From: Bacteroidales bacterium
GTDB lineage: Bacteria; Bacteroidota; Bacteroidia; Bacteroidales; UBA10428
Assembly (NCBI GenBank): GCA_046481675.1
Contig: JAWOJJ010000096.1
Location: 7,109 to 71,108, forward strand
Direction: 5' to 3'
Length of the DNA stretch: 64,000 bases
Shown in pieces: positions 1-64,000 of this stretch. Made by a program: the position numbers and the translations under genes. The notes below the pieces were generated by a model. That model did no database searches. It saw only the letters and a program-made list of their open reading frames with translations, and was not told the DNA's origin. The first letter of the stretch is position 1; each line of letters begins with the position of its first letter.

Positions 1-954
1 TATTACAATGTGGTGGATGAAAATCAGATCATTGACCTGGCCATTTCCCAGGCATCCGGATTTGATAACCGCAAGGTAAACGGCAACCAGTATACCACCA
101 ATGGATATGAAGTAACCCTCAATGCCAGTCCCGTGAAAAACACCACTATAAGGTGGGATATCACCGCAAACTGGGATACCCGGGTGAAAAAACTCACTGA
201 AATATACGGTGGCGCAGAAAAGTATGGCAACTATTCCAAAGGAGAGCGGATTGACAATTATTATGCCACCACCTGGTTGAAGAGTGCCGACGGACAATTG
301 ATTCTTAGCGAGGCTACAGGGCTTCCGGTCAGGGATCCCTATCAGCGATCGGTTGGACATACCGAACCCGACTGGCGTTTTGGACTGCAAAACCGGATCA
401 GCTACAAAAAGATGACACTGGATGTGGATATTGACGGCGTCTGGGGAGGTATTATCCGCTCTTTAACAGTTGAGAAAATGTGGTGGGGCGGAAAACATCC
501 CTATTCAACCGAATGGCGCGATGAAGAATATGCTGCAGGTGCACCGGTTTACGTTCCCAATGGCGTAAATGTGGTCAGCGGTGAACTCACCACCGATGTT
601 GACGGAAAAGTAATATCTGATACCCGGGTATATCAACCCAACGAAACCAAAGTAAGCTGGCAGACCTGGTGTCAGAACTATCCATACAGGGCTAAAGTAA
701 CCGAAAGTGAAAGCAAGACTTTCGCCAACATATTCGACCGCAGTTTTGCCAAGCTTCGCAGGGTTTCTGTAAGTTACGACATTACTCAGCTGGTTGGACT
801 GAAAGGGCTGAAAAATGCAGAGGTTAGTGCCTACGGATACAATTTGTTGATTTTGAAAAAAGCCAACATCATTGATCCCGACTACGGCAACGATGATAAC
901 CTCCAGGATCCGTCAACACGCTACGTGGGTATGAGCCTGAAATTAACCTTCTAA
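1..954 (+). CDS. SusC/RagA-family TonB-dependent outer membrane protein, C-terminal part (5'-truncated by window edge)
   Basis: The frame is open from base 1. It has SusC C-terminal barrel signatures (G.TEPDWRFGLQNRISYK, FAKLRRVSVSY, IIDPD, PSTRYVGMSLKLTF with terminal Phe) and lies directly upstream of a SusD. Confidence 0.9.
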   Translation, partial: YYNVVDENQIIDLAISQASGFDNRKVNGNQYTTNGYEVTLNASPVKNTTIRWDITANWDTRVKKLTEIYGGAEKYGNYSKGERIDNYYATTWLKSADGQLILSEATGLPVRDPYQRSVGHTEPDWRFGLQNRISYKKMTLDVDIDGVWGGIIRSLTVEKMWWGGKHPYSTEWRDEEYAAGAPVYVPNGVNVVSGELTTDVDGKVISDTRVYQPNETKVSWQTWCQNYPYRAKVTESESKTFANIFDRSFAKLRRVSVSYDITQLVGLKGLKNAEVSAYGYNLLILKKANIIDPDYGNDDNLQDPSTRYVGMSLKLTF

Positions 955-971
955 CAGAAAAAACAAAAAAG

Positions 972-2447
972 ATGAAAAATATATTATATCTCAGCCTTGT
1001 CGCATTAATGCTACTTGCATCGTGCGAAAAACTGGAAACCTTTAATGCAAATCCCAATAATGTTTCCGAAACCCATCCTCAATTGTTACTCAACACCATT
1101 GAATGGAAAGCATTCCAGGTTGAAGGCGCCGCTCCGCTTTTTGCATCCAGGATGATCGTTCAGACAGATGGCGAAGAAGCCGAACAGTATTATAAATGGG
1201 ATCGGGGTAGCTTTGACTCCTACCAGGTTCTCCGGGATGTGACCAAAATGATGGAAGAGGCAGAAAGAATTGGTAGTGATAATTATCAGGCACTCGCCCG
1301 GTTTTTCAGAGCCTATTATTTTTACAACCTCACCCTCGTTTTTGGAGATATCCCCTATTCCCAGGCATTAAAGGGTGAATCAGGTCAGGTTTATACACCA
1401 GTATATGATCAACAAAGGGAAATTTTCATGGGAATCCTGCAGGAACTCGAAGAAGCCAACAACATGATGAATGATGACCTGATTGAAGGTGACATCATAT
1501 ATAACGGCAACCCTCAAAAATGGCAGAAACTGATCAATTCATTCCGGCTCAAGGTATTGCTGACGCTTTCAAACAAGACAGCCGACAATGAACTTGAAAT
1601 TGCCGGTTCATTTGCCGAAATAGTCGCCGGCGAACCCCTTATGGAATCAATAGAAGACAACGGGCAGTTGGTTTTCATCAATCAGTTGGGCAACCGCTAC
1701 ACCGAATACAACGTCAGCAGCTACGGATCGGCCCGCTATATGGATTCAACCTTTGTTCAAAGGTTGCAGGAAAGAGAAGATCCCAGGTTGTTTATTTACT
1801 GCGGACAAACCCGGAATGCCAAGGAAGCCGGGCTGCCTTTGAATGATTTCAATGCTTATGAAGGAGGGAATCCCATTGCACCCTATAATGAAGTTAACTT
1901 AAAAGCTGCTGCCGGTAAGGTTTCCAAGGTTAACCTCAGGTATACCAATGATCCAACCTGTGAGCCTCACATGCTGATGGGCTATCATGAATTACAGTTC
2001 ATTCTGGCCGAGGCCCGCATCAAAGGATGGATTGATGATGCAGACGCTGAAACCTACTACGAGCAGGGGATTGAGGCTTCATTTGATTTTTACTACGAAT
2101 ATGCCAAAGAACTGGCAGAATACGTCAACGATGGTGCTTTGAATGACTATTTATCAAACCCGCTTGTTGACCTGTCTTCAGCACCGGATGATGAAGAAAA
2201 ACTGGAACGGATCATCATACAGAAATACCTGGCATCATTTCTTCAGGGTGGCTGGAGTATGTACTTTGAGCACCTGAGAACCGGATACCCGGATTTCAGT
2301 TACCTGCCCACTTTGACTCCTCCTGCCCGGTGGATGTATCCGAACAGCGAATACCAGCTCAACAGCAAAAACGTTTCTGATGCAATAACCCGGCAATTTG
2401 GAGCCGATAACGACAACATCCGCGTAACTCCCTGGTGGTTGCAATAA
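972..2447 (+). CDS. SusD/RagB-family nutrient-binding lipoprotein
   Basis: Lipobox LLASC, followed by NPNN, FGDIPYSQAL, PVYD.Q, KWQKLINSFRLK and RTGYP..P.RWMYP.SE motifs, ending in WW. Confidence 0.92.
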   Translation: MKNILYLSLVALMLLASCEKLETFNANPNNVSETHPQLLLNTIEWKAFQVEGAAPLFASRMIVQTDGEEAEQYYKWDRGSFDSYQVLRDVTKMMEEAERIGSDNYQALARFFRAYYFYNLTLVFGDIPYSQALKGESGQVYTPVYDQQREIFMGILQELEEANNMMNDDLIEGDIIYNGNPQKWQKLINSFRLKVLLTLSNKTADNELEIAGSFAEIVAGEPLMESIEDNGQLVFINQLGNRYTEYNVSSYGSARYMDSTFVQRLQEREDPRLFIYCGQTRNAKEAGLPLNDFNAYEGGNPIAPYNEVNLKAAAGKVSKVNLRYTNDPTCEPHMLMGYHELQFILAEARIKGWIDDADAETYYEQGIEASFDFYYEYAKELAEYVNDGALNDYLSNPLVDLSSAPDDEEKLERIIIQKYLASFLQGGWSMYFEHLRTGYPDFSYLPTLTPPARWMYPNSEYQLNSKNVSDAITRQFGADNDNIRVTPWWLQ

Positions 2448-2497
2448 CAGGAACGCGCGATTGCTGAATCTGAAGTTTCTTTGCGCTCTGTTTTCCC

Positions 2498-2532
2498 AAT
2501 CTGCCAGCCGGTTTTTTTGGCTGGCAGATTTT
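2498..2532 (+). terminator. Hairpin downstream of susD (probable terminator)
   Basis: A 12-bp perfect stem AATCTGCCAGCC/GGCTGGCAGATT followed by a short T run. Confidence 0.55.
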
Positions 2533-2575
2533 ATCAAAACATATTTCAAGAGGTTGTCCAATAAGTCTAAAAAAA

Positions 2576-2601
2576 GAGCGTAGTCCGGAGACTGCGCTCA
2601 G
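2576..2601. repeat. REP-like palindrome remnant (CTGAGCGNAGTC family)
   Basis: GAGCGTAGTC-CGGA-GACTGCGCTC(AG). The reverse complement CTGAGCGCAGTC matches CTGAGCGGAGTC at 59140 and 59185 in 11/12 positions. Confidence 0.55.
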
Positions 2602-2632
2602 CAATCGGAGTTAATATGATGTATTATTTGCT

Positions 2633-2655
2633 AGGCGTAGTTTGCAACTACGCCT
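2633..2655. repeat. 23-bp palindrome, REP-like (copy 1)
   Basis: AGGCGTAGTTTGCAACTACGCCT, with a near-identical copy at 31004-31026. Confidence 0.65.
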
Positions 2656-2703
2656 TTAAAATGGATCTTTTGAACAGTTTCCTTCATTATAAACAAACCT
2701 GAA

Positions 2704-5448
2704 ATGAAACCGGTACATATTCTAATAACTATTTCACTATGCATGCTCCTGGCCGGATGTTCCAAAAGAAATCCCTGGATAGCAGAAGCCCCTGCAGATT
2801 CCTTGTTTTGCCAGATTCAAGGCGATACCCTGGCCATCCTTCCCAACGGAAGAATCATCACGCCACTGGGAAAGCAGATCAGGATTGCCCCCCATCCTTA
2901 CGGGCTGGTTTTGAGCCATGACGGGAACACTGCGGTAACAGCCAATTCAGGCGTGAGTCCGTTCTCCATTACCATAATCAAGAACCTGCATTCAAACTCC
3001 CCGGAAGTTGTTCAAATACCTGAAGGTCCTCTTACTGATGTGGGTGTGCTTGAGGCTGTTTTCATGGGACTGGCCATATCTCCCGATGACCAGACTCTGT
3101 ACGTGGCCGGCGGACAATCCAACAAGATATATACATTCGATCTGGATTCGTGCAAAAAATCAGGTGAAATAGAATGTTCCGGAATTTGGAATAACCGGGA
3201 AATCAACCAGGGCTACCTGGGTGATATGGTCCTTTCGGCCAATGGTGAACTGCTTTACGCTGTTGATCAGATCAACTTTTGCATCAACATCATCAATACC
3301 CGTTCAGGTGCAGTTCTTAACCGGGTTGCCACGGGCCGGTACCCGTTTGGAATTACCCTTTCACCCAACGGAGATAAACTCTTTGTAGCCAATGTAGGTG
3401 TTTTTGAATATTCCCTTATTCAGTCATCAGACACTTCTGCTTCCGCCCAGCCACTAATGAACTATCCGCCATTTGGCTACATGACTGAAGCAATGAAAAA
3501 AGGCATCAGAAACGATTCCTTGATTGTGAAAGGGCTGGGCGACCCCAACGCTCCCGAAGCGTTTTCTGTTTGGGCATACAGCCTGCTGCAACCCGATAAA
3601 CCCGAAATTACCGATCAGATTAAAACCGGATTCCAGGTAGGCCAACCGGTTGAAGGAATTCCGGCAGTGGGCGGCTCCAGTCCGAATTCCCTGGTTACCA
3701 ACAACGAATACGTTTTTGTAAGCAACGGCAATAATGACTGCATTTCCGTAATCAGCACACAATCCAATAAGCTGGTAAAGGAAATCTTCCTGCAACCCGA
3801 TGTCAGGCTCCGCAACCTCAGGGGAATTATTCCCTTCGGATTGGCACTCTCTCCAAAAGGAGACCTTCTTTTCGCGGCAGAGGCAGGCATTAACGCTGTT
3901 GCCGTAATTGATACCCGCAGTCTGCAGGTTACAGGTCATCTGCCTGCCGGCTGGTTTCCCTCCAAACTTGCAGTAACCCCCGATGGCAAAAAGCTGGTAG
4001 TGGCCAACGCTAAAGGATTTGGAAGCGGCCCAAATGGAGGTAAAAACTGCGGTGTCCCGGAAAAGTTCAGTTACATTGGATACCTCATGAAAGGTACCGT
4101 TTCCATAATGGATATACCCGGTGAGGACTTCCTCCCTGAACTGACCAAAAACGTTATTGCAAACAATTTCAAATTTACCAGGTACAACAAGTCCAAAAAT
4201 CAGCGGCACGCGAACAATCCCGTCCCTGTACTCCCGGGAGAGCGGAACAGTCCGATAAAACATATTGTTTTCATATCCAAAGAGAACAGAACCTACGATG
4301 AGGTTTTCGGACAGGTAAAAAAAGGGAATGGCGATCCGGAACTGGCCCGTTATGGCATGCATGTCAGTTTCAGCAACAGGGCTGGAAAGGATTCCGTTAC
4401 CGGGGCAACGGTCATGATCAATCATCTGGCAATGGCCAGGCGCTTTGCCATATGCGATAATTTTTATGTGGATGCCGACGTTTCAGCTGATGGACACCGT
4501 TGGCTTTCGGGGGTGTATCCGAACGAATGGACTGAAACCTCAACCAGTGCTTCCTATGGCGGGAAAAGAGACTTTGACATCAATTCCAAAGCTCCGGGGA
4601 TATTCTCCTTCGTGGGAGCTTCCGGCACTTTCTACCCCGAAGACTATAATGAAGCCGGCTCCATCTGGGAGCACTTTGATCGCAATCAAATCAGTTTTTA
4701 CAATTTCGGGTTTGCCTTGGAACAGGCTCCCGGATATGCCGATTCCACAATGAAATACGGAGGGGTGCGCTACCTGATCAATTACCCCCTGCCCGACCCG
4801 GTTTTCAAAAACTCCTCCCGCAATTTCCCCACCTTTAATATGGCTATACCTGATCAGTTCAGGGTTGATATTTTCATTGACGAATTCAATGAAAGGTTTA
4901 CCGGCCCGGGTAAAAGCATGCCCGATGTTATCACCATGATGCTCCCCAACGACCATGGTGCGGGAGAAAGGCCTTACGCAGGTTTTCCGTTTCGCGAAAG
5001 TTATATGTGCGATAACGACCTGGCACTTGGGCGTATTGTGGAATTCCTTTCGCACACACCCTACTGGAAAAACATGGTCATTGTGGTAACCGAGGATGAC
5101 GCCCAGGACGGTCGCGATCACATTGACGCCCACCGAAGTTTGCTGATGGTCATCTCTCCTTACGCAAAAAGCAACTTCGTAAGTCATAAACATTACAGCT
5201 TTGGAAGCATCTTTAAAACCATCTGGAACCTGACAGGCGTACCTTACCTGAACCAATATGATGCAGCTGCCACCGATCTGGCCGACTGCTTTAGTGCAGT
5301 GCCCGATTTCACCCCCTACAACGCAATACCTGTAGACAAAAGAATATTTGACCCGGAAAAAGCAATGACACCTATTGATGAGGATTTCGACTGGAAAGCA
5401 ATTGAAGAATCCCCGAAACTGGATCATGTTGAAGATTTTCTCAAATAA
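2704..5448 (+). CDS. Lipoprotein with YVTN/YncE beta-propeller plus alkaline-phosphatase-superfamily phosphoesterase domain
   Basis: Lipobox LAGC and repeated propeller blades (PYGLVLS.DG, PFGITLSPNG, PSKLAVTPDG). The C-terminal phosphoesterase motifs are IKHIVFISKENRTYD, DNFY..VSADGH, LPNDH, DNDLALGRIVE and EDDAQDG.DH.DAHRS. Confidence 0.85.
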   Translation: MKPVHILITISLCMLLAGCSKRNPWIAEAPADSLFCQIQGDTLAILPNGRIITPLGKQIRIAPHPYGLVLSHDGNTAVTANSGVSPFSITIIKNLHSNSPEVVQIPEGPLTDVGVLEAVFMGLAISPDDQTLYVAGGQSNKIYTFDLDSCKKSGEIECSGIWNNREINQGYLGDMVLSANGELLYAVDQINFCINIINTRSGAVLNRVATGRYPFGITLSPNGDKLFVANVGVFEYSLIQSSDTSASAQPLMNYPPFGYMTEAMKKGIRNDSLIVKGLGDPNAPEAFSVWAYSLLQPDKPEITDQIKTGFQVGQPVEGIPAVGGSSPNSLVTNNEYVFVSNGNNDCISVISTQSNKLVKEIFLQPDVRLRNLRGIIPFGLALSPKGDLLFAAEAGINAVAVIDTRSLQVTGHLPAGWFPSKLAVTPDGKKLVVANAKGFGSGPNGGKNCGVPEKFSYIGYLMKGTVSIMDIPGEDFLPELTKNVIANNFKFTRYNKSKNQRHANNPVPVLPGERNSPIKHIVFISKENRTYDEVFGQVKKGNGDPELARYGMHVSFSNRAGKDSVTGATVMINHLAMARRFAICDNFYVDADVSADGHRWLSGVYPNEWTETSTSASYGGKRDFDINSKAPGIFSFVGASGTFYPEDYNEAGSIWEHFDRNQISFYNFGFALEQAPGYADSTMKYGGVRYLINYPLPDPVFKNSSRNFPTFNMAIPDQFRVDIFIDEFNERFTGPGKSMPDVITMMLPNDHGAGERPYAGFPFRESYMCDNDLALGRIVEFLSHTPYWKNMVIVVTEDDAQDGRDHIDAHRSLLMVISPYAKSNFVSHKHYSFGSIFKTIWNLTGVPYLNQYDAAATDLADCFSAVPDFTPYNAIPVDKRIFDPEKAMTPIDEDFDWKAIEESPKLDHVEDFLK

Positions 5449-5466
5449 TTGCAACCTGGCATCACT

Positions 5467-7605
5467 ATGGTTAGAAGAATAACTAAATGGGTATTCATTC
5501 TATCGGCTATATGCCTTGCTGCCGGATTCAATAATCTTTATTCACAGGATATTCAAAATCATCGGAAAATCAAACCTGCTGATTCCGTTGAATTCGTCCT
5601 GCAGGAAGTTGTGATTACGGCCGGCAGAGAAGCTTATAACCAATTCCGGCTTCCCGGCGCCATTACATCACTGAATAAAATTGATCTTCAGAAAGCCAAT
5701 ATCCGCTCAACCCCCGAGCTGTTAGCAGGTAAATGCGGGGTATGGGTGCAAAAAACCAATCACGGCGGCGGATCGCCATATATCAGGGGCCTGACGGGTT
5801 ATCACACCCTCCTGCTTGTCGATGGCATCCGGCTTAACAACGGCATTTTCCGTTCGGGCCCGAATCAGTATCTGAATACCATTGATCCGTTTATGCTGTC
5901 GGCAATTGAAGTGCTTCGTGGCGACGGAGCGGTACAATACGGCAGTGATGCGGTTGGCGGTGTGGTGAACCTGATTTCATACCAACCCTCATTTTCTGAA
6001 AACACATTTCATGTTCGCGGACAGTTGGGTATGAAATATGTGATCCCGTGTTTAAGTAATTCAGATGAAACATCCCGCGTAACCCTGTACCCGGGCATGG
6101 AAGGCATATTACATGGCCGAATAGAGTCGTCTTCCAATAAAATATGTATGGTTGCGGCCGGCTCGTTGAAGCAATTCGGCGACATCATGCCGGGTGGCAA
6201 TGGCCAAAGTCTATCGCCAACCGGCTACGATGAATACGACCTGGGTTATACAATCAGTTTAAAGCCAGATGAAAACAACACCCTGACAGCCGCCTTCCAG
6301 CACATGAATCAATCTGATATTCCCATTTACCATAAACTGGTTTCGTCAGGTTACAACACCTATCACACAGCGCTCCAGCAAAGAACCCTGTACCGGCTTT
6401 CAGATGAAATCGACCTGAAGGGAATGGTGGAAAAAGTGACCATCAACACGTTCCTGATCCGTGCCAGGGAAAATCTGGCTGTTGAAAAATCCGGATCCCC
6501 GAACCACAGCCTGAACAAGGATCAAATCCTGACCAGGGGATTTACCCTGGATGTTCGTATGAAAAAGCGGGGCATCACCTTCCATCCGGGAATCGACTTT
6601 TATCATGATCGGGTTGAAAGTGAAAAAATCATCTACAACGAACAGGATCAGATTACGGAAAAACAGCGGGGCACATTTGCCGATGGTTCCATGGCCTGGC
6701 ATGCTTCGCTTTTTGCATTGTGCAATGCCGAAATGGGCTTATCGCGGTTTAACCTGGGAACACGACTTGTTTATAGCGTGACTCAGGTATCCGATACCCT
6801 TTTTGGCAGGGTAACCCTGAAAGATCCGGGCCTGGTATGGAATCTGGGATACAGCTTGTCGGTCACACCCCGGTTGAAATGGGTGTTCTCACTAAACAGC
6901 GGATACCGCACACCCAATATCAGCGATTTATCAAGCTTCGGTATTGCAGATTACCGTTTTGAAATTCCGAACACCAGCCTGGGCAGCGAAAAATCCCTTA
7001 CTGCAGAAACCGGGTTCAAAATTTCTACGCCCAAAGTGGGTTCCTCGTTTTTTGTATATTATACCGGACTGAAGAATCTGATCTCCACCAAGCCAACCTC
7101 CTACCAGGGGAATGACTCAGTCAGCACCGACGGTACAAATTACGTTTATTACTACACCCGGATAAACATGCAACAATCAGCAATTTCGGGTGCGGAAATT
7201 CAGTTTCTATACAGGTATACACCAAAGTTTCAGCTCAATGTGATGGCGTGCTATACTTACGGACAAAACAATACACTGCATGAGCCTGTTTCACGAATTC
7301 CCCCGTTGAACGCGTCAGCAGTGTTGAGTTATCATCATTCCCGGCAACTGGGGGCAAGCCTGGAATGGCTGGTTGCCGGCAAACAGGACCGACTCTCTTC
7401 AGGTGACAGGAAAGATTCCCGGATACCTTCGGGGGGAACCCCTTCATGGTCCAACCTCAGTGTTTCACTTCATCTGATATCCAAGTACATTGATGTTCAT
7501 GCGGGAGTGGGAAATGTGCTCAACGCCAGATACCGGACGCACGGCTCCGGTGTTGATGCTTACGGAAGACATATCTGGTTGCACACGATCGTGAAACTCC
7601 CTTAG
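5467..7605 (+). CDS. TonB-dependent receptor (non-SusC type)
   Basis: Signal peptide, TonB-box-like EVVITA, plug motifs (QKTNHGGGSPYIRG, LLLVDGIRLNN, IEVLRG..AVQYGSDAVGGVVN) and C-terminal NVLNARY..HGSG...GR. The ATG at 5467 is preferred over TTG 5449. Confidence 0.88.
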   Translation: MVRRITKWVFILSAICLAAGFNNLYSQDIQNHRKIKPADSVEFVLQEVVITAGREAYNQFRLPGAITSLNKIDLQKANIRSTPELLAGKCGVWVQKTNHGGGSPYIRGLTGYHTLLLVDGIRLNNGIFRSGPNQYLNTIDPFMLSAIEVLRGDGAVQYGSDAVGGVVNLISYQPSFSENTFHVRGQLGMKYVIPCLSNSDETSRVTLYPGMEGILHGRIESSSNKICMVAAGSLKQFGDIMPGGNGQSLSPTGYDEYDLGYTISLKPDENNTLTAAFQHMNQSDIPIYHKLVSSGYNTYHTALQQRTLYRLSDEIDLKGMVEKVTINTFLIRARENLAVEKSGSPNHSLNKDQILTRGFTLDVRMKKRGITFHPGIDFYHDRVESEKIIYNEQDQITEKQRGTFADGSMAWHASLFALCNAEMGLSRFNLGTRLVYSVTQVSDTLFGRVTLKDPGLVWNLGYSLSVTPRLKWVFSLNSGYRTPNISDLSSFGIADYRFEIPNTSLGSEKSLTAETGFKISTPKVGSSFFVYYTGLKNLISTKPTSYQGNDSVSTDGTNYVYYYTRINMQQSAISGAEIQFLYRYTPKFQLNVMACYTYGQNNTLHEPVSRIPPLNASAVLSYHHSRQLGASLEWLVAGKQDRLSSGDRKDSRIPSGGTPSWSNLSVSLHLISKYIDVHAGVGNVLNARYRTHGSGVDAYGRHIWLHTIVKLP

Positions 7606-7685
7606 TATCTATACCATTTTTGAAAAGTAACCGCCCCTAAATTGGAGTGATTTGTATATTATAATGGCCGCATTCCTTGTAACTT

Positions 7686-9467
7686 CTATAAATTGCTCCG
7701 GATATCCCTGGCCAGCGTAAACAAAAATTCCAGGCCCCCGCCATTGCGGTTCTTCACCGAAACATCACCCTTGTGAAACTGAATGGCATTTTTTACAATG
7801 GCCAACCCCAATCCGGTACCTCCCTTTTTCCGGTCGCGCCCCTTGTCAACCCGGTAAAAACGTTCGAACAACCGGGGCAAATCAGCTTCAGGCGCTCCGG
7901 CACCGGTATCATAAAAAGAAAAGTAATGAAAATCCTGGTCCTGGGTGTAATTCTCAACATGAATGGTAATGCCTTTTCCGCCATGATGAATGGCATTGTC
8001 AAAAAGATTCCGGAATATAGAATACAACAATCCGTAATTTCCATTAATACTAAGTCCTTGTGTGATATTCACTTCCAGCCTGATGTCGTTGGCATCCAGC
8101 ATGGTTTGGGTTTCACCGGCAATATCATGAACCAGTTCATCCAGATCAACCTCCTCAACCTGGTACAGCGATGCTGCTTCTTCAATCTTGGTCAAAATGG
8201 AAATGTCGTTGATCAGGTCGGCCAGCCGGCACGACTGGGAATAAGCCCGTCGCAGGTAATCCGCCGTCCGCTCCCTGTCAGTATTTCCTTCCAGAATGGT
8301 CTCCAGGAAACCCTTGATGGAACTAACCGGCGTTTTCAGCTCATGGGCAATGTTCTCGGTGATCTGTTGCTTCAAAACCTTGCGTTTGGTTTGTTTCGAC
8401 ACATCATTAACCGAAACCTCAAAGCTCTTGTCGGGAAATACAATGCACTTGACCAAAAAATAACGGCCGTTTTTCAGGATGGTAATTTCATAAGTGGGCT
8501 GCATATCGGTAAGGTCATCCCCATTCTCCCTGAGAAACTTATTTACAAACGCGAAAATCGGCTTGAAATCAGGAATCCGGAAAAACTCTTCAGCTGTAAA
8601 AACACGGTTGTCACTGATGTTATTGATGAATTGGATGAAATGATTGTTACTGGTGATCACCTGCATGCCTTTTGAGAATATGGCAATACCTTCATCCAGT
8701 AAATTGAGGTGCCGGATCAGCTTGGCTTTTTCCGACAGGAGCTCCTCCTTGGTTTTATTCAGACTTTGGTAAATCTCAATAATCTCCTGGCCGATGTCTC
8801 CCAACTCATTATCGGGAAATCTCAGCTTTTCATCAATAGGCTTGTTTGTAGTGGCTTTTAAGGTGAATTCCTTTAAGGTATGGATTGATTTTCCGTATTT
8901 GTCCGTAATAAGCAAAATAAACATCGTAGCCAATAACAACGCCAGAATGACCATCAGCAGGAAAATCCTGTCGGGCTTGATGAACTTTCTTGCATCCTTT
9001 TCATACTCGGTGGATATGCGGATAAAGTATGCCGGGTATCTTTTGGCATAGTAATAGTACTTTATATTAGTGGAGCCGGATACCCGGATGTCAGTTCCAT
9101 AGCTTTTCACCAGGGCCTGTTGTATTTCTTGCCGGTTGATATGGTTCTCCATCCGGTCATAGCGAACATATTCGGAGTCATATAGAACCTTTCCTGTATC
9201 ATCAATAACAGTGAGCCTTATGGCATCATTTGAAATGAGTGAAACCAGTGAATCCAGTTTCGCATAACTACCTGAACTGGCAACTATGTTGCTGCTCATA
9301 AAACCTTCGGTGAGCCTTACATAATTGTCAAGATTTTCATTGAGTGCCTCAATGCGGAACTTTCTTTCGTGAAAATAATCCGAAACAAGCAAAATTGCAG
9401 CAAACAAAAGGAAAAAGGTCACCGTATACAGCACCCACCTCCTGGTATAAGACGCAATGAATCTCAT
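7686..9467 (-). CDS. phoR: PhoR-like sensor histidine kinase
   Basis: Two TM segments, MENH..R.EI sensor motif, H-box HELKTPV, N-box NLFDNAI, D/F/G boxes (DTGAG, FERFYRVDKGR, GGTGLGLAIVK). It lies beside a PiT transporter. Confidence 0.8.
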   Translation of the reverse strand: MRFIASYTRRWVLYTVTFFLLFAAILLVSDYFHERKFRIEALNENLDNYVRLTEGFMSSNIVASSGSYAKLDSLVSLISNDAIRLTVIDDTGKVLYDSEYVRYDRMENHINRQEIQQALVKSYGTDIRVSGSTNIKYYYYAKRYPAYFIRISTEYEKDARKFIKPDRIFLLMVILALLLATMFILLITDKYGKSIHTLKEFTLKATTNKPIDEKLRFPDNELGDIGQEIIEIYQSLNKTKEELLSEKAKLIRHLNLLDEGIAIFSKGMQVITSNNHFIQFINNISDNRVFTAEEFFRIPDFKPIFAFVNKFLRENGDDLTDMQPTYEITILKNGRYFLVKCIVFPDKSFEVSVNDVSKQTKRKVLKQQITENIAHELKTPVSSIKGFLETILEGNTDRERTADYLRRAYSQSCRLADLINDISILTKIEEAASLYQVEEVDLDELVHDIAGETQTMLDANDIRLEVNITQGLSINGNYGLLYSIFRNLFDNAIHHGGKGITIHVENYTQDQDFHYFSFYDTGAGAPEADLPRLFERFYRVDKGRDRKKGGTGLGLAIVKNAIQFHKGDVSVKNRNGGGLEFLFTLARDIRSNL

Positions 9468-9476
9468 AATATCCTG

Positions 9477-10172
9477 TTAATCCATTTCGAGACAATAACC
9501 ATATCCTTTGCGGGTAATCAGATACTTACCATAACTGCCGAGCTTTTTTCTCAATCGGGTAATGTGTACATCCACCGTACGGTCAGTGACATTCACATCG
9601 CGCCAGATGTAATCGAGAAATTGATCCCTGCCGAAAATCCGGCCCGGATTCTTCATCAATATATGCAAAAGCTGGAATTCAATAGGCGTAAGATCTTCCT
9701 TGACCCCGTCAACGATCAGCCTCTTTTTCTCAATATCAAGCTCAATGCCAGCCATTTTTATGGTTGCAGGCTCCGATGTAAGATCACCTGTTTGATCCGA
9801 ACGTCGCAAAACAGCTTTGATGCGGGCAACGACTTCTTTAATTGAAAAGGGTTTGGTAATGTAATCATCAGCACCTACCGAAAAGCCTGTTAATTTATCA
9901 TTCTCTGTGTTCTTTGCCGTAATGAAAAAAATCAGGGCATCCAGCTTCTTTTTATTTCTGATTTCATCGGCCAGCCGGTAACCCGATATGCCTTTCATCA
10001 TGATGTCGAGCAGAAACAAATGATACTTGTCGAGCTTTTTCTGCATGGCCTCCTCTGCAGAATTAACGGTATCTACATTGTACCCTTCCGATTCCAGGTT
10101 GAATTTCAGGATTTCACATATATCCTCTTCATCATCAACCACGAGTATGTGTATGGCATTGTATGTGTTCAT
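9477..10172 (-). CDS. phoB: PhoB/PhoP-like OmpR-family response regulator
   Basis: Receiver motifs (LVVDDE, LLDIMM, GADDYITKPF) and a winged-helix C-terminus (RTVDVHITRLRKKL, RKGYGY). It is divergent from the phosphate transporter. Confidence 0.8.
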   Translation of the reverse strand: MNTYNAIHILVVDDEEDICEILKFNLESEGYNVDTVNSAEEAMQKKLDKYHLFLLDIMMKGISGYRLADEIRNKKKLDALIFFITAKNTENDKLTGFSVGADDYITKPFSIKEVVARIKAVLRRSDQTGDLTSEPATIKMAGIELDIEKKRLIVDGVKEDLTPIEFQLLHILMKNPGRIFGRDQFLDYIWRDVNVTDRTVDVHITRLRKKLGSYGKYLITRKGYGYCLEMD

Positions 10173-10201
10173 TGCTAATGAGTTGTGTATTGATTAAGCC
10201 A

Positions 10202-10236
10202 CTAAAGTAGCACAGCTATGTTACAGCAATGTTACA
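10202..10236 (-). promoter_or_regulatory. Putative phoB promoter: Pho-box-like direct repeat plus -7-like element
   Basis: On the minus strand, TGTAACA-N4-TGTAACA (10236-10219, 11-bp period) lies about 10 bp upstream of TACTTTAG (10209-10202), which is one mismatch from the Bacteroidota TAnnTTTG consensus. Confidence 0.65.
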
Positions 10237-10295
10237 ATATTACTATAATATTATTACGTATCGATCAAAGATTTGCAAGCACAGCTTCTTTCAAT

Positions 10296-10423
10296 TGTAA
10301 CATTTTCTTAACGTTTTTGCAACTTTCATTTAATCTTTCCCCGTCATCTTTGTAACGTTTACTTAACATTGGTTTGTCTTCAATGTGCTTTTTATTTAAC
10401 TATATTGTAACAAATGCTTCATA
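10296..10423 (+). promoter_or_regulatory. Array of Pho-box-like half-sites in 11-bp phase upstream of the PiT gene
   Basis: TGTAACA 10296, CTTAACG 10307, TGCAACT 10318, TTTAATC 10329, TGTAACG 10351, CTTAACA 10362, TTTAACT 10395, TGTAACA 10406. All starts differ by multiples of 11. Confidence 0.7.
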
Positions 10424-10557
10424 TGAAACATGAACTTTTGCAAATCAGAATTGCAGCAATCATTTTTATGACACCTGGATCGTTCTTATATGTTGACTAT
10501 TTAAATACAATGAATTAACTTTATACTGCTACATAACGAAATTATTTCAACAGCCTT

Positions 10558-12819
10558 ATGGAAAATTTCTACTTAGTAATTGTAATCATCCTTTTTTTAC
10601 TGGCAATCTCCGACCTGGTGGTGGGTGTGAGCAATGATGCCGTTAATTTTCTGAACTCGGCCATCGGATCCAAGACAGCGCCTTTCCGTGTTATCATGAT
10701 TATTGCAGCTGCCGGTGTTCTTGTAGGCGCCACTTTTTCCAACGGCATGATGGAAGTAGCCCGAAACGGAATTATGAATCCTTCGGTTTTTACCTTTGAA
10801 AATATTCTGATCATCTTCCTGGCCGTAATGATCACCGATGTATTGTTGCTGGATCTGTTCAACACATTCGGACTGCCCACCTCCACCACGGTTTCTGTTG
10901 TTTTTGAACTGCTTGGCGCCTCCGTGGGTATGGCACTGGTTAAAATAAGTGCTTCTGCAGAAGGCCTGGGAAGCCTGGGACAATACATCAACTCCGAGAA
11001 AACATTGCTTATCGTCACCGGCATCCTGCTTTCCGTTGCCATTTCATTTATAGTGGGAATCACGGTGCAGTATATTGCCCGGGTTATTTTCTCTTTCGAC
11101 TTCAAGAAATCGATCAGATATTTCGGATCCCTGTGGGGCGGACTGGCCATCACCGGTATTACGTATTTCCTGTTGATCAAAGGTGCCAAAGGGTCTGCCA
11201 TAATCAGCAAAGAACAGCTCGCCTGGATCTCTGAAAACACCCTGCTCATCCTGGGCATCTGCTTTGCCGGATGGACCCTGGTGCTTCAAATACTGTACTG
11301 GCTGTTCCGAATCAATGTACTCAAGGTCATCGTACTTTTCGGTACTTTTGCCCTTGCTTTTGCATTTGCCGGAAACGACCTGGTGAACTTCATCGGGGTA
11401 CCCATGGCAGGATATGAGTCATTCAAGGTGTTTTCGGCTCAAAACGCCCTCACCGGTACCGAATTCAACATGAGTGCGCTGATGGAAAGCGTGAAAACCC
11501 CTGCCGGATTCCTGCTGGCAGCAGGCACCATCATGGTGCTGGCTTTGTGGTTTTCCAAAAAAGCACGGACAGTAACCAAAACCGAATTGAACCTGGGAAG
11601 CCAGGATATCATTAACGAAAGGTTTGCCTCATCACCCGTTTCCAGAGCCATAGTGCGCATTGGCGTTCAGTTTGGTAAATTCATGTGGAAACTGGTACCC
11701 AAACGGGTGCAGACATTCCTTGAAAGCCGCTTCGATGACAAGGCTTTTAAAAAGAAAGCAAAAAAAGACAAGGGATTGTCATTCGACCTGGTACGTGCTT
11801 CGGTGAACCTGGCTGTTTCGAGCAGCCTGATCGCTTTTGCCACCTCTTACAAACTACCCCTTTCCACTACCTACGTAACCTTTATGGTGGCCATGAGCAC
11901 CTCGCTGGCCGACAGGGCCTGGGGTCGCGAAAGCGCCGTATACCGCATTTCGGGAGTGATAACTGTAATCGGAGGCTGGTTCTTCACGGCATTTGTGGCC
12001 TTTACCGGCGCATTGCTTATCGCGCTGCTGCTCAGCTGGGGCGGACCGGTGGCCATCATTGCCCTGATTTTACTTGCCATTGTATTTATCTATCGGACCC
12101 ATGTACTTCACAAAAGACGTGAAGAAGTTATTAAAGCTGCCGAAGTAGACTTCTGGGGAGATGATGCCATAACCGGTAAATCGGTGCTCACCAAATACAA
12201 CAACCGCATTGCCCTGTCTATGATCGCCACTGCCGACCTATATGAAACAGCCATTGAATCGCTGATAGCAGAAAAAAGGAAAAAGCTTGCCAAATCCGAA
12301 AAAGAAGCCCACAAACTGCGTAAGACCCTTAAAAATTACAAAAATGACGCCCATAAACTGGTTTCACGCCTCGAGGGAAGCGATCTGGCCGATGACGGTG
12401 AATACTATTTCCAGATGCTCGATCACATGAATGAGGTATCGCATTACCTGAACAACATTATTGAACCTGCTTACATCCATGTCGACAACAACCACGCGCC
12501 CCTGCACAAATCCGATGCCGATGAGCTGAATGAATTCGCCGGCCGGGCTGTTAAATACCTGAAAAAAGCAAAAAACTGTATAGAATCGGGTAAGTACGGA
12601 AGCCCCCAGGAAGATGCCGAAATGCTGCAAAGTCTTGATGATATGCTGTCCGACATGCGAAAAAAGCACCTGAAACGATTTAAGGCGGGTCATATAAGTA
12701 CCAGCGTAAGCTTGCTCTACCTCGACATGCTGGCCGAATCCAAAAACATGCTGATGAACGTATCCAACCTGGTGAAAACCTCAAGGGCCTTCATCGCTTC
12801 ACAGCTGGCCCTGAAATAA
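10558..12819 (+). CDS. Inorganic phosphate transporter (PiT family) with C-terminal PhoU-like helical domain
   Basis: Two PiT signature repeats (GVSNDAVNF..GLPTSTT and AGNDLVNF..LPLSTT), many TM helices, and a soluble helical C-terminus (HVDNNH.PL). Confidence 0.9.
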   Translation: MENFYLVIVIILFLLAISDLVVGVSNDAVNFLNSAIGSKTAPFRVIMIIAAAGVLVGATFSNGMMEVARNGIMNPSVFTFENILIIFLAVMITDVLLLDLFNTFGLPTSTTVSVVFELLGASVGMALVKISASAEGLGSLGQYINSEKTLLIVTGILLSVAISFIVGITVQYIARVIFSFDFKKSIRYFGSLWGGLAITGITYFLLIKGAKGSAIISKEQLAWISENTLLILGICFAGWTLVLQILYWLFRINVLKVIVLFGTFALAFAFAGNDLVNFIGVPMAGYESFKVFSAQNALTGTEFNMSALMESVKTPAGFLLAAGTIMVLALWFSKKARTVTKTELNLGSQDIINERFASSPVSRAIVRIGVQFGKFMWKLVPKRVQTFLESRFDDKAFKKKAKKDKGLSFDLVRASVNLAVSSSLIAFATSYKLPLSTTYVTFMVAMSTSLADRAWGRESAVYRISGVITVIGGWFFTAFVAFTGALLIALLLSWGGPVAIIALILLAIVFIYRTHVLHKRREEVIKAAEVDFWGDDAITGKSVLTKYNNRIALSMIATADLYETAIESLIAEKRKKLAKSEKEAHKLRKTLKNYKNDAHKLVSRLEGSDLADDGEYYFQMLDHMNEVSHYLNNIIEPAYIHVDNNHAPLHKSDADELNEFAGRAVKYLKKAKNCIESGKYGSPQEDAEMLQSLDDMLSDMRKKHLKRFKAGHISTSVSLLYLDMLAESKNMLMNVSNLVKTSRAFIASQLALK

Positions 12820-13732
12820 AACTGAGGTTTCCTTTTAAGCCGCTGAGACCGGTTCGCTTAACGGCAGACCGGGCAAAAAGTTTCTCATATTGCTGCTCAT
12901 CCAGATGATGCCAGTCGCTACGGGTCATTGCCATCAAGCGGGGTGCGGGTTTGAATTCATTTAGGCTGTGAGCCGCAGCCTTCCGGTTCCAGGGGCACAC
13001 GTCCTGGCAGATATCACATCCGAAAACCCGGTTCATCATGCTGCCTTTGAATTCCTGATCAATTTCTCCTTTGTTTTCAATGGTAAGGTAGGATATGCAG
13101 CGCCGCGCATCCAACCGGTAAGGCGCAACCAGTGCGCCGGTGGGACAGGCATCAATGCAGCGTGTGCAGGTGCCGCAATAACCTGTAACGGGTTTGTCGT
13201 AATGAAGCGGGATATCAACAACAAGTTCGCCAATAAAAATGAAGGACCCCAGTTTTTTGCTGATCAGGCAGGTGTTCTTCCCGATCCAGCCCAGACCCGA
13301 CCTGGCGGCCCATGCTTTTTCAAGAACCGGAGCCGAATCAACAAAGTACCTTCCGGTAACAGGGGCAACCGATTCATGGATGAAACGAAATAAAAGCTTC
13401 AGTTTTTTACGGATCACCCGGTGATAGTCTTCACCGTAGGCATATTTTGAAAGTACCGGGGCTTCGGGATCCTGCTGGTGTGCAGCGGGGAAATAGTTGA
13501 TCAGAACTGAAATAACTGATTTTGCACCGGGAACCAGCCGGGTGAGGTCAACACGCTTATCCGCATGGTTTTCCATGTAGCTCATGCAGCCTTGAAAACC
13601 CCGGTTGAGCCAGCTTTTCAGATAATCACGCTCATCTTCGAGACAGGCAGCAGGGGAAATGCCGCAGGCGTCAAAACCCAGCCTGCCGGCTTCCGTCTTG
13701 ATCATGGATGATTGACTGAATAATTCATCCAT
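12791..13732 (-). CDS. queG: tRNA epoxyqueuosine(34) reductase
   Basis: YAYGEDYH, VDSAPVLEK, GLGWIGKN, CGTCTRCIDACPT, CISYLTIE and FGCDICQDVCPWN motifs. Confidence 0.95.
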   Translation of the reverse strand: MDELFSQSSMIKTEAGRLGFDACGISPAACLEDERDYLKSWLNRGFQGCMSYMENHADKRVDLTRLVPGAKSVISVLINYFPAAHQQDPEAPVLSKYAYGEDYHRVIRKKLKLLFRFIHESVAPVTGRYFVDSAPVLEKAWAARSGLGWIGKNTCLISKKLGSFIFIGELVVDIPLHYDKPVTGYCGTCTRCIDACPTGALVAPYRLDARRCISYLTIENKGEIDQEFKGSMMNRVFGCDICQDVCPWNRKAAAHSLNEFKPAPRLMAMTRSDWHHLDEQQYEKLFARSAVKRTGLSGLKGNLSFISGPAVKR

Positions 13733-13743
13733 GGATGTTGCTC

Positions 13744-16700
13744 TTAAAGTTTCTTCTTGACTTCGGTGGTTTCGTAACCTTCAATAATATCTCCGGCGCG
13801 GATGTCGTTGAAGTTTTCAACATTCAAACCACATTCCTGTCCGATCACCGCCTCTTTCACGTCATCCTTGAAACGTTTCAGGGATGCCAGTTTACCTGTA
13901 TGAACTACAATGCCATCACGGATGATCCTGATCCGGGTGTCGCGCCTGATCTTGCCTTCTTTCACCATACAGCCGGCAATGGTGCCAACCTTGGTTATTT
14001 TGAAAGCCTCAAGAATCTCGAGTGTAGCCACGATATCTTCTTTGATTTCAGGTGACAGCATACCTTCCATAGCCGACTTGATTTCATTGATGGCATCATA
14101 GATAATGCTGTAGAGCCTGATGTCGATCTCTTCCTTTTCGGCAAGTTTGCGGGCCTGCATGGAAGGACGCACCTGGAAGCCAATTACAATGGCATTGGAA
14201 GCAGCAGCCAGCAACACGTCACTTTCGGATATCTGACCTACCGCTTTGTGGATCACATTCACCTGTATTTCTTCATTGGAAAGTTTGATCAGTGAATCAG
14301 AAAGTGCTTCAATGGATCCGTCCACATCACCCTTTACAATTACATTGAGTTCCTTGAAATTGCCGATGGCAATACGCCGGCCAATCTCATCCAGTGTAAT
14401 GTGTTTCTGGGTACGCAAACCCTGCTCACGCAACAATTGTTCACGCTTGTTGGCTATATCTTTGGCGTCCTTTTCACTTTCATAAACATTGAACTTGTCG
14501 CCAGCCTGCGGTGCACCATTCAATCCAAGTATCAGCACCGGATCTGAAGGGCCGGCTACGGTGATTTTCTTTCCCCTCTCGTCGTACATGGCCTTTACCC
14601 TGCCAAAGTTATGTCCGGCAAGCACCACGTCTCCCACATGTAAAGTTCCGTTCTGAACCAATACGGTAGCCACATAACCTCTTCCCTTATCCAGAGATGA
14701 TTCAATAATGGTACCCATTGCAGGTTTATTCGGATTTGCTTTGAGATTCAGATACTCAGCTTCAAGCAGCACCTTTTCCAGCAATTCTTCTATGTTCAAT
14801 CCGGTTTTTGCAGAGATTTCCTGCGACTGGAATTTTCCGCCCCAGTCTTCAACCAAAATATTCATCTTAGCCAGCGATTCCTTAATTTTCTCAGAATTGG
14901 CTGTTGGCTTGTCAATTTTATTTATTGCGAATACCATGGGCACACCGGCAGCCTGGGCGTGGTTGATTGCTTCAACCGTTTGTGGCATGATCCCGTCATC
15001 AGCAGCCACAACAATTATGGCCACATCTGTGATTTGTGCTCCGCGGGCCCTCATTGCAGTAAATGCCTCATGTCCGGGAGTATCCAGGAATGAGATCTGC
15101 CTGCCGCCTTTGAGTTCAACACCATAAGCACCTATGTGCTGTGTGATACCTCCGGCCTCACCTGCAATTACATTGGCATGCCTGATGTGGTCAAGAAGCT
15201 TGGTTTTTCCATGGTCAACGTGCCCCATAACAGTTACAATAGGAGGTCTGGGTACAAGATTCTCAGGATCTTCCTCCTCTTCAACTTCCTCTTCCTGCGT
15301 ATCTACGGTAACAAATTCCACCTTGTAACTGAATTCCTCGGCTACAAGCACCAGGGCTTCAGCGTCCAGCCGCTGGTTGATGGATACAAACAAACCAAGG
15401 CTCATGCATGCAGCAATCACTTCATTAACAGGCGCTCCCATCAATGTAGCCAATTCATTTACCGTTACAAACTCGGTAACTTTAAGAACATTCTTTTCCT
15501 GTTCTCTTCTTTCCTCTTCAGCCAGGTTACGCTGGCTGGCGATATCGCGCTTTTCCTTCCGGTACTTGGCACCTTTTGATGACCTGCCCTTAGTGGTCAA
15601 CCGGGCAAAAGTATCCTTAATCTGCTTGTCAACATCTTCTTCGCTGATTTCAAACCGGTAACCCTTACGCTTTTTCTTCTTCTTATTATCTTTAGAAGCA
15701 TCTGCAGCGGGCGCCTTGCCAGGCTGCTTTTCAACGCTCACGCGCTGTGTATCTTTCTTAATGCGCTTTCTTTTCTTCTTTTGTGCAGCATCATCCGATT
15801 CGGACGCTTTACCGGGAAGTTCCATTTTGCCAACAACCTTCGGCCCATCCAATCTTTCAGCTCTTGCCTTGATTACTTCAGGTTGCGGTCTTTCGGATCG
15901 TGTTGAACCTGTTTCCGCCTTATCTTTTGACCTGGTTTCTACGTTATCTGACTCCCTCTGCTGGATGTTTCTGCTCTTCCTTTCTTTCTCCAGCTGTTCC
16001 CTGGTCTTTTTAGCAGGCCGGGTTCGCTGATTCATGGAATCCAGATCAATCCTCCCCACCACCTTCACTTCTACATCTTTGATCTCTTGTTTCATGAAGA
16101 TTTCTTCTTTCGCAGAAGCAACAACTTCCTCAACTTTGGGCGCTTTTTCGGGAGGAGCCTGAATTACAGGCTCTTCAGATTTTTTATCTGCAACAGGAGT
16201 CACAGCAGGTTCCTTCGGAACAGGCACTTCACTAACTTCAGTGGCAACCTTAGCTTCTTTGCCTTCTTTGGTTCCTTTGGTTTCTTTAGCTTCTTTAGTT
16301 TCTTTAGTTTCTTTGGCAATTCTGGCTTCTTTGGCCTCTTTGGCCTCTTTTGCTTCTTTGGCTACTTTGGCCTCTTTATCTTCCCTGGCTTCTTTTGCCT
16401 CTTTGACTTCCTTTTCCTCCTTTTTTGGCTGCTTTTTGGAGGGACCAAGTTTTTCTACATCAATCTTACCAAGTACATTGATTTTTATTGTTTCCTTTTC
16501 CGCAACACGCTCCGGTTCAGGCTCATGGTGAGTGGGCCGGAGATCTTTTACAAAAACCTCATCTTCCTCTTCCGGTTTTTCATGGTCAGCACCATGCGGC
16601 ATATCGGTAAGGGAAACCGTTTCAAGTTTTTCTCTCTTGTTGCGTAAATTCAGTTTCTCCGACTCTTTTTTCGCGTTAAGGTCAGTACTAAATTCCTTTA

Positions 16701-16851
16701 ACAGCAGCTCATACTGTTCTGAAGTGATTTTTTCATTCGGACTCGAATCAATCTTCACTCCTTTCTTATGCAGGAAATCCACAATAGTGGATATGCCCAC
16801 ATTGAGCTCCCTGGCAATCTTATTTAATCGTGTAGTTTTAGTATCTGACAT
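13744..16851 (-). CDS. infB: Translation initiation factor IF-2
   Basis: N-terminal [12 protein letters not shown]-domain [16 protein letters not shown] and NKID, and C-terminal [15 protein letters not shown]. Confidence 0.99.
16241..16420 (-). repeat. 9-bp tandem repeat encoding (KEA/KET)n in the IF-2 linker
   Basis: The translation [54 protein letters not shown] corresponds to plus-strand TCTTTGGCY-like units. Boundaries are approximate. Confidence 0.8.
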
Positions 16852-16919
16852 CCGCTGATTTTAGTTGTTTTTGCAAGGCCAAAATTAGTAAATCATTCAA
16901 TACAAAATAATCTGTTGAA

Positions 16920-18158
16920 CTATTCAAATTCAGCCTTCAGTATTTTGAGAACTTCTTTAATGGTTTCCTCTTCCAGGTCGGTGCGTTTAACCAGGTCGTC
17001 CATATTCAGGTTCAGAACACTCCGGGCCGTGTCGCAGCCGATGGCTTTCAACTCGTCAATGATCCAGCCGTCAATTTCATCGGAAAATTCATCGAGATTC
17101 ACATCTTCCTCATCAGCCAGATCCGTCTCGCGGTAAACATCAATCTCATACCCGGTGAGCTGGCTGGCCAGTTTGATATTCAGTCCGCCCTTCCCGATAG
17201 CCAGTGAAACCTCATTGGGTTTGAGGTATACGTCCGCTTTCTTGTTCTTCTCATCAATCTTGATGGATGATATCTTGGCCGGACTTAAGGCACGCGTGAT
17301 AAACAGCTGCAGATTACTGGTGTAATTGATCACATCAATGTTTTCATTTTTCAATTCCCTCACGATGCCATGAATTCTTGAACCCTTCATACCAACGCAG
17401 GCGCCTACAGGATCAATACGCTCATCATACGACTCAACAGCAACCTTGGCTCTTTCACCGGGGATGCGTACAATCTTCTTGATGATGATCAGACCGTCAA
17501 ATATTTCTGGAACCTCAAGTTCAAACAACCGCTCCAGGAAAATGGGTGATGTACGCGAAAGAATAATCAGCGGGGTGTTGTTCCGCATTTCAACCCGCAC
17601 TACCACAGCCCTGATGCTGTCGCCCTTACGGAAATAATCGGTGGGTATCTGCTCGGTTTTGGGCAGAATCAGTTCATTGCCCTCCTCATCCAGCACCAGG
17701 ATTTCCCTTTTCCAAACCTGGTAAATCTCGCCGGTTATGATATCTCCAATGCGGTCGCGATATTTCTGAAATATGTTGTTCTTCTCCAATTCGAGGATCC
17801 GTGCAGTCAGATTCTGCCGGAGCGCCAGGATGGCACGTCTTCCAAAATCCAACAGCTTTACCTCATCGGTAACCTCTTCACCCAACTCGTAATCCTCATC
17901 AATTAATTTGGCCTCAGCAAGTGAAATCTGCTGGTTTGGATCAGTCACTTCTCCGTTTTCCACCACCTCCCGGTTTCTCCATATCTCAAAATCGCCTTTG
18001 TCAATATTGATAATGATATCATAATTGTCAGCCGACCCGAACATTTTTACCAGCATGCCGCGGAAAACATCTTCAAGCACACTCATCATGGTGGCCCTGT
18101 CAATGCTTTTCAGTTCCTTAAACTCCGAAAACGTTTCGATCAAATTAAGGTTTTCCAT
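16920..18158 (-). CDS. nusA: Transcription termination/antitermination factor NusA
   Basis: S1 and KH motifs (LFELEVPEI, RAKVAV, IDPVGACVG.KGSRI, AIGKGGLN) in the rimP-nusA-infB order. Confidence 0.99.
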   Translation of the reverse strand: MENLNLIETFSEFKELKSIDRATMMSVLEDVFRGMLVKMFGSADNYDIIINIDKGDFEIWRNREVVENGEVTDPNQQISLAEAKLIDEDYELGEEVTDEVKLLDFGRRAILALRQNLTARILELEKNNIFQKYRDRIGDIITGEIYQVWKREILVLDEEGNELILPKTEQIPTDYFRKGDSIRAVVVRVEMRNNTPLIILSRTSPIFLERLFELEVPEIFDGLIIIKKIVRIPGERAKVAVESYDERIDPVGACVGMKGSRIHGIVRELKNENIDVINYTSNLQLFITRALSPAKISSIKIDEKNKKADVYLKPNEVSLAIGKGGLNIKLASQLTGYEIDVYRETDLADEEDVNLDEFSDEIDGWIIDELKAIGCDTARSVLNLNMDDLVKRTDLEEETIKEVLKILKAEFE

Positions 18159-18166
18159 GTTTTATT

Positions 18167-18640
18167 TTACTTTTTTAAACTAATTATAACTTTTGCAGTT
18201 TTAATCTCATCAAATCTCAGTTCCAGTATCGCCTGTTCCTTTTTCTTTTTGCCGGTTTTGCTGTCTTTAACAGTTTTTTCCGCCTCCAGCCTGATACCGC
18301 CTTGCGGGAAAACTTCAGCCAGCTTGCCGGAAATCTTGCTCCCGTCGGTTTTCACTACATCCAGCATTCTGCCAAGGTTTTTTTCATACTGAACCGGCAA
18401 CTTAAGCGGTTTGTCGAGCCCGGGTGAAGACACTTCCAGTTCAAAATCCTCAACCTCACGATCCAGCTTGCTCTCCAGGAATCGGCTCACCTGTATACAC
18501 TCATCCAGCGTAACTCCTTTCAGGCTGTCCATGTACACCGCAATTTTGTTTCCGGGGCTCACCGTAACGTCCACCAGGAATTTTCCGCTTTGAGCCAGCT
18601 CTTCCTCCAGGTAACTTCTGATTAATGCAGTTTTAATCAT
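18167..18640 (-). CDS. rimP: Ribosome maturation factor RimP
   Basis: C..VSR and FELEVSSPGLD.PL motifs, first gene of the nusA operon. Confidence 0.95.
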   Translation of the reverse strand: MIKTALIRSYLEEELAQSGKFLVDVTVSPGNKIAVYMDSLKGVTLDECIQVSRFLESKLDREVEDFELEVSSPGLDKPLKLPVQYEKNLGRMLDVVKTDGSKISGKLAEVFPQGGIRLEAEKTVKDSKTGKKKKEQAILELRFDEIKTAKVIISLKK

Positions 18641-18661
18641 GGTCAGGCAGTCCTAATAAAA

Positions 18662-18709
18662 TAGGGGACTGAAGTGTCCCCTACCCTGATAAAATTCGTC
18701 GCAAAGATA
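18662..18709 (-). promoter_or_regulatory. rimP operon promoter (-7 TATCTTTG) and leader hairpin
   Basis: Minus-strand TATCTTTG at 18709-18702, with hairpin TAGGGGAC-N6-GTCCCCTA at 18662-18683 in the 5' UTR. Confidence 0.65.
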
Positions 18710-18820
18710 TAAATAATAATTGAATATGCAAAACAGTGCAAAAGTGTATGATAAATCCTGTTGATTATATGAAGGATTATTCAGTAATTTGTAACCCATC
18801 CCGTAATTTGATCAGGATAC

Positions 18821-20080
18821 ATGCCAGTTGCTTCTGTTAACATGAACAAACGAAAGATCGTTAACGATCCGGTACACGGATTCATCATCATTCCCACCGA
18901 TTTCATTTTTGATCTGCTGGAACATCCCTACCTGCAAAGACTGCGCAGGATCAAACAACTCGGCCTCACCAGCTTTGTATATCCAGGTGCCACCCACACC
19001 CGCTTTCAGCATGCACTTGGCGCCGTACACCTGATGAGCCTGGCTATTGAGAATTTGCGGCAAAAAGGAACCGATATTTCAGAGGAAGAAGCTGAAGCGG
19101 TTACTGCGGCAATACTGCTTCATGACATAGGGCACGGGCCATTTTCCCACGCTCTTGAAGAAAGCATCATTCCCGGCATCTCGCACGAAAGCCTCACGGT
19201 GATGCTGATGAACAACCTGAATGAGGAGTTCGGGGGAAGGCTCGATTTGGCCATCCGCATCTTTAATAACGACTACAGCAAGAAGTTCCTGCACCAGCTG
19301 GTATCGGGGCAATTGGATATGGACAGGATGGATTACCTCATGCGCGACAGCTTTTATGCAGGTGTTGCCGAAGGTACCATTGGCACCGAAAGGATCATTA
19401 AAATGCTCAACGTGGTCAGCGGGCAACTGGTGGTTGAAGCCAAGGGCATTTATTCCATAGAGAAATTCCTGATTGCCCGGCGCCTGATGTATTGGCAGGT
19501 ATACTATCATAAAACCGTTATTGCAGCTGAAAACCTGCTCGTTAAACTGCTCAAACGCGCCAAAGAAATAGCAGTTACCGATTCCGGTCTCTTTGCCACT
19601 AACTCCCTGAATTACTTTCTGAAACAGAATATCCGGAAAAAAGAACTGGAAACCTCCCGGCAGGAAGTCCTCCACCATTTTGCAAACCTGGATGACGATG
19701 ATGTTATGGCATCTGCAAAATCGTGGATGACCCATCCCGACAGGCTGCTTTCAGCCATGTCGGGGAATCTTACCCGGCGCATCCTCCCGAGAGTTAAAAC
19801 CAGTGATGAGCCTTTCAGCGAAATCAGGCTTGATGAACTCAGAAATGCAGCAGGTAAAAAATACCGGATGAACCGGCAGGAAACCGATTACCTGGTTTTC
19901 TCAGGCCTGATCGCCAATAAGGCATACAGCGAAAAGTCCGATACCATCCGGATCTCATACAATACCGGTGAAATGAAAGACCTTTCCGAGGCCTCTGATA
20001 TATTTCATCTACAGAACCTTATGGAGACCAAGAAAAAATATTTCCTGTGTTATCCCAAAGATCTTGGGTTAAATTACTAA
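18821..20080 (+). CDS. HD-domain phosphohydrolase (dNTP triphosphohydrolase-like)
   Basis: NDPVHG, QRLRRIKQLG, HTRFQH, LLHDIGHGPFSH, LDMDRMDYL.RD and MYWQVY.HK motifs, upstream of lpxD. An alternative start is at 18842. Confidence 0.9.
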   Translation: MPVASVNMNKRKIVNDPVHGFIIIPTDFIFDLLEHPYLQRLRRIKQLGLTSFVYPGATHTRFQHALGAVHLMSLAIENLRQKGTDISEEEAEAVTAAILLHDIGHGPFSHALEESIIPGISHESLTVMLMNNLNEEFGGRLDLAIRIFNNDYSKKFLHQLVSGQLDMDRMDYLMRDSFYAGVAEGTIGTERIIKMLNVVSGQLVVEAKGIYSIEKFLIARRLMYWQVYYHKTVIAAENLLVKLLKRAKEIAVTDSGLFATNSLNYFLKQNIRKKELETSRQEVLHHFANLDDDDVMASAKSWMTHPDRLLSAMSGNLTRRILPRVKTSDEPFSEIRLDELRNAAGKKYRMNRQETDYLVFSGLIANKAYSEKSDTIRISYNTGEMKDLSEASDIFHLQNLMETKKKYFLCYPKDLGLNY

Positions 20081-20108
20081 TTTTGTGCCCGGCGAAAACT
20101 AAATACGC

Positions 20109-21149
20109 ATGAAGGTTACTGCTAAAATTGTTGCTGATTTTACCAAAGGTGAACTGATCGGAAATCCTGACGAAGTTGTTACAGATGTTTCCAAAATAGA
20201 AGAAGGCAAAAAAGGCACCCTGGCTTTTCTGGCCAACCGAAAATATGAGAAGTACCTATACACTACGGAAGCTTCCATTGTTCTGATCAACAAGGATTTT
20301 CCCGTTGACGGGAATGTCAAGCCTACCCTGATCCGGGTTGACAACGCTTATGACGCATTCACCTCACTTCTTGAACTTTACACCAAAATGATCCCTGAGA
20401 AAAAGGGAATTGAACAACCTTCATTCATCGATCCTACGGCCAAAACCGGTGAAAACGTTTACATTGGCGCCTTTTCTTATATTGGTCCCGGAGTAACACT
20501 TGGTAATAACGTGAAAATATATCCCCAGTGTTACATTGGCGACTTCACCCAGGTTCAGGACAACACCGTCATCTATCCCGGTGTCCGCATTTACCACGGT
20601 TGTTATGTCGGACGCAATTGTACCATTCATTCCGGCGTTGTCATAGGGGGAGATGGCTTTGGATTTGTGCAGCAACCCGACCAGCAATACCGGAAAATAC
20701 CGCAGGTGGGCAATGTGATCATCGAAGATAACGTGGAAATCGGGTCCAATGTCACCATTGACCGGGCTACCATGGGATCAACCATCATCCGCAAAGGTGT
20801 TAAATTCGACAACCTCATCCAGATCGGGCACAACGTGGAGGTTGGTGAAAACACCGTCGTCGTTTCCCAGGCAGGCATTGCCGGATCCACCAAGGTAGGG
20901 AGAAATTGTCAGATTGGCGGTCAGGTAGGTCTCGCCGGACACCTCAAAATTGGCGATAATGTTAAAATAGGTGCCCAGTCGGGTGTCAGCAACAACCTCA
21001 AAGAAGGAGAAACGGTGCTTGGTTCTCCGGCCCTCGATGTGACCAGGCAAATCAAAGCCATGATCGTTTACAAATCGCTCCCCGAAATGAGCAGACGTAT
21101 TTCGGAACTTGAAAAGGAAATTAAAAAACTGAAAGAAGCAGGAGAATAA
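20109..21149 (+). CDS. lpxD: UDP-3-O-(3-hydroxymyristoyl)glucosamine N-acyltransferase
   Basis: Hexapeptide repeats, IGGDGFGF, KIPQVGNV, IDRATMG and DNLIQIGHN. A -7 element TAATTTTG is at 20078. Confidence 0.97.
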   Translation: MKVTAKIVADFTKGELIGNPDEVVTDVSKIEEGKKGTLAFLANRKYEKYLYTTEASIVLINKDFPVDGNVKPTLIRVDNAYDAFTSLLELYTKMIPEKKGIEQPSFIDPTAKTGENVYIGAFSYIGPGVTLGNNVKIYPQCYIGDFTQVQDNTVIYPGVRIYHGCYVGRNCTIHSGVVIGGDGFGFVQQPDQQYRKIPQVGNVIIEDNVEIGSNVTIDRATMGSTIIRKGVKFDNLIQIGHNVEVGENTVVVSQAGIAGSTKVGRNCQIGGQVGLAGHLKIGDNVKIGAQSGVSNNLKEGETVLGSPALDVTRQIKAMIVYKSLPEMSRRISELEKEIKKLKEAGE

Positions 21150-21322
21150 AGTTTCCGATCCTGAATTCGCCACCCACACCTCAAAAACCGCAACTGATCC
21201 GGATTAATCCGTTGTTTACCTCCCTGATATCCAACCTCAACCTATAAACATATCTTGCTATTAAATAATTTTTTATAATTTCGCCCAGTTTTAATATTGG
21301 TGTAATACTAGCAAAACAATAA

Positions 21323-22723
21323 ATGGCCGAAAAGCAAAGGACAGTCGCCAAACCGGTAAGTTTAAAGGGCAAGGGATTGCATTCAGGTGTTGAAGTTGAG
21401 GTGACCATTAATCCTGCCGCGGAAAATTACGGATATCAGTTTAAAAGAACAGATCTGGAAGGAGGTCCTGTAATCAGGGCACTGGCCGAATATGTTAAAA
21501 TAACTGAGCGCAGCACCACCATAGTTGATAAAGGTGCATCCATTACCACGGTTGAACATTTGCTTGCTGCCTTATACGGCCTCGGGGTCGACAATGCCCT
21601 CATGGAAATCAACGGGCCCGAAGTGCCCATTATCGATGGCAGTGCCAAACCATTCGTAGAGGCCATTCTCTCTGCCGGTATCGTGGAACAGGAAGCCGAC
21701 AGGCAATACTTTCAGCTTAAGGAAAAATATGAATACCGCGACAATTCAAAGGGTATTGAAATTATCGGATACCCCGATGACGATCTTTTTATAGACGTTC
21801 ATATTGATTACGATTCCAAAGTAATTGGCCATCAATATGCCTCCCTGAAGGACATCCGGGAATTTGAAACCGGCTTTGCCGCCTGCCGTACCTTTGTATT
21901 TCTACATGAGCTGGAATTTCTTCAGAAAAACAACCTGATCAAGGGAGGCGACCTGGATAATGCCATTGTGATCATGGACCGGCCTGTTTCACAGGAGGAA
22001 ATCGACCGGCTGGCCCAATTGTTTCACAAACCCAGCATCAAAGTAAAACCCGAAGGCATTTTAAATAATGTTGACCTGGCATTCTCCAACGAACCTGCCC
22101 GTCACAAACTTCTTGATGTCATCGGCGACCTGGCCCTTTGCGGTGTCAGGCTGAAAGGCCGCATCATTGCCAATAAACCCGGCCACAATGCCAATGTTGA
22201 GTTTGCCAAAATGCTTCGCAAACAAATTAAAGCCGGTCACAACAAACCGCTCCCTCCTGCCTACGACCCCGATGCTACGCCGCTGTTCGACATCAACCAG
22301 CTTCAGAAAATATTACCCCACAGGAATCCGTTTCTTTTGGTGGACAAGATTATGTATATGGACGAATGGATTGTTACCGGCGTAAAAAATGTAACCATGA
22401 ATGAGGCCTTCTTTGTTGGCCATTTCCCCGAAGAACCCATTATGCCCGGTGTGCTCCAGATAGAAGCTCTTGCCCAGGTTGGCGGTGTGCTTTTGCTCAG
22501 CTCCGTACCCGATCCGGAAAACTACCTGCTGTATTTCATGCGCATCGATACCGTAAGGTTCAAGCGCAAGGTTGTTCCGGGAGACACCCTCAATATCCGC
22601 ATGATCCTTACCGAACCCATCAAGCGTGGAATCGCGCTTTGCCGCGGCGAAGGATTCGTGGGTGAACAAATGGTGATTGAAGCCGCATTTATGGCACAAC
22701 TCGCCAGGAAACCAGGTGCTTAA
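21323..22723 (+). CDS. lpxC: Bifunctional LpxC/FabZ
   Basis: LpxC motifs (GLHSG, TVEHLLAAL, HKLLDVIGDL) fused to FabZ motifs (LPHR.PFLLVD, HFP..PIMPGVLQIEA). Confidence 0.97.
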   Translation: MAEKQRTVAKPVSLKGKGLHSGVEVEVTINPAAENYGYQFKRTDLEGGPVIRALAEYVKITERSTTIVDKGASITTVEHLLAALYGLGVDNALMEINGPEVPIIDGSAKPFVEAILSAGIVEQEADRQYFQLKEKYEYRDNSKGIEIIGYPDDDLFIDVHIDYDSKVIGHQYASLKDIREFETGFAACRTFVFLHELEFLQKNNLIKGGDLDNAIVIMDRPVSQEEIDRLAQLFHKPSIKVKPEGILNNVDLAFSNEPARHKLLDVIGDLALCGVRLKGRIIANKPGHNANVEFAKMLRKQIKAGHNKPLPPAYDPDATPLFDINQLQKILPHRNPFLLVDKIMYMDEWIVTGVKNVTMNEAFFVGHFPEEPIMPGVLQIEALAQVGGVLLLSSVPDPENYLLYFMRIDTVRFKRKVVPGDTLNIRMILTEPIKRGIALCRGEGFVGEQMVIEAAFMAQLARKPGA

Positions 22724-22749
22724 TATGAACTTTAAGACATTATTTCTCA

Positions 22750-23541
22750 ATGAATAACCAAGTATTATATTCCCTGCATCCCGATGCCAAAATCGGCAAA
22801 CAGGTTGAGATCAGCCCCTTCACAACCATTTATGGCGACGTGGTCATTGGCGATAACACCTGGATCGGTCCGAATGTAACCATCATGGATGGCGCACGAA
22901 TTGGTAAAAATTGCCGGATATTCCCGGGTGCAGTTATTTCAGGCATTCCGCAGGATCTGAAATTTCAGGGCGAGGTTACCACTGCTGTCATTGGCGACAA
23001 TACCACCATCCGTGAATTTGTTACAGTCAACCGCGGTACCAAATCAAAAGGCACCACCATCGTCGGAAACGACTGCCTGCTGCAATCTTATGTTCATATT
23101 GCACACGACTGCAATGTGGGCAACCATTGCATCCTTTCAGGATATGTAGGGCTGGGCGGCGAAGTAGTGATTGAAGACTGGGCCATACTGGGCGGCGGAA
23201 GCCTTGTGCATCAGTTTGTCCGCATCGGCAGTCACGCTATGGTTCAGGGAGGCTGCAAGGTGGTTAAAGACGTTCCGCCCTATGTGATGGCCGGAAGAGA
23301 TCCTGTTGTTTATGCCGGGCTGAACCTGGTAGGATTGAGGCGCAGAAATTTCTCCTCCGAAAAAATTCAGGAGCTACAGGAGATCTACCGCACACTTTAC
23401 ATGAAAGGCCTTAATAACTCCGACGCTTTGCGTGCCATTGAAGCCAGCATCCCGCAATGCGAAGAACGCGACCATGTGATGAGTTTTATTAAAAGTTCGG
23501 AAAGGGGTATTATTAAAGGACTCCTTGACGAAGCCGACTGA
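22750..23541 (+). CDS. lpxA: Acyl-ACP--UDP-N-acetylglucosamine O-acyltransferase
   Basis: PQDLKF, IREFVTVNRGT, HIAHDC, VHQF and KDVPPY motifs. Confidence 0.97.
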   Translation: MNNQVLYSLHPDAKIGKQVEISPFTTIYGDVVIGDNTWIGPNVTIMDGARIGKNCRIFPGAVISGIPQDLKFQGEVTTAVIGDNTTIREFVTVNRGTKSKGTTIVGNDCLLQSYVHIAHDCNVGNHCILSGYVGLGGEVVIEDWAILGGGSLVHQFVRIGSHAMVQGGCKVVKDVPPYVMAGRDPVVYAGLNLVGLRRRNFSSEKIQELQEIYRTLYMKGLNNSDALRAIEASIPQCEERDHVMSFIKSSERGIIKGLLDEAD

Positions 23542-23545
23542 CTGA

Positions 23546-24586
23546 TCAGCCCAGCGCGTTCCACCCCTGAGCCTGCAGGGAAATAACACTGCCGTGTGAA
23601 TCAACCATTCGGGCACCCTCTGCGGCATCAACCACATGCCCGATGATGGAAATTTCCTTCCTGTTTCCTATCTGGTCAAACCGGCTCACCGGAACAGTAA
23701 AAAGTAATTCATAATCCTCTCCCCCGTTCAGGGCTGCAATAAGCGGATCAACCCCAAATTCCTGCGAAATCCTGCGGGTTTCCTCATGAACAGGCACCTT
23801 GTCGGAATATATCTTACATCCCCTGCCCGATTGCTCACAGATATGCATCAGCTCCGATGACAACCCGTCAGAAATATCAATCATCGAGGTTGGCTTTAAA
23901 CCCAATTCCTTAAACAGGGCTATAATGTCTTTTCGTGCTTCGGGCTTGAGCTGCCTCTCCAACACATAGTCATATCCCATCAGGGCAGGCTGCATATCCT
24001 GATGCTTCTCAAACATCACCCGCTCCCGCTCAAGCACCTGCAATCCGATATAAGCACCTCCCAGGTCTCCGGAAACACAAATCAGGTCATTGATCCCTGC
24101 ACCCGAGCGGTAAACCAGCTCCTCATCAGCGGCATCACCCACCACGGTAAGACTGAGCACCAACCCCGTCATTGATGAAGTGGTATCGCCACCCACCAGA
24201 TCCACCCCGTATTGCTCACATGCCAGCCTGATTCCGGCATATATTTCTTCTACCATACTCAGTTTGAACTTGGCCGACAGGGCCATGGAAACAAGTAACT
24301 GCCGGGGCTGTGCATTCATGGCATATACATCCGAAAAATTAACCACCGCAGCCTTGTACCCCAAATGCTTCAACGGAGTGTATACCAGGTTGAAATGAAC
24401 ACCTTCTGCAAGCATGTCGGTGGAAATCACTGCCTTTCTGCTGCCAAAACCAAGCACCGCAGCATCATCCCCCACTCCCTTAATGGTGCTTTCATTCCGG
24501 TTCACCATATCCTTCGTCAGATGCCTGATCAGCCCGAACTCTCCCAGGCCCGAAATTTCATCACTTTGTAACTTCCCCTTATTCAT
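23546..24586 (-). CDS. thiL: Thiamine-monophosphate kinase
   Basis: GEFGLI, GDDAAV, TDML.EGVHF, N.SD.YAMNA, GGDT, IDISDGL and GGEDYELLFT motifs. Confidence 0.96.
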   Translation of the reverse strand: MNKGKLQSDEISGLGEFGLIRHLTKDMVNRNESTIKGVGDDAAVLGFGSRKAVISTDMLAEGVHFNLVYTPLKHLGYKAAVVNFSDVYAMNAQPRQLLVSMALSAKFKLSMVEEIYAGIRLACEQYGVDLVGGDTTSSMTGLVLSLTVVGDAADEELVYRSGAGINDLICVSGDLGGAYIGLQVLERERVMFEKHQDMQPALMGYDYVLERQLKPEARKDIIALFKELGLKPTSMIDISDGLSSELMHICEQSGRGCKIYSDKVPVHEETRRISQEFGVDPLIAALNGGEDYELLFTVPVSRFDQIGNRKEISIIGHVVDAAEGARMVDSHGSVISLQAQGWNALG

Positions 24587-24636
24587 ATTACAGCCTAAAA
24601 CGCAGCAAATATCAGTATAAATTGATACAGATTTAG

Positions 24637-24669
24637 TATATTTGTCGCTATTTAGAATTAGTCTAAATA
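24637..24669 (+). promoter_or_regulatory. suf promoter (-7 TATATTTG) with adjacent Fur-like operator
   Basis: TATATTTG at 24637-24644, immediately followed by the perfect inverted repeat TATTTAGA-ATTAG-TCTAAATA (24649-24669). Confidence 0.72.
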
Positions 24670-24709
24670 CATTGATTGATTAGTCTTTGTGCTATAAACA
24701 ATTGTTTTC

Positions 24710-26158
24710 ATGGAAGAATCACAGGATAATCTGCTGAATGAGGTTACCGGCGGTGTATACAAATATGGCTTCATTACCGATATTGACACAGAAACCATAC
24801 CCAAAGGGCTGAATGAAGATGTGGTCCGTTTGATTTCGGCAAAAAAAAACGAGCCTGAATTTATGCTGGAATTCCGGCTTAAAGCCTTCAGGCACTGGCA
24901 AACGATGAAAATGCCCACCTGGGCTCATCTCACCATACCCGAGATCAATTACCAGGACATCATTTTCTACGCCGCACCAGTGCAGAAAGCAGGTCCGGCA
25001 AGTCTGGATGAGGTGGACCCCGAATTATTAAGTACCTTCAACAAGCTTGGCATTCCGCTCGAAGAGCAGAAACTGCTCACCGGAGTTGCAGTGGATGCCG
25101 TAATGGACAGCATCTCGGTTAAAACCACCTTTCGCGAATCACTCGCTGAACAGGGTATCATTTTTTGCTCCATGAGCGAGGCCATTCGTGAGTACCCCGA
25201 GCTGGTAAAAAAATACCTGGGTACCGTGGTGCCTTACACCGACAATTACTTTGCAACCCTGAACTCTGCGGTCTTCAGTGATGGTTCGTTTTGCTATATT
25301 CCCAAAGGAGTGCGTTGCCCCATGGAACTCTCCACCTATTTCCGGATCAACGCAGCCAATACAGGCCAGTTTGAGCGCACCCTGCTGGTAGCCGATGACG
25401 ACAGCTATGTGAGCTACCTGGAAGGCTGCACTGCTCCTATGCGCGATGAAAACCAGCTGCATGCCGCAGTTGTGGAAATTGTGGCCATGGAAAATGCGGA
25501 AGTGAAGTATTCCACCGTGCAGAACTGGTACCCCGGCGACAAAAACGGCAAGGGAGGCATTTACAACTTTGTTACCAAACGCGGAATTTGCAAGGGTGAC
25601 CATTCTAAAATCTCCTGGACCCAGGTTGAAACCGGATCCGCAATTACCTGGAAGTACCCCAGCTGCATCCTGCGCGGAAACAACACCACCGGTGAGTTTT
25701 ATTCGGTAGCCGTTACCAACAACTACCAGCAGGCCGACACCGGCACAAAAATGATCCATATAGGGAAAAACAGCCGCAGCACCATCATATCCAAGGGAAT
25801 TTCAGCCGGACACGGCCAGAACAGCTTCCGGAGCCTGGTGAAAGTGCTGAAGTCGGCCGGTAACGTAAGGAATTTTACCCAGTGCGACTCCATGCTCATG
25901 GGCGACAAATGCGGTGCACACACCTTCCCTTATATCGAAGTGGAAAACCCGTCTGCTGTAATCGAACATGAAGCCACTACTTCAAAAATAGGGGAAGATC
26001 AGATATTCTATTGCAACCAGCGCGGAATTGACACCGAAAATGCTGTGGGTCTGATTATCAATGGCTATGCCCGCGAAGTGCTGAACAAACTGCCCATGGA
26101 ATTTGCCGTGGAAGCCCAGAAATTATTGCAGATCAGCCTGGAAGGCAGCGTAGGATGA
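24710..26158 (+). CDS. sufB: Fe-S cluster assembly protein SufB
   Basis: [46 protein letters not shown] and ISLEGSVG motifs. Confidence 0.98.
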
Positions 26159-26169
26159 TTGTAGAGGGA

Positions 26170-26195
26170 TAGGGACAGTCGCGACCTGTCCGTAC
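26170..26195. repeat. GTAG-type REP-like palindrome between sufB and sufC
   Basis: TAGGGACAGTCGCGACCTGTCCGTAC is an imperfect palindrome with GGACAG/CTGTCC arms around a self-complementary GTCGCGAC core. Confidence 0.55.
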
Positions 26196-26219
26196 TAAAT
26201 AGATTAATTATTATTGTTT

Positions 26220-26969
26220 ATGTTACAAATTAAAGATTTACACGTTTCCATCGACGGCAAGGAAATCCTCAAGGGAATTAACCTGGAAGTTAAAGCCGGA
26301 GAAGTTCATGCCATAATGGGCCCCAACGGTTCCGGTAAAAGCACCCTGGCTGCCGCATTGGCCGGAAGGGATATGTTTGAAATCACCAGCGGATCGGTTA
26401 CTTATTTGAACGAAAATCTGCTTGAGATGAATCCCGAGGACAGAGCCCGCAGGGGTTTGTTCCTGGGCTTCCAATACCCCGTTGAAATACCGGGTGTTTC
26501 CATTGTTAACTTCATGAAAACCGCCATCAATGAACACCGGAAATTCAAAGGCCTCGACCCGATCTCCGCTTCCGATTTCCTGAAACTAATGCGCGAGAAA
26601 AAAGATCTGGTCGGACTCACCAGCAGCCTCACCAACCGCTCTGTAAATGAAGGCTTCTCAGGCGGTGAAAAAAAGAAAAACGAAATATTTCAGATGGCCA
26701 TGCTGGAACCCACCCTGGCCATACTCGATGAAACCGATTCGGGACTGGATATTGACGCCCTCCGGATTGTTGCCCAGGGTGTTAACAAACTGCGCCGGAA
26801 TGACAACGCCACCATAGTGATTACCCATTATCAACGCCTGCTTGAACACATTGTTCCCGATTTTGTACACGTATTATATAAAGGAAAGATTGTCAAATCA
26901 AGCGGCAGGGAACTCGCTCTTGAACTCGAGGAAAAGGGCTACGACTGGATTAAGGAGGATAACGAATAA
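26220..26969 (+). CDS. sufC: Fe-S cluster assembly ATPase SufC
   Basis: GPNGSGKST, FQYPVEIPGV, NEGFSGGEKK, LDETDSGLD and ITHYQRLL motifs. Confidence 0.98.
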   Translation: MLQIKDLHVSIDGKEILKGINLEVKAGEVHAIMGPNGSGKSTLAAALAGRDMFEITSGSVTYLNENLLEMNPEDRARRGLFLGFQYPVEIPGVSIVNFMKTAINEHRKFKGLDPISASDFLKLMREKKDLVGLTSSLTNRSVNEGFSGGEKKKNEIFQMAMLEPTLAILDETDSGLDIDALRIVAQGVNKLRRNDNATIVITHYQRLLEHIVPDFVHVLYKGKIVKSSGRELALELEEKGYDWIKEDNE

Positions 26970-26983
26970 ATGTCTTTTGACTT

Positions 26984-28345
26984 ATGAATGACTCTGTTTC
27001 TGTTGCAATGAAAAGTGATCTGATCGGCTTGTTTGAGAAAAGCAACGGCGAACTGGAATCCGGATCAGGACATGTCATTAATTTTCACAGGGAAAAGGCC
27101 TTAAGCGACTTCGAAAGGCTGGGAATTCCTACCACAAAAAATGAGAATTACCGGTACACACCGCTCGAGCAGTACTTCAACGGGCAATATGAAGTGGAAC
27201 TCAGCCCCAATCCATTAAAAATTGACATCAGAAGCATCTTCAAATGCGATGTGCCCGAACTCGACACCCATGTGGTATTGGTTTTAAACGGGTTCTTTGC
27301 TGCCGGTTTGCAGGTCAACGGCCTGCCCGATGGTGTTGTTGCCTGCAGCCTGAGTGAGGCTTCTGTTAAATATCCCGGCCTTTTTGAGGCTCATTACTCG
27401 AAATATGCCGATACTTCGGTTGACGGCCTTGTGGCACTCAATACCCTTTTTGCCCAGGATGGCGTTTTCGTTTATATACCGAAAAATGTAACGGTTAAGA
27501 AACCCATTCAGATTATCAACCTGAGCCACTCTTTCAAAAACCTGAGGATCACCAGGCGCAACCTGATTGTTGCTGAAGAAAACAGCACTTGTGATATTGT
27601 GGTTTGTGATCACTCCCTTTGCAACCACAGCTACCTGACCAATTCACTTACCGAAATCCATACCGGAAAGAACGCCTCGCTGAACTTTGACAGGCTCCAG
27701 AACGAAAACAGCCGGTCAACCCAAATCAACAACCTTTTCATTCACCAGCTCGAAAACAGCCGGTTCAGCAGCAACAGCATTTCGCTGCATGGCGGACTCA
27801 TCCGCAACAGCTTTTATGTAACCCTGGATGGCACGGGAGCCGAAGCCAACCTGAACGGACTTTTTCTTTGTGACGACCGGCAACACGTGGCCAATTTTGT
27901 GCTGATGGACCACGCCAGCCCGCTTTGCACCTCCAACCAGCTTTTTAAGGGAATCCTCGATGAAGAAGCTACCGGTGCCTTTAACGGAAAAATCCTGGTG
28001 CGGAAAGACGCCCAGAAAACCCAGGCATACCAGAAAAATAACAACATTCTGCTGTCTTCCACCGCGAGAATGAATACCAAGCCGCACCTCGAAATCTATG
28101 CCGATGACGTGAAGTGCAGCCATGGGGCAACTGTGGGCCAGCTCGACAAGGATGCCCTTTTCTACCTGCGTTCACGCGGCATTCCTGAAACCGAGGCCCG
28201 GCACCTGCTCATGTACGCCTTCGCCAACGAAATAGTGAGCCGCATTTCAATTCCGGTTTTAAAGGAAAGAATCATTGACCTGGTCGACAAAAGGCTGAAA
28301 GGCGAACTATCCAAATGCAACGACTGCAACATCCATTGCGGGTAA
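26984..28345 (+). CDS. sufD: Fe-S cluster assembly protein SufD
   Basis: PTTKNENYRYT, FNGKILV..DAQKT, PHLEIYADDVKCSHGAT and FYLRSRGI motifs. Confidence 0.96.
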   Translation: MNDSVSVAMKSDLIGLFEKSNGELESGSGHVINFHREKALSDFERLGIPTTKNENYRYTPLEQYFNGQYEVELSPNPLKIDIRSIFKCDVPELDTHVVLVLNGFFAAGLQVNGLPDGVVACSLSEASVKYPGLFEAHYSKYADTSVDGLVALNTLFAQDGVFVYIPKNVTVKKPIQIINLSHSFKNLRITRRNLIVAEENSTCDIVVCDHSLCNHSYLTNSLTEIHTGKNASLNFDRLQNENSRSTQINNLFIHQLENSRFSSNSISLHGGLIRNSFYVTLDGTGAEANLNGLFLCDDRQHVANFVLMDHASPLCTSNQLFKGILDEEATGAFNGKILVRKDAQKTQAYQKNNNILLSSTARMNTKPHLEIYADDVKCSHGATVGQLDKDALFYLRSRGIPETEARHLLMYAFANEIVSRISIPVLKERIIDLVDKRLKGELSKCNDCNIHCG

Positions 28346-28356
28346 AAATGTTTTCC

Positions 28357-29577
28357 ATGAGCTTCAACATTGATCAAATACGTAAAGATTTTCCCATACT
28401 CAGCCGACAGGTATATAACCGGCCCCTGGTTTATTTTGATAACGGCGCCACAACACAGAAGCCCCGGTGTGTGATCGACTGCATTAACGATTATCACATG
28501 CAACGCAACAGCAGCATCCACCGCGGAGTTCACTACCTGAGCGAACAGGCTACGGAAGATTATGAAAATGCCCGGAAAACAGTGCAGCACTTCATCAATG
28601 CAGCATCATCCAATGAAATTATATTCACCCCCGGAACCACTTCCTCTATTAACGGACTGGCCTTCTCGTTTGGTGAAAGATACATCTGTGAAGGCGATGA
28701 AATCATTGTTACCGAAATGGAACACCATGCCAACATTGTCCCCTGGCAAATGCTCTGCGATCGCAAAAAATCCAGGCTCCGGGTAATCCCGTTTTCAGAT
28801 GAAGGCGTCCTCAGGATGGAAGAACTCCACCGGATGATCAATGAAAAAACAAGGCTGATCTGTGTCATTCATGTTTCCAACGCGCTGGGAACCATTAATC
28901 CTGTAAATGAAATAATCCAAAAAGCACATCAGCACAACATCCCTGTTCTGGTTGACGGTGCCCAATCGGTACAGCACACTTCAGTTGATGTTCAACAGAT
29001 GGATTGCGATTTTTTTGCGTTTTCAGGACATAAAATTTACGCCCCAACAGGTATCGGCATTCTTTACGGCAAGGAAAAATGGCTCGAAGAACTGCCGCCT
29101 TTCCAGGGAGGCGGAGATATGGTGGACGTGGTTACCTTTGAAAAAACAACCTATAACACCCTTCCATTCAAATTCGAAGCAGGTACACCCAATTATATAG
29201 GAGCAATCGGACTGGCCAGGGCACTGGATTACATCACCAGCCTGGGAATTGATAATATTGCACAGCATGAAGCAACACTTTTGCACCAGGGAACTGAGAA
29301 ACTGCTTAACCTGGGATGTGTGAAACTATATGGAACTGCACCTCATAAAAGCTCAATCCTCTCGTTCACCGTCAACGGAGTGCATCCCTATGATACCGGC
29401 ATGGTCCTCGATAAAATGGGCATAGCCGTGCGAACAGGAACCCACTGCGCACAACCTGTTATGCAGCATTACGGCATCGAAGGCACCGTAAGGGCCTCAC
29501 TGGCACTCTATAACACTGCCCCGGAAATCGATGCCCTGGTTGAGGGCGTGAAAAAGGTGAAAACCATGTTTGGCTAA
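28357..29577 (+). CDS. sufS: Cysteine desulfurase SufS
   Basis: YFDNGATTQKP, EHHANIVPW, FSGHK, FEAGTP and RTGTHCAQP motifs. The start is probably ATG 28348 or 28357 rather than 28315. Confidence 0.96.
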   Translation: MSFNIDQIRKDFPILSRQVYNRPLVYFDNGATTQKPRCVIDCINDYHMQRNSSIHRGVHYLSEQATEDYENARKTVQHFINAASSNEIIFTPGTTSSINGLAFSFGERYICEGDEIIVTEMEHHANIVPWQMLCDRKKSRLRVIPFSDEGVLRMEELHRMINEKTRLICVIHVSNALGTINPVNEIIQKAHQHNIPVLVDGAQSVQHTSVDVQQMDCDFFAFSGHKIYAPTGIGILYGKEKWLEELPPFQGGGDMVDVVTFEKTTYNTLPFKFEAGTPNYIGAIGLARALDYITSLGIDNIAQHEATLLHQGTEKLLNLGCVKLYGTAPHKSSILSFTVNGVHPYDTGMVLDKMGIAVRTGTHCAQPVMQHYGIEGTVRASLALYNTAPEIDALVEGVKKVKTMFG

Positions 29578-29627
29578 TTTTCGTATATTCACAACCAATT
29601 TTTAAGTCAATTGTTAATGCTATACAT

Positions 29628-30053
29628 GTGAAGAGTATCACCGACATTCAGAACGAAATCATTGAGGAATTCGGAGTATATGACGACTGGATGGACAAAT
29701 ACAACTACCTGATCGAAATCAGCAGGGAGTTGCCCGTCATTGATCCCAAACTGAAATTAAAAGAGAACCTGATCAGCGGATGCCAGTCGAAAGTTTGGCT
29801 CAATGCCGAATACAACCAGGGAAAGATTGATTTCAGCGCTGACAGTGATGCCATTATAACAAAGGGAATAGTTGCCTTGCTGATCCGGGTGTTATCAGGC
29901 AGAACACCGGCAGAAATCCTGAATGTGGACCTTTATTTTATCGACCGCATCGGGCTGCGTCAGAATCTGTCGCCTACCCGTTCAAACGGGCTGCTTTCCA
30001 TGATCAAACAAATGAAATTGTATGCACTGGCTTACCAAACGAAGTACCAATAG
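29628..30053 (+). CDS. sufE: SufE sulfur acceptor
   Basis: GCQSKVW, ADSDAIITKG and LSPTRSNGL motifs. Confidence 0.95.
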   Translation: MKSITDIQNEIIEEFGVYDDWMDKYNYLIEISRELPVIDPKLKLKENLISGCQSKVWLNAEYNQGKIDFSADSDAIITKGIVALLIRVLSGRTPAEILNVDLYFIDRIGLRQNLSPTRSNGLLSMIKQMKLYALAYQTKYQ

Positions 30054-30058
30054 AAGAA

Positions 30059-30165
30059 GCCGTTGGCCATTGGCCTTTAGCCTTTAGCTAAAAGCTACGA
30101 GCTAATAGCTAATAGCTAATAGCCAACAGCTAATAGCTAACAGCTAATAGCCAACAGCCAAAAGC
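30059..30165. repeat. Fold-back heptamer array A (4 x GCYNTTR then 11 x GCYAANA)
   Basis: gccgttg gccattg gccttta gccttta | gctaaaa gctacga gctaata x3 gccaaca gctaata gctaaca gctaata gccaaca gccaaaa, in an unbroken 7-bp register. Confidence 0.9.
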
Positions 30166-30175
30166 ATTCACTACC

Positions 30176-30499
30176 ATGCCACAAAACGAAAACATATTAT
30201 CCCTCGAGGTTGAGATCGTAAACACGCTCAAAAACATTTTCGATCCCGAAATTCCGGTGAATATTTATGACCTGGGCTTGATTTATGACATTGAAACCGA
30301 CGAACAGCAGCATGTGAAAATCACCATGACGCTGACTGCCCCCAATTGTCCGGTTGCCGACGTGCTTCCGAATGAAATCAAAGAAAAAGTGGAATCCATT
30401 CCCGGAGTTGCCGGTGTGGACGTCAACCTGGTCTTCGATCCACCCTGGGACCAGTCGATGATGTCGGAAGAAGCCCTTTTTGAGCTGGGTATGCTTTAG
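30176..30499 (+). CDS. sufT: DUF59/SufT (PaaD-like) Fe-S assembly protein
   Basis: DPEIPVNIYDLGLIY, MTLTAPNCP and LVFDPPW...MMSEEA motifs, last gene of the suf operon. Confidence 0.9.
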   Translation: MPQNENILSLEVEIVNTLKNIFDPEIPVNIYDLGLIYDIETDEQQHVKITMTLTAPNCPVADVLPNEIKEKVESIPGVAGVDVNLVFDPPWDQSMMSEEALFELGML

Positions 30500-30569
30500 T
30501 TTACTTTAACAATTTTTAATGGTGTATCGGAATGATTTTTGTAGTATATTTGTATTCAATGTTAAGCCT

Positions 30570-30944
30570 ATGAAAAAATTATTACCCTTATTAGCCATAT
30601 TCATTATGTGGGCTTCAACGGCATGGGGCAGCAGTTTGCCGCCTTATTCCGAATACCATTCATTGCATCCGTTCTACATTTCGGAAGAGTTTGACCAGCC
30701 TGAAAAAGAAATTGAGATATTTCCCAACCCGGTTACCGAAGGCAGGCTGACCATCAAATCATCCGAAAGCTTCCGTTCTGTTCAGATTATGAATATTACG
30801 GGCGAAATCGTGTTTTCACAGGACTATCCTTCAGGATCCACGTCTGAAGTGATCGAGCTCGATAAACTGCAAAAAGGTATTTACCTGGTCAGAATTGGCT
30901 TTTCAGCCAAGGTTACCCACACCGAAAAAATTATGCTCAAGTAG
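30570..30944 (+). CDS. Small T9SS type-A CTD protein (signal peptide plus CTD, almost no passenger)
   Basis: Signal peptide MKKLLPLLAIFIMWASTAWG and CTD motifs IFPNPV, I.NITG..V, L.KGIYLVRI and TEKIMLK. The -7 element TATATTTG at 30545 favours ATG 30570. Confidence 0.85.
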   Translation: MKKLLPLLAIFIMWASTAWGSSLPPYSEYHSLHPFYISEEFDQPEKEIEIFPNPVTEGRLTIKSSESFRSVQIMNITGEIVFSQDYPSGSTSEVIELDKLQKGIYLVRIGFSAKVTHTEKIMLK

Positions 30945-31003
30945 GCCGCAATAATTTGGCGACCGCCCTCAACATTTCCAATTGACAATCTGTATAATGC
31001 GCC

Positions 31004-31026
31004 AGGCGTAGTATGTAACTACGCCT
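31004..31026. repeat. 23-bp palindrome, REP-like (copy 2)
   Basis: AGGCGTAGTATGTAACTACGCCT is 21/23 identical to 2633-2655 and contains the stop codon of the DMT ORF. Confidence 0.65.
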
Positions 31027-31276
31027 TAAACATGAAGTATACCGCCCCGATCATACAAATCCCCGCGTACAGGTAATTGGTTTTCAAAGGCTCCTTGAGG
31101 TACAGCAGGCTAAACGGTATGAATACACTCAAAGTGATCACTTCCTGAATTATTTTTAACTGCCCTACGGTCATCTGGCTTGCCCCAGCCCTATTGGTAG
31201 GCACCTGGATCAGGTATTCAAACAGCGCAATCCCCCAACTCAGTAAAGCTGCAATAAAAGAATGCTGCACCATCAT
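31019..31276 (-). pseudogene. DMT-superfamily (DUF486-like) membrane protein, apparently 5'-truncated
   Basis: SWGIALFEY.IQVP.NR and QLKIIQEVITL.VF are typical of DUF486. The first TM segment (SN.FMTFAWY.HL) is missing, with an in-frame TGA at 31291-31289. Confidence 0.55.
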
Positions 31277-31479
31277 TCCCTGGCCGGATCAATCTTACCT
31301 ATCTACTTGATGCTGTATGGATTATACATCTTACAGGAAAGGTATTGCTGACCGAAAAAAAACGGTAAGCAAGAATTGTTTACTCCGGACAAAAATATAA
31401 GAGGATGCGCTTGCAGATAAAAACAAAATTTATATAAATTTACCCCGTTAGTAAGGATAACCTAAATGACTTGTAAAGC

Positions 31480-31776
31480 GTGGCGAAAAAGCGTATTATA
31501 AAATCGTATGAGCAACTGTCGGAGGAGCTGGTAGAAAAATTAAAAGAAAAATACCCCGACGGTTATGAGGATCGGACCATCACCTTCACCAACCCGAGAG
31601 GTGAAATTGAAGTGGCCATTCCATTCGAAACCGACGATATCTATTATCTGATCAAGCTTCCGAGGGTTAATCCGGCTGAAGAGGAAGAAGAACAGGAATC
31701 CTCCTCGTTTGATGAATTCGACAATTTTGAAAGCCTCGAAATTGGTGACGATGTATCCGAGGATGATGATAATTGA
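31480..31776 (+). CDS. Conserved-looking Bacteroidota hypothetical protein with acidic C-terminal tail
   Basis: KRII.SY..L..EL...L.EKYPDGY...I.F....G...A...ET.D..YL.K followed by an E/D-rich tail. It has its own terminator at 31805-31839. Confidence 0.75.
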   Translation: MAKKRIIKSYEQLSEELVEKLKEKYPDGYEDRTITFTNPRGEIEVAIPFETDDIYYLIKLPRVNPAEEEEEQESSSFDEFDNFESLEIGDDVSEDDDN

Positions 31777-31804
31777 GTCTCAACTGACACACACATCATA
31801 CTGC

Positions 31805-31839
31805 CAGGCGCGGACTACCTCCGCGCCTGTTTTTATTTT
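31805..31839 (+). terminator. Rho-independent terminator
   Basis: CAGGCGCGGA-CTACC-TCCGCGCCTG followed by TTTTTATTTT. Confidence 0.8.
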
Positions 31840-31848
31840 ACCACTTGC

Positions 31849-32523
31849 CTACACCCTCCAGTCTATCTCCTGCAACCCATGCCGTGCTAATATTTCATTT
31901 GTTTTTGAGAAATGCCTGCACCCGAAGAATCCGTTGTAGGCCGAATACGGCGACGGATGTGCCGCCTTCAGTATATAATGACGGTTCGTATCGATAATTG
32001 CCTCCTTTTCCTGGGCAAACTTGCCCCACAACAGGAATACCAATCCCACGCGCTTTGCCGAAAGCTTTTCAATAACCGCGTTGGTGAATGTCTCCCATCC
32101 CTTCCGCTGATGCGAACCGGGCTGATTCGCCCGCACCGTTAATGTGGCATTGAGCAACATCACACCTTGGCGTGCCCACTTCTCAAGGCATCCGTGGCCG
32201 GGAACTGGTATTCCCAAATCACTTTCAATTTCCTTAAAAATGTTCACCAGTGACGGAGGTGGTTTGATGCCCCGCGAAACCGAAAAGCATAGGCCATGCG
32301 CCTGGCCCTGACCGTGATACGGATCCTGGCCGAGCAACACCACTCTTACATCTTCAAACGGGGTCAGGTTAAACGCGTTGAAAATCTGGCTTCCCGGAGG
32401 ATATATGGTATGCTTCGACTTTTCATCTACAAGAAATTCCTTGATCTCCATGAAGTATTGTTTACTGAACTCCTCCCTGAGGATTTCTTTCCAGCTTGAT
32501 TCAATCTGAGGATTGATCTCCAT
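31849..32523 (-). CDS. ung: Uracil-DNA glycosylase (family 1)
   Basis: GQDPYHG, AHGLCFSV, PPSL.NI, LLNATLTV and HPSP.S motifs. Confidence 0.98.
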   Translation of the reverse strand: MEINPQIESSWKEILREEFSKQYFMEIKEFLVDEKSKHTIYPPGSQIFNAFNLTPFEDVRVVLLGQDPYHGQGQAHGLCFSVSRGIKPPPSLVNIFKEIESDLGIPVPGHGCLEKWARQGVMLLNATLTVRANQPGSHQRKGWETFTNAVIEKLSAKRVGLVFLLWGKFAQEKEAIIDTNRHYILKAAHPSPYSAYNGFFGCRHFSKTNEILARHGLQEIDWRV

Positions 32524-32705
32524 TTTTTTATCTTAAAATATAAACCCGAAATGCTTTATCTGACAAACTTTTCAACAAGGCAACCAACAGATGCCTCAGT
32601 TATAGCAGGTATTTCAATGTACCTGTGCATGATGCACCTTGTAACTGCCAATAAAATTAGCAAAAGATTTCTTATTTTTGAAAATATACCAACACGTGCG
32701 GAATC

Positions 32706-35489
32706 ATGTTGAAGAAGCATAAATGGACCATCATACCATTTATTATTATTGCAACACTAATTTTTACATCGCTGTATTACCTTACGGTTCGCAAGCACAG
32801 TGCCCCTGCCGAACCCCTGAAGGCCATCCCCGTTAATGCTTCATTCATCGTTAAAGTAAATGATTTTCAAGCTTTACACAGCACCATTTCCATGAATAAT
32901 GCACTGTGGAGTGAATTTATTTCCATTGCAGAATTCAGGCGGATGGATCTTCAGCTTCGTTTTCTCGATTCGCTTTACCTGTCGGCCCCCGAAATTAAAC
33001 AGGTGCTCGACAACCCGCCTTTCTTCATTTCAGGGCACCTCATGGGAAAAGACCGGATCGGGCTGATGCACGTGCTTCACCTGCCGCAACGACAGCAGGC
33101 AAGAAAAATTGAGGACCTGATCGGCAGCCTGGTGGTTCGCTTCGGAACTATTAAAATTCGCAATTACGAGGGAACCGACATTCATGAAGTGGCTCTTCTG
33201 AACGAAAAGCAGGTTGGCAACTTTTCCTTTGCTTTCTATCAGGATATATTGATGGTCAGTTTTTCCACCATCCTGCTCGAAGATGCCATCCGGCAACTCA
33301 TTTCCGGTGAATCGCTGGCTACTGTTCCGGGCTTCCGGCGGCTTTATGAAATGGCCGGGAAAAACGTAGATGCCAATGTGTTTGTCAATTTTGAAGAATT
33401 TCCCAGAAGCTTTTCCATCCTGGTCAGGCCCGAGTCCAAATCGGAAGTACGTTCCATGAAAAACTTCGCGGGCTGGGCCGAACTCGATGTAAACCTGCTG
33501 TCCGACATGTTGCTGATGAATGGTTTTGTGAGTCCGCCCGACTCCCTCTCTTCCATGGCCCGTGTTTTTCTGTCGCAATCACCCCAGCGGGTCACTGCCG
33601 ATGAAGTACTCCCGGCTTCAACCGCTGCCCTGCTTACCATAAGCCTGTCCGATTCCAAAAAGTATATTGAAGATTACCGGGCCTTTCTCCGCGACCAGAA
33701 TTTACTCAGCGGATACGACAATACCCTGAGGTCACTCAACAACGCGTACAGTACCAACTTCCCTGATGACCTGCTGGAAATTATGGATAACGAGCTGACC
33801 CTGGCTTTTGAACCCGGTTCCCGGGAAGACGCCCCGGCTCAGAAATACATACTGATGCGGGTTAAAAGTAAAGCACAGGCCATTGAAAAAATGACCGGGC
33901 TGCTTTCCAAAATAGCAGCCGTGGAATCCAATCCGCTGTCATCCTATATCTCTGATTATAAACTCGACGCGGAGCTCTCCTTTAAAATTTATACCCTGCC
34001 GGTAAACAAATTCGTTTCCAAGGTTTTCGGAAACCTGTTTTCCCCAATCGACAAGCATTACTTCATGGTCATTGAAAACTACCTGGTTTTTTCTGAAACA
34101 CCTGAATCGCTCAAATCGTTGGCCCACAGCTATGTGCTCAACAAAACGCTTAAAAACGAACCTGCTTACAAGGATTTTAAAAACAGCCTTTCCCCGCGTT
34201 CGAATCTCTTGCTTTACTGCAATCTTTTTAAAGGCAACAGCGTTTTCTCTCCCCAACTCACTCCCGAAATCAACCGGTTCTGGATGAAAAATCTTGACGC
34301 TTTTCAGAAAGTCCAGGCGGCAGGAATTCAGCTTTACAACAGCAACAGGATGCTTTATACCAACCTGCTTCTGAAATACATTGAGGGTTACAACTCTTCG
34401 GCCCAAACGGTTTGGGAAAGCAAACTGGATACACTGGCTGCGTTCAAGCCTGTTTTTGTTATGAATCACCGTTCAGGCCAAAATGAAGTCTTTGTGCAGG
34501 ACCTGAAGAACAACATTTACCTGATCAACCAGGTAGGCCGGGTATTATGGAAAATCCGGCTTCCCGAAGCTGTCAACAGCGACATTTACCAGGTGGATTA
34601 TTTCAAAAACGGGAAGCTTCAGCTGCTCTTCAGCACAAAAAACAGGATTTACATGGTGGACCGCAACGGCAATTTCGTGGAAAAATATCCCGTGCAGTTG
34701 AGATCGCCGGCAACCTGCGGATTATCGGTGTTCGATTACGACAATAATAAGAATTACCGGCTTTTTATCGCCTGCGAAGACCGGCACATTTATGCCTACA
34801 CCAAGGAAGGAACCATACTGGCAGGCTGGCAGTTTGGTGAAACCGAAAGCGAAGTCACACAACCTTTGAACCACTTCAGGGTGGGCGATAAGGATTTCCT
34901 GGTATTCGGCGACCGGCTGAAAACCTATATACTCGACCGGAAAGGCGACACCCGGGTGAATGTCGACACCTACTTTCCCCGCTCGGCCAGAAACAATTAC
35001 CTGCTGAACATCCCCCGCGACGGAAGTGCTCCTTCGGTAGTTACCACAGACACCACCGGAAAAGTATATTTCATTGGCTTCAACGGAACCGTTAAAACAG
35101 TGGCCATGCCCGGAGGCTTTTCCAATAACCACTTCTTCGAATACAAGGACCTCAACGGAGACGGCCGGCCTGAATTTATCTTTACCGATAACGAGAGACT
35201 CACCGTTTATAACAGCGACCAGTCTGCCCGGTTCACTTATAAATTTAAGGAACCGGTCACTGTGAAACCTCTTACCTACCAGTTTTCTGCCTCCGACCGC
35301 AAGCTGGGGGTTGTTGCCGCCCGCGATAATCTGATCTATCTGTTCAATAATAACGGTGAACTCTATTCCGGTTTCCCCCTGCAGGGAAATACACCCTTCA
35401 GCATCGGAAATTTCGGGGATTCGCTTGCCCGTTTCAACCTGGTAGTCGGAAGCCGCGACAATTTCCTCTATAACTACAGGGTGAAATGA
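32706..35489 (+). CDS. Large membrane-anchored hypothetical protein (DUF3352-like N-region, C-terminal beta-propeller)
   Basis: 927-aa ORF with an N-terminal TM anchor, AIP.NA motif and repeated propeller/FG-GAP-like blades (VDYFKNGKLQ, FDYDNNKNYR, KDLNGDGRPE). A -7 element TATTTTTG is at 32673. The family call is tentative. Confidence 0.7.
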   Translation: MLKKHKWTIIPFIIIATLIFTSLYYLTVRKHSAPAEPLKAIPVNASFIVKVNDFQALHSTISMNNALWSEFISIAEFRRMDLQLRFLDSLYLSAPEIKQVLDNPPFFISGHLMGKDRIGLMHVLHLPQRQQARKIEDLIGSLVVRFGTIKIRNYEGTDIHEVALLNEKQVGNFSFAFYQDILMVSFSTILLEDAIRQLISGESLATVPGFRRLYEMAGKNVDANVFVNFEEFPRSFSILVRPESKSEVRSMKNFAGWAELDVNLLSDMLLMNGFVSPPDSLSSMARVFLSQSPQRVTADEVLPASTAALLTISLSDSKKYIEDYRAFLRDQNLLSGYDNTLRSLNNAYSTNFPDDLLEIMDNELTLAFEPGSREDAPAQKYILMRVKSKAQAIEKMTGLLSKIAAVESNPLSSYISDYKLDAELSFKIYTLPVNKFVSKVFGNLFSPIDKHYFMVIENYLVFSETPESLKSLAHSYVLNKTLKNEPAYKDFKNSLSPRSNLLLYCNLFKGNSVFSPQLTPEINRFWMKNLDAFQKVQAAGIQLYNSNRMLYTNLLLKYIEGYNSSAQTVWESKLDTLAAFKPVFVMNHRSGQNEVFVQDLKNNIYLINQVGRVLWKIRLPEAVNSDIYQVDYFKNGKLQLLFSTKNRIYMVDRNGNFVEKYPVQLRSPATCGLSVFDYDNNKNYRLFIACEDRHIYAYTKEGTILAGWQFGETESEVTQPLNHFRVGDKDFLVFGDRLKTYILDRKGDTRVNVDTYFPRSARNNYLLNIPRDGSAPSVVTTDTTGKVYFIGFNGTVKTVAMPGGFSNNHFFEYKDLNGDGRPEFIFTDNERLTVYNSDQSARFTYKFKEPVTVKPLTYQFSASDRKLGVVAARDNLIYLFNNNGELYSGFPLQGNTPFSIGNFGDSLARFNLVVGSRDNFLYNYRVK

Positions 35490-35805
35490 CGGGTTGCAGC
35501 AGATTCAGAAAAGCGCTCAGTGAATTTTTTCTTTTTCAAAGCATGCTATATCTTGTTGATTCTCTGAATATAAATGATCTGATCGGGCTTACCCCCTGCG
35601 CAACTGAAAAAAAATATTGAAAATTTCTCAAGCATAGGTAACATTCTAAAATCATTTCAGTATAATATGCATAATTGCGAAAAAGGTTATTAACAGATTA
35701 GTGTTAATTTTGATTTGCTGTTATACAATATTTTTGCTTATTTTACCTTTTATGTAGGCGGTTTATAGCCAACTGCAAAACAGTATTAAAGTAGGATAAC
35801 AGAAA

Positions 35806-36759
35806 ATGAGAAAATTAATCATCGTCTTTTTTACATTGGCCTTAGGGTCAGTGGCCTTTACGCAGCAAGAAAGACAGGTAAGTCATTATATGTACGACCA
35901 CATCTCATTTAATCCGGGTTCGGCAGGCAGCACCGACATGATCTCCACCACACTTATTGGGCGGCAGCAATGGGTGGGTTTTGATGGCGCACCCGAAAAT
36001 CTGGTTGGGAACCTGAGCGCGCCATTCAAGCTGGGTTCCACACATCATGGTGTTGGCTTATCCATTACCTATGACAAAATTGCCTTTAATGTAGATTACA
36101 ATATTTCCGGATCTTACGCATACCAATTTTCGGTTGGTGGCGGAAAGCTTGGAATTGGCGCCAGCGTCATCTATCAAAACCGCCAACTGGATGCTGAATG
36201 GTTTCTCCCCTCAACCGATCCCTTTGTACAGCCCGGCAGCGACGGTGCCATTCCACAGGAAAGCCAGAATGAATCATTGTTTGACATGGGCTTCGGATTG
36301 TTTTACCAGACCGATGAATTATATATGGGCATCTCCTCAACCCACATCCTGGAGAGCGAGTTTGCCTTTACCGCAGATTTAGGTGATGCCGCTGAAAAAA
36401 AGGCGCGGCAATATTACCTGACTGCCGGATACAATCTTTCGCTGTCAAATCCACTGTTGGAGTTTCAGCCGTCTGTTTTCGTCATGTCTGATGCCAGCTC
36501 CACAAAAATTGACGTAAATGCCACACTGATGTACAATAAAAAGTTCTGGGGCGGCGTTTCATATCGGGTTGGCAGTGCGGTAGTTGGAATGGTGGGCTTA
36601 AACATATTTAACGGTGTTCGTATAGGTTACGCCTACGATTTCGCAACATCAGCCATCACCAAATTTTCGTCGGGTTCACATGAACTGATGGTCGGTTACA
36701 GTTTTACTGTGGGAGTGGAAAAAATTCCCCAAAAATACAAGAGTATAAGGTATCTTTAA
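35806..36759 (+). CDS. porP: T9SS membrane protein PorP/SprF family
   Basis: SHYMY...FNPG.AG, RQQWVGFDGAP, GYAYD..TS and SGSHE motifs, first gene of the porPKLMN operon. Confidence 0.93.
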   Translation: MRKLIIVFFTLALGSVAFTQQERQVSHYMYDHISFNPGSAGSTDMISTTLIGRQQWVGFDGAPENLVGNLSAPFKLGSTHHGVGLSITYDKIAFNVDYNISGSYAYQFSVGGGKLGIGASVIYQNRQLDAEWFLPSTDPFVQPGSDGAIPQESQNESLFDMGFGLFYQTDELYMGISSTHILESEFAFTADLGDAAEKKARQYYLTAGYNLSLSNPLLEFQPSVFVMSDASSTKIDVNATLMYNKKFWGGVSYRVGSAVVGMVGLNIFNGVRIGYAYDFATSAITKFSSGSHELMVGYSFTVGVEKIPQKYKSIRYL

Positions 36760-36800
36760 TATAAAAAACGGCTTCTTATTTCGGATAAACATCATTGAGT

Positions 36801-38144
36801 ATGAAAAAGTTATTTTCTTTAGTATTTGTGCTGGCACTGTTAGTTATCAGTAGTTGCTCCGGAGGAGGCTCAGGCAGTGGCGAACTTGTAGGTGTAGAAG
36901 GAAGGCCAAAAGCTTATGCTGAACCCGATCCTTACGGTATGGTTTTCATACCCCAGGGAAGTTACAACATGGGTGTAAACGACCAGGAAGTTGCCTGGGC
37001 CCAGTCGTCACAAACCAAGACGGTTACAGTAGAGCCATTCTGGATGGACGAAACTGAAATTACCAACAACGAGTACCGGCAGTTTGTTTTCTGGGTGCGC
37101 GATTCCATCTTTCGCCGTATGCTTGGAGAACAACTTGATGATTATGTAGTTACCGAAGACGGTTACGGTAATCCTATTGAGCCTCCGGCCATCAACTGGG
37201 ATGCCAGGATTGACACCCGTGAGGAGGAAGTTAACGAAATCCTGAGCGAAATGTACCTCAATCAGCAGGAACGTTTCTATAACAAAAAAGAACTGGATAC
37301 CCGGAAACTCAACTACGAGTATTTCTGGATCGACCTGAAACAGGCTTCGCGTAAGCAAAACCGTTATAACTTCGACACCAAGAAGTACGAAGGTTTCATC
37401 ATTGACAACCAGGGTGAAAAGGTTGAGATTAAAGACCGTTCGAGCTTTGTAATTCGCGACATGGTCAATGTGTATCCCGACACACTGGTTTGGATCGCCG
37501 ACTTTACCTACTCATTCAATGAGCCCATGACACTCATGTACTTCTGGCATCCTTCATACGACAATTATCCTGTTGTTGGAGTTACCTGGAAACAGGCTAC
37601 AGCATTCTGTATCTGGAGATCCATGTTGCTGAATGCCGCTCTGAGATCAGGTGGAGGTTCAGGCGCACACGACTACCGCCTTCCGCTCGAAGCGGAATGG
37701 GAATATGCCGCCCGCGGCGGTCTGGAAAACTCCATGTACCCCTGGGGAGGCTACTACACCAGGAACAAAGACGGTTGCTTTTTGGCTAACTTCAAACCCC
37801 TTCGTGGTAATTATGCCGATGACGGTGGTGTAACAACTGTTCCGGTTGGCACTTACCAACCCAACGAATACGGCTTGTATGATATGGCAGGTAACGTGGC
37901 TGAATGGACCTTAACCGCTTTCGATGAATCATCCTATGCATTCTCACACGACCTCAACCCCGATTACCGTTATAATGCCCATCCCGATGACCCCCCGGTT
38001 ATGAAAAGAAAAGTGATCCGTGGCGGTTCATGGAAGGACATTGGCTACTTCATGCAAAACGGTACCCGCGCTTACGAATACCAGGACACCTCCAAATCCT
38101 ATATCGGTTTCCGTTGCGTAAGACCTGTACTCGGAGGAATCTAA
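36801..38144 (+). CDS. gldK: T9SS/gliding lipoprotein GldK/PorK
   Basis: Lipoprotein with GELVG, PYGMVFIP.GS, DETEITNNEYRQF, YPVVGVTW.QA, RLP.EAEWEYAARGG and IGFRCV (FGE-sulfatase fold). Confidence 0.95.
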   Translation: MKKLFSLVFVLALLVISSCSGGGSGSGELVGVEGRPKAYAEPDPYGMVFIPQGSYNMGVNDQEVAWAQSSQTKTVTVEPFWMDETEITNNEYRQFVFWVRDSIFRRMLGEQLDDYVVTEDGYGNPIEPPAINWDARIDTREEEVNEILSEMYLNQQERFYNKKELDTRKLNYEYFWIDLKQASRKQNRYNFDTKKYEGFIIDNQGEKVEIKDRSSFVIRDMVNVYPDTLVWIADFTYSFNEPMTLMYFWHPSYDNYPVVGVTWKQATAFCIWRSMLLNAALRSGGGSGAHDYRLPLEAEWEYAARGGLENSMYPWGGYYTRNKDGCFLANFKPLRGNYADDGGVTTVPVGTYQPNEYGLYDMAGNVAEWTLTAFDESSYAFSHDLNPDYRYNAHPDDPPVMKRKVIRGGSWKDIGYFMQNGTRAYEYQDTSKSYIGFRCVRPVLGGI

Positions 38145-38199
38145 AAGAAACACCACATTATACAAAACATAACTAATCCAATTTAACGCTCAAATTATT

Positions 38200-39135
38200 A
38201 TGGCAAGCATAGCAGATATTACCGCAAGTTCCGGCTGGAAAAAATTCATGGCCAAGTTGTACGGCTGGGGAGCCTCAGTTGTGATTATCGGTGCCCTTTT
38301 TAAAATTCAGCACTGGAAATTTGCCGGCTTGTTCCTGACACTGGGTCTGTTGACAGAAGCTATCATTTTCTTCTTTTCTGCATTCGAACCCCTTCATGAA
38401 GAACTCGACTGGACCCTGGTTTATCCGGAACTGGCAGGCATGTCGGAACAGGATGAAATGGAAGAAATGAAGGAACTGGGCGGAGCCATGGGCGGAAGAC
38501 CTGTGGAACGTATTGAGAACCTGCTTGGCGAAGCCAGCCTCAATGAGGATACCCTGAAGAATATTGGCGACGGCCTGAAAAAACTGAATACGGCTGCCTC
38601 CGGTATTGCCGAAATATCAGGCGCAACTGCTGCCACGCAGGAATTCCTGAAGAATTTACAAACTGCCTCAGGATCTGTGGGCAGCATGAACGAAGCCTAT
38701 ACCACCACCGTTCAGTCGATTAAGGAATCTGCCGGCTCACTTGCCGCAGCTTACCTTTCATCAGCTGAACAGGTTTCCAAATCGGGCAGCGAAGTTGCCG
38801 GATCTTATCAGAAAATTGCTGATTCCCTTAAGGGCGAACACGATATGATTTCACAGAGTGGTAAGGCACACGAAGAACACCTCGAAGCACTGAATAAAAA
38901 CCTGGCCGCACTGAATGCAGTGTACGAACTGCAGGTGAAGGAAGGTTCCAACCACCTTAAAGGAACCCAGCAGGTTTATTCCGGTATTGAGGATATGATC
39001 ACAAAACTGAAGGATTCTATCGACGAAACCGGCAGGTATAAAGAAGAAGTGGTAAAACTTCGTGACAACCTTTCATCTCTCAATAACATCTATGGCAATA
39101 TGTTGTCAGCCATGAACGTGATTATTAATAAGTAA
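38200..39135 (+). CDS. gldL: T9SS motor subunit GldL/PorL
   Basis: YGWGASVVIIGALFKIQHW, GLLTEA.IFF.SAFEP, DW.LVYPEL and LN.IYGNML.AM motifs. Confidence 0.96.
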   Translation: MASIADITASSGWKKFMAKLYGWGASVVIIGALFKIQHWKFAGLFLTLGLLTEAIIFFFSAFEPLHEELDWTLVYPELAGMSEQDEMEEMKELGGAMGGRPVERIENLLGEASLNEDTLKNIGDGLKKLNTAASGIAEISGATAATQEFLKNLQTASGSVGSMNEAYTTTVQSIKESAGSLAAAYLSSAEQVSKSGSEVAGSYQKIADSLKGEHDMISQSGKAHEEHLEALNKNLAALNAVYELQVKEGSNHLKGTQQVYSGIEDMITKLKDSIDETGRYKEEVVKLRDNLSSLNNIYGNMLSAMNVIINK

Positions 39136-39155
39136 TTAATCAGCGCATCACAATT

Positions 39156-40832
39156 ATGGCACACGGCAAAGAAACTCCCAGACAAAAAATGATCGGTATG
39201 ATGTATTTGGTGCTGACTGCATTGTTGGCACTGAATGTATCAACCAGTGTGCTCGACGCATTCAAGATCATTGATGAAGGACTGGAGAAGACCGGGATCA
39301 CCATGTTCAACAAAAACAAAGACATCTACAATGAGTTTGACCAGGCCTACCAGTTAAATCAAAGCAAAACCAAAGTTTGGCGCGACAGGGCACTTCAGGT
39401 GCAGGAAAGAACACAGAAAGCATATGATTATATCCAGGACCTGAAACTGAAAACATTGAACCAGGCCGAGCGCGGCAAATCCGCAGCCATCGAAGGTAAA
39501 ACCATTAACCGCGACGAAATTGAGGCTACAACCGATTATGATACACCTCATAACGTGATGATCGGCAGCGAACTCAACGACAAAAGTGAGGCCCGCAAAC
39601 TGAAAAACGAAATTGCAGCACTGCGCGAATTCATGCTTACCGTAGTAACTGAAAAAGAGTTGCCCGAGCAGCTGAAACAGTCAATTTCCAAGAGTCTGGA
39701 TACAGACCCCCCGGTTGTTGGAAAAGGAAAAAAGAAGGATCCCTCACTGAACACATGGGAATACCATAAATTCGGACACTCCCCGCTGATGGGCTTCCTG
39801 GCCATCATGTCGTCATTGCAAATCGACCTGCGGAACGCCGAATCGGAAATGATCAATTACCTGTACGCCCAGATCAGCGCCGGTGAAGTTAAATTCAACG
39901 AACTCGAAGCTGTGGTGATCCCCAACTCCAATTACATCATCAGGGGTAACCCATATAAAGCCAACATCTTCCTCGCTGCACGCGATACCACACAGGCACC
40001 CGATATTTACGTGGTGGAAGGTGTGAGCCAGCCCTGGACGGAAACCATTGACCCCACCACAGGAGTAAAAAAATACGAGCGCAGGGAAGGTCTCAACTAT
40101 ACCAAGGTGCCTGCTGAAAAAGGAACCGGCAAGGGTGTTTTCGAACGTTCCGGAAGCTCGCTCGGTCAGCGTACCTGGGGTGGTATCATCGAAATCAAAG
40201 GACCCGGCGGCGAACCCATCATCAGACCCTTCTCGGCTGAATATACCGTGGCTGAAGGCGCTGTTGTGGTTTCTCCTACCAAAATGAACGTATTCTACCT
40301 GGGTGTCGACAACCCGGTTGAAATATCCGTATCCGGCGTGGGCGGCAATAAAATCCGTGCCAACGCTTCAAACGGTGTGCTGGAACAACGCGGCAACTCC
40401 TATATCATGCGGGCCAAAAGATTGGGGAATTGCATGATCTCTGTTTCCGCCGAACTCGACGGCAAATGGTCAACCGTGGGCACCAAGGAATTCCGCGTGA
40501 AAGCCGTTCCCGACCCGGTGGCTACAGTGAACAACCAAAAAGGCGGTATGATTGCCAAAAACGTGCTGCTGGCACAACAGGGCGTAATGGCCTCCATGCC
40601 CCCCGACTTTGACTTCGATCTGAAATTTAACGTGACCAGTTTTACCGTTATGTGTATTGTTCAGGGTTTCGTACAGGAAAAAATAGTGAAAGGCAATATG
40701 TTCACCCAGGAGGTGCGGAATCTGATCAACAACCAGAACAAGGGAAATTCCGTGTATATTCAGGATATCAAAGCGGTTGGCCCCGATGGAACAATCAGAA
40801 ATCTTTCAACAATTAACTTCAAGCTGAATTAA
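39156..40832 (+). CDS. gldM: T9SS motor subunit GldM/PorM
   Basis: TPRQKMIGMMYLVLTALLALNVS, KMNVFYLGVDNP and FRVK.VPDP motifs. Confidence 0.96.
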   Translation: MAHGKETPRQKMIGMMYLVLTALLALNVSTSVLDAFKIIDEGLEKTGITMFNKNKDIYNEFDQAYQLNQSKTKVWRDRALQVQERTQKAYDYIQDLKLKTLNQAERGKSAAIEGKTINRDEIEATTDYDTPHNVMIGSELNDKSEARKLKNEIAALREFMLTVVTEKELPEQLKQSISKSLDTDPPVVGKGKKKDPSLNTWEYHKFGHSPLMGFLAIMSSLQIDLRNAESEMINYLYAQISAGEVKFNELEAVVIPNSNYIIRGNPYKANIFLAARDTTQAPDIYVVEGVSQPWTETIDPTTGVKKYERREGLNYTKVPAEKGTGKGVFERSGSSLGQRTWGGIIEIKGPGGEPIIRPFSAEYTVAEGAVVVSPTKMNVFYLGVDNPVEISVSGVGGNKIRANASNGVLEQRGNSYIMRAKRLGNCMISVSAELDGKWSTVGTKEFRVKAVPDPVATVNNQKGGMIAKNVLLAQQGVMASMPPDFDFDLKFNVTSFTVMCIVQGFVQEKIVKGNMFTQEVRNLINNQNKGNSVYIQDIKAVGPDGTIRNLSTINFKLN

Positions 40833-40851
40833 TTTATTAAACTATAGTCGA

Positions 40852-41715
40852 ATGAAACGAGTTGCTTTTTTAATGATGGGATTGGCGATGTTCCTGGTTA
40901 CACCGCAGAAAGCGAAAGCCCAGGATATTCTTACCGAAGTGTATACCCGTGAGCACATTCCTAACAAAACTCCGGTGCCTTACTCCTACCTGCGCGAAGC
41001 CGACGTGATGTGGGCCAAGGATATTTACAGGATCATCGACCTGAAGCAGAAACAAAACCTGCCGCTCTACTACCCCACCAAGCCAATCAACGACAGGTAC
41101 AACCTGGTACAGCTGATACTCTGGGGAATCGACAACGAAGGCATCCGTGCCTTTTCTTCCGACGATCCGAATAATGAATTTACGATTCCGCTCGACCGTA
41201 CCAAGATTGATGCCTATTTTGGCGCCGGAACCGATGTAATCCAAAAAACTGATATGAACACAGGTTTTGTTTCGGATACCACCATTTACAATGAAAGAAG
41301 AATCGAGGAGGTGAAACAAATCATGGTAAAGGAAAAATGGTTCTTCGATAAAAACCACTCCGTAATGAACGTGAGAATCGTAGGCCTGTGCCCGATCAGG
41401 GTTTACTACCAGCTCGACGATCAGGGTATGCCCACCGAAACCATCCTGAAACAAAAAACCGTATGGGTTTACTTCCCCGAACTGAGGCCCCTGTTCACAC
41501 GCCATGAGATGTTCAACGAGAACAACGATGCACAGCGCATTTCATTCGACGACTTTTTCTCACAACGCCGGTTCAACAGTTACATCTTCGGAGAATCCAA
41601 CGTATATTCAAACCGCAACATCGGTTCCTATGCCCTGGGCATGGACGCCCTGCTCGAAGCAGAAAGGGTGAAACAATACCTGTTTGAAACCGAACACGAC
41701 CTTTGGGAGTATTAG
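40852..41715 (+). CDS. gldN: T9SS/gliding protein GldN/PorN
   Basis: READVMW.K.IYR.IDL..KQNLPLYYP, KE.WFFDK, SFDDFF..RRF.SYI and E.DLWEY motifs. Confidence 0.95.
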   Translation: MKRVAFLMMGLAMFLVTPQKAKAQDILTEVYTREHIPNKTPVPYSYLREADVMWAKDIYRIIDLKQKQNLPLYYPTKPINDRYNLVQLILWGIDNEGIRAFSSDDPNNEFTIPLDRTKIDAYFGAGTDVIQKTDMNTGFVSDTTIYNERRIEEVKQIMVKEKWFFDKNHSVMNVRIVGLCPIRVYYQLDDQGMPTETILKQKTVWVYFPELRPLFTRHEMFNENNDAQRISFDDFFSQRRFNSYIFGESNVYSNRNIGSYALGMDALLEAERVKQYLFETEHDLWEY

Positions 41716-41719
41716 TAGC

Positions 41720-41771
41720 GTGACAAGGGACAAGCTTGCCTGCCGGAATGAATATGCAGGCAGGAGACAAG
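41720..41771. repeat. GNGACAA heptamer array interrupted by a 30-bp CYTGCCTGC...GCAGGCAGG palindrome
   Basis: gtgacaa gggacaa g[cttgcctgccggaatgaatatgcaggcagg]agacaag. Removing 41735-41764 restores the 7-bp register. Confidence 0.7.
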
Positions 41772-41799
41772 TTGGGATTAGTTTTCCCGGATAACATAT

Positions 41800-41829
41800 A
41801 AAAAAACCACGAATCATCGTGGTTTTTTT
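41800..41829. terminator. Bidirectional Rho-independent terminator between gldN and manC
   Basis: AAAAAAACCACGA-ATCA-TCGTGGTTTTTTT. Confidence 0.85.
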
Positions 41830-41893
41830 GTTTTGTATGGTAACGCAAGTACACCTAGTCTGCCGGCAGGTGGGTGAGTGTGTTTTGGGTGTC

Positions 41894-41982
41894 GGGATTT
41901 GGGATTTGACTGCTACTGCCGCTGCTACTGCTGCTGTCTTGGCTCCTGGTTCTACTCGTCCCTCGTCACTCGTCACTCGTCA
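41894..41982. repeat. Mixed short tandem repeats (GGGATTT x2; ACTGCY/GCTGCT hexamers; CTCGTCA/C x4)
   Basis: Directly visible. The CTCGTCM array at 41955-41982 abuts the manC stop codon and is the near reverse complement of the array at 41720. Confidence 0.8.
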
Positions 41983-43077
41983 CTATATATAATTCTCCCC
42001 CTTCTCCAGCTTCACATCATTCACAAAATTCTTGATCTTCTGCTCGTCCTGCTTCCGGCAAATCAGCAATATGTTGTCTGATTCAACCACGATGAAATCA
42101 TCCAGACCCTGGATCACCGCAAGCTTGTTGTTGGGCAGGTTAATCAGACAGTTTTTGGTATTGTAGGTAAACACGCTGGCGCCGGTAACCGAATTGTTTT
42201 CTCCGTCCTTGCACAGCATGTCGTACAACGATCCCCAGGTACCCAAATCCGACCATCCGAAATCGGAACACAGCACGAAAACATTTTCGGCCTTCTCCAT
42301 GATGCCATAGTCGATTGAAATATTTTTGCAATTGGGATATACCTTGCCAATAAATTCCGCTTCCTTGTCGGTGTTGTAAAACTTGCTTCCCTCAATGAAA
42401 AGCTGGTCAACATCGGGAAGGTACCTGTCAAAGGCTTTCATGATGGTCTTCAGTGACCAGAAGAACATGCCGGAGTTCCAGAAAAAGTCGCCGCTTTGTA
42501 AAAACACCTCAGCCATGGGCAGGTCGGGTTTTTCGGTAAACGTCTTCACCCTCCGGATGCTTTTATTCAGCTCAATGCCCGTTTTATCCCCGTTAATCTG
42601 AATGTACCCGTAACCGGTTTCGGGCCGGCTGGGCTGCAAACCCAGGGTAAGCAGGCAGTCGTTATCGTTTACAAATTCCAGTCCTTTTTTAACCACCTCC
42701 AGAAACTCCTGTTCCTTTAAAATGATATGATCTGACGGGGCCACCAGAATTCGGGCATTGGGATTCAGCAAACTGATTTTATGATTGGCATAAGCAATAC
42801 AGGGTGCCGTGTTCCTCCTGAGCGGTTCCAGCAATACCTGTTGCGACGAAATCTCAGGTAACTGCTTTTTAACCAGGCCGTCATAATCCTCATTCGTTAC
42901 AATCAGAATATTCCCGGCCGGAACAACCTTACTCAGCCGGTCAAAGGTTTGCTGCAGCAAAGTGCGGCCTGTGCCCAGAATGTCAAGGAATTGTTTTGGC
43001 TTTTTGGTTCTGCTTAACGGCCAGAAACGGCTTCCGATTCCTCCGGCCATAATAATGCAATAATAGTCCTGGTTCAT
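41983..43077 (-). CDS. manC: Mannose-1-phosphate guanylyltransferase
   Basis: IMAGGIGSRFWPLSR..KPKQF, EP.RRNTAPCI, PSDH, PETGYGYI, FTEKP, WNSG and WSDLGTW motifs. Confidence 0.95.
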   Translation of the reverse strand: MNQDYYCIIMAGGIGSRFWPLSRTKKPKQFLDILGTGRTLLQQTFDRLSKVVPAGNILIVTNEDYDGLVKKQLPEISSQQVLLEPLRRNTAPCIAYANHKISLLNPNARILVAPSDHIILKEQEFLEVVKKGLEFVNDNDCLLTLGLQPSRPETGYGYIQINGDKTGIELNKSIRRVKTFTEKPDLPMAEVFLQSGDFFWNSGMFFWSLKTIMKAFDRYLPDVDQLFIEGSKFYNTDKEAEFIGKVYPNCKNISIDYGIMEKAENVFVLCSDFGWSDLGTWGSLYDMLCKDGENNSVTGASVFTYNTKNCLINLPNNKLAVIQGLDDFIVVESDNILLICRKQDEQKIKNFVNDVKLEKGENYI

Positions 43078-43215
43078 GAAAAATAAGTTGTTAGTTTGAT
43101 GTATCTGACAAATTTAACAAATTAAGTATTGAGGCCGATGCTATTTTGATGGAGTTAAATAATAGAACGATTAACTTGGGTTTTATTTTGATTTTATATC
43201 ACTATTTTTGTGTTC

Positions 43216-43956
43216 ATGAACTTCTTTACCATATTCGGCCGTTATGTGATCTTCCTGTCGCGGGTTTTTGCAAAACCGGAAAAACCGAAAATATACCTGC
43301 AGCAAACGATCCGGGAAATCGAAAATCTCGGGCTCAATTCAGTGGGCATTGTAATCATTATTTCCGTGTTCATCGGTGCAGTTATTACTTTACAAACCCG
43401 GTATAACCTCGAAAGTTCCTGGATCCCCCTTTACCTCATTGGCCTTACGGCCCGCGACACCCTGCTGCTTGAGTTCTCCTCCACCATGGTGGGCCTTATA
43501 CTTGCCGGTAAAGTCGGGTCGAACATTGCTTCGGAAATAGGCACCATGCGCATCACAGAACAAATAGATGCCCTCGAGATGATGGGCATCAACTCAGCCA
43601 GCTACCTGGTGTTGCCAAAAATTCTGGCTACCGTAATTTTTAATCCTTTTCTCACGCTCATCAGCATGTTTGTGGGCTTAATCGGCGGCTGGCTGGCCGT
43701 GGTCATCACGGGCGCCCTGCCTTCATCCGATTATATTTTTGGCATCCAATACCTCTTTATTCCGTTTTATATCACGTACGCCCTGGTAAAAACTGTTGTT
43801 TACGCCTTTATCATTACTTCCGTATCGGCTTTTTACGGATACAACGTTCAGGGCGGCGCTTTGGAAGTCGGCCGCTCCAGCACAAGAGGCGTTGTTTACA
43901 GCAGCATACTCATCCTGCTGGCCGACCTGGTACTAACCCAAATGATGCTTGCCTGA
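43216..43956 (+). CDS. mlaE: MlaE-family ABC permease
   Basis: AGKVGS.IASEIGTMRITEQIDAL..MG and GGALEVG..ST motifs. The -7 element TATTTTTG at 43203 favours ATG 43216. Confidence 0.9.
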   Translation: MNFFTIFGRYVIFLSRVFAKPEKPKIYLQQTIREIENLGLNSVGIVIIISVFIGAVITLQTRYNLESSWIPLYLIGLTARDTLLLEFSSTMVGLILAGKVGSNIASEIGTMRITEQIDALEMMGINSASYLVLPKILATVIFNPFLTLISMFVGLIGGWLAVVITGALPSSDYIFGIQYLFIPFYITYALVKTVVYAFIITSVSAFYGYNVQGGALEVGRSSTRGVVYSSILILLADLVLTQMMLA

Positions 43957-44711
43957 TGATACAAGTCGATAACCTGGTTAAAACGTTCAACGGAGTCATG
44001 GTGCTCGATGACATCTCCGTTACCTTTGAAAAAGGAAAAACCAACCTGATTATCGGTAAAAGCGGTTCCGGAAAGACCGTGCTCATGAAATGCCTGGTAG
44101 GCCTGCATGAAATCGACGAAGGATCGGTGCTTTATAACGACCGTAATTTTGTGAAAATGAATTTCGACGAGCGAAAGGCCATACGCCGCGAAATCGGCAT
44201 GCTTTTCCAGGGCAGTGCACTGTTCGACTCGCTGAACGTGGAAGAAAACGTGATGTTCCCGCTAAACATGTTCACCCGTATGAGCCTTGAGGAAAAGCGC
44301 GATCGGACCAACAACTGCCTGAAAAGAGTGAACCTTACCGACGTGAATAAATTGTATCCCGGTGAAATCAGCGGAGGTATGAAAAAAAGAGTTGCCATAG
44401 CACGGGCCATTGTTGAAAATCCGCGCTATTTGTTTTGCGACGAACCCAATTCCGGTCTTGATCCCAAAACTGCCCTGGTTATCGACGATCTGATCAGCGA
44501 AATCACACACGAATTCAACATCACTACGGTGATCAATACACACGATATGAATTCGGTGATGGAGATCGGCGAGAAGGTGGTTTTTATACATGAAGGCCAT
44601 AAAGGCTGGGAAGGAACACGCGAAGGCATACTCGACAGTGACGACGACAACCTGAACGACTTTGTTTTTGCCTCTAGCTTTGCCAAAAAAATCAAGTCGC
44701 TTTCAAAATAG
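43956..44711 (+). CDS. mlaF: MlaF-family ABC ATP-binding protein
   Basis: GKSGSGKT, GMLFQGSALFDS, SGGMKKRVAIARA and DEP.SGLDP motifs. It is coupled to mlaE by a TGATG overlap. Confidence 0.9.
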   Translation: MIQVDNLVKTFNGVMVLDDISVTFEKGKTNLIIGKSGSGKTVLMKCLVGLHEIDEGSVLYNDRNFVKMNFDERKAIRREIGMLFQGSALFDSLNVEENVMFPLNMFTRMSLEEKRDRTNNCLKRVNLTDVNKLYPGEISGGMKKRVAIARAIVENPRYLFCDEPNSGLDPKTALVIDDLISEITHEFNITTVINTHDMNSVMEIGEKVVFIHEGHKGWEGTREGILDSDDDNLNDFVFASSFAKKIKSLSK

Positions 44712-44725
44712 TATAGCTGCTGCTC

Positions 44726-45340
44726 GTCATACTGAGCCTGCATGGCCGGAAGGCAGGTTTGTTGTATTGGCAATACATCGCAACATTGCATCCGGGAGCT
44801 TCGCCCCGAACCCCACTTCATTCTTTGTCTTGACACAAAGAACGAAGCAAGAAAAGTCAAGACAAAACGAACCCCCAGCTAGACCCGGCACGCCCTCTAC
44901 GTTTTGTCGGGCCCACCCACGGTGCTTATTGGTTAGCTTTGCTACTTAATGACCGATGTTCAATTTTCCATGTTTATTACTAAGAATTAGCACTTGCATG
45001 TTTATCTATCGTTGAGATTGGGCATTGTTGCAGCGCCCCTGAAGTAGTGGGATCCGCCTCTGAGAAAAGGCGTTAGAAAAATCAATTCACTGCAGGCCTG
45101 CCTGCCTGGCTAGGGCTGTGTGTGGTAGGCAGGCTTGCCTGCTTAACACATGCTTATAAGAAAATATGTTTGAGGCCGCTTCCTGCGGCCGAGTTTATTT
45201 TCTTGTGCTTTATGTGAATTGATTTTTAGCCTTTTATCAGCAGCGGCGGCTTTTTTGGTCACTTTTTGAGCTGTAGCAAAAAGTGACAAGCAGTAAGTAA
45301 AAATAATGTGCCTGTCATTAGCAGCCTGTCGAAGTGTGAC
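44726..45340. repeat. Composite structured non-coding element (MITE-like or ncRNA-like) flanked by REP-like units
   Basis: Terminal hairpins 44816-44847 and 45258-45287 each have an 8-nt loop complementary to a flanking segment. A long stem includes a perfect 14 bp (45077-45090/45214-45227) and there are nested hairpins. REP-like GTCATACTGAGCCTG (44726) and GTCATTAGCAGCCTGTCGAAGTGTGAC (45314) flank it. Confidence 0.7.
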
Positions 45341-45351
45341 TACCATATAGG

Positions 45352-45621
45352 TTACTCCTTCACCTCCACGTAATCCACATAATCCCCTTTCGAGGGCTTG
45401 TTCTTCGGTGAGTCACCGGGTTTGTAATCAATGGTAACCTCCCCTTCGCGCTGCTGCGCCTGTTGTTGCTTACGCTGCTGCGCCTTCATCTGCTGCTTTG
45501 AGAATTCATTCATTTTTTTATCCATGTAATTCACAAAAATACCGGGAAGTATATAGCGGGTGAACAGCTTGATCACATAGTAAACGATAATGATAATGAG
45601 TAGGGTTCTCAGAAATCCCAT
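45352..45621 (-). CDS. DUF4834-like small membrane protein
   Basis: N-terminal TM (MGFLRTLLIIIIVYY), Q-rich middle, EGEVTI and C-terminal GDYVDY.EVK. The -7 element TAACTTTG (45641-45634) supports ATG 45621. Confidence 0.8.
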   Translation of the reverse strand: MGFLRTLLIIIIVYYVIKLFTRYILPGIFVNYMDKKMNEFSKQQMKAQQRKQQQAQQREGEVTIDYKPGDSPKNKPSKGDYVDYVEVKE

Positions 45622-45671
45622 CTTTTTTTTCTGCAAAGTTAAAAAAAAAGATATCAGCAACCACCATAGAG

Positions 45672-45760
45672 GCTTTTAGCTTTTAGCTTTTAGCTAACAG
45701 CTAATGGCTAATGGCCAACAGCTAATAGCCAACAGCTAATAGCTACCCGCTAATAGCTAC
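45672..45760. repeat. Fold-back heptamer array B (3 x GCTTTTA then ~9 x GCYAANR)
   Basis: gctttta x3 | gctaaca gctaatg gctaatg gccaaca gctaata gccaaca gctaata gctaccc gctaata gctac. Confidence 0.9.
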
Positions 45761-45816
45761 ATTCTCAATCCTAATTTTTACTACCTTTATCGCCGACTAA
45801 AAAACCAACTTGTAAC

Positions 45817-46869
45817 ATGAAAGGCGATAAAATCATACTGGGTATCACACAGGGCGACATCAACAGCATCAGCTATGAGGTAATTATGAAAGCCCTTGCT
45901 GATAACCGCATTTTCGACCTGTGTACTCCGGTTGTATACGGATCCCCCAAGGTGGCGGCCTACCACAGAAAAGCTCTTGACCTGGAAGGCTTCAGCTTCA
46001 ACGCCGTTCGCAATGCCGATGAAGCAGTAAGTAAAAAAGCCAACCTGATCAATTGCATTGACGATTCTGCAAGAGTTGAACTTGGAAAATCAACCCCTTA
46101 TGCAGGGGAAGCCTCCCTGCAGGCCCTCGAGGCTGCCGTCAGAGATCTTGCCGAAGGCAAAATTGATGTTGTGGTTACCGGACCCATCAACAAATCAAAT
46201 ATCAAGTCGGAGAAATTTAACTTCAACGGTCACACCGAATTTTTTGAAGCCCAGTTCAAGAGCGAAGGTGTGCTCATGCTGATGGTGAACGAGCTGATGC
46301 GCATCGGCGTGGTTACCTCTCATGTACCACTCTCCACAGTGAACGAGTACATCGTGCACGATACCATCCTCAACAAATTGCGGATTATGAACAAATCCCT
46401 GCTTGCCGATTTCAGCATCCGCAGGCCCAGGATTGCGGTGCTCGGACTGAACCCGCATGCCGGCGATCAGGGATTGATTGGCGACGAGGAAATCAGGGAA
46501 ATCATCCCGGCCATTCAGTCTGCTAAAGAAGAGGGAATTCTGGCTTTCGGGCCATTCCCTGCTGACGGGTTTTTCGGTTCCGGATCATTCAAAGCTTATG
46601 ATGCCATTCTGGCCATGTTTCACGACCAGGGACTGGTACCCTTTAAGGCGCTTACAGCCGAAGGCGGCGTGAACTTCACTGCCGGACTGCCAATTGTCCG
46701 CACCTCTCCGGCTCACGGAACCGCTTATGACCTGGCCGGAAAAAACCAGGCTTCGCCTGATTCATTCCGCCATGCGATTTACCTGGCCTGCGACATATTC
46801 CGCAACAGGCAACAGTATAAACAGATTTCGGCAAATCCGCTGGACGCTGGTGACATCAATGAATCCTGA
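45817..46869 (+). CDS. pdxA: 4-hydroxythreonine-4-phosphate dehydrogenase PdxA
   Basis: GIT.GD.N.I, T.PINK, GHTE, LNPHAGD, AMFHDQGL.PFK and RTSP.HGTA motifs. Confidence 0.95.
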   Translation: MKGDKIILGITQGDINSISYEVIMKALADNRIFDLCTPVVYGSPKVAAYHRKALDLEGFSFNAVRNADEAVSKKANLINCIDDSARVELGKSTPYAGEASLQALEAAVRDLAEGKIDVVVTGPINKSNIKSEKFNFNGHTEFFEAQFKSEGVLMLMVNELMRIGVVTSHVPLSTVNEYIVHDTILNKLRIMNKSLLADFSIRRPRIAVLGLNPHAGDQGLIGDEEIREIIPAIQSAKEEGILAFGPFPADGFFGSGSFKAYDAILAMFHDQGLVPFKALTAEGGVNFTAGLPIVRTSPAHGTAYDLAGKNQASPDSFRHAIYLACDIFRNRQQYKQISANPLDAGDINES

Positions 46870-46884
46870 TAATATTTCTGTTTT

Positions 46885-47466
46885 ATGTACGAATACATCG
46901 AAGGCCCGCTGGTTGAAAAAAATCCGGCCTATTGTGTAATAGATGTGGCAGGAGTGGGTTATAACATCCAGATCTCGCTCACCTCTTACGGCATGCTTGA
47001 GCCGCTCTCCAAAGCCCGCTTGTTCATTCACCAGGTGGTGCGTGAAGATGCACACCTGCTTTATGGATTTTTTACCAAACACGAACGTGACCTGTTCCGT
47101 TTGTTGCTTACCGTAACAGGCATTGGGGCCAACACGGCACGTATGATGCTTTCATCCATGACACCTGACGACCTGCAGCAGGCCATACTCACCAACAATA
47201 CTTCATTGCTGCAAAGCATCAAGGGCATTGGCACCAAAACCGCCCAGCGCGTGATCCTCGACCTTCGCGATAAGATCAGCAAAGAAAAATTCTCCGGCGA
47301 AATATTTCCTGGAAAAGACAATAGATTAAAAGATGAAGCGTTATCAGCTTTGGTGATTTTGGGATTCAACAAAGGAGAAGCTGACAAGGTGATCAGCAAA
47401 ATTCTCCTCGCTGAAAAAAACCTTCCGTTGGAAGACCTGATCAAAAGAGCCCTGAAACAATTATAA
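46885..47466 (+). CDS. ruvA: Holliday junction branch migration protein RuvA
   Basis: GVGY.I, VREDA..LYGF, V.GIG, KGIG.KTAQR...DL and EALSAL..LGF motifs. Confidence 0.97.
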   Translation: MYEYIEGPLVEKNPAYCVIDVAGVGYNIQISLTSYGMLEPLSKARLFIHQVVREDAHLLYGFFTKHERDLFRLLLTVTGIGANTARMMLSSMTPDDLQQAILTNNTSLLQSIKGIGTKTAQRVILDLRDKISKEKFSGEIFPGKDNRLKDEALSALVILGFNKGEADKVISKILLAEKNLPLEDLIKRALKQL

Positions 47467-47486
47467 CCCCATTAAAGAGCAAGCAT

Positions 47487-50400
47487 TTGACTCATCCGCC
47501 TGTTAAACATATCATCATTTATAAACTGCTTAACAGTGTAATCATACGCCTCGTTTTGGTTTTTTGCCTTGCTGCCTTTTCAGCTGTGGCAGGCTTTTCT
47601 CAAACACGCAGTGCCGCCCAGGGAGACTCCTCGCTTCGCTATCCGTTTCGCGATGAAAACCGCTATCCCTTTTCGAACTCAGGGGTTCGCTCCCCGCTTT
47701 TCCTCAGCAATCCCAAAAACATAAAACAAACCATCCAGTATAACCCAACTACCGGAAGGTATGAGTTTACCGAAAAGATTGGCCGTTTCGATTACAGGCC
47801 GCCTTCATCCATGTCGTTGCAGGAATACATGAGCTACGAGCGCGAAGCGTCGGTGCAGAATTACTGGCACCAGAAATCGCGCGAAATGATTGCCCCGCAA
47901 CAGTCACCACTTCTTGGCAACTTCAAAATGGGCGAAACCTTCGATAAGGTGTTCGGCACCGATGTGATCAATATTGTTCCCCAGGGATCTGCCGAACTCA
48001 TCTTCGGCTACAACATGTCGCGCAATGACAACCCGGCCCTTTCCGAAAAAAACAGGCGAAACCCTTCGTTTATTTTCAAGGAGAAAATCCAGATGAACGT
48101 TACCGGAAGCATCGGCGATAAAATGCAACTGGGCATCAATTACAATACCGAGGCATCGTTTGACTTCGAGAACAAAACCAAACTGGAATATACCGGCAAG
48201 GAAGATGAAATAATCAAAAAAATTGAAGCCGGAAATGTTTCTTTCTCCGTTCCGGGAACCCTGATTACCGGAAGCCAGAGCTTGTTCGGACTGAAAACCG
48301 ACCTGCAATTCGGAAAATTATTCGTCAGTTCGGTGATCAGCCACCAGAAAAGCCAGTCGCAGGTTATTGAAGTGAAAGGCGGAGCCCAGGTGAGCGAATT
48401 TGAAATAGACGCCTCTGAATACGATGCCAACCGGCACTTCTTTCTTTCTCATTTTTTTGAAGACAATTACAACTCCTGGCTTTCCACGCTGCCCTATGTG
48501 AATTCAGGCGTGCGTATTGAGCAGATTGAGGTATGGGTTACCAATAAATCCGGCAATACCACCGACACACGCAATATACTTGCCCTTACAGATATGGCCG
48601 AAGGCTTTGGTCCCGAAGGAGACACCAATGTTTATGGCAACCTGGGCTTTATTCAGCCGGCTTCTGTTAAAAACGGTCCGGCAAGTAACGACCTGAATGA
48701 ACTCTACGTGAAATTTATCAACCAATACAGCGATATCAGAACCTTCCGGCAAATTGCCGCAACGCTCTCTCCTCTTGAATCGGCTTATTCATTTTACGGC
48801 GGAAAAGACTATGAAAAAATTGAGAATGCCCGCCGGCTTACTGAAACAGAGTATAAGGTAAACAAAGAACTGGGATATATATCGCTGAATTCATCCCTGC
48901 GCACCGATGAAGTACTTGCTGTTGCTTACGTTTACACCCACCTGGGCAGAACCTACCGGGTGGGCGAATTGTCTACCGACGGGGTGAGTGCCCCCAACAC
49001 ACTTCTTGTTAAACTGATCAAGGGAACCAGCCTGACTCCCAAGTCGCCCACCTGGGACCTCATGATGAAAAACGTTTATGCCATTGGCGCATACCAGGTG
49101 TCAAACAGAGACTTCATTCTCGACGTGCTCTACCGCAAGGATGAAACCGGAGTGCCGGTTAACTATATTGCGGAGAACCAGGCCGACAGCGCCTTTAACA
49201 GGAAAATTCTGCTTCGGGTACTCAAAATGGATAACCTTGACTCGCGCAATGAACCGGTTCCCGATGGCCGGTTCGACTTCATCGAGGGAACTACCATCAC
49301 CTCCCGCGATGGCCGTATCTTCTTCACGCAAAAGGAACCCTTCGGAAAAGACCTGAGGAAAACCATCATTGGCAATGCAATTCGGGGAACAGAATTGTAC
49401 AAAGCCCGCGATCTGATTGCCAAAAAATATGTGTTCAGTGAGTTGTATGATTCAACTCAAACCAGGGCACGGCAGCTGTCGCGTAAAAACAAGTTCTTCC
49501 TGGCCGGGAATTACCAGGCAACCTCGGGTTCCGAAATCCAGCTGAATGCCATGAACATACCGCCCAATTCGGTGAAGGTGTCTTCCGGAGGTATTGCCCT
49601 GGTTGAAGGACAGGATTATACCGTGGATTACACGCTCGGACGCGTAAAAATCATCAACCAGGGCCTGATTCAGTCGGGGTCTCCCCTTTCCGTTTCACTC
49701 GAGAACAACATGCTCTTTAACATGCAGACCAAAACCCTGATGGGAACCCACATGGAATACAAGTTCTCCGATAATTTCAACCTGGGCGCCACAGTGATGA
49801 ACCTTACCGAACGGCCACTCACCCAAAAAGTCAATATGGGCGACGAGCCCATCTCCAATACCATATGGGGACTGAACACCAATTACCGCACCGAATCGCG
49901 CCTGCTGACCAAAATGATCGACAAGCTGCCGCTCATCGAAACCAAAGAAATTTCCACCATAGCACTTGATGCCGAATTTGCCCACCTGGTTCCCGGGCAG
50001 GCTAAAGTTATTGGCGAGGGCGGCGTTGCCTACATCGACGATTTCGAAGGAACCGAAACAACTGTTGAACTCAAAACGGTTCAGTCGTGGACCCTCGCCA
50101 GCACCCCGCGCAAATTTCCCTATTCAGGATCCCTGAACGACCTCAGGTACGGCTACAACCGCGCCAAGTTGGCCTGGTATACCATTGACCCACTGTTCAC
50201 CCGCAATGACAGCCGCACACCCGACAACATCAGCAAGGCAGAACAGGAAAGTCACTTCGTCCGTGAAATCCTGGAAACAGAAATTTTTAAAAACCGCGAA
50301 AGCGGAACCGGTTTTGAAAGTACCATTTCGGTGCTGAACCTTTCTTACTTCCCGCAGGAAAGGGGCCCGTACAATTTTGACCCCGCTATTTCCGACGAGG

Positions 50401-53400
50401 GCAAGCTTCCCAATCCGCAAAACCGCTGGGGAGGTATCATGAGAGAAATACAAACCAGCGACTTTGAAACTTCCAACATCGAATACATCGAGTTCTGGCT
50501 CATGGACCCCTTTTTGCTCGACGACAATCACCCCGGAGGCGAACTCTACTTCAACCTGGGTGAAATATCGGAAGATGTGCTGAAAGATTCCCGTAAGTTT
50601 TTCGAAAACGGTTTGCCCACTGCAAACAACCCGGTTAAAATTGATTCCTCCACTGCCTGGGGAAAGGTTCCTGATGTGCCTATGGTGGTAAATACCTTCG
50701 ATACCGACCCCGATAACCGTAAAATGCAGGATGTGGGACTCGACGGACTCAATGACGAGGAAGAGCGGATCAAATTCAGCCCCTGGCTGAACAGCCTCAC
50801 TCCGGGTACCCCTTTTTACGAAAAGGCCTTTGAGGATCCCGCTAACGACAATTTCAGTTACTTTCTCAACAGTGCTCATGACGACAGCTCTGCCGGTGTG
50901 ATCTCGCGTTACCTGAATTACAACAACCCCCAGGGTAACTCACCGGCTACGGAACAAAGCGGTGGTAACTTTGCAGCGGCAACAACGCTCCCCAATACCG
51001 AAGACATCAACCGCGATAATACACTCAACGAAAACGACGCCTATTATGAATACCAGGTTCCGCTGAGACCGGGCCAGATGAATTTCAACAACCCCTATAT
51101 AACCGATCGCGTCGAAGGCAAAACAGTTGACGGCAAAGTTGCCCACTGGTACCAGTTCCGCATACCCATTGATGATTTCGAGGGCAAATACGGCAATATC
51201 GAAGATTTCAAATCCATCCGGTTCATGCGCATGTACCTCACCGGTTTCACCAGGCCCGTCATCCTCCGGTTCGCCGAACTCCACCTGGTGCGTTCCGAAT
51301 GGAGAAAATATTCCGGAAATATCTCCGAAGGAGGGCCCTCGGTTACCACCCAGGTTGAAAAGGGATCCTTCGAAATCACCTCGGTCAATATCGAAGAAAA
51401 TGCCGCCAAAGAACCTGTCAATTACATTCTACCCCCCGGCATCGACCGCGTTATCGACCCCAGTCAGCCCCAGGTAGCACAGCTGAATGAGCAGTCGATG
51501 GTTTTTAAAATTCACGATCTGCCCGACGGTGACGCACGTGTGGCCTACAAAAACATGAGCATTGACCTGCGCCAGTACAAGAAACTCAAAATGTTTGTTC
51601 ATGCCGAAGCCCTTGTTGATGAAACACTTGGCGATAATGATCTCACAGCATTTATCCGTTTCGGTTCCGACCAAACCGACAATTACTATGAATACGAGGT
51701 ACCCCTGAAAATTACACCTCCGGGAAATTTTTCCGACAACGACAGGCACATTGTATGGCCCGACAGCAACTACATGGATATTGTGCTTGAAGAATTTGTT
51801 GATTTGAAGGTGGCGCGCGACAAAGCCATTTCTGAACGCCCCGATTTATATGCCAAATCAAAGGTGTTCCGGAAACAAAATGGAAAAAATGTAATGAAGG
51901 TGCGGGGTACTCCCAACCTGAGCAATGTGAGAACCATGATGCTGGGGGTGCGCAATGCAAGCGATGCCGATAACCTGCCCAACGACGGAATGCCCAAATC
52001 AGGAGAAATCTGGTTCAATGAGCTCCGGCTCACCGATTTTAATAACAAAGGCGGGTGGGCAGCCAACGCACGCGCCCAGATCCGCATGGCCGACCTGGGA
52101 ACCCTGTCTGTTGCCGGCAGTACATCAAAACCCGGATTCGGAAGCATTGAGCAGAAAGTGGATGACCGCAACAAGGAAGAAACCAACCAGATTGACATCT
52201 CTACCAACCTGGAACTGGGTAAACTACTGCCCGAAAAAGCCAAGGTATCCGTTCCCCTTTATTTGGGATACTCCAATATTACGGTTACCCCTGAATATTC
52301 TCCGAAAGAACCCGACCGGATGCTGAAAGACGCGCTCAGGAGCGCCGAATCGGACGAAGAGAAAAAAGACTTAAAAGAAATGTCGCAGGATGTGATCAAA
52401 CGCCGCAGCATCAACCTCACCAATGTTAAGGTTAACCAGGAATTTGAAAAATTCCGGCTGCTGTCGCCGTCTAATTTCTCAGTCTCCGCAGATTATGCCG
52501 AATCTGAGGCCCACAACTACGAGGTGGAACGCAACAACAACATCGAATACGGACTGGCCCTGAATTACGTTTACAGTGCCCGGCCTAAAAGCATAACGCC
52601 CTTCAGGAAGGCCAAAATGAAATCGCCCTACATGCGTTTCATCAAAGATTTTAATGTGTCATTGCTGCCCAGCAGGCTGGCGTTCCGTACCAATTTCGAC
52701 CGCAGGTACAACGAAACCAAACTTCGGAACGTTTACACCGACAGGGACATTTTACTCGACTCCACCGTAAGCAAAGATTTCCTGTGGAACCGCGGATACG
52801 AAGTCAACTGGGACCTGACCCGGGCACTCAAGTTTGACCTTACATTCAACAACATGTCGCGCATCAACGAACTCCCCGGTGCATACGACTGGTTCCGCAA
52901 AGGAAATAACAAAGACTGGTCGCGGTCGGTTTGGAACAGCATCGGGAACAGCGGCAGAGCCATTGCCTACGATCACTCGCTGAATGCTACCTACAACCTG
53001 CCCCTGAGCAAATTCCCCATCCTGAGCTGGACCTCATCATCACTCCGCTACAGTGCCACCTATTCCTGGGATCAGGGTGATATTTTCAACGGCGAAAGAA
53101 CACTCGGCAATACCATCCGCAATTCAAACACCATCCAGGCCAACACCACTTTCAACCTGGCAACCTTATACAACAAGTCGAAATACCTGAAAAAACTCGA
53201 TGCCAAGTATTCCAATACCGGCAAAAAACAACAGCAACCCAAAGATTTCAAAACCGTTACCTTCACACGTGAGAATTTCTTCCTGAGACCCAATATCCCG
53301 AGAAATATTACCCACAAACTGAAAACTGAAGATGTCCGGGTAAAGGTAACCGATGAAAAAGGCAGTGAAGTAAAAACCAGCTTTACGGTGCTCGATGAAA

Positions 53401-54905
53401 ACAGGATCAGCATAAAAGCCGACAGCAATTACACGGGACTGGTTGTGGTGGTGGAAGGACAAATTGAAAAAGCTGGCAGCCCGCTGGTTTACCTGGGTGA
53501 AAACTCGGTGAGGTTTCTCACCGGACTTAAAAGCATCACGGTATCGTACTCGCTTACCGGGGGTAGTACGGTTATGGGCTTTATGCCATCTCCCGGAATG
53601 GCAGGTTTCTACCTCAACGAGAAATATAAGGGAGCTCCCGGTCTGCCTTTCCTAATAGGCATACAGGACAAGGGCTTCGTCCGCCAGGCTGCAGCAAACG
53701 GATGGCTCACGAACAACTCCGCGTTTACCGATCCGTTTACCATGTCGAAAACTGAAAACCTGAATATCAAAGGCACATTTGAACCCTACAGGGGATTCCG
53801 GATCGAACTCTCAGGTCAGCGCAGCTACACCCAGTTCGACAGCGAATACTATCAGTATGATTCCGCATACAACTTTAACAACCACATGGTTAATGGCGGA
53901 TACTCCATATCTGTAATCACCATTGGTTCTGCCTTTGAAAAACTGAGCAGTGACGACGCTTTCAGGTCACCCTCTTTTGAGCGCTTCAAAAGTTACCGCA
54001 AGATCATGTCGCAACGGCTCTACAACAGACGGGTACAGCAAAGTGATTACAATTACCAGGGAACCATTCAGAACAATATAGAACCGGGTTATACCGATGG
54101 CTATGGCTCTACCGCAACCGAAGTTCTCATTCCTGCATTCCTTGCTGCATATACAGGCAAAGATCCACACAAAATGTCGCTCTCAACCTTTCCCGGGTTC
54201 AAAAGCATCCTCCCCAACTGGCGGATCATGATCGACGGACTGACCAAATTCGATTTTGTGAAGAGGTACATGAAATCGCTGACCATCCAACATTCCTACA
54301 AATCCATTTACAGCATCAATTCATTCAACAGCCACCTGCTTTTTGTCAGGGATGACCTTGATGGTTTGGGGTATGTAAGGGATTACCAGGAAAATTTTGT
54401 GCCTGAACTGCAGCTCAACACCGTTTCCATTAAAGAGGACATCACCCCACTCTTTGGAATCGACGCTACCTGGGTGAACAGCCTGATAACCCGGTTTGAA
54501 ATCCGGAAATCACGCACGCTGTCGCTCAGCCTCGCAAATAACCAGCTGACTGAGGTAAATAACAACGACCTGATCATCGGCGCCGGTTACCGCTTCAGCA
54601 ATGTCGCCGTTAAAGTTGGCGAAAAAGCCTATGAAAGCGATCTGAATGTGCGGTTTGACCTGTCGGTCAGAGACAATAAAACCATCATCCGTTACCTGGC
54701 CATGACTGAAGATGATGAAAATGATCAGATCACATCAGGCGACAAAATATTCAAAATTGCCATGACGGCCGACTACCTGCTTTCACCCAGGTTTAACCTG
54801 CAGCTGTTTTTCGACCGCACCCTGAATAAACCTCATACTTCCCGCTCCTTCGTGCGCGTAGATACCAATATTGGTTTCAGCCTGAGGTTTACCCTTACCC
54901 AGTAA
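47487..54905 (+). CDS. sprA: T9SS outer-membrane translocon SprA (Sov)
   Basis: 2472 aa with GKEDEIIKKIEAGNV, SQSLFG.KT.LQFG, NRHFFL, YIDDFEG, EYIEFWLMDP, GEISED.LKD and WFNELRL motifs, in the ruvA-sprA-gcvH order. The exact start is uncertain. Confidence 0.96.
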   Translation: MTHPPVKHIIIYKLLNSVIIRLVLVFCLAAFSAVAGFSQTRSAAQGDSSLRYPFRDENRYPFSNSGVRSPLFLSNPKNIKQTIQYNPTTGRYEFTEKIGRFDYRPPSSMSLQEYMSYEREASVQNYWHQKSREMIAPQQSPLLGNFKMGETFDKVFGTDVINIVPQGSAELIFGYNMSRNDNPALSEKNRRNPSFIFKEKIQMNVTGSIGDKMQLGINYNTEASFDFENKTKLEYTGKEDEIIKKIEAGNVSFSVPGTLITGSQSLFGLKTDLQFGKLFVSSVISHQKSQSQVIEVKGGAQVSEFEIDASEYDANRHFFLSHFFEDNYNSWLSTLPYVNSGVRIEQIEVWVTNKSGNTTDTRNILALTDMAEGFGPEGDTNVYGNLGFIQPASVKNGPASNDLNELYVKFINQYSDIRTFRQIAATLSPLESAYSFYGGKDYEKIENARRLTETEYKVNKELGYISLNSSLRTDEVLAVAYVYTHLGRTYRVGELSTDGVSAPNTLLVKLIKGTSLTPKSPTWDLMMKNVYAIGAYQVSNRDFILDVLYRKDETGVPVNYIAENQADSAFNRKILLRVLKMDNLDSRNEPVPDGRFDFIEGTTITSRDGRIFFTQKEPFGKDLRKTIIGNAIRGTELYKARDLIAKKYVFSELYDSTQTRARQLSRKNKFFLAGNYQATSGSEIQLNAMNIPPNSVKVSSGGIALVEGQDYTVDYTLGRVKIINQGLIQSGSPLSVSLENNMLFNMQTKTLMGTHMEYKFSDNFNLGATVMNLTERPLTQKVNMGDEPISNTIWGLNTNYRTESRLLTKMIDKLPLIETKEISTIALDAEFAHLVPGQAKVIGEGGVAYIDDFEGTETTVELKTVQSWTLASTPRKFPYSGSLNDLRYGYNRAKLAWYTIDPLFTRNDSRTPDNISKAEQESHFVREILETEIFKNRESGTGFESTISVLNLSYFPQERGPYNFDPAISDEGKLPNPQNRWGGIMREIQTSDFETSNIEYIEFWLMDPFLLDDNHPGGELYFNLGEISEDVLKDSRKFFENGLPTANNPVKIDSSTAWGKVPDVPMVVNTFDTDPDNRKMQDVGLDGLNDEEERIKFSPWLNSLTPGTPFYEKAFEDPANDNFSYFLNSAHDDSSAGVISRYLNYNNPQGNSPATEQSGGNFAAATTLPNTEDINRDNTLNENDAYYEYQVPLRPGQMNFNNPYITDRVEGKTVDGKVAHWYQFRIPIDDFEGKYGNIEDFKSIRFMRMYLTGFTRPVILRFAELHLVRSEWRKYSGNISEGGPSVTTQVEKGSFEITSVNIEENAAKEPVNYILPPGIDRVIDPSQPQVAQLNEQSMVFKIHDLPDGDARVAYKNMSIDLRQYKKLKMFVHAEALVDETLGDNDLTAFIRFGSDQTDNYYEYEVPLKITPPGNFSDNDRHIVWPDSNYMDIVLEEFVDLKVARDKAISERPDLYAKSKVFRKQNGKNVMKVRGTPNLSNVRTMMLGVRNASDADNLPNDGMPKSGEIWFNELRLTDFNNKGGWAANARAQIRMADLGTLSVAGSTSKPGFGSIEQKVDDRNKEETNQIDISTNLELGKLLPEKAKVSVPLYLGYSNITVTPEYSPKEPDRMLKDALRSAESDEEKKDLKEMSQDVIKRRSINLTNVKVNQEFEKFRLLSPSNFSVSADYAESEAHNYEVERNNNIEYGLALNYVYSARPKSITPFRKAKMKSPYMRFIKDFNVSLLPSRLAFRTNFDRRYNETKLRNVYTDRDILLDSTVSKDFLWNRGYEVNWDLTRALKFDLTFNNMSRINELPGAYDWFRKGNNKDWSRSVWNSIGNSGRAIAYDHSLNATYNLPLSKFPILSWTSSSLRYSATYSWDQGDIFNGERTLGNTIRNSNTIQANTTFNLATLYNKSKYLKKLDAKYSNTGKKQQQPKDFKTVTFTRENFFLRPNIPRNITHKLKTEDVRVKVTDEKGSEVKTSFTVLDENRISIKADSNYTGLVVVVEGQIEKAGSPLVYLGENSVRFLTGLKSITVSYSLTGGSTVMGFMPSPGMAGFYLNEKYKGAPGLPFLIGIQDKGFVRQAAANGWLTNNSAFTDPFTMSKTENLNIKGTFEPYRGFRIELSGQRSYTQFDSEYYQYDSAYNFNNHMVNGGYSISVITIGSAFEKLSSDDAFRSPSFERFKSYRKIMSQRLYNRRVQQSDYNYQGTIQNNIEPGYTDGYGSTATEVLIPAFLAAYTGKDPHKMSLSTFPGFKSILPNWRIMIDGLTKFDFVKRYMKSLTIQHSYKSIYSINSFNSHLLFVRDDLDGLGYVRDYQENFVPELQLNTVSIKEDITPLFGIDATWVNSLITRFEIRKSRTLSLSLANNQLTEVNNNDLIIGAGYRFSNVAVKVGEKAYESDLNVRFDLSVRDNKTIIRYLAMTEDDENDQITSGDKIFKIAMTADYLLSPRFNLQLFFDRTLNKPHTSRSFVRVDTNIGFSLRFTLTQ

Positions 54906-54974
54906 CCCACTGTTGATTTTAGCAAAAAACAATCCCTCCTGTCACGAATATTGCTTATTTTTACGGCGGAAATA

Positions 54975-55067
54975 GCTGTTAGCTGTTAGCTGTTGGCTGT
55001 TAGCCGTTAGCCGTTAGCCGATAGCTATTAGCCAACAGCCAATAGCTAACAGCCAATAGCTAAAAGC
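54975..55067. repeat. Fold-back heptamer array C (8 x GCYRTTR then 5 x GCYAANA)
   Basis: gctgtta gctgtta gctgttg gctgtta gccgtta gccgtta gccgata gctatta | gccaaca gccaata gctaaca gccaata gctaaaa gc. Confidence 0.9.
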
Positions 55068-55103
55068 TTTTTTCAGCCTTTTAACCTTAAAAAATAACAT
55101 ACA

Positions 55104-55484
55104 ATGAACATCCCAACCGATTTGCGCTACACATCTGATCACGAGTGGATCAAAGTTACCGGCAACACAGGAGTTATTGGTATTACCGAGTTCGCCCAGG
55201 GAGAACTGGGAGACATTGTTTTTGTTGAAATTGAAACCCTCGGAAACCACCTTGAAAAAGGGAGTACTTTTGGCACCATCGAGGCGGTAAAAACTGTATC
55301 TGACCTGTTTATTCCGGTAACAGGCAAAATAGTTGAAGTGAACACCAGCGTGAACGACAAACCCGATACCATCAACAAGGATCCCTATGGTGCCGGTTGG
55401 CTGATTAAAATTGAAATAGACGATCCTTCACAGGTTAATGAACTGATGGATGCCGGCGCCTATGCTGCCATGATCAATGCCTGA
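55104..55484 (+). CDS. gcvH: Glycine cleavage system H protein
   Basis: YT.DHEW, GIT.FAQ.ELGDIVFVE, lipoyl motif EAVKTVSDL and N.DPYG.GW. Confidence 0.97.
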   Translation: MNIPTDLRYTSDHEWIKVTGNTGVIGITEFAQGELGDIVFVEIETLGNHLEKGSTFGTIEAVKTVSDLFIPVTGKIVEVNTSVNDKPDTINKDPYGAGWLIKIEIDDPSQVNELMDAGAYAAMINA

Positions 55485-55507
55485 ACCATAACGTAATTTT
55501 ATTCTTC

Positions 55508-56440
55508 ATGAAACCAATTATACCACCGGTTGACCGGGAACTGATCGAGAAAGAGCTGACCGAAGTGAAGCTGTTGCGGAAAACGAACAATGGTAGCAAC
55601 CTGATTTATGTGGTTACCAGCGAAGATTCACCCAATATCCTGAGAGAGATAGGAAGACTGCGGGAAATATCATTCCGCGTAGCCGGAGGTGGTACCGGCA
55701 AGGAACTGGATATCGATATTTACGATACCATGCCCAATGCCTACAAACAAATTATTGTATGGGATCCCCAGGACAAGGAGATCCTGGGTGGCTACCGGTA
55801 CTTCATATGTTCGGAGGCCGCTACCGACCCCGATGGCAACTGCAATCTGGCAACAGCCAGGTTGTTCCGGTTTTCCAAGGTTTTCAGGGAACAATACATG
55901 CCACACATGATTGAGCTCGGACGGTCTTTTGTTCAGCCGGCTTACCAGTCGACCAGCCGCCAGGGAAAAGGCATTTATGCCATGGATAACCTGTGGGACG
56001 GTTTGGGTGCCGTGTGGATGCAACACCCCCACATCAAGTATTTCTTCGGAAAGGTTACCATGTATACCACGTACCACCGTGAGGCACGCGACCTGATCCT
56101 GCATTTTCTGAACAAGTATTTCGGCGATAAGGAAAACCTGATGAAGCCCTTCGAACCGCTTCAGATTACCACCGATCCGAAAGTCCTCGACAACATCCTC
56201 TGCGGAACGTCATACCGTGAAGATTATAAATTACTTTCACAGAATGTCAGGGCAAGAGGCGAGAACATCCCGCCGCTGATCAACGCCTATATGAATCTCT
56301 CTCCCACCATGAAGGTTTTTGGAACCGCCATGAATTATTCATTTGGCGATGTGGAGGAAACTGCCATCATGATCACTGTTGACGATATGTATGACGAAAA
56401 AATAGAAAGGCACATCAAGTCGTACATCCACAAATCGTGA
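55508..56440 (+). CDS. glsB: GNAT-family N-acyltransferase (GlsB/ChoA-like glycine-lipid synthase, often annotated 'hemolysin')
   Basis: EIGRLRE..FR.AGGGTG...DID.YD, ILGGYR, IELGRSFV, DNLWDGLG, FFGKVTMY and IPPL.NAYM.LSP.M motifs. Confidence 0.7.
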   Translation: MKPIIPPVDRELIEKELTEVKLLRKTNNGSNLIYVVTSEDSPNILREIGRLREISFRVAGGGTGKELDIDIYDTMPNAYKQIIVWDPQDKEILGGYRYFICSEAATDPDGNCNLATARLFRFSKVFREQYMPHMIELGRSFVQPAYQSTSRQGKGIYAMDNLWDGLGAVWMQHPHIKYFFGKVTMYTTYHREARDLILHFLNKYFGDKENLMKPFEPLQITTDPKVLDNILCGTSYREDYKLLSQNVRARGENIPPLINAYMNLSPTMKVFGTAMNYSFGDVEETAIMITVDDMYDEKIERHIKSYIHKS

Positions 56441-56455
56441 CCCCGGTTTTACATC

Positions 56456-57298
56456 ATGGTTCATCAGGAATATAGTTGGAAAAGCACAGACGGAACCACA
56501 CTCTATGGTCAAAGCTGGAAACCCGGCAAACCACCCCGTGCACTGATCAACTATGTTCATGGTTTTATGGACCACAGCAGCAGGTTCACCAACTGGGCAG
56601 GCCGCTTGTGCAATGCCGGATATGCAGTTGCCGCAATTGACCTGCGCGGTCACGGCCGTTCAGAAGGCCGCAGAGGATATGCCCGGAATTTCTCATTTTA
56701 TATACAGGATATCCATACACTGTGCGAAAACTCCCGGGTCCTTTTTCCGGAATGCAGCCCGGTTTTATATGGTCACAGCCTGGGCGGAAATCTGGTTGCC
56801 AATTTCCTGATCGGCGAAAACCCGCTTCCCCAAGCTGCTGTGATCTCTTCTCCCTGGTTTACCCTTACCCAAAAGCCCCCTCTGGTTAAATACCTCATGG
56901 CAGTCATGGCCAGGTATCTGCTGCCCGGCCTTACGGTAAAAAGCGATCTTGACCCGGATGCCCTCTCACGTGACCCGGATGTTGTCAGCTCATACAACAG
57001 CGATCCGCTGGTGCATCATGCCATTTTGCCCCGCTTGTTTTTTGAAATCGAACATTTCGGCATAATCGCCTCGCAAAGCATTTACAAAATCAACATCCCG
57101 CTGCTGGTTATGCACGGCAACGCCGACCGCATCACATCATTCAGGCAAACAGCAGATTTTGTAAGGAATGCCGGTCGCCATACCACCTTTAAGCAATGGC
57201 CCGGGGCATACCATGAACTCCATAATGAACCCCATGAACAGGAAGTTTTCAATTACCTGCTCAGCTGGCTCAACAACCGGAACTTTGTTCGTTCTTAG
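56456..57298 (+). CDS. Alpha/beta hydrolase (lysophospholipase/monoacylglycerol lipase-like)
   Basis: VHG..DH, DLRGHGRS.G.RG, nucleophile GHSLGG, HG.AD and YHELHNE motifs. Confidence 0.9.
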   Translation: MVHQEYSWKSTDGTTLYGQSWKPGKPPRALINYVHGFMDHSSRFTNWAGRLCNAGYAVAAIDLRGHGRSEGRRGYARNFSFYIQDIHTLCENSRVLFPECSPVLYGHSLGGNLVANFLIGENPLPQAAVISSPWFTLTQKPPLVKYLMAVMARYLLPGLTVKSDLDPDALSRDPDVVSSYNSDPLVHHAILPRLFFEIEHFGIIASQSIYKINIPLLVMHGNADRITSFRQTADFVRNAGRHTTFKQWPGAYHELHNEPHEQEVFNYLLSWLNNRNFVRS

Positions 57299-57300
57299 CC

Positions 57301-58278
57301 ATGGAAACATTCCGAACACCGGTCATCATCCCCGAATCGGCTGATAAGATCAACTACCAGACGAAGTGCCTGTTTATGGGATCGTGCTTCGCTGACAGCA
57401 TCGGAAAAATAATGGCCGGCTACCAGTTCCCCGCACTGCTCAACCCCTTTGGTACGCTTTTCAACCCTGCTTCAATTGCAGAAAATCTAGGCCTGCTTAT
57501 CTGCGGTAAAACCTTCACCCGCGATGACCTCCGGCATCACAACGATCTTTGGTTCAGCCTGAACCACTATACCGCCTTTTCACATCCCAACCCCGAAGCC
57601 TGCCTGGCCCTGGTGAATCAGGCTGCCACCGGGGCTTCATCATGGCTTAAAGATTGCCACTACCTGCTGCTTACATTCGGTACAGCGTGGGCTTACCAAT
57701 TCAAAGAAACCGGGAAAATAGTGGCCAACTGCCACAAATTGCCCGCTTCACAATTCAACCAGGTCCTTCTGCAACCCGCCTCAATCATTGACCAATACAA
57801 CCAACTGCTCGGGAAACTCAAATTGCTGAATCCCGGCATCCGGGTGATCTTTACACTGAGCCCCGTAAGGCATTGGTCAAACGGTGCCGTTGGCAACCAA
57901 CTCAGCAAGTCTGTACTTCATTACAGTATTCACGAAATTCTGAAAAAAAACGACTTTGCGTCCTATTTCCCGGCTTACGAGATCTTCATGGACGAATTGC
58001 GTGACTATCGTTTTTACGCCGGTGATATGCTGCACCCGTCGGAGCAGGGAACCCGCTACGTGTGGGAAAGATTCTGTAATGCCCGGGTGGAAGAAGCTGC
58101 TAAAAAAATTATGGCCGGTGTTGAAGCTGTTTTTAAAGCTCTGAATCACCGGCCATTACACACTGATACAACCAACCATAAAATCTTCAGGTCAAATACC
58201 CTGAAACTCATCAAGCGCCTCAGGGAACAATACCCATTTCTTGACTTCCATAACGAAATTGCCCAACTGCAACTATAA
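57301..58278 (+). CDS. GSCFA-domain protein (SGNH-like)
   Basis: Literal GSCFA, NPFG.LFNP, T.GTAW, VANCHK.P, TLSPVRH, YFPAYE..MDELRDYRFY..DM.HP. Confidence 0.92.
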   Translation: METFRTPVIIPESADKINYQTKCLFMGSCFADSIGKIMAGYQFPALLNPFGTLFNPASIAENLGLLICGKTFTRDDLRHHNDLWFSLNHYTAFSHPNPEACLALVNQAATGASSWLKDCHYLLLTFGTAWAYQFKETGKIVANCHKLPASQFNQVLLQPASIIDQYNQLLGKLKLLNPGIRVIFTLSPVRHWSNGAVGNQLSKSVLHYSIHEILKKNDFASYFPAYEIFMDELRDYRFYAGDMLHPSEQGTRYVWERFCNARVEEAAKKIMAGVEAVFKALNHRPLHTDTTNHKIFRSNTLKLIKRLREQYPFLDFHNEIAQLQL

Positions 58279-58467
58279 TAAAGATGGCTTACCGGACCAA
58301 AAGGTTGCATGAGCTGATCATTTTTTTCTGAATGCTTGCCTGATAGCCTGCTGGTTTTGTTCTGTGACGACAGAAGGTGACAAAAAATAGTTAAGAATAA
58401 TACCCCATTAGTATATTAAGTAGCTTGCAGATATTCAAAATCTCTGCAATAAACTGCAATTAAAGAA

Positions 58468-60489
58468 TTACTTTACCCCCGTGCGTGCTACAAAAGCCTT
58501 CGGGTAACCCAATGCCTTCACCTGCTCCAGGTACACCCTGGCATCATCCGGGTTTTCAAACTCCCCGGTGGTATACCGGCAGAACCCGTCGGCCCCCCGG
58601 GTTACCGAAACTTCCGGAAGATTGCTGAAACGGGTAAGGTCAATTACCGGTCCCGGAACCGCCATCACCTGAATGGTGTAATTGGGAATCACAGCCTTGC
58701 CCCTGACAAAGGCATCGTGGTAACCCTTTGCAGCCAGTTGTTCCTGTTCTTTCTGAGCCTGTGAAAACACCGTTGATGTTCCTGTTGTATAGCGGTACCA
58801 CTTGTCTGCTCCCAGTGTCATGGTCACTCCCGACACCCCTTCAAAAACCGCAGGATCCGATGCCTTTCTCAATGCCATAAACTGAACCGTATAGGAACGG
58901 GCGCTTTCCAGGTCAGTGGCAGGGGCAGCAGCAGTAGCAGTGAAATCAGTGGCAGTGAAATCAGTGGCAGGGGCAGTGGCAGTAGCAGTAACGGGCGTTT
59001 CAATAATTGTTTCTTCAACTGCTACTGCCGCTGCTACTTCCTCAGCCGCTGCCGCTTCTTCTTCAACTGCCACTGCCGCTGCTGCTGCCGCTTCTTCTTC
59101 AACTGCCACTGCTGCTGCTTCCTCTGCCACCACCGGATACTGAGCGGAGTCAAAGTATGCTGCTTCCTCTGCCGCCACCGGATACTGAGCGGAGTCGAAG
59201 TATGCTACTTCTTCCACCGCCGGCGGAAGCAGGGTTACACTATAAATATCCCGGCCACCGTAGCTGTCTGCTCCGTTGAAAGCCAGGAGCCCGGTGGTGC
59301 CGTCGCCAACGGGAACATAAAACAGGTCATTGTCGGTTGTATTTAACGGATACCCGAGGTTCAAAACGCCGGCCTCCGGATCATTGAAATCGAAACGGAA
59401 AATATCATAGCCGCCCAACCCGGGATGACCTTCGGAACTGAAAAACAACTGCCGGCCGTCATCGGTGACAAACGGCGTTTCCTCATTAAACCGGGTATTC
59501 ACGGTTGGACCCAGGTTGACTGCCTTGCCCCATTCGCCCTTTGCATCCAGTTCCGACTTGTAAATGTCCATATCTCCCACGCCACCTTTCCGGTTGCTTG
59601 TAAAATAAAGGGTTTTCCCGTCAGCCGACAGGCTCGCGTGCGTTTCGGCCGATTTGCTGTTGATTTCCTTTCCCAGGGGTTCGGCTTTCGACCACCGGCC
59701 CTTGATGAAACGGCAAACGTATATATCCGCATTCATCGGATCGTCAAGAACCAGCAACAGGGTTTGTCCATCGGCCGAAAGATCGCTGGTTTTCATGTAC
59801 CTGCCTGTACCCAGCACACTGGTCATAATTTTAGGCGACGTCCATGCCGTATCGGCAAAAGTGGCTGTATATATATCGTATCCCTGTCTTCCGGGCGAAG
59901 TGTAAAACAGGGTTCTGCCATCACCCGAAACTACCGCGTTGAAATTCGGAGCTGATGTATTGATCCTGCCGCCCATGTTGATGGTTATCAGTCCAACCGG
60001 CTTGTTTTGCATTTCCTTGGCCGTGTGGCAACTGCTGATGTACTGACTGATCACCTGCTGGTTGTATTCATCTTTGGGATCAAGGTATTCCTTGTACCTG
60101 CTGTATGCATCAATGGCCTTGTCGAGCTCATTGTTAACCCTGTAGGCACTTCCCAGTAAAAACAAGGCATCAACGGGAGCATTGGTTTCTTTAAACGAAC
60201 TCGGGTTGTATTTTTCAGAAATCTTTTGTGCTGCTTCTTCCAGGTAGGGAATTGCTTTCGCCTTTTCATTTTCAGAATTCAAATAACAAATCCCCAGCTT
60301 GTATTTCATGTCGGCATTCTCAGGTTCCGATTTCAAAATAGTCAGGTAGTTGTTCCTGGCTTTGTTGAAGTCCTTCTCCATCAGGTAATAATCAGCGTCA
60401 AATTTCAACTGGTCATTTCTCGCCAGTGTCTGCGCCCTTAAGGTAACCAGGGGCAATACCAGAAATACAAAAATGAGAATCCTGTTCAT
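58468..60489 (-). CDS. Secreted TPR + PD40 beta-propeller protein with low-complexity linker and two SPOR-like domains
   Basis: Signal peptide, TPR helices, PD40 repeats (S.DGKTLYFTSNRKGG.G..DIY, NLG..VNT..NE..PF, GLGGYDIF), an A/V/E/T linker and two YT[VI]Q..A....RYT.G.......A......GY..AFV units. Confidence 0.8.
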   Translation of the reverse strand: MNRILIFVFLVLPLVTLRAQTLARNDQLKFDADYYLMEKDFNKARNNYLTILKSEPENADMKYKLGICYLNSENEKAKAIPYLEEAAQKISEKYNPSSFKETNAPVDALFLLGSAYRVNNELDKAIDAYSRYKEYLDPKDEYNQQVISQYISSCHTAKEMQNKPVGLITINMGGRINTSAPNFNAVVSGDGRTLFYTSPGRQGYDIYTATFADTAWTSPKIMTSVLGTGRYMKTSDLSADGQTLLLVLDDPMNADIYVCRFIKGRWSKAEPLGKEINSKSAETHASLSADGKTLYFTSNRKGGVGDMDIYKSELDAKGEWGKAVNLGPTVNTRFNEETPFVTDDGRQLFFSSEGHPGLGGYDIFRFDFNDPEAGVLNLGYPLNTTDNDLFYVPVGDGTTGLLAFNGADSYGGRDIYSVTLLPPAVEEVAYFDSAQYPVAAEEAAYFDSAQYPVVAEEAAAVAVEEEAAAAAAVAVEEEAAAAEEVAAAVAVEETIIETPVTATATAPATDFTATDFTATAAAPATDLESARSYTVQFMALRKASDPAVFEGVSGVTMTLGADKWYRYTTGTSTVFSQAQKEQEQLAAKGYHDAFVRGKAVIPNYTIQVMAVPGPVIDLTRFSNLPEVSVTRGADGFCRYTTGEFENPDDARVYLEQVKALGYPKAFVARTGVK
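58914..59206. repeat. Intragenic repeat patch: inverted GCAGTR/ACTGCY hexamer arrays plus two 45-bp units carrying a REP-like ATACTGAGCGGAGTCRAAGTAT
   Basis: GCAGTR units at 58914-58990, ACTGCY/GCTGCY units at 59018-59120, and REP-like cores at 59137-59158 and 59182-59203 encoding YFDSAQY. Confidence 0.8.
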
Positions 60490-60558
60490 AAACAACCCTG
60501 TTTAAACCCGGTTAAAACAAAGCTTACGGTACCCATACCGACATGCATATTTAGAGTG

Positions 60559-60647
60559 GCTTTTGGCTTTTGGCCTTTAGCCTTTATCCTATAGCCGTTG
60601 GCTCTTGGCTAATAGCTAACAGCTAACAGCTAATAGCTAACAGCTAC
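60559..60647. repeat. Fold-back heptamer array D (7 x GCYNTTR-like then 5 x GCTAAYA)
   Basis: gcttttg gcttttg gccttta gccttta tcctata gccgttg gctcttg | gctaata gctaaca gctaaca gctaata gctaaca gctac. Confidence 0.9.
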
Positions 60648-60930
60648 TAATTATCTAAATATAATTCATTTTTAAGCAGCTTTTTATAAACCTGGTAAGT
60701 AAATTTCAACAGTTACGGTAATCCGCAATAAAAACTTAAAAAAAACCTTGACTTCACACCGCATACATCGTAACTTTATCACACAAACCGCTTTCGTTTC
60801 GGCTAAGGCGGCAAAACAACATGCAACCTAAAACATAAAACCAACAGACTGCATACTGATCCTGCTCCTGTTCTCCTGTTGCACCGGCAAATCTCAGCAG
60901 GTAACAGATTACAGAACGCGCCGTGAACTG

Positions 60931-61545
60931 ATGGTAAAGCAACAGATCGAAGCCAGGGGGATAGCTGACAAACGTGTGCTGGATGCCATGCGTAAAGTCG
61001 AAAGGCACTTGTTTGTACCTCCTGAACTTGCCTATAAGGCCTATGGCGATTATCCCCTGCTGATCGGCTACGGTCAGACCATTTCACAACCCTATATTGT
61101 GGCCTTTATGACCGAGGTTCTGGGCTTAAAGCCCTATTCAAAGGTACTTGAAATCGGAACGGGCTCAGGGTATCAGGCAGCAATTCTGGCCGAGCTGTGC
61201 GATAGCGTGTTTACCATTGAAATTATAGCTCCGCTGGCCGAAAAAGCCCAAAGCTTGCTTCAGGTGCTCGGATATAAAAATGTTTTCGTTAAAACAGGGG
61301 ACGGATACCAGGGATGGGCCCGGCATGCGCCTTACGATGCGATCCTGGTCACCTGCTCTCCGAGTCATGTACCTGAGCCTCTTACAAGCCAACTTGCCGA
61401 AGGCGGTAAAATGATCATCCCGGTTGGTGAACAATACAACCAGCAACTGGTGATTCTGGTAAAAAAAGAAGGAAAACTGAAAAAAGAAGCTGTGCTTCCG
61501 GTGCGTTTTGTGCCCATGATCAACAGGCAAATGGAAGCTTACTGA
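60931..61545 (+). CDS. pcm: Protein-L-isoaspartate O-methyltransferase
   Basis: V.RHLFVP, AY.D.PL.IG.GQTISQP, VLEIGTGSGYQAA, GDG..GW...APYD and VRFVP motifs. The frame is open upstream to 60832. Confidence 0.95.
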   Translation: MVKQQIEARGIADKRVLDAMRKVERHLFVPPELAYKAYGDYPLLIGYGQTISQPYIVAFMTEVLGLKPYSKVLEIGTGSGYQAAILAELCDSVFTIEIIAPLAEKAQSLLQVLGYKNVFVKTGDGYQGWARHAPYDAILVTCSPSHVPEPLTSQLAEGGKMIIPVGEQYNQQLVILVKKEGKLKKEAVLPVRFVPMINRQMEAY

Positions 61546-61546
61546 A

Positions 61547-63967
61547 TCATTCGCTGTAAATTACCGTATCAACAAATGCGGCATGCCCCGAATAGGAGAT
61601 GCCCTGCAGGTCAAACCGGTAATTCCCTTCAATCTCCGGCTTGTTAAACAATACCCTGGCTTTTCCGGCGGTATTGGTACGAATATCCGGGTCCCAGTAA
61701 ACCGTATAATTATCTTCCGGTTCTGCCCCGGGCTTGTACTTTGGCTCATAAAACACACGCGGAGCGCTGTAACCGAGCATTTCAAACTCAATCACGCCTC
61801 TCTTCATGAAACGTCCGCGCTTGGTATAAACCGCCACTACGCCGTTTGCACCCCTTGAACCATATATCGCGGCACTGGGACCTTTTAATATTTCCACCCG
61901 GTCAATATCTTCAACAGGAATCGATTGAATTGTACTTACATCCATCACCGGAAGACCGTCAAGCAAAAACAGGGGTTGGTTGGAACCATAAAAACTGTTG
62001 GGCCCCCTGATCAACACCCGGTTGCCGTTAATCTGCATACCGGGAACCCTGCCCTTTAGTGCTTCCAATACATTGGTATGCCCGGGTGAAAAGTCTTCAG
62101 ATCGGATTACGTTATCGGGCTCTCCATAAATACCTTTAATCTCGGTATTGCGCTCCTCTTTCAGTCGCTTCTGCTCTTCAGCCGTGGCCTTTTTAAATTC
62201 CTCCGCACGTTTGTGCCGGTACGCTTTGTTGTCGCGTTCCGATTGCGTAATCAGGGAATAATCTCCCTGCTGCCCGGTAACTTCCGCGAAACCATCATCC
62301 GGCACTACAATAACCAGGTTTCTGCGACCCGAAGGACGCCAGGCTTCAATTTTCACTTTTATCGTGTCATAGTAAACCATGTTCTCAAAGAGAAAGGTTC
62401 CTTCATCAGACGTTTGCTGCGTGAAAACATCATTGTATGCGTCCATAACAGACAACTGCACCTTGCAGTTTTTGAGCGGGATGTTAAAAAAGTCGCGCGT
62501 TATCTTACCATACACGCTGATGCCCTTTTCCTCAAAATACCTGATTTCCGGATAATCCCCTGCAAGCAGACTGCTCCAGTCGAACCTCCGCCATCCCTGT
62601 GTCAGCATCAGGTTGTCAACAGCCTTTGACGCTTCGGGAGAACCCGGCTTGAAATACTCAAGCGGATCTTCAACAAACCCTTTCAGGTCCGATGTAAGAA
62701 ACAGGTTGCTGCATATATTGTCCTTATTCTCATTTCTTCCCAAATTCATCTCCCGGGTAACCGATAGTGAAAAATCAGCCGGAACAGGCCTGCCGTCGGC
62801 ACTCCTGGTATTGATCTCCAGCAAAATCATCTTACCCTCGCGGGTAAAGGTATCGGAAGCAAAAAACCTGATTTTCATTTCTTCTCTCATGCCCACAAAA
62901 ACCAGCCGTTCCGCGAGCGGCACACCCCTGCCCGAAAATGCCGTGAGCTGCATAATGCCCGAAGGAAAAACCTGTTCGGGTATCTTCAGCTGCGCAGAAT
63001 TGTTGTTGAGTTTTACAGTAGCATGGAAGTACATTTTGCCACCTGTCTGTCCGGTAACAATGATCTCCCGGGCCGACGGGTCTGCTGTTGCAGGTGCGTT
63101 TGATTCAAGAGTTACCGAAATAACCTGTTCCCGCAAATCAGTGCGCATTACCAGTCCTGTTTCGAGCGGCTGTGGCAGCGCGGTTTTTCGGGTTTTTCCG
63201 TCATCCTGCGTATGGGCAAAATACCTGACCCCCTTTTCGGGCTTCAGCAAAAAAGTTCCGATACCTTTGTAATAACTGGTAAATGAAGCAATCCGGTTAC
63301 CCTGATCATCTGTGATAATCCCGTCAACATCAACTCCTTTGCCCAGTTTGTTAATGGCTTTGAAGGCCACTACGCTTTCAATTCCCTCAACCAGGTATCC
63401 GCCTTCGGGCATAAACTGCAGGTCGATATCCTCTTCAAACCCGGGCATATTGTCAATCTTCCGCTTGTTGCCCCTGGCTTCCCTGGGTGAAATGTGCCTG
63501 CTGTAAGCCGGGTTGATCAGCTGAAAATTCTTCCTGAACTGAAAGGCCGGATCAAAATTAAGCATCCAGCTGGTATAAGCTCTCAGCTGGTAAAGCCCTT
63601 CCGGTAAGGTGTCCGACAGTGTAAAATCCCCCGCACCAAATCCGCGAAAAAGTTGAATCCGCTTGATCTCAACCCGGGTATGAAACGGACTGATCAGTTC
63701 AACATATAAATTGGTGCTGATGGTATCGGGGAAGTGGCTCAGCGCGTTCACCAGGTAAGCTTTGAACCACAATGTATTTCCGCCCCTGTAAGTGGCCCTG
63801 TCGGTGTGCAAGAAAACCTTTTGTTGCGGGTATGCCTTTGTAAAGCGGTCAAGTGCCGTTTTGATTCTCCTGTAACGTAAATTCTCATCGGGGTTTCCTG
63901 CCGTAAAGGCAGCCAGCAGAATAACCAATAACAAAAACCCGGCAGGCAATTGTTTTCTGTATTTCAT
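61547..63967 (-). CDS. Secreted MG2-like + carboxypeptidase-regulatory-like + TonB plug-domain protein lacking a beta-barrel
   Basis: QQKVFLHTDR..Y..G..LWFKAY, G.YQLRAYT.WM.N, F.PEGG.L, SDLKG.VE.P, D.LMLTQGWRRF, plug VEILKGP.AAIYGSRGANGV and T.YW.P motifs. ATG 63967 is preferred. Confidence 0.82.
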   Translation of the reverse strand: MKYRKQLPAGFLLLVILLAAFTAGNPDENLRYRRIKTALDRFTKAYPQQKVFLHTDRATYRGGNTLWFKAYLVNALSHFPDTISTNLYVELISPFHTRVEIKRIQLFRGFGAGDFTLSDTLPEGLYQLRAYTSWMLNFDPAFQFRKNFQLINPAYSRHISPREARGNKRKIDNMPGFEEDIDLQFMPEGGYLVEGIESVVAFKAINKLGKGVDVDGIITDDQGNRIASFTSYYKGIGTFLLKPEKGVRYFAHTQDDGKTRKTALPQPLETGLVMRTDLREQVISVTLESNAPATADPSAREIIVTGQTGGKMYFHATVKLNNNSAQLKIPEQVFPSGIMQLTAFSGRGVPLAERLVFVGMREEMKIRFFASDTFTREGKMILLEINTRSADGRPVPADFSLSVTREMNLGRNENKDNICSNLFLTSDLKGFVEDPLEYFKPGSPEASKAVDNLMLTQGWRRFDWSSLLAGDYPEIRYFEEKGISVYGKITRDFFNIPLKNCKVQLSVMDAYNDVFTQQTSDEGTFLFENMVYYDTIKVKIEAWRPSGRRNLVIVVPDDGFAEVTGQQGDYSLITQSERDNKAYRHKRAEEFKKATAEEQKRLKEERNTEIKGIYGEPDNVIRSEDFSPGHTNVLEALKGRVPGMQINGNRVLIRGPNSFYGSNQPLFLLDGLPVMDVSTIQSIPVEDIDRVEILKGPSAAIYGSRGANGVVAVYTKRGRFMKRGVIEFEMLGYSAPRVFYEPKYKPGAEPEDNYTVYWDPDIRTNTAGKARVLFNKPEIEGNYRFDLQGISYSGHAAFVDTVIYSE

Positions 63968-64000
63968 GGCAGCAAGGTTTGGCAATGAAAAATTAACAAA

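Follow-up and report, generated by a model that had tools for sequence, protein, structure and literature searches.

A composite MITE-type repeat of uncultured Bacteroidales with putative pseudoknot-triplex domains at the outward ends of its modules

The ~470-base spacer between mlaF and the DUF4834 gene in the Bacteroidales contig analyzed here (the whole 64,000-nucleotide stretch is hereafter called the window) is one copy of a small, non-coding mobile DNA repeat. The initial annotation had placed two motifs here, one on the minus strand (44863 to 44816) and one on the plus strand (45246 to 45287), and the letters at both positions are identical to those it quoted. Its picture of a 470-bp element capped by twin motifs is, however, too simple, as two different modules form a composite and the outer right terminal repeat is absent from the window copy. 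Judged from the sequence, the interval is a head-to-head composite of a genus-level left module and a widespread right module, each of which ends, on its outward-running strand, in the same domain: a short segment named S1 is followed by a pyrimidine linker and then by a hairpin whose 3' arm is rich in purines.

The left outer terminal inverted repeat (44767..44814) contains a GC hairpin (44792-44808), is conserved among copies and is homologous to the 46-nt arms of a complete copy, L011 (arms at 1482-1527 and 1970-2015). It is followed by the left module, the remaining body of which leads into a variable AT-rich middle (44909..45053), the two together showing little conservation among copies or within the genus. 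Summed depth in metagenome runs was low over 44928-45015. Beyond the right module, the right tail (45288..45342) carries a REP-like hairpin (45314-45340) in place of the missing outer repeat and its GC hairpin; this alternative tail is common to the window copy and five others, and the other copies run into the GC hairpin. The element holds short open reading frames only, which the copies do not share, and neither tRNA nor tmRNA was found; copies differ by indels of 20, 22 and 34 nt.

Ten long copies (69-82% identity) and additional fragments were detected in the same genome, and the element matched 14 of the 24 other genomes of the genus. The genes flanking the copies are unrelated to each other. 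At the mlaF-DUF4834 locus itself, the spacer measures 18-90 nt and is devoid of any element match in 18 of 24 relatives, being filled only in this genome and in one relative. A complete copy from the genus is bounded by 46-nt terminal inverted repeat arms that are 76% complementary, of which the window copy keeps the left arm only. The earlier proposal that the motifs are structured ends of a non-autonomous mobile element is upheld, given a multi-copy non-coding repeat, a locus that is mostly empty in relatives, terminal inverted repeats in complete genus copies and a right module residing inside MITEs elsewhere. By these features (small, non-coding, dispersed, with terminal repeats) the element is a non-autonomous MITE-type repeat of uncultured Bacteroidales. 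The copy of one relative has flanks resembling two different copies of this genome, one on each side.

The right module has a much wider distribution. With an 81-position covariance model of its right end, we sampled the order at one genome per family and detected it in 19 of 151, up to 46 copies being present in one complete genome; it occurs either alone or as a passenger inside MITEs with different terminal repeats. Plasmid and phage collections gave no match to the module, and exact pattern searches of viral contigs returned 0 and 1 matches. Literature searches by keyword and motif string retrieved no description of the family, the motif-string matches being unrelated primers or constructs by their titles. 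In one MITE family carrying the right module, a 6-bp target duplication is perfect in 4 of 8 copies. A second such family, of which six copies were fetched and the ends located by script in five, shows a 9-bp duplication that is perfect in 2/5 and one mismatch off in another 2/5. For the genus family, the flanks are too diverged to fix the exact ends or a target duplication. As the pseudoknot domain lies internal to the terminal repeats in two MITE families, a role as transposase site is argued against.

As to the source of mobility, no autonomous insertion sequence with the same ends was found among end pairs spaced 1-3 kb apart in the relatives, whose assemblies are fragmented; these pairs enclosed ordinary or unknown open reading frames, an IS110-family gene and an unrelated DDE gene. 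In a relative, the left hairpin is interrupted by an IS110-family transposase gene, and in another genome a DDE_5 insertion sequence adjoins the module; insertion sequences within or next to copies have other ends, which in the DDE_5 element are unrelated. TnpB (PF07282) had 0 matches in this genome, and IS110 families were likewise unmatched there. Assignment to the IS200/IS605-derived elements (PATE) or to TnpB guide RNAs was rejected on the presence of terminal repeats and duplications and the absence of PF07282. Y1 (RAYT-like) transposase genes do exist in the genome; the repeats around them are other, unrelated sequences, which counts against the PATE assignment as well, and membership in a REP/REPIN-RAYT system was rejected on this ground.

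Within the left module, the hairpin (44816..44847, minus strand) consists of a 13-bp stem (44816-44828 with 44835-44847) and a 6-nt loop (44829-44834). The loop is complementary in full to the left S1 (44856..44861, minus strand), so that a pseudoknot would form, and the two are connected by a pyrimidine linker (44848..44855, minus strand), which is proposed to run over the purine arm as a third strand. Across 35 sequences, the stem is 95.8% paired with 6 covarying pairs, and the left motif overall reaches 91.3% as compared to 81.2% in shuffles, none of 500 being as high. The pseudoknot helix is 81.4% paired and contains two covarying pairs (CG in 22 and UA in 13 sequences; AU in 19, UA in 5 and GC in 2). 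Its central pairs (32-64 and 33-63) are standard in 21/35 sequences and fail in the other 14/35, all from two subfamilies, and all 6 pairs form in the subfamily of the window copy. Inward of the motif, 44861-44869 pairs with 44900-44908 around a variable insert (44861..44908); the arms of this helix are invariant among copies and thus offer no covariation. One A.C mismatch of the stem on the plus strand, found in 16/35 sequences, becomes G.U on the minus strand, and we favor the minus strand as the one on which the left module would fold, the evidence being such mismatches that turn into G.U there.

The right module (45054-45287, plus strand) spans 234 nt in the window copy and about 170-250 nt across copies. 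Its outermost pairing is a long-range closing helix (45054..45071 with 45229-45246), which is 94.6% paired and includes one pair that occurs as UA in 13, GC in 8, AU in 6 and CG in 2 sequences. More compensatory swaps are visible by eye in other lineages, the energy fold also predicts the helix, and both this prediction and the observed covariation speak for it over a local hairpin at 45055-45072. Enclosed by the closing helix, P1 (45077..45090 with 45214-45227) is 92.7% paired with 6 covarying pairs, so that the two 3' strands together occupy 45214..45246. The P2 hairpin (45092..45142) carries a palindromic insert specific to the window at about 45098-45134; it is 98.8% paired where present and is missing from short variants. 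P3 (45158..45204) is made of 45158-45165 paired with 45197-45204, a conserved internal loop and a variable tip hairpin (45174-45190). This tip resembles a terminator; its flanks pair as P3, and it sits within the covarying P1 and closing helix. In other lineages the sequence of P3 is wholly different, yet its pairing and loop motifs are kept, and more generally the internal-loop motifs of the module are conserved although the stems change completely.

The module ends in the right motif. Here the right S1 and the base following it (45246..45251, plus strand) would form a pseudoknot with the loop 45269-45274 through pairs that include two G.U, a T run (45252..45257) forms the linker and proposed third strand over 45278-45282, and the P4 hairpin (45258..45287) provides the stem (45258-45268 with 45277-45287). 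In 31 sequences less than 90% identical, 96.7% of the cells of the motif are paired as compared to 79.3% in shuffles (0/500 as high), with values of 97.6% and 9 covarying pairs for P4 and of 95.2% for the pseudoknot helix. The base that follows GCGGC pairs with the first base of the loop as UA in 13 sequences, AU in 8, CG in 4, GC in 3 and GU in 1, with other combinations in 2, and by eye the alignment displays double compensatory changes in the pseudoknot of three further lineages. The H-type pseudoknot described in the initial annotation is hence backed by covariation of the loop with the upstream segment.

For the whole right fold, 90.8% of the cells of 62 proposed pairs are paired (82.2% when shuffled) and 31 pairs have changed on both sides, a number reached in 0/500 shuffles, and slid controls attain at most 56.4%; these shuffle counts overstate independence, as the copies are related to each other. 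Single-sequence folding of the right motif alone gave a weak signal (z -1.15; 21/200 shuffles as good), and for the whole module the two strands both give far stronger folds than shuffled sequences do (z -7.92 and -9.82), as expected of any inverted repeat. Polarity is indicated by G.U pairs: one such pair of the right motif is kept in 31/31 sequences, and the end pair of P1 is G.U in 24/34, which points to the plus strand as the folding strand. By this comparison the right module folds on the plus strand. Searches against Rfam 15 returned 0 matches in 44712-45351 at E values up to 5 and 0 matches at gathering score over the whole window; SAM-II/SAM-V, preQ1, ribozymes, HEARO and group I/II introns were rejected as identities for want of a covariance-model match.

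To evaluate the linker as a third strand, linker/arm pairs were taken column-based from copies of both the left and the right motif, yielding 51 distinct combinations. In a single parallel register, 285 of the 292 purine positions have the matching base, T for A and C for G; among the 292 there are 25 G:C, 4 G:T and 3 A:C. The next-best fixed register, parallel or antiparallel, reaches 84.3%, and linkers shuffled 2000 times average 6.7 G:C without once reaching 25. This register is kept in stems that differ in where G occurs, and third-strand covariation is seen among the copies in the form of a fixed T/A and C/G correspondence, in agreement with the grammar proposed initially. A strict descriptor had 8 hits in the genome, every one a right-motif copy, and 0 in five block-shuffled genomes. 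The linker and the 5' arm moreover show a mirror-repeat design, and 32 of 34 linker C can also be explained by antiparallel Watson-Crick pairing with a free offset for each sequence. The linker probably forms a third strand that runs in parallel with the purine arm, with predicted U.A-U and C+.G-C triples; counting against a triplex, in our own reasoning, a linker of 6-8 nt across an 11-13-bp stem would be sterically tight.

The genomic context of the copies was also evaluated. The other copies are intergenic and occur in all orientations, and lone right modules likewise lack a preference, the upstream open reading frame being co-directional in 13 and opposite in 14 (based on crude calls). Because neither copies nor modules display an orientation preference, the reading of the motifs as 3'-end protectors of the convergent mlaF and DUF4834 transcripts gains nothing from context. 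Twenty entries for public sequencing runs contain part of the window, and among four runs that were aligned the only RNA run covers 44400-44546, in mlaF alone. No conserved Bacteroidetes-type promoter was seen in the alignments by eye, and no associated protein gene was found among the scanned neighbors of the copies. Replication and the folding strand run in the same direction in 42/46 copies (30/33 clusters) of one complete genome, as compared to 57.5% of long open reading frames, a bias of the kind shown by highly expressed RNA genes. When orientation was taken from local GC skew, the skews being weak, 6/17 copies were co-oriented in two other genomes and 5/15 in this one, showing no bias; five further genomes with too few copies were left out of this count.

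Direct support from the sequence comparisons thus exists for the repeat family, the insertion polymorphism, the helices, the pseudoknots, the linker/arm register and the plus polarity of the right module. To account for these features, we propose, at a probability of roughly 45%, that the element is a MITE-type composite repeat whose outward pseudoknot-triplex domains would act as stabilizers of RNA 3' ends. In this model both modules would act as RNA, the hairpin loop pairing back to S1 as an H-type pseudoknot and the linker serving as a parallel third strand. The resulting compact 3' domain would resist 3'-to-5' exonucleases, RNAs reading out of or through the element would gain a stable end, and MITEs would thereby carry a portable RNA-stabilizing or insulating module. 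The right module would represent an older, widespread closed multi-helix fold that also occurs on its own and is carried along in MITEs mobilized by other transposases. The most likely role that we infer for these domains is that of an RNA 3' cap resistant to nucleases. Several observations count against this model: the left pseudoknot is incomplete in 14/35 sequences, the left linker is interrupted by a 22-nt insert in some copies, and the closing helix and P1 can be read as internal inverted repeats for a DNA-binding protein. In addition, G.T pairs are tolerated in single-stranded DNA as well, which likewise counts against it.

Tentatively, the right module could instead be an undescribed class of structured RNA that spreads in Bacteroidales via MITEs or alone and whose copies would be expressed genes, the triple helix, similar to those of telomerase RNA and SAM-II, being part of a functional core for self-processing, recruitment of host or transposon proteins or 3'-end protection; we hold this to be possible and rather doubtful. 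It is unlikely that the modules are trans-acting or catalytic RNAs (a new large ncRNA or ribozyme class, or a mobility RNA) with the pseudoknot-triplex in the active core, in the manner of telomerase RNA or SAM-II-type folds, rather than as a mere 3' cap. The closed multi-helix fold with loop motifs that stay invariant while stems are wholly replaced, the occurrence of the right module across the order and as a passenger in unrelated MITEs, and the strong replication co-orientation in the complete genome all speak for such RNAs, but the lack of a match to Rfam families and of an associated protein gene among the scanned neighbors does not, and up to 46 copies per genome would be unusual for an RNA acting in trans. 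Formation of the fold in DNA that is single-stranded, be it during transfer or as template of the lagging strand, seems similarly improbable to us; there it would serve mobility or replication in the way hairpins serve HUH/Y1 enzymes (IS200/IS605, REP/RAYT), or provide a site of priming or pausing. In both motifs the carrying strand has its 3' end directed outward from the element, and the 42/46 bias places the folding strand on the lagging-strand template, a known bias of IS200/IS605, with Y1 transposase genes present in the genome. These genes are, however, flanked by unrelated repeats, TnpB was not found in this genome, and terminal inverted repeats with target duplications are typical of DDE transposition. 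Moreover, two MITE families have the domain in an internal position, the replication bias was not reproduced by the weak local skews elsewhere, and the invariant G.T would be a poor DNA pair. Pyrimidine-motif intrastrand triplexes are nonetheless described as forming in DNA too (PMC4666352).

A further reading takes the motifs as H-DNA-like repeats of the BoxC/PIT kind that would act on DNA only, through stalling, rearrangement or as landing pads for insertion sequences. The mirror-repeat design of linker and 5' arm is consistent with it, as are the IS110-family gene within the left hairpin of a relative, the DDE_5 insertion sequence adjoining the module, the relative's copy with flanks matching two different copies and the reported link of E. 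coli triplex repeats to genomic instability (PMC4666352). Given that it leaves the covarying pseudoknot, closing helix, P1, P3, the conserved loops and the strand-specific G.U unexplained, we give it a slim chance. Even less credence is due to decaying selfish repeats devoid of structural function, in which covariation would reflect subfamily descent and the need for alike inverted repeats. Kinship of the copies does inflate the shuffle significance, and the closing helix and P1 do look like inverted repeats; nevertheless, four Watson-Crick types at a single pseudoknot pair, compensatory changes (by eye) in three distant lineages, a third-strand register that stays constant over stems with G at varied positions and an architecture retained with unrelated stem sequences make this reading very improbable.

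Among known systems, the element resembles bacterial MITEs and other small repeats (Correia, ERIC, BOX/RUP, and a Porphyromonas gingivalis MITE presented in PMC4596501) in being small, non-coding, multi-copy and intergenic. Terminal inverted repeats and presence or absence among relatives are further MITE features, to which target duplications are added in the sister families with the right module. It differs from them in that the conserved part is an internal pseudoknot-triplex fold common to MITEs with different ends, and in that no cognate transposase was found for it. The REP/REPIN repeats of RAYT/Y1 systems are also dispersed hairpins, often in inverted doublets, and RAYT-like genes are present here, but the units described here are much larger, possess terminal repeats and are not the repeats that flank these genes.

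The BoxC/PIT/TM_ECO repeats (Holder et al. 2015, PMC4666352), known from Enterobacteria and Cyanobacteria, are likewise dispersed, with three consecutive blocks on one strand able to form a triplex, and the present motif also has three such blocks, the linker and the 5' arm being pyrimidine and the 3' arm purine. TM_ECO is a G/C-rich purine motif by its published consensus (PMC4666352), which is unrelated to the window sequence, and identity with it was rejected; the present motif is instead an A/T-rich pyrimidine motif (T.A-T, C+.G-C) with an additional loop-S1 pseudoknot inside a larger fold. Neither "Bacteroid" nor "pseudoknot" occurs in the main text of that article (PMC4666352).

Like known pseudoknot-triplex RNAs, the motif would place a U-rich first loop in the major groove of its second stem, which is rich in A-U, and its hairpin loop pairs with an upstream segment, whereas it belongs to a multi-copy, mobile repeat rather than to a single regulatory or enzymatic RNA and has no Rfam match. 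Its stem of 11-13 bp is presumably longer than those of such RNAs. In the ENE of PAN RNA and in MALAT1, a U-rich strand clamps an A-rich strand and thereby blocks 3' decay, which is the same 3'-protective role as the one proposed here. ENEs clamp the poly(A) tail in a U-rich internal loop, whereas the triplex predicted for the repeat would be intramolecular and lie within a pseudoknot. We know of no bacterial precedent for 3'-end protection by a triple helix.

MITE- or REP-like repeats and intrastrand triplex repeats are already known; pseudoknot-triplex ends are a design not described before for bacterial repeats. Dispersed repeats of bacteria are usually treated as simple palindromes, and the one reported here carries a covariation-backed pseudoknot and a predicted triple helix. 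Should it act as RNA, it would provide the first bacterial triple-helix 3' cap known to us or a new class of large ncRNA in an under-studied phylum. Should it act as DNA, intrastrand-triplex repeats would no longer be confined to Enterobacteria and Cyanobacteria, and a new design based on the pyrimidine motif would be added to them. The dozens of natural variants with G at different positions constitute a data set for the rules of triplex formation, and the repeat accounts for contig breaks and for spikes in depth where these organisms are assembled from metagenomes.

With high confidence, we interpret the element in the spacer between mlaF and the DUF4834 gene as a MITE-type, insertion-polymorphic composite repeat, for which bacterial MITEs are among the closest described kinds. 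The convergent mlaF-DUF4834 gene pair is conserved throughout the genus, and the empty site that the initial annotation had proposed to look for in relatives was found: 18 of 24 relatives' loci (loci with both genes and without element match) have a spacer of 18-90 nt, including that of a close relative (MlaF 94% identical) with 65 nt. Filled spacers were encountered only in this genome (640 nt) and in one other carrying a diverged copy (821 nt), and the spacers have diverged beyond the reading of exact junctions. Element matches are present in 14 of 24 other genomes of the genus, with both ends (~44791-44875 and ~45158-45289) kept and a variable middle. The assembly of this genome (153 contigs, completeness 93%) holds 10 further long copies of 69-82% identity, in addition to fragments, which lie between unrelated housekeeping genes in all gene orientations and differ by indels of 20, 22 and 34 nt; no shared ORF was seen across the copies. 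In four metagenome runs, summed contig depth at 44796-44927 and 45016-45290 exceeded the depth over neighbouring genes by a factor of ~5 to 100 that differed between runs, and was low over the element middle; in the single RNA run, coverage was restricted to mlaF. Complete copies carry 46-nt terminal inverted repeats, GC hairpin included. Of these, the window copy retains only the left (44767-44814); in place of the right it has an alternative tail common to five other copies.

Direct reading of the sequence retrieved both strings quoted in the initial annotation exactly as written. On the minus strand, the left motif (44863 to 44816) comprises an S1 segment (44856-44861, plus-strand coordinates) fully complementary to the left loop, a pyrimidine linker (44848-44855) and a 13-bp hairpin (44816-44847) with a 6-nt loop (44829-44834), whose single stem mismatch, A.C when read on the plus strand, is G.U on this one. 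The right motif is read on the plus strand: S1 and its next base (45246-45251) pair with positions 45269-45274 in the loop of the P4 hairpin (45258-45287), with two G.U pairs in the window copy, and a T run (45252-45256) separates S1 from the hairpin. Single-sequence folding of both motifs was not decisive (left hairpin, minus strand: -22.2 kcal/mol, z -4.78; right motif, plus strand: z -1.15, 21 of 200 shuffles equally good). In the Rfam search likewise suggested at the outset, the element had no match at E up to 5 and the whole window none at gathering score; a search for tRNA and tmRNA genes found none.

The right module (45054-45287) also occurs without the left module, both in this genome and in further assemblies of Bacteroidales, among them records named Marinifilum, Saccharicrinis and Prolixibacteraceae. 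Scanning with an exact pattern retrieved 82 stretches, two of which, from Chitinophagales, are without the remainder of the module, and a covariance model built on 81 positions at the module's 3' end matched 19 of 151 genomes sampled across the order (18 of 148 genera). Copy number reaches 46 in one complete genome and is zero in another complete genome of the same genus; in the collections of viral contigs, plasmids and phages that were searched, the module is essentially absent.

In a MAFFT alignment of 34 right-module sequences less than 90% identical, the 62 proposed pairs were paired in 90.8% of cases versus 82.2% in shuffles, with slid controls reaching at most 56.4%; some stretches of P3 and P4 are displaced by a single column in this alignment, which makes the percentages there underestimates. 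Thirty-one pairs were altered on both sides, a number reached in none of 500 shuffles. On the plus strand, a closing helix (45054-45071 with 45229-45246; 94.6% paired, one pair occurring as four Watson-Crick types) encloses P1 (45077-45090 with 45214-45227), an optional P2 and P3 (45158-45165 with 45197-45204), which has a conserved internal loop and a variable tip, followed by the pseudoknot and P4 as the last helices. G.U forms the end pair of P1 in 24 of 34 sequences and one pair of the pseudoknot in 31 of 31; such pairs would be C.A on the opposite strand, which identifies the plus strand as the one that folds. In other lineages, P1 and P3 have wholly different sequences with pairing and loop motifs kept. 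We hold with high confidence that the modules carry a conserved single-strand fold, and with equal confidence that its terminal part is an H-type pseudoknot having a mirror-repeat pyrimidine linker.

The helix of the right pseudoknot is 95.2% paired, and the pair of the base after GCGGC with the first loop base varies as UA 13, AU 8, CG 4, GC 3, GU 1 and other 2; in three distant lineages, altered S1 is matched by altered loop, as judged by eye in a model-based alignment of 68 matches. The left pseudoknot has two covarying pairs (CG 22/UA 13; AU 19/UA 5/GC 2), but its two central pairs are broken in 14 of 35 sequences, all from two subfamilies, and it is therefore solid only for the window's subfamily.

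For the proposed third strand, linker and purine arm were taken by column from the 68-match and left-motif alignments, giving 51 distinct combinations. In the parallel register placing linker base k over arm base k+1, 285 of 292 purine positions have the expected partner, T for A and C for G (G:C 25, G:T 4, A:C 3), compared with at most 84.3% in every other fixed register, parallel or antiparallel. G interruptions of the arm fall at lineage-specific positions and linker C tracks them; with linkers shuffled among sequences, G:C averaged 6.7 and none of 2000 shuffles reached 25. If each sequence is allowed its own offset, antiparallel Watson-Crick pairing likewise accounts for 32 of 34 linker C residues, because most arms are near-symmetric; a few asymmetric cases, judged by eye, fit the parallel reading alone. 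The triplex match is supported as a sequence correspondence, and the linker may physically act as third strand. A descriptor search of the kind initially recommended, run with strict settings (a stem of 9 bp or more, a 6-8-nt loop, 5 or more in-register triples, 6/6 pseudoknot pairs), found 8 sites in this genome and none in 5 block-shuffled genomes; each of the 8 is an element copy.

The right module also lies inside MITEs of two other genomes, whose terminal repeats are their own and mutually different. One family is flanked by an AT-rich duplication of 6 bp that is perfect in 4 of 8 copies. In the other the duplication is 9 bp; of 6 copies examined, 5 had ends that could be located, and among these it is perfect in two and has one mismatch in two. 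As the pseudoknot-triplex domain is internal in both families, it is not the end-recognition site of the transposase there. No autonomous partner was found for the element or the passenger MITE families; the RAYT genes of this genome were checked and rejected as partner, being unrelated to the element.

Single right modules showed no orientation preference relative to the upstream ORF (co-directional 13 versus 14, by crude stop-to-stop ORF calls). In G058, the one complete genome rich in copies, the origin falls near 2.5 Mb and the terminus near 0.2 Mb by GC skew. The folding strand is the one with leading-strand sequence in 42 of 46 right-end motif copies (30 of 33 clusters), and the motif changes strand cleanly at both inferred points. 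Long ORFs there are 57.5% co-oriented with replication (binomial P about 3e-5 for the copies against ORFs, on clusters). A similar bias was not seen in two other genomes (6/17) or in this one (5/15), where replichores were guessed from local skew, which is weak.

Invariant G.U pairs, conserved internal loops and a closed multi-helix fold, together with passenger status in unrelated MITEs and replication co-orientation in one genome, lead us to favour modules that would act at the RNA level, the terminal pseudoknot-triplex domain forming a putative nuclease-resistant 3' cap. This comes close to the second idea of the initial annotation, protection of the mlaF and DUF4834 transcript ends, except that the cap would be a property of the module and not of these transcripts in particular. 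The same conserved fold could belong to a catalytic or trans-acting RNA, which we consider unlikely, or be a structure of single-stranded DNA, to which we give a similarly low probability. A triplex hot spot at the DNA level only seems more doubtful still, and inert decay highly improbable.

Besides MITEs, the closest described kinds are pseudoknot triple helices like those of telomerase and SAM-II/V RNAs, and the intrastrand triplex repeats BoxC/PIT/TM_ECO. The motif of these repeats is G/C-rich, of purine type and without pseudoknot (PMC4666352), and the main text of that paper does not mention Bacteroidetes. We found no description of the element family in the literature searched; motifs of this sort may be listed, unannotated, in the supplementary tables or online database of that work.

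Insertion sequences use the element as target or neighbour. In a relative (G016), an IS110-family transposase gene (PF01548, PF02371) splits the left hairpin loop (L061, 1084-2719), indicating that the repeat serves as insertion target; at a second G016 site (C6:676141-677792) the hairpin appears likewise split, the matches to its halves lying ~1.57 kb apart. A G058 stretch (L208) contains a 2.4-kb tandem duplication. In each unit, one module copy (89% alike) precedes a DDE_5 insertion sequence (99-100% alike) that has inverted ends of its own; ~46-70 nt adjoining the module recur on both sides of this insertion sequence. The left flank of a relative's copy (L109) matches that of the C144 copy in this genome and its right flank that of the C69 copy, which suggests either that copies have recombined or that the assembly is chimeric here.

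A GC-rich palindrome (CCTGCC...GGCAGG, ~20-45 nt) occupies different sites in different copies (P2, P3 tip, right linker, after left S1, after the closing-helix strand; window 45098-45134 and 44737-44757; L036, L076, L093, L124) and looks like a separate mobile mini-hairpin or optional stem. A REP-like hairpin repeat (GTCAT.CTGAGCCTGTCGAAGT.TGAC type) stands beside many copies, also as inverted doublets (window 44726-44740 and 45314-45340; L011 1359-1419), with short matches dispersed across the genome. A tandem array of 7-bp units in the intergenic DNA upstream of the DUF4834 gene (45669-45760) gave weak, sub-threshold microRNA-like Rfam matches. Finally, three P4-like hairpins without S1 and T linker, on own contigs C114 (near 14300), C127 (near 450) and C144 (near 4170), lie ~40 nt outside the outer terminal repeat in conserved context, as if they were a further module beyond the element ends.
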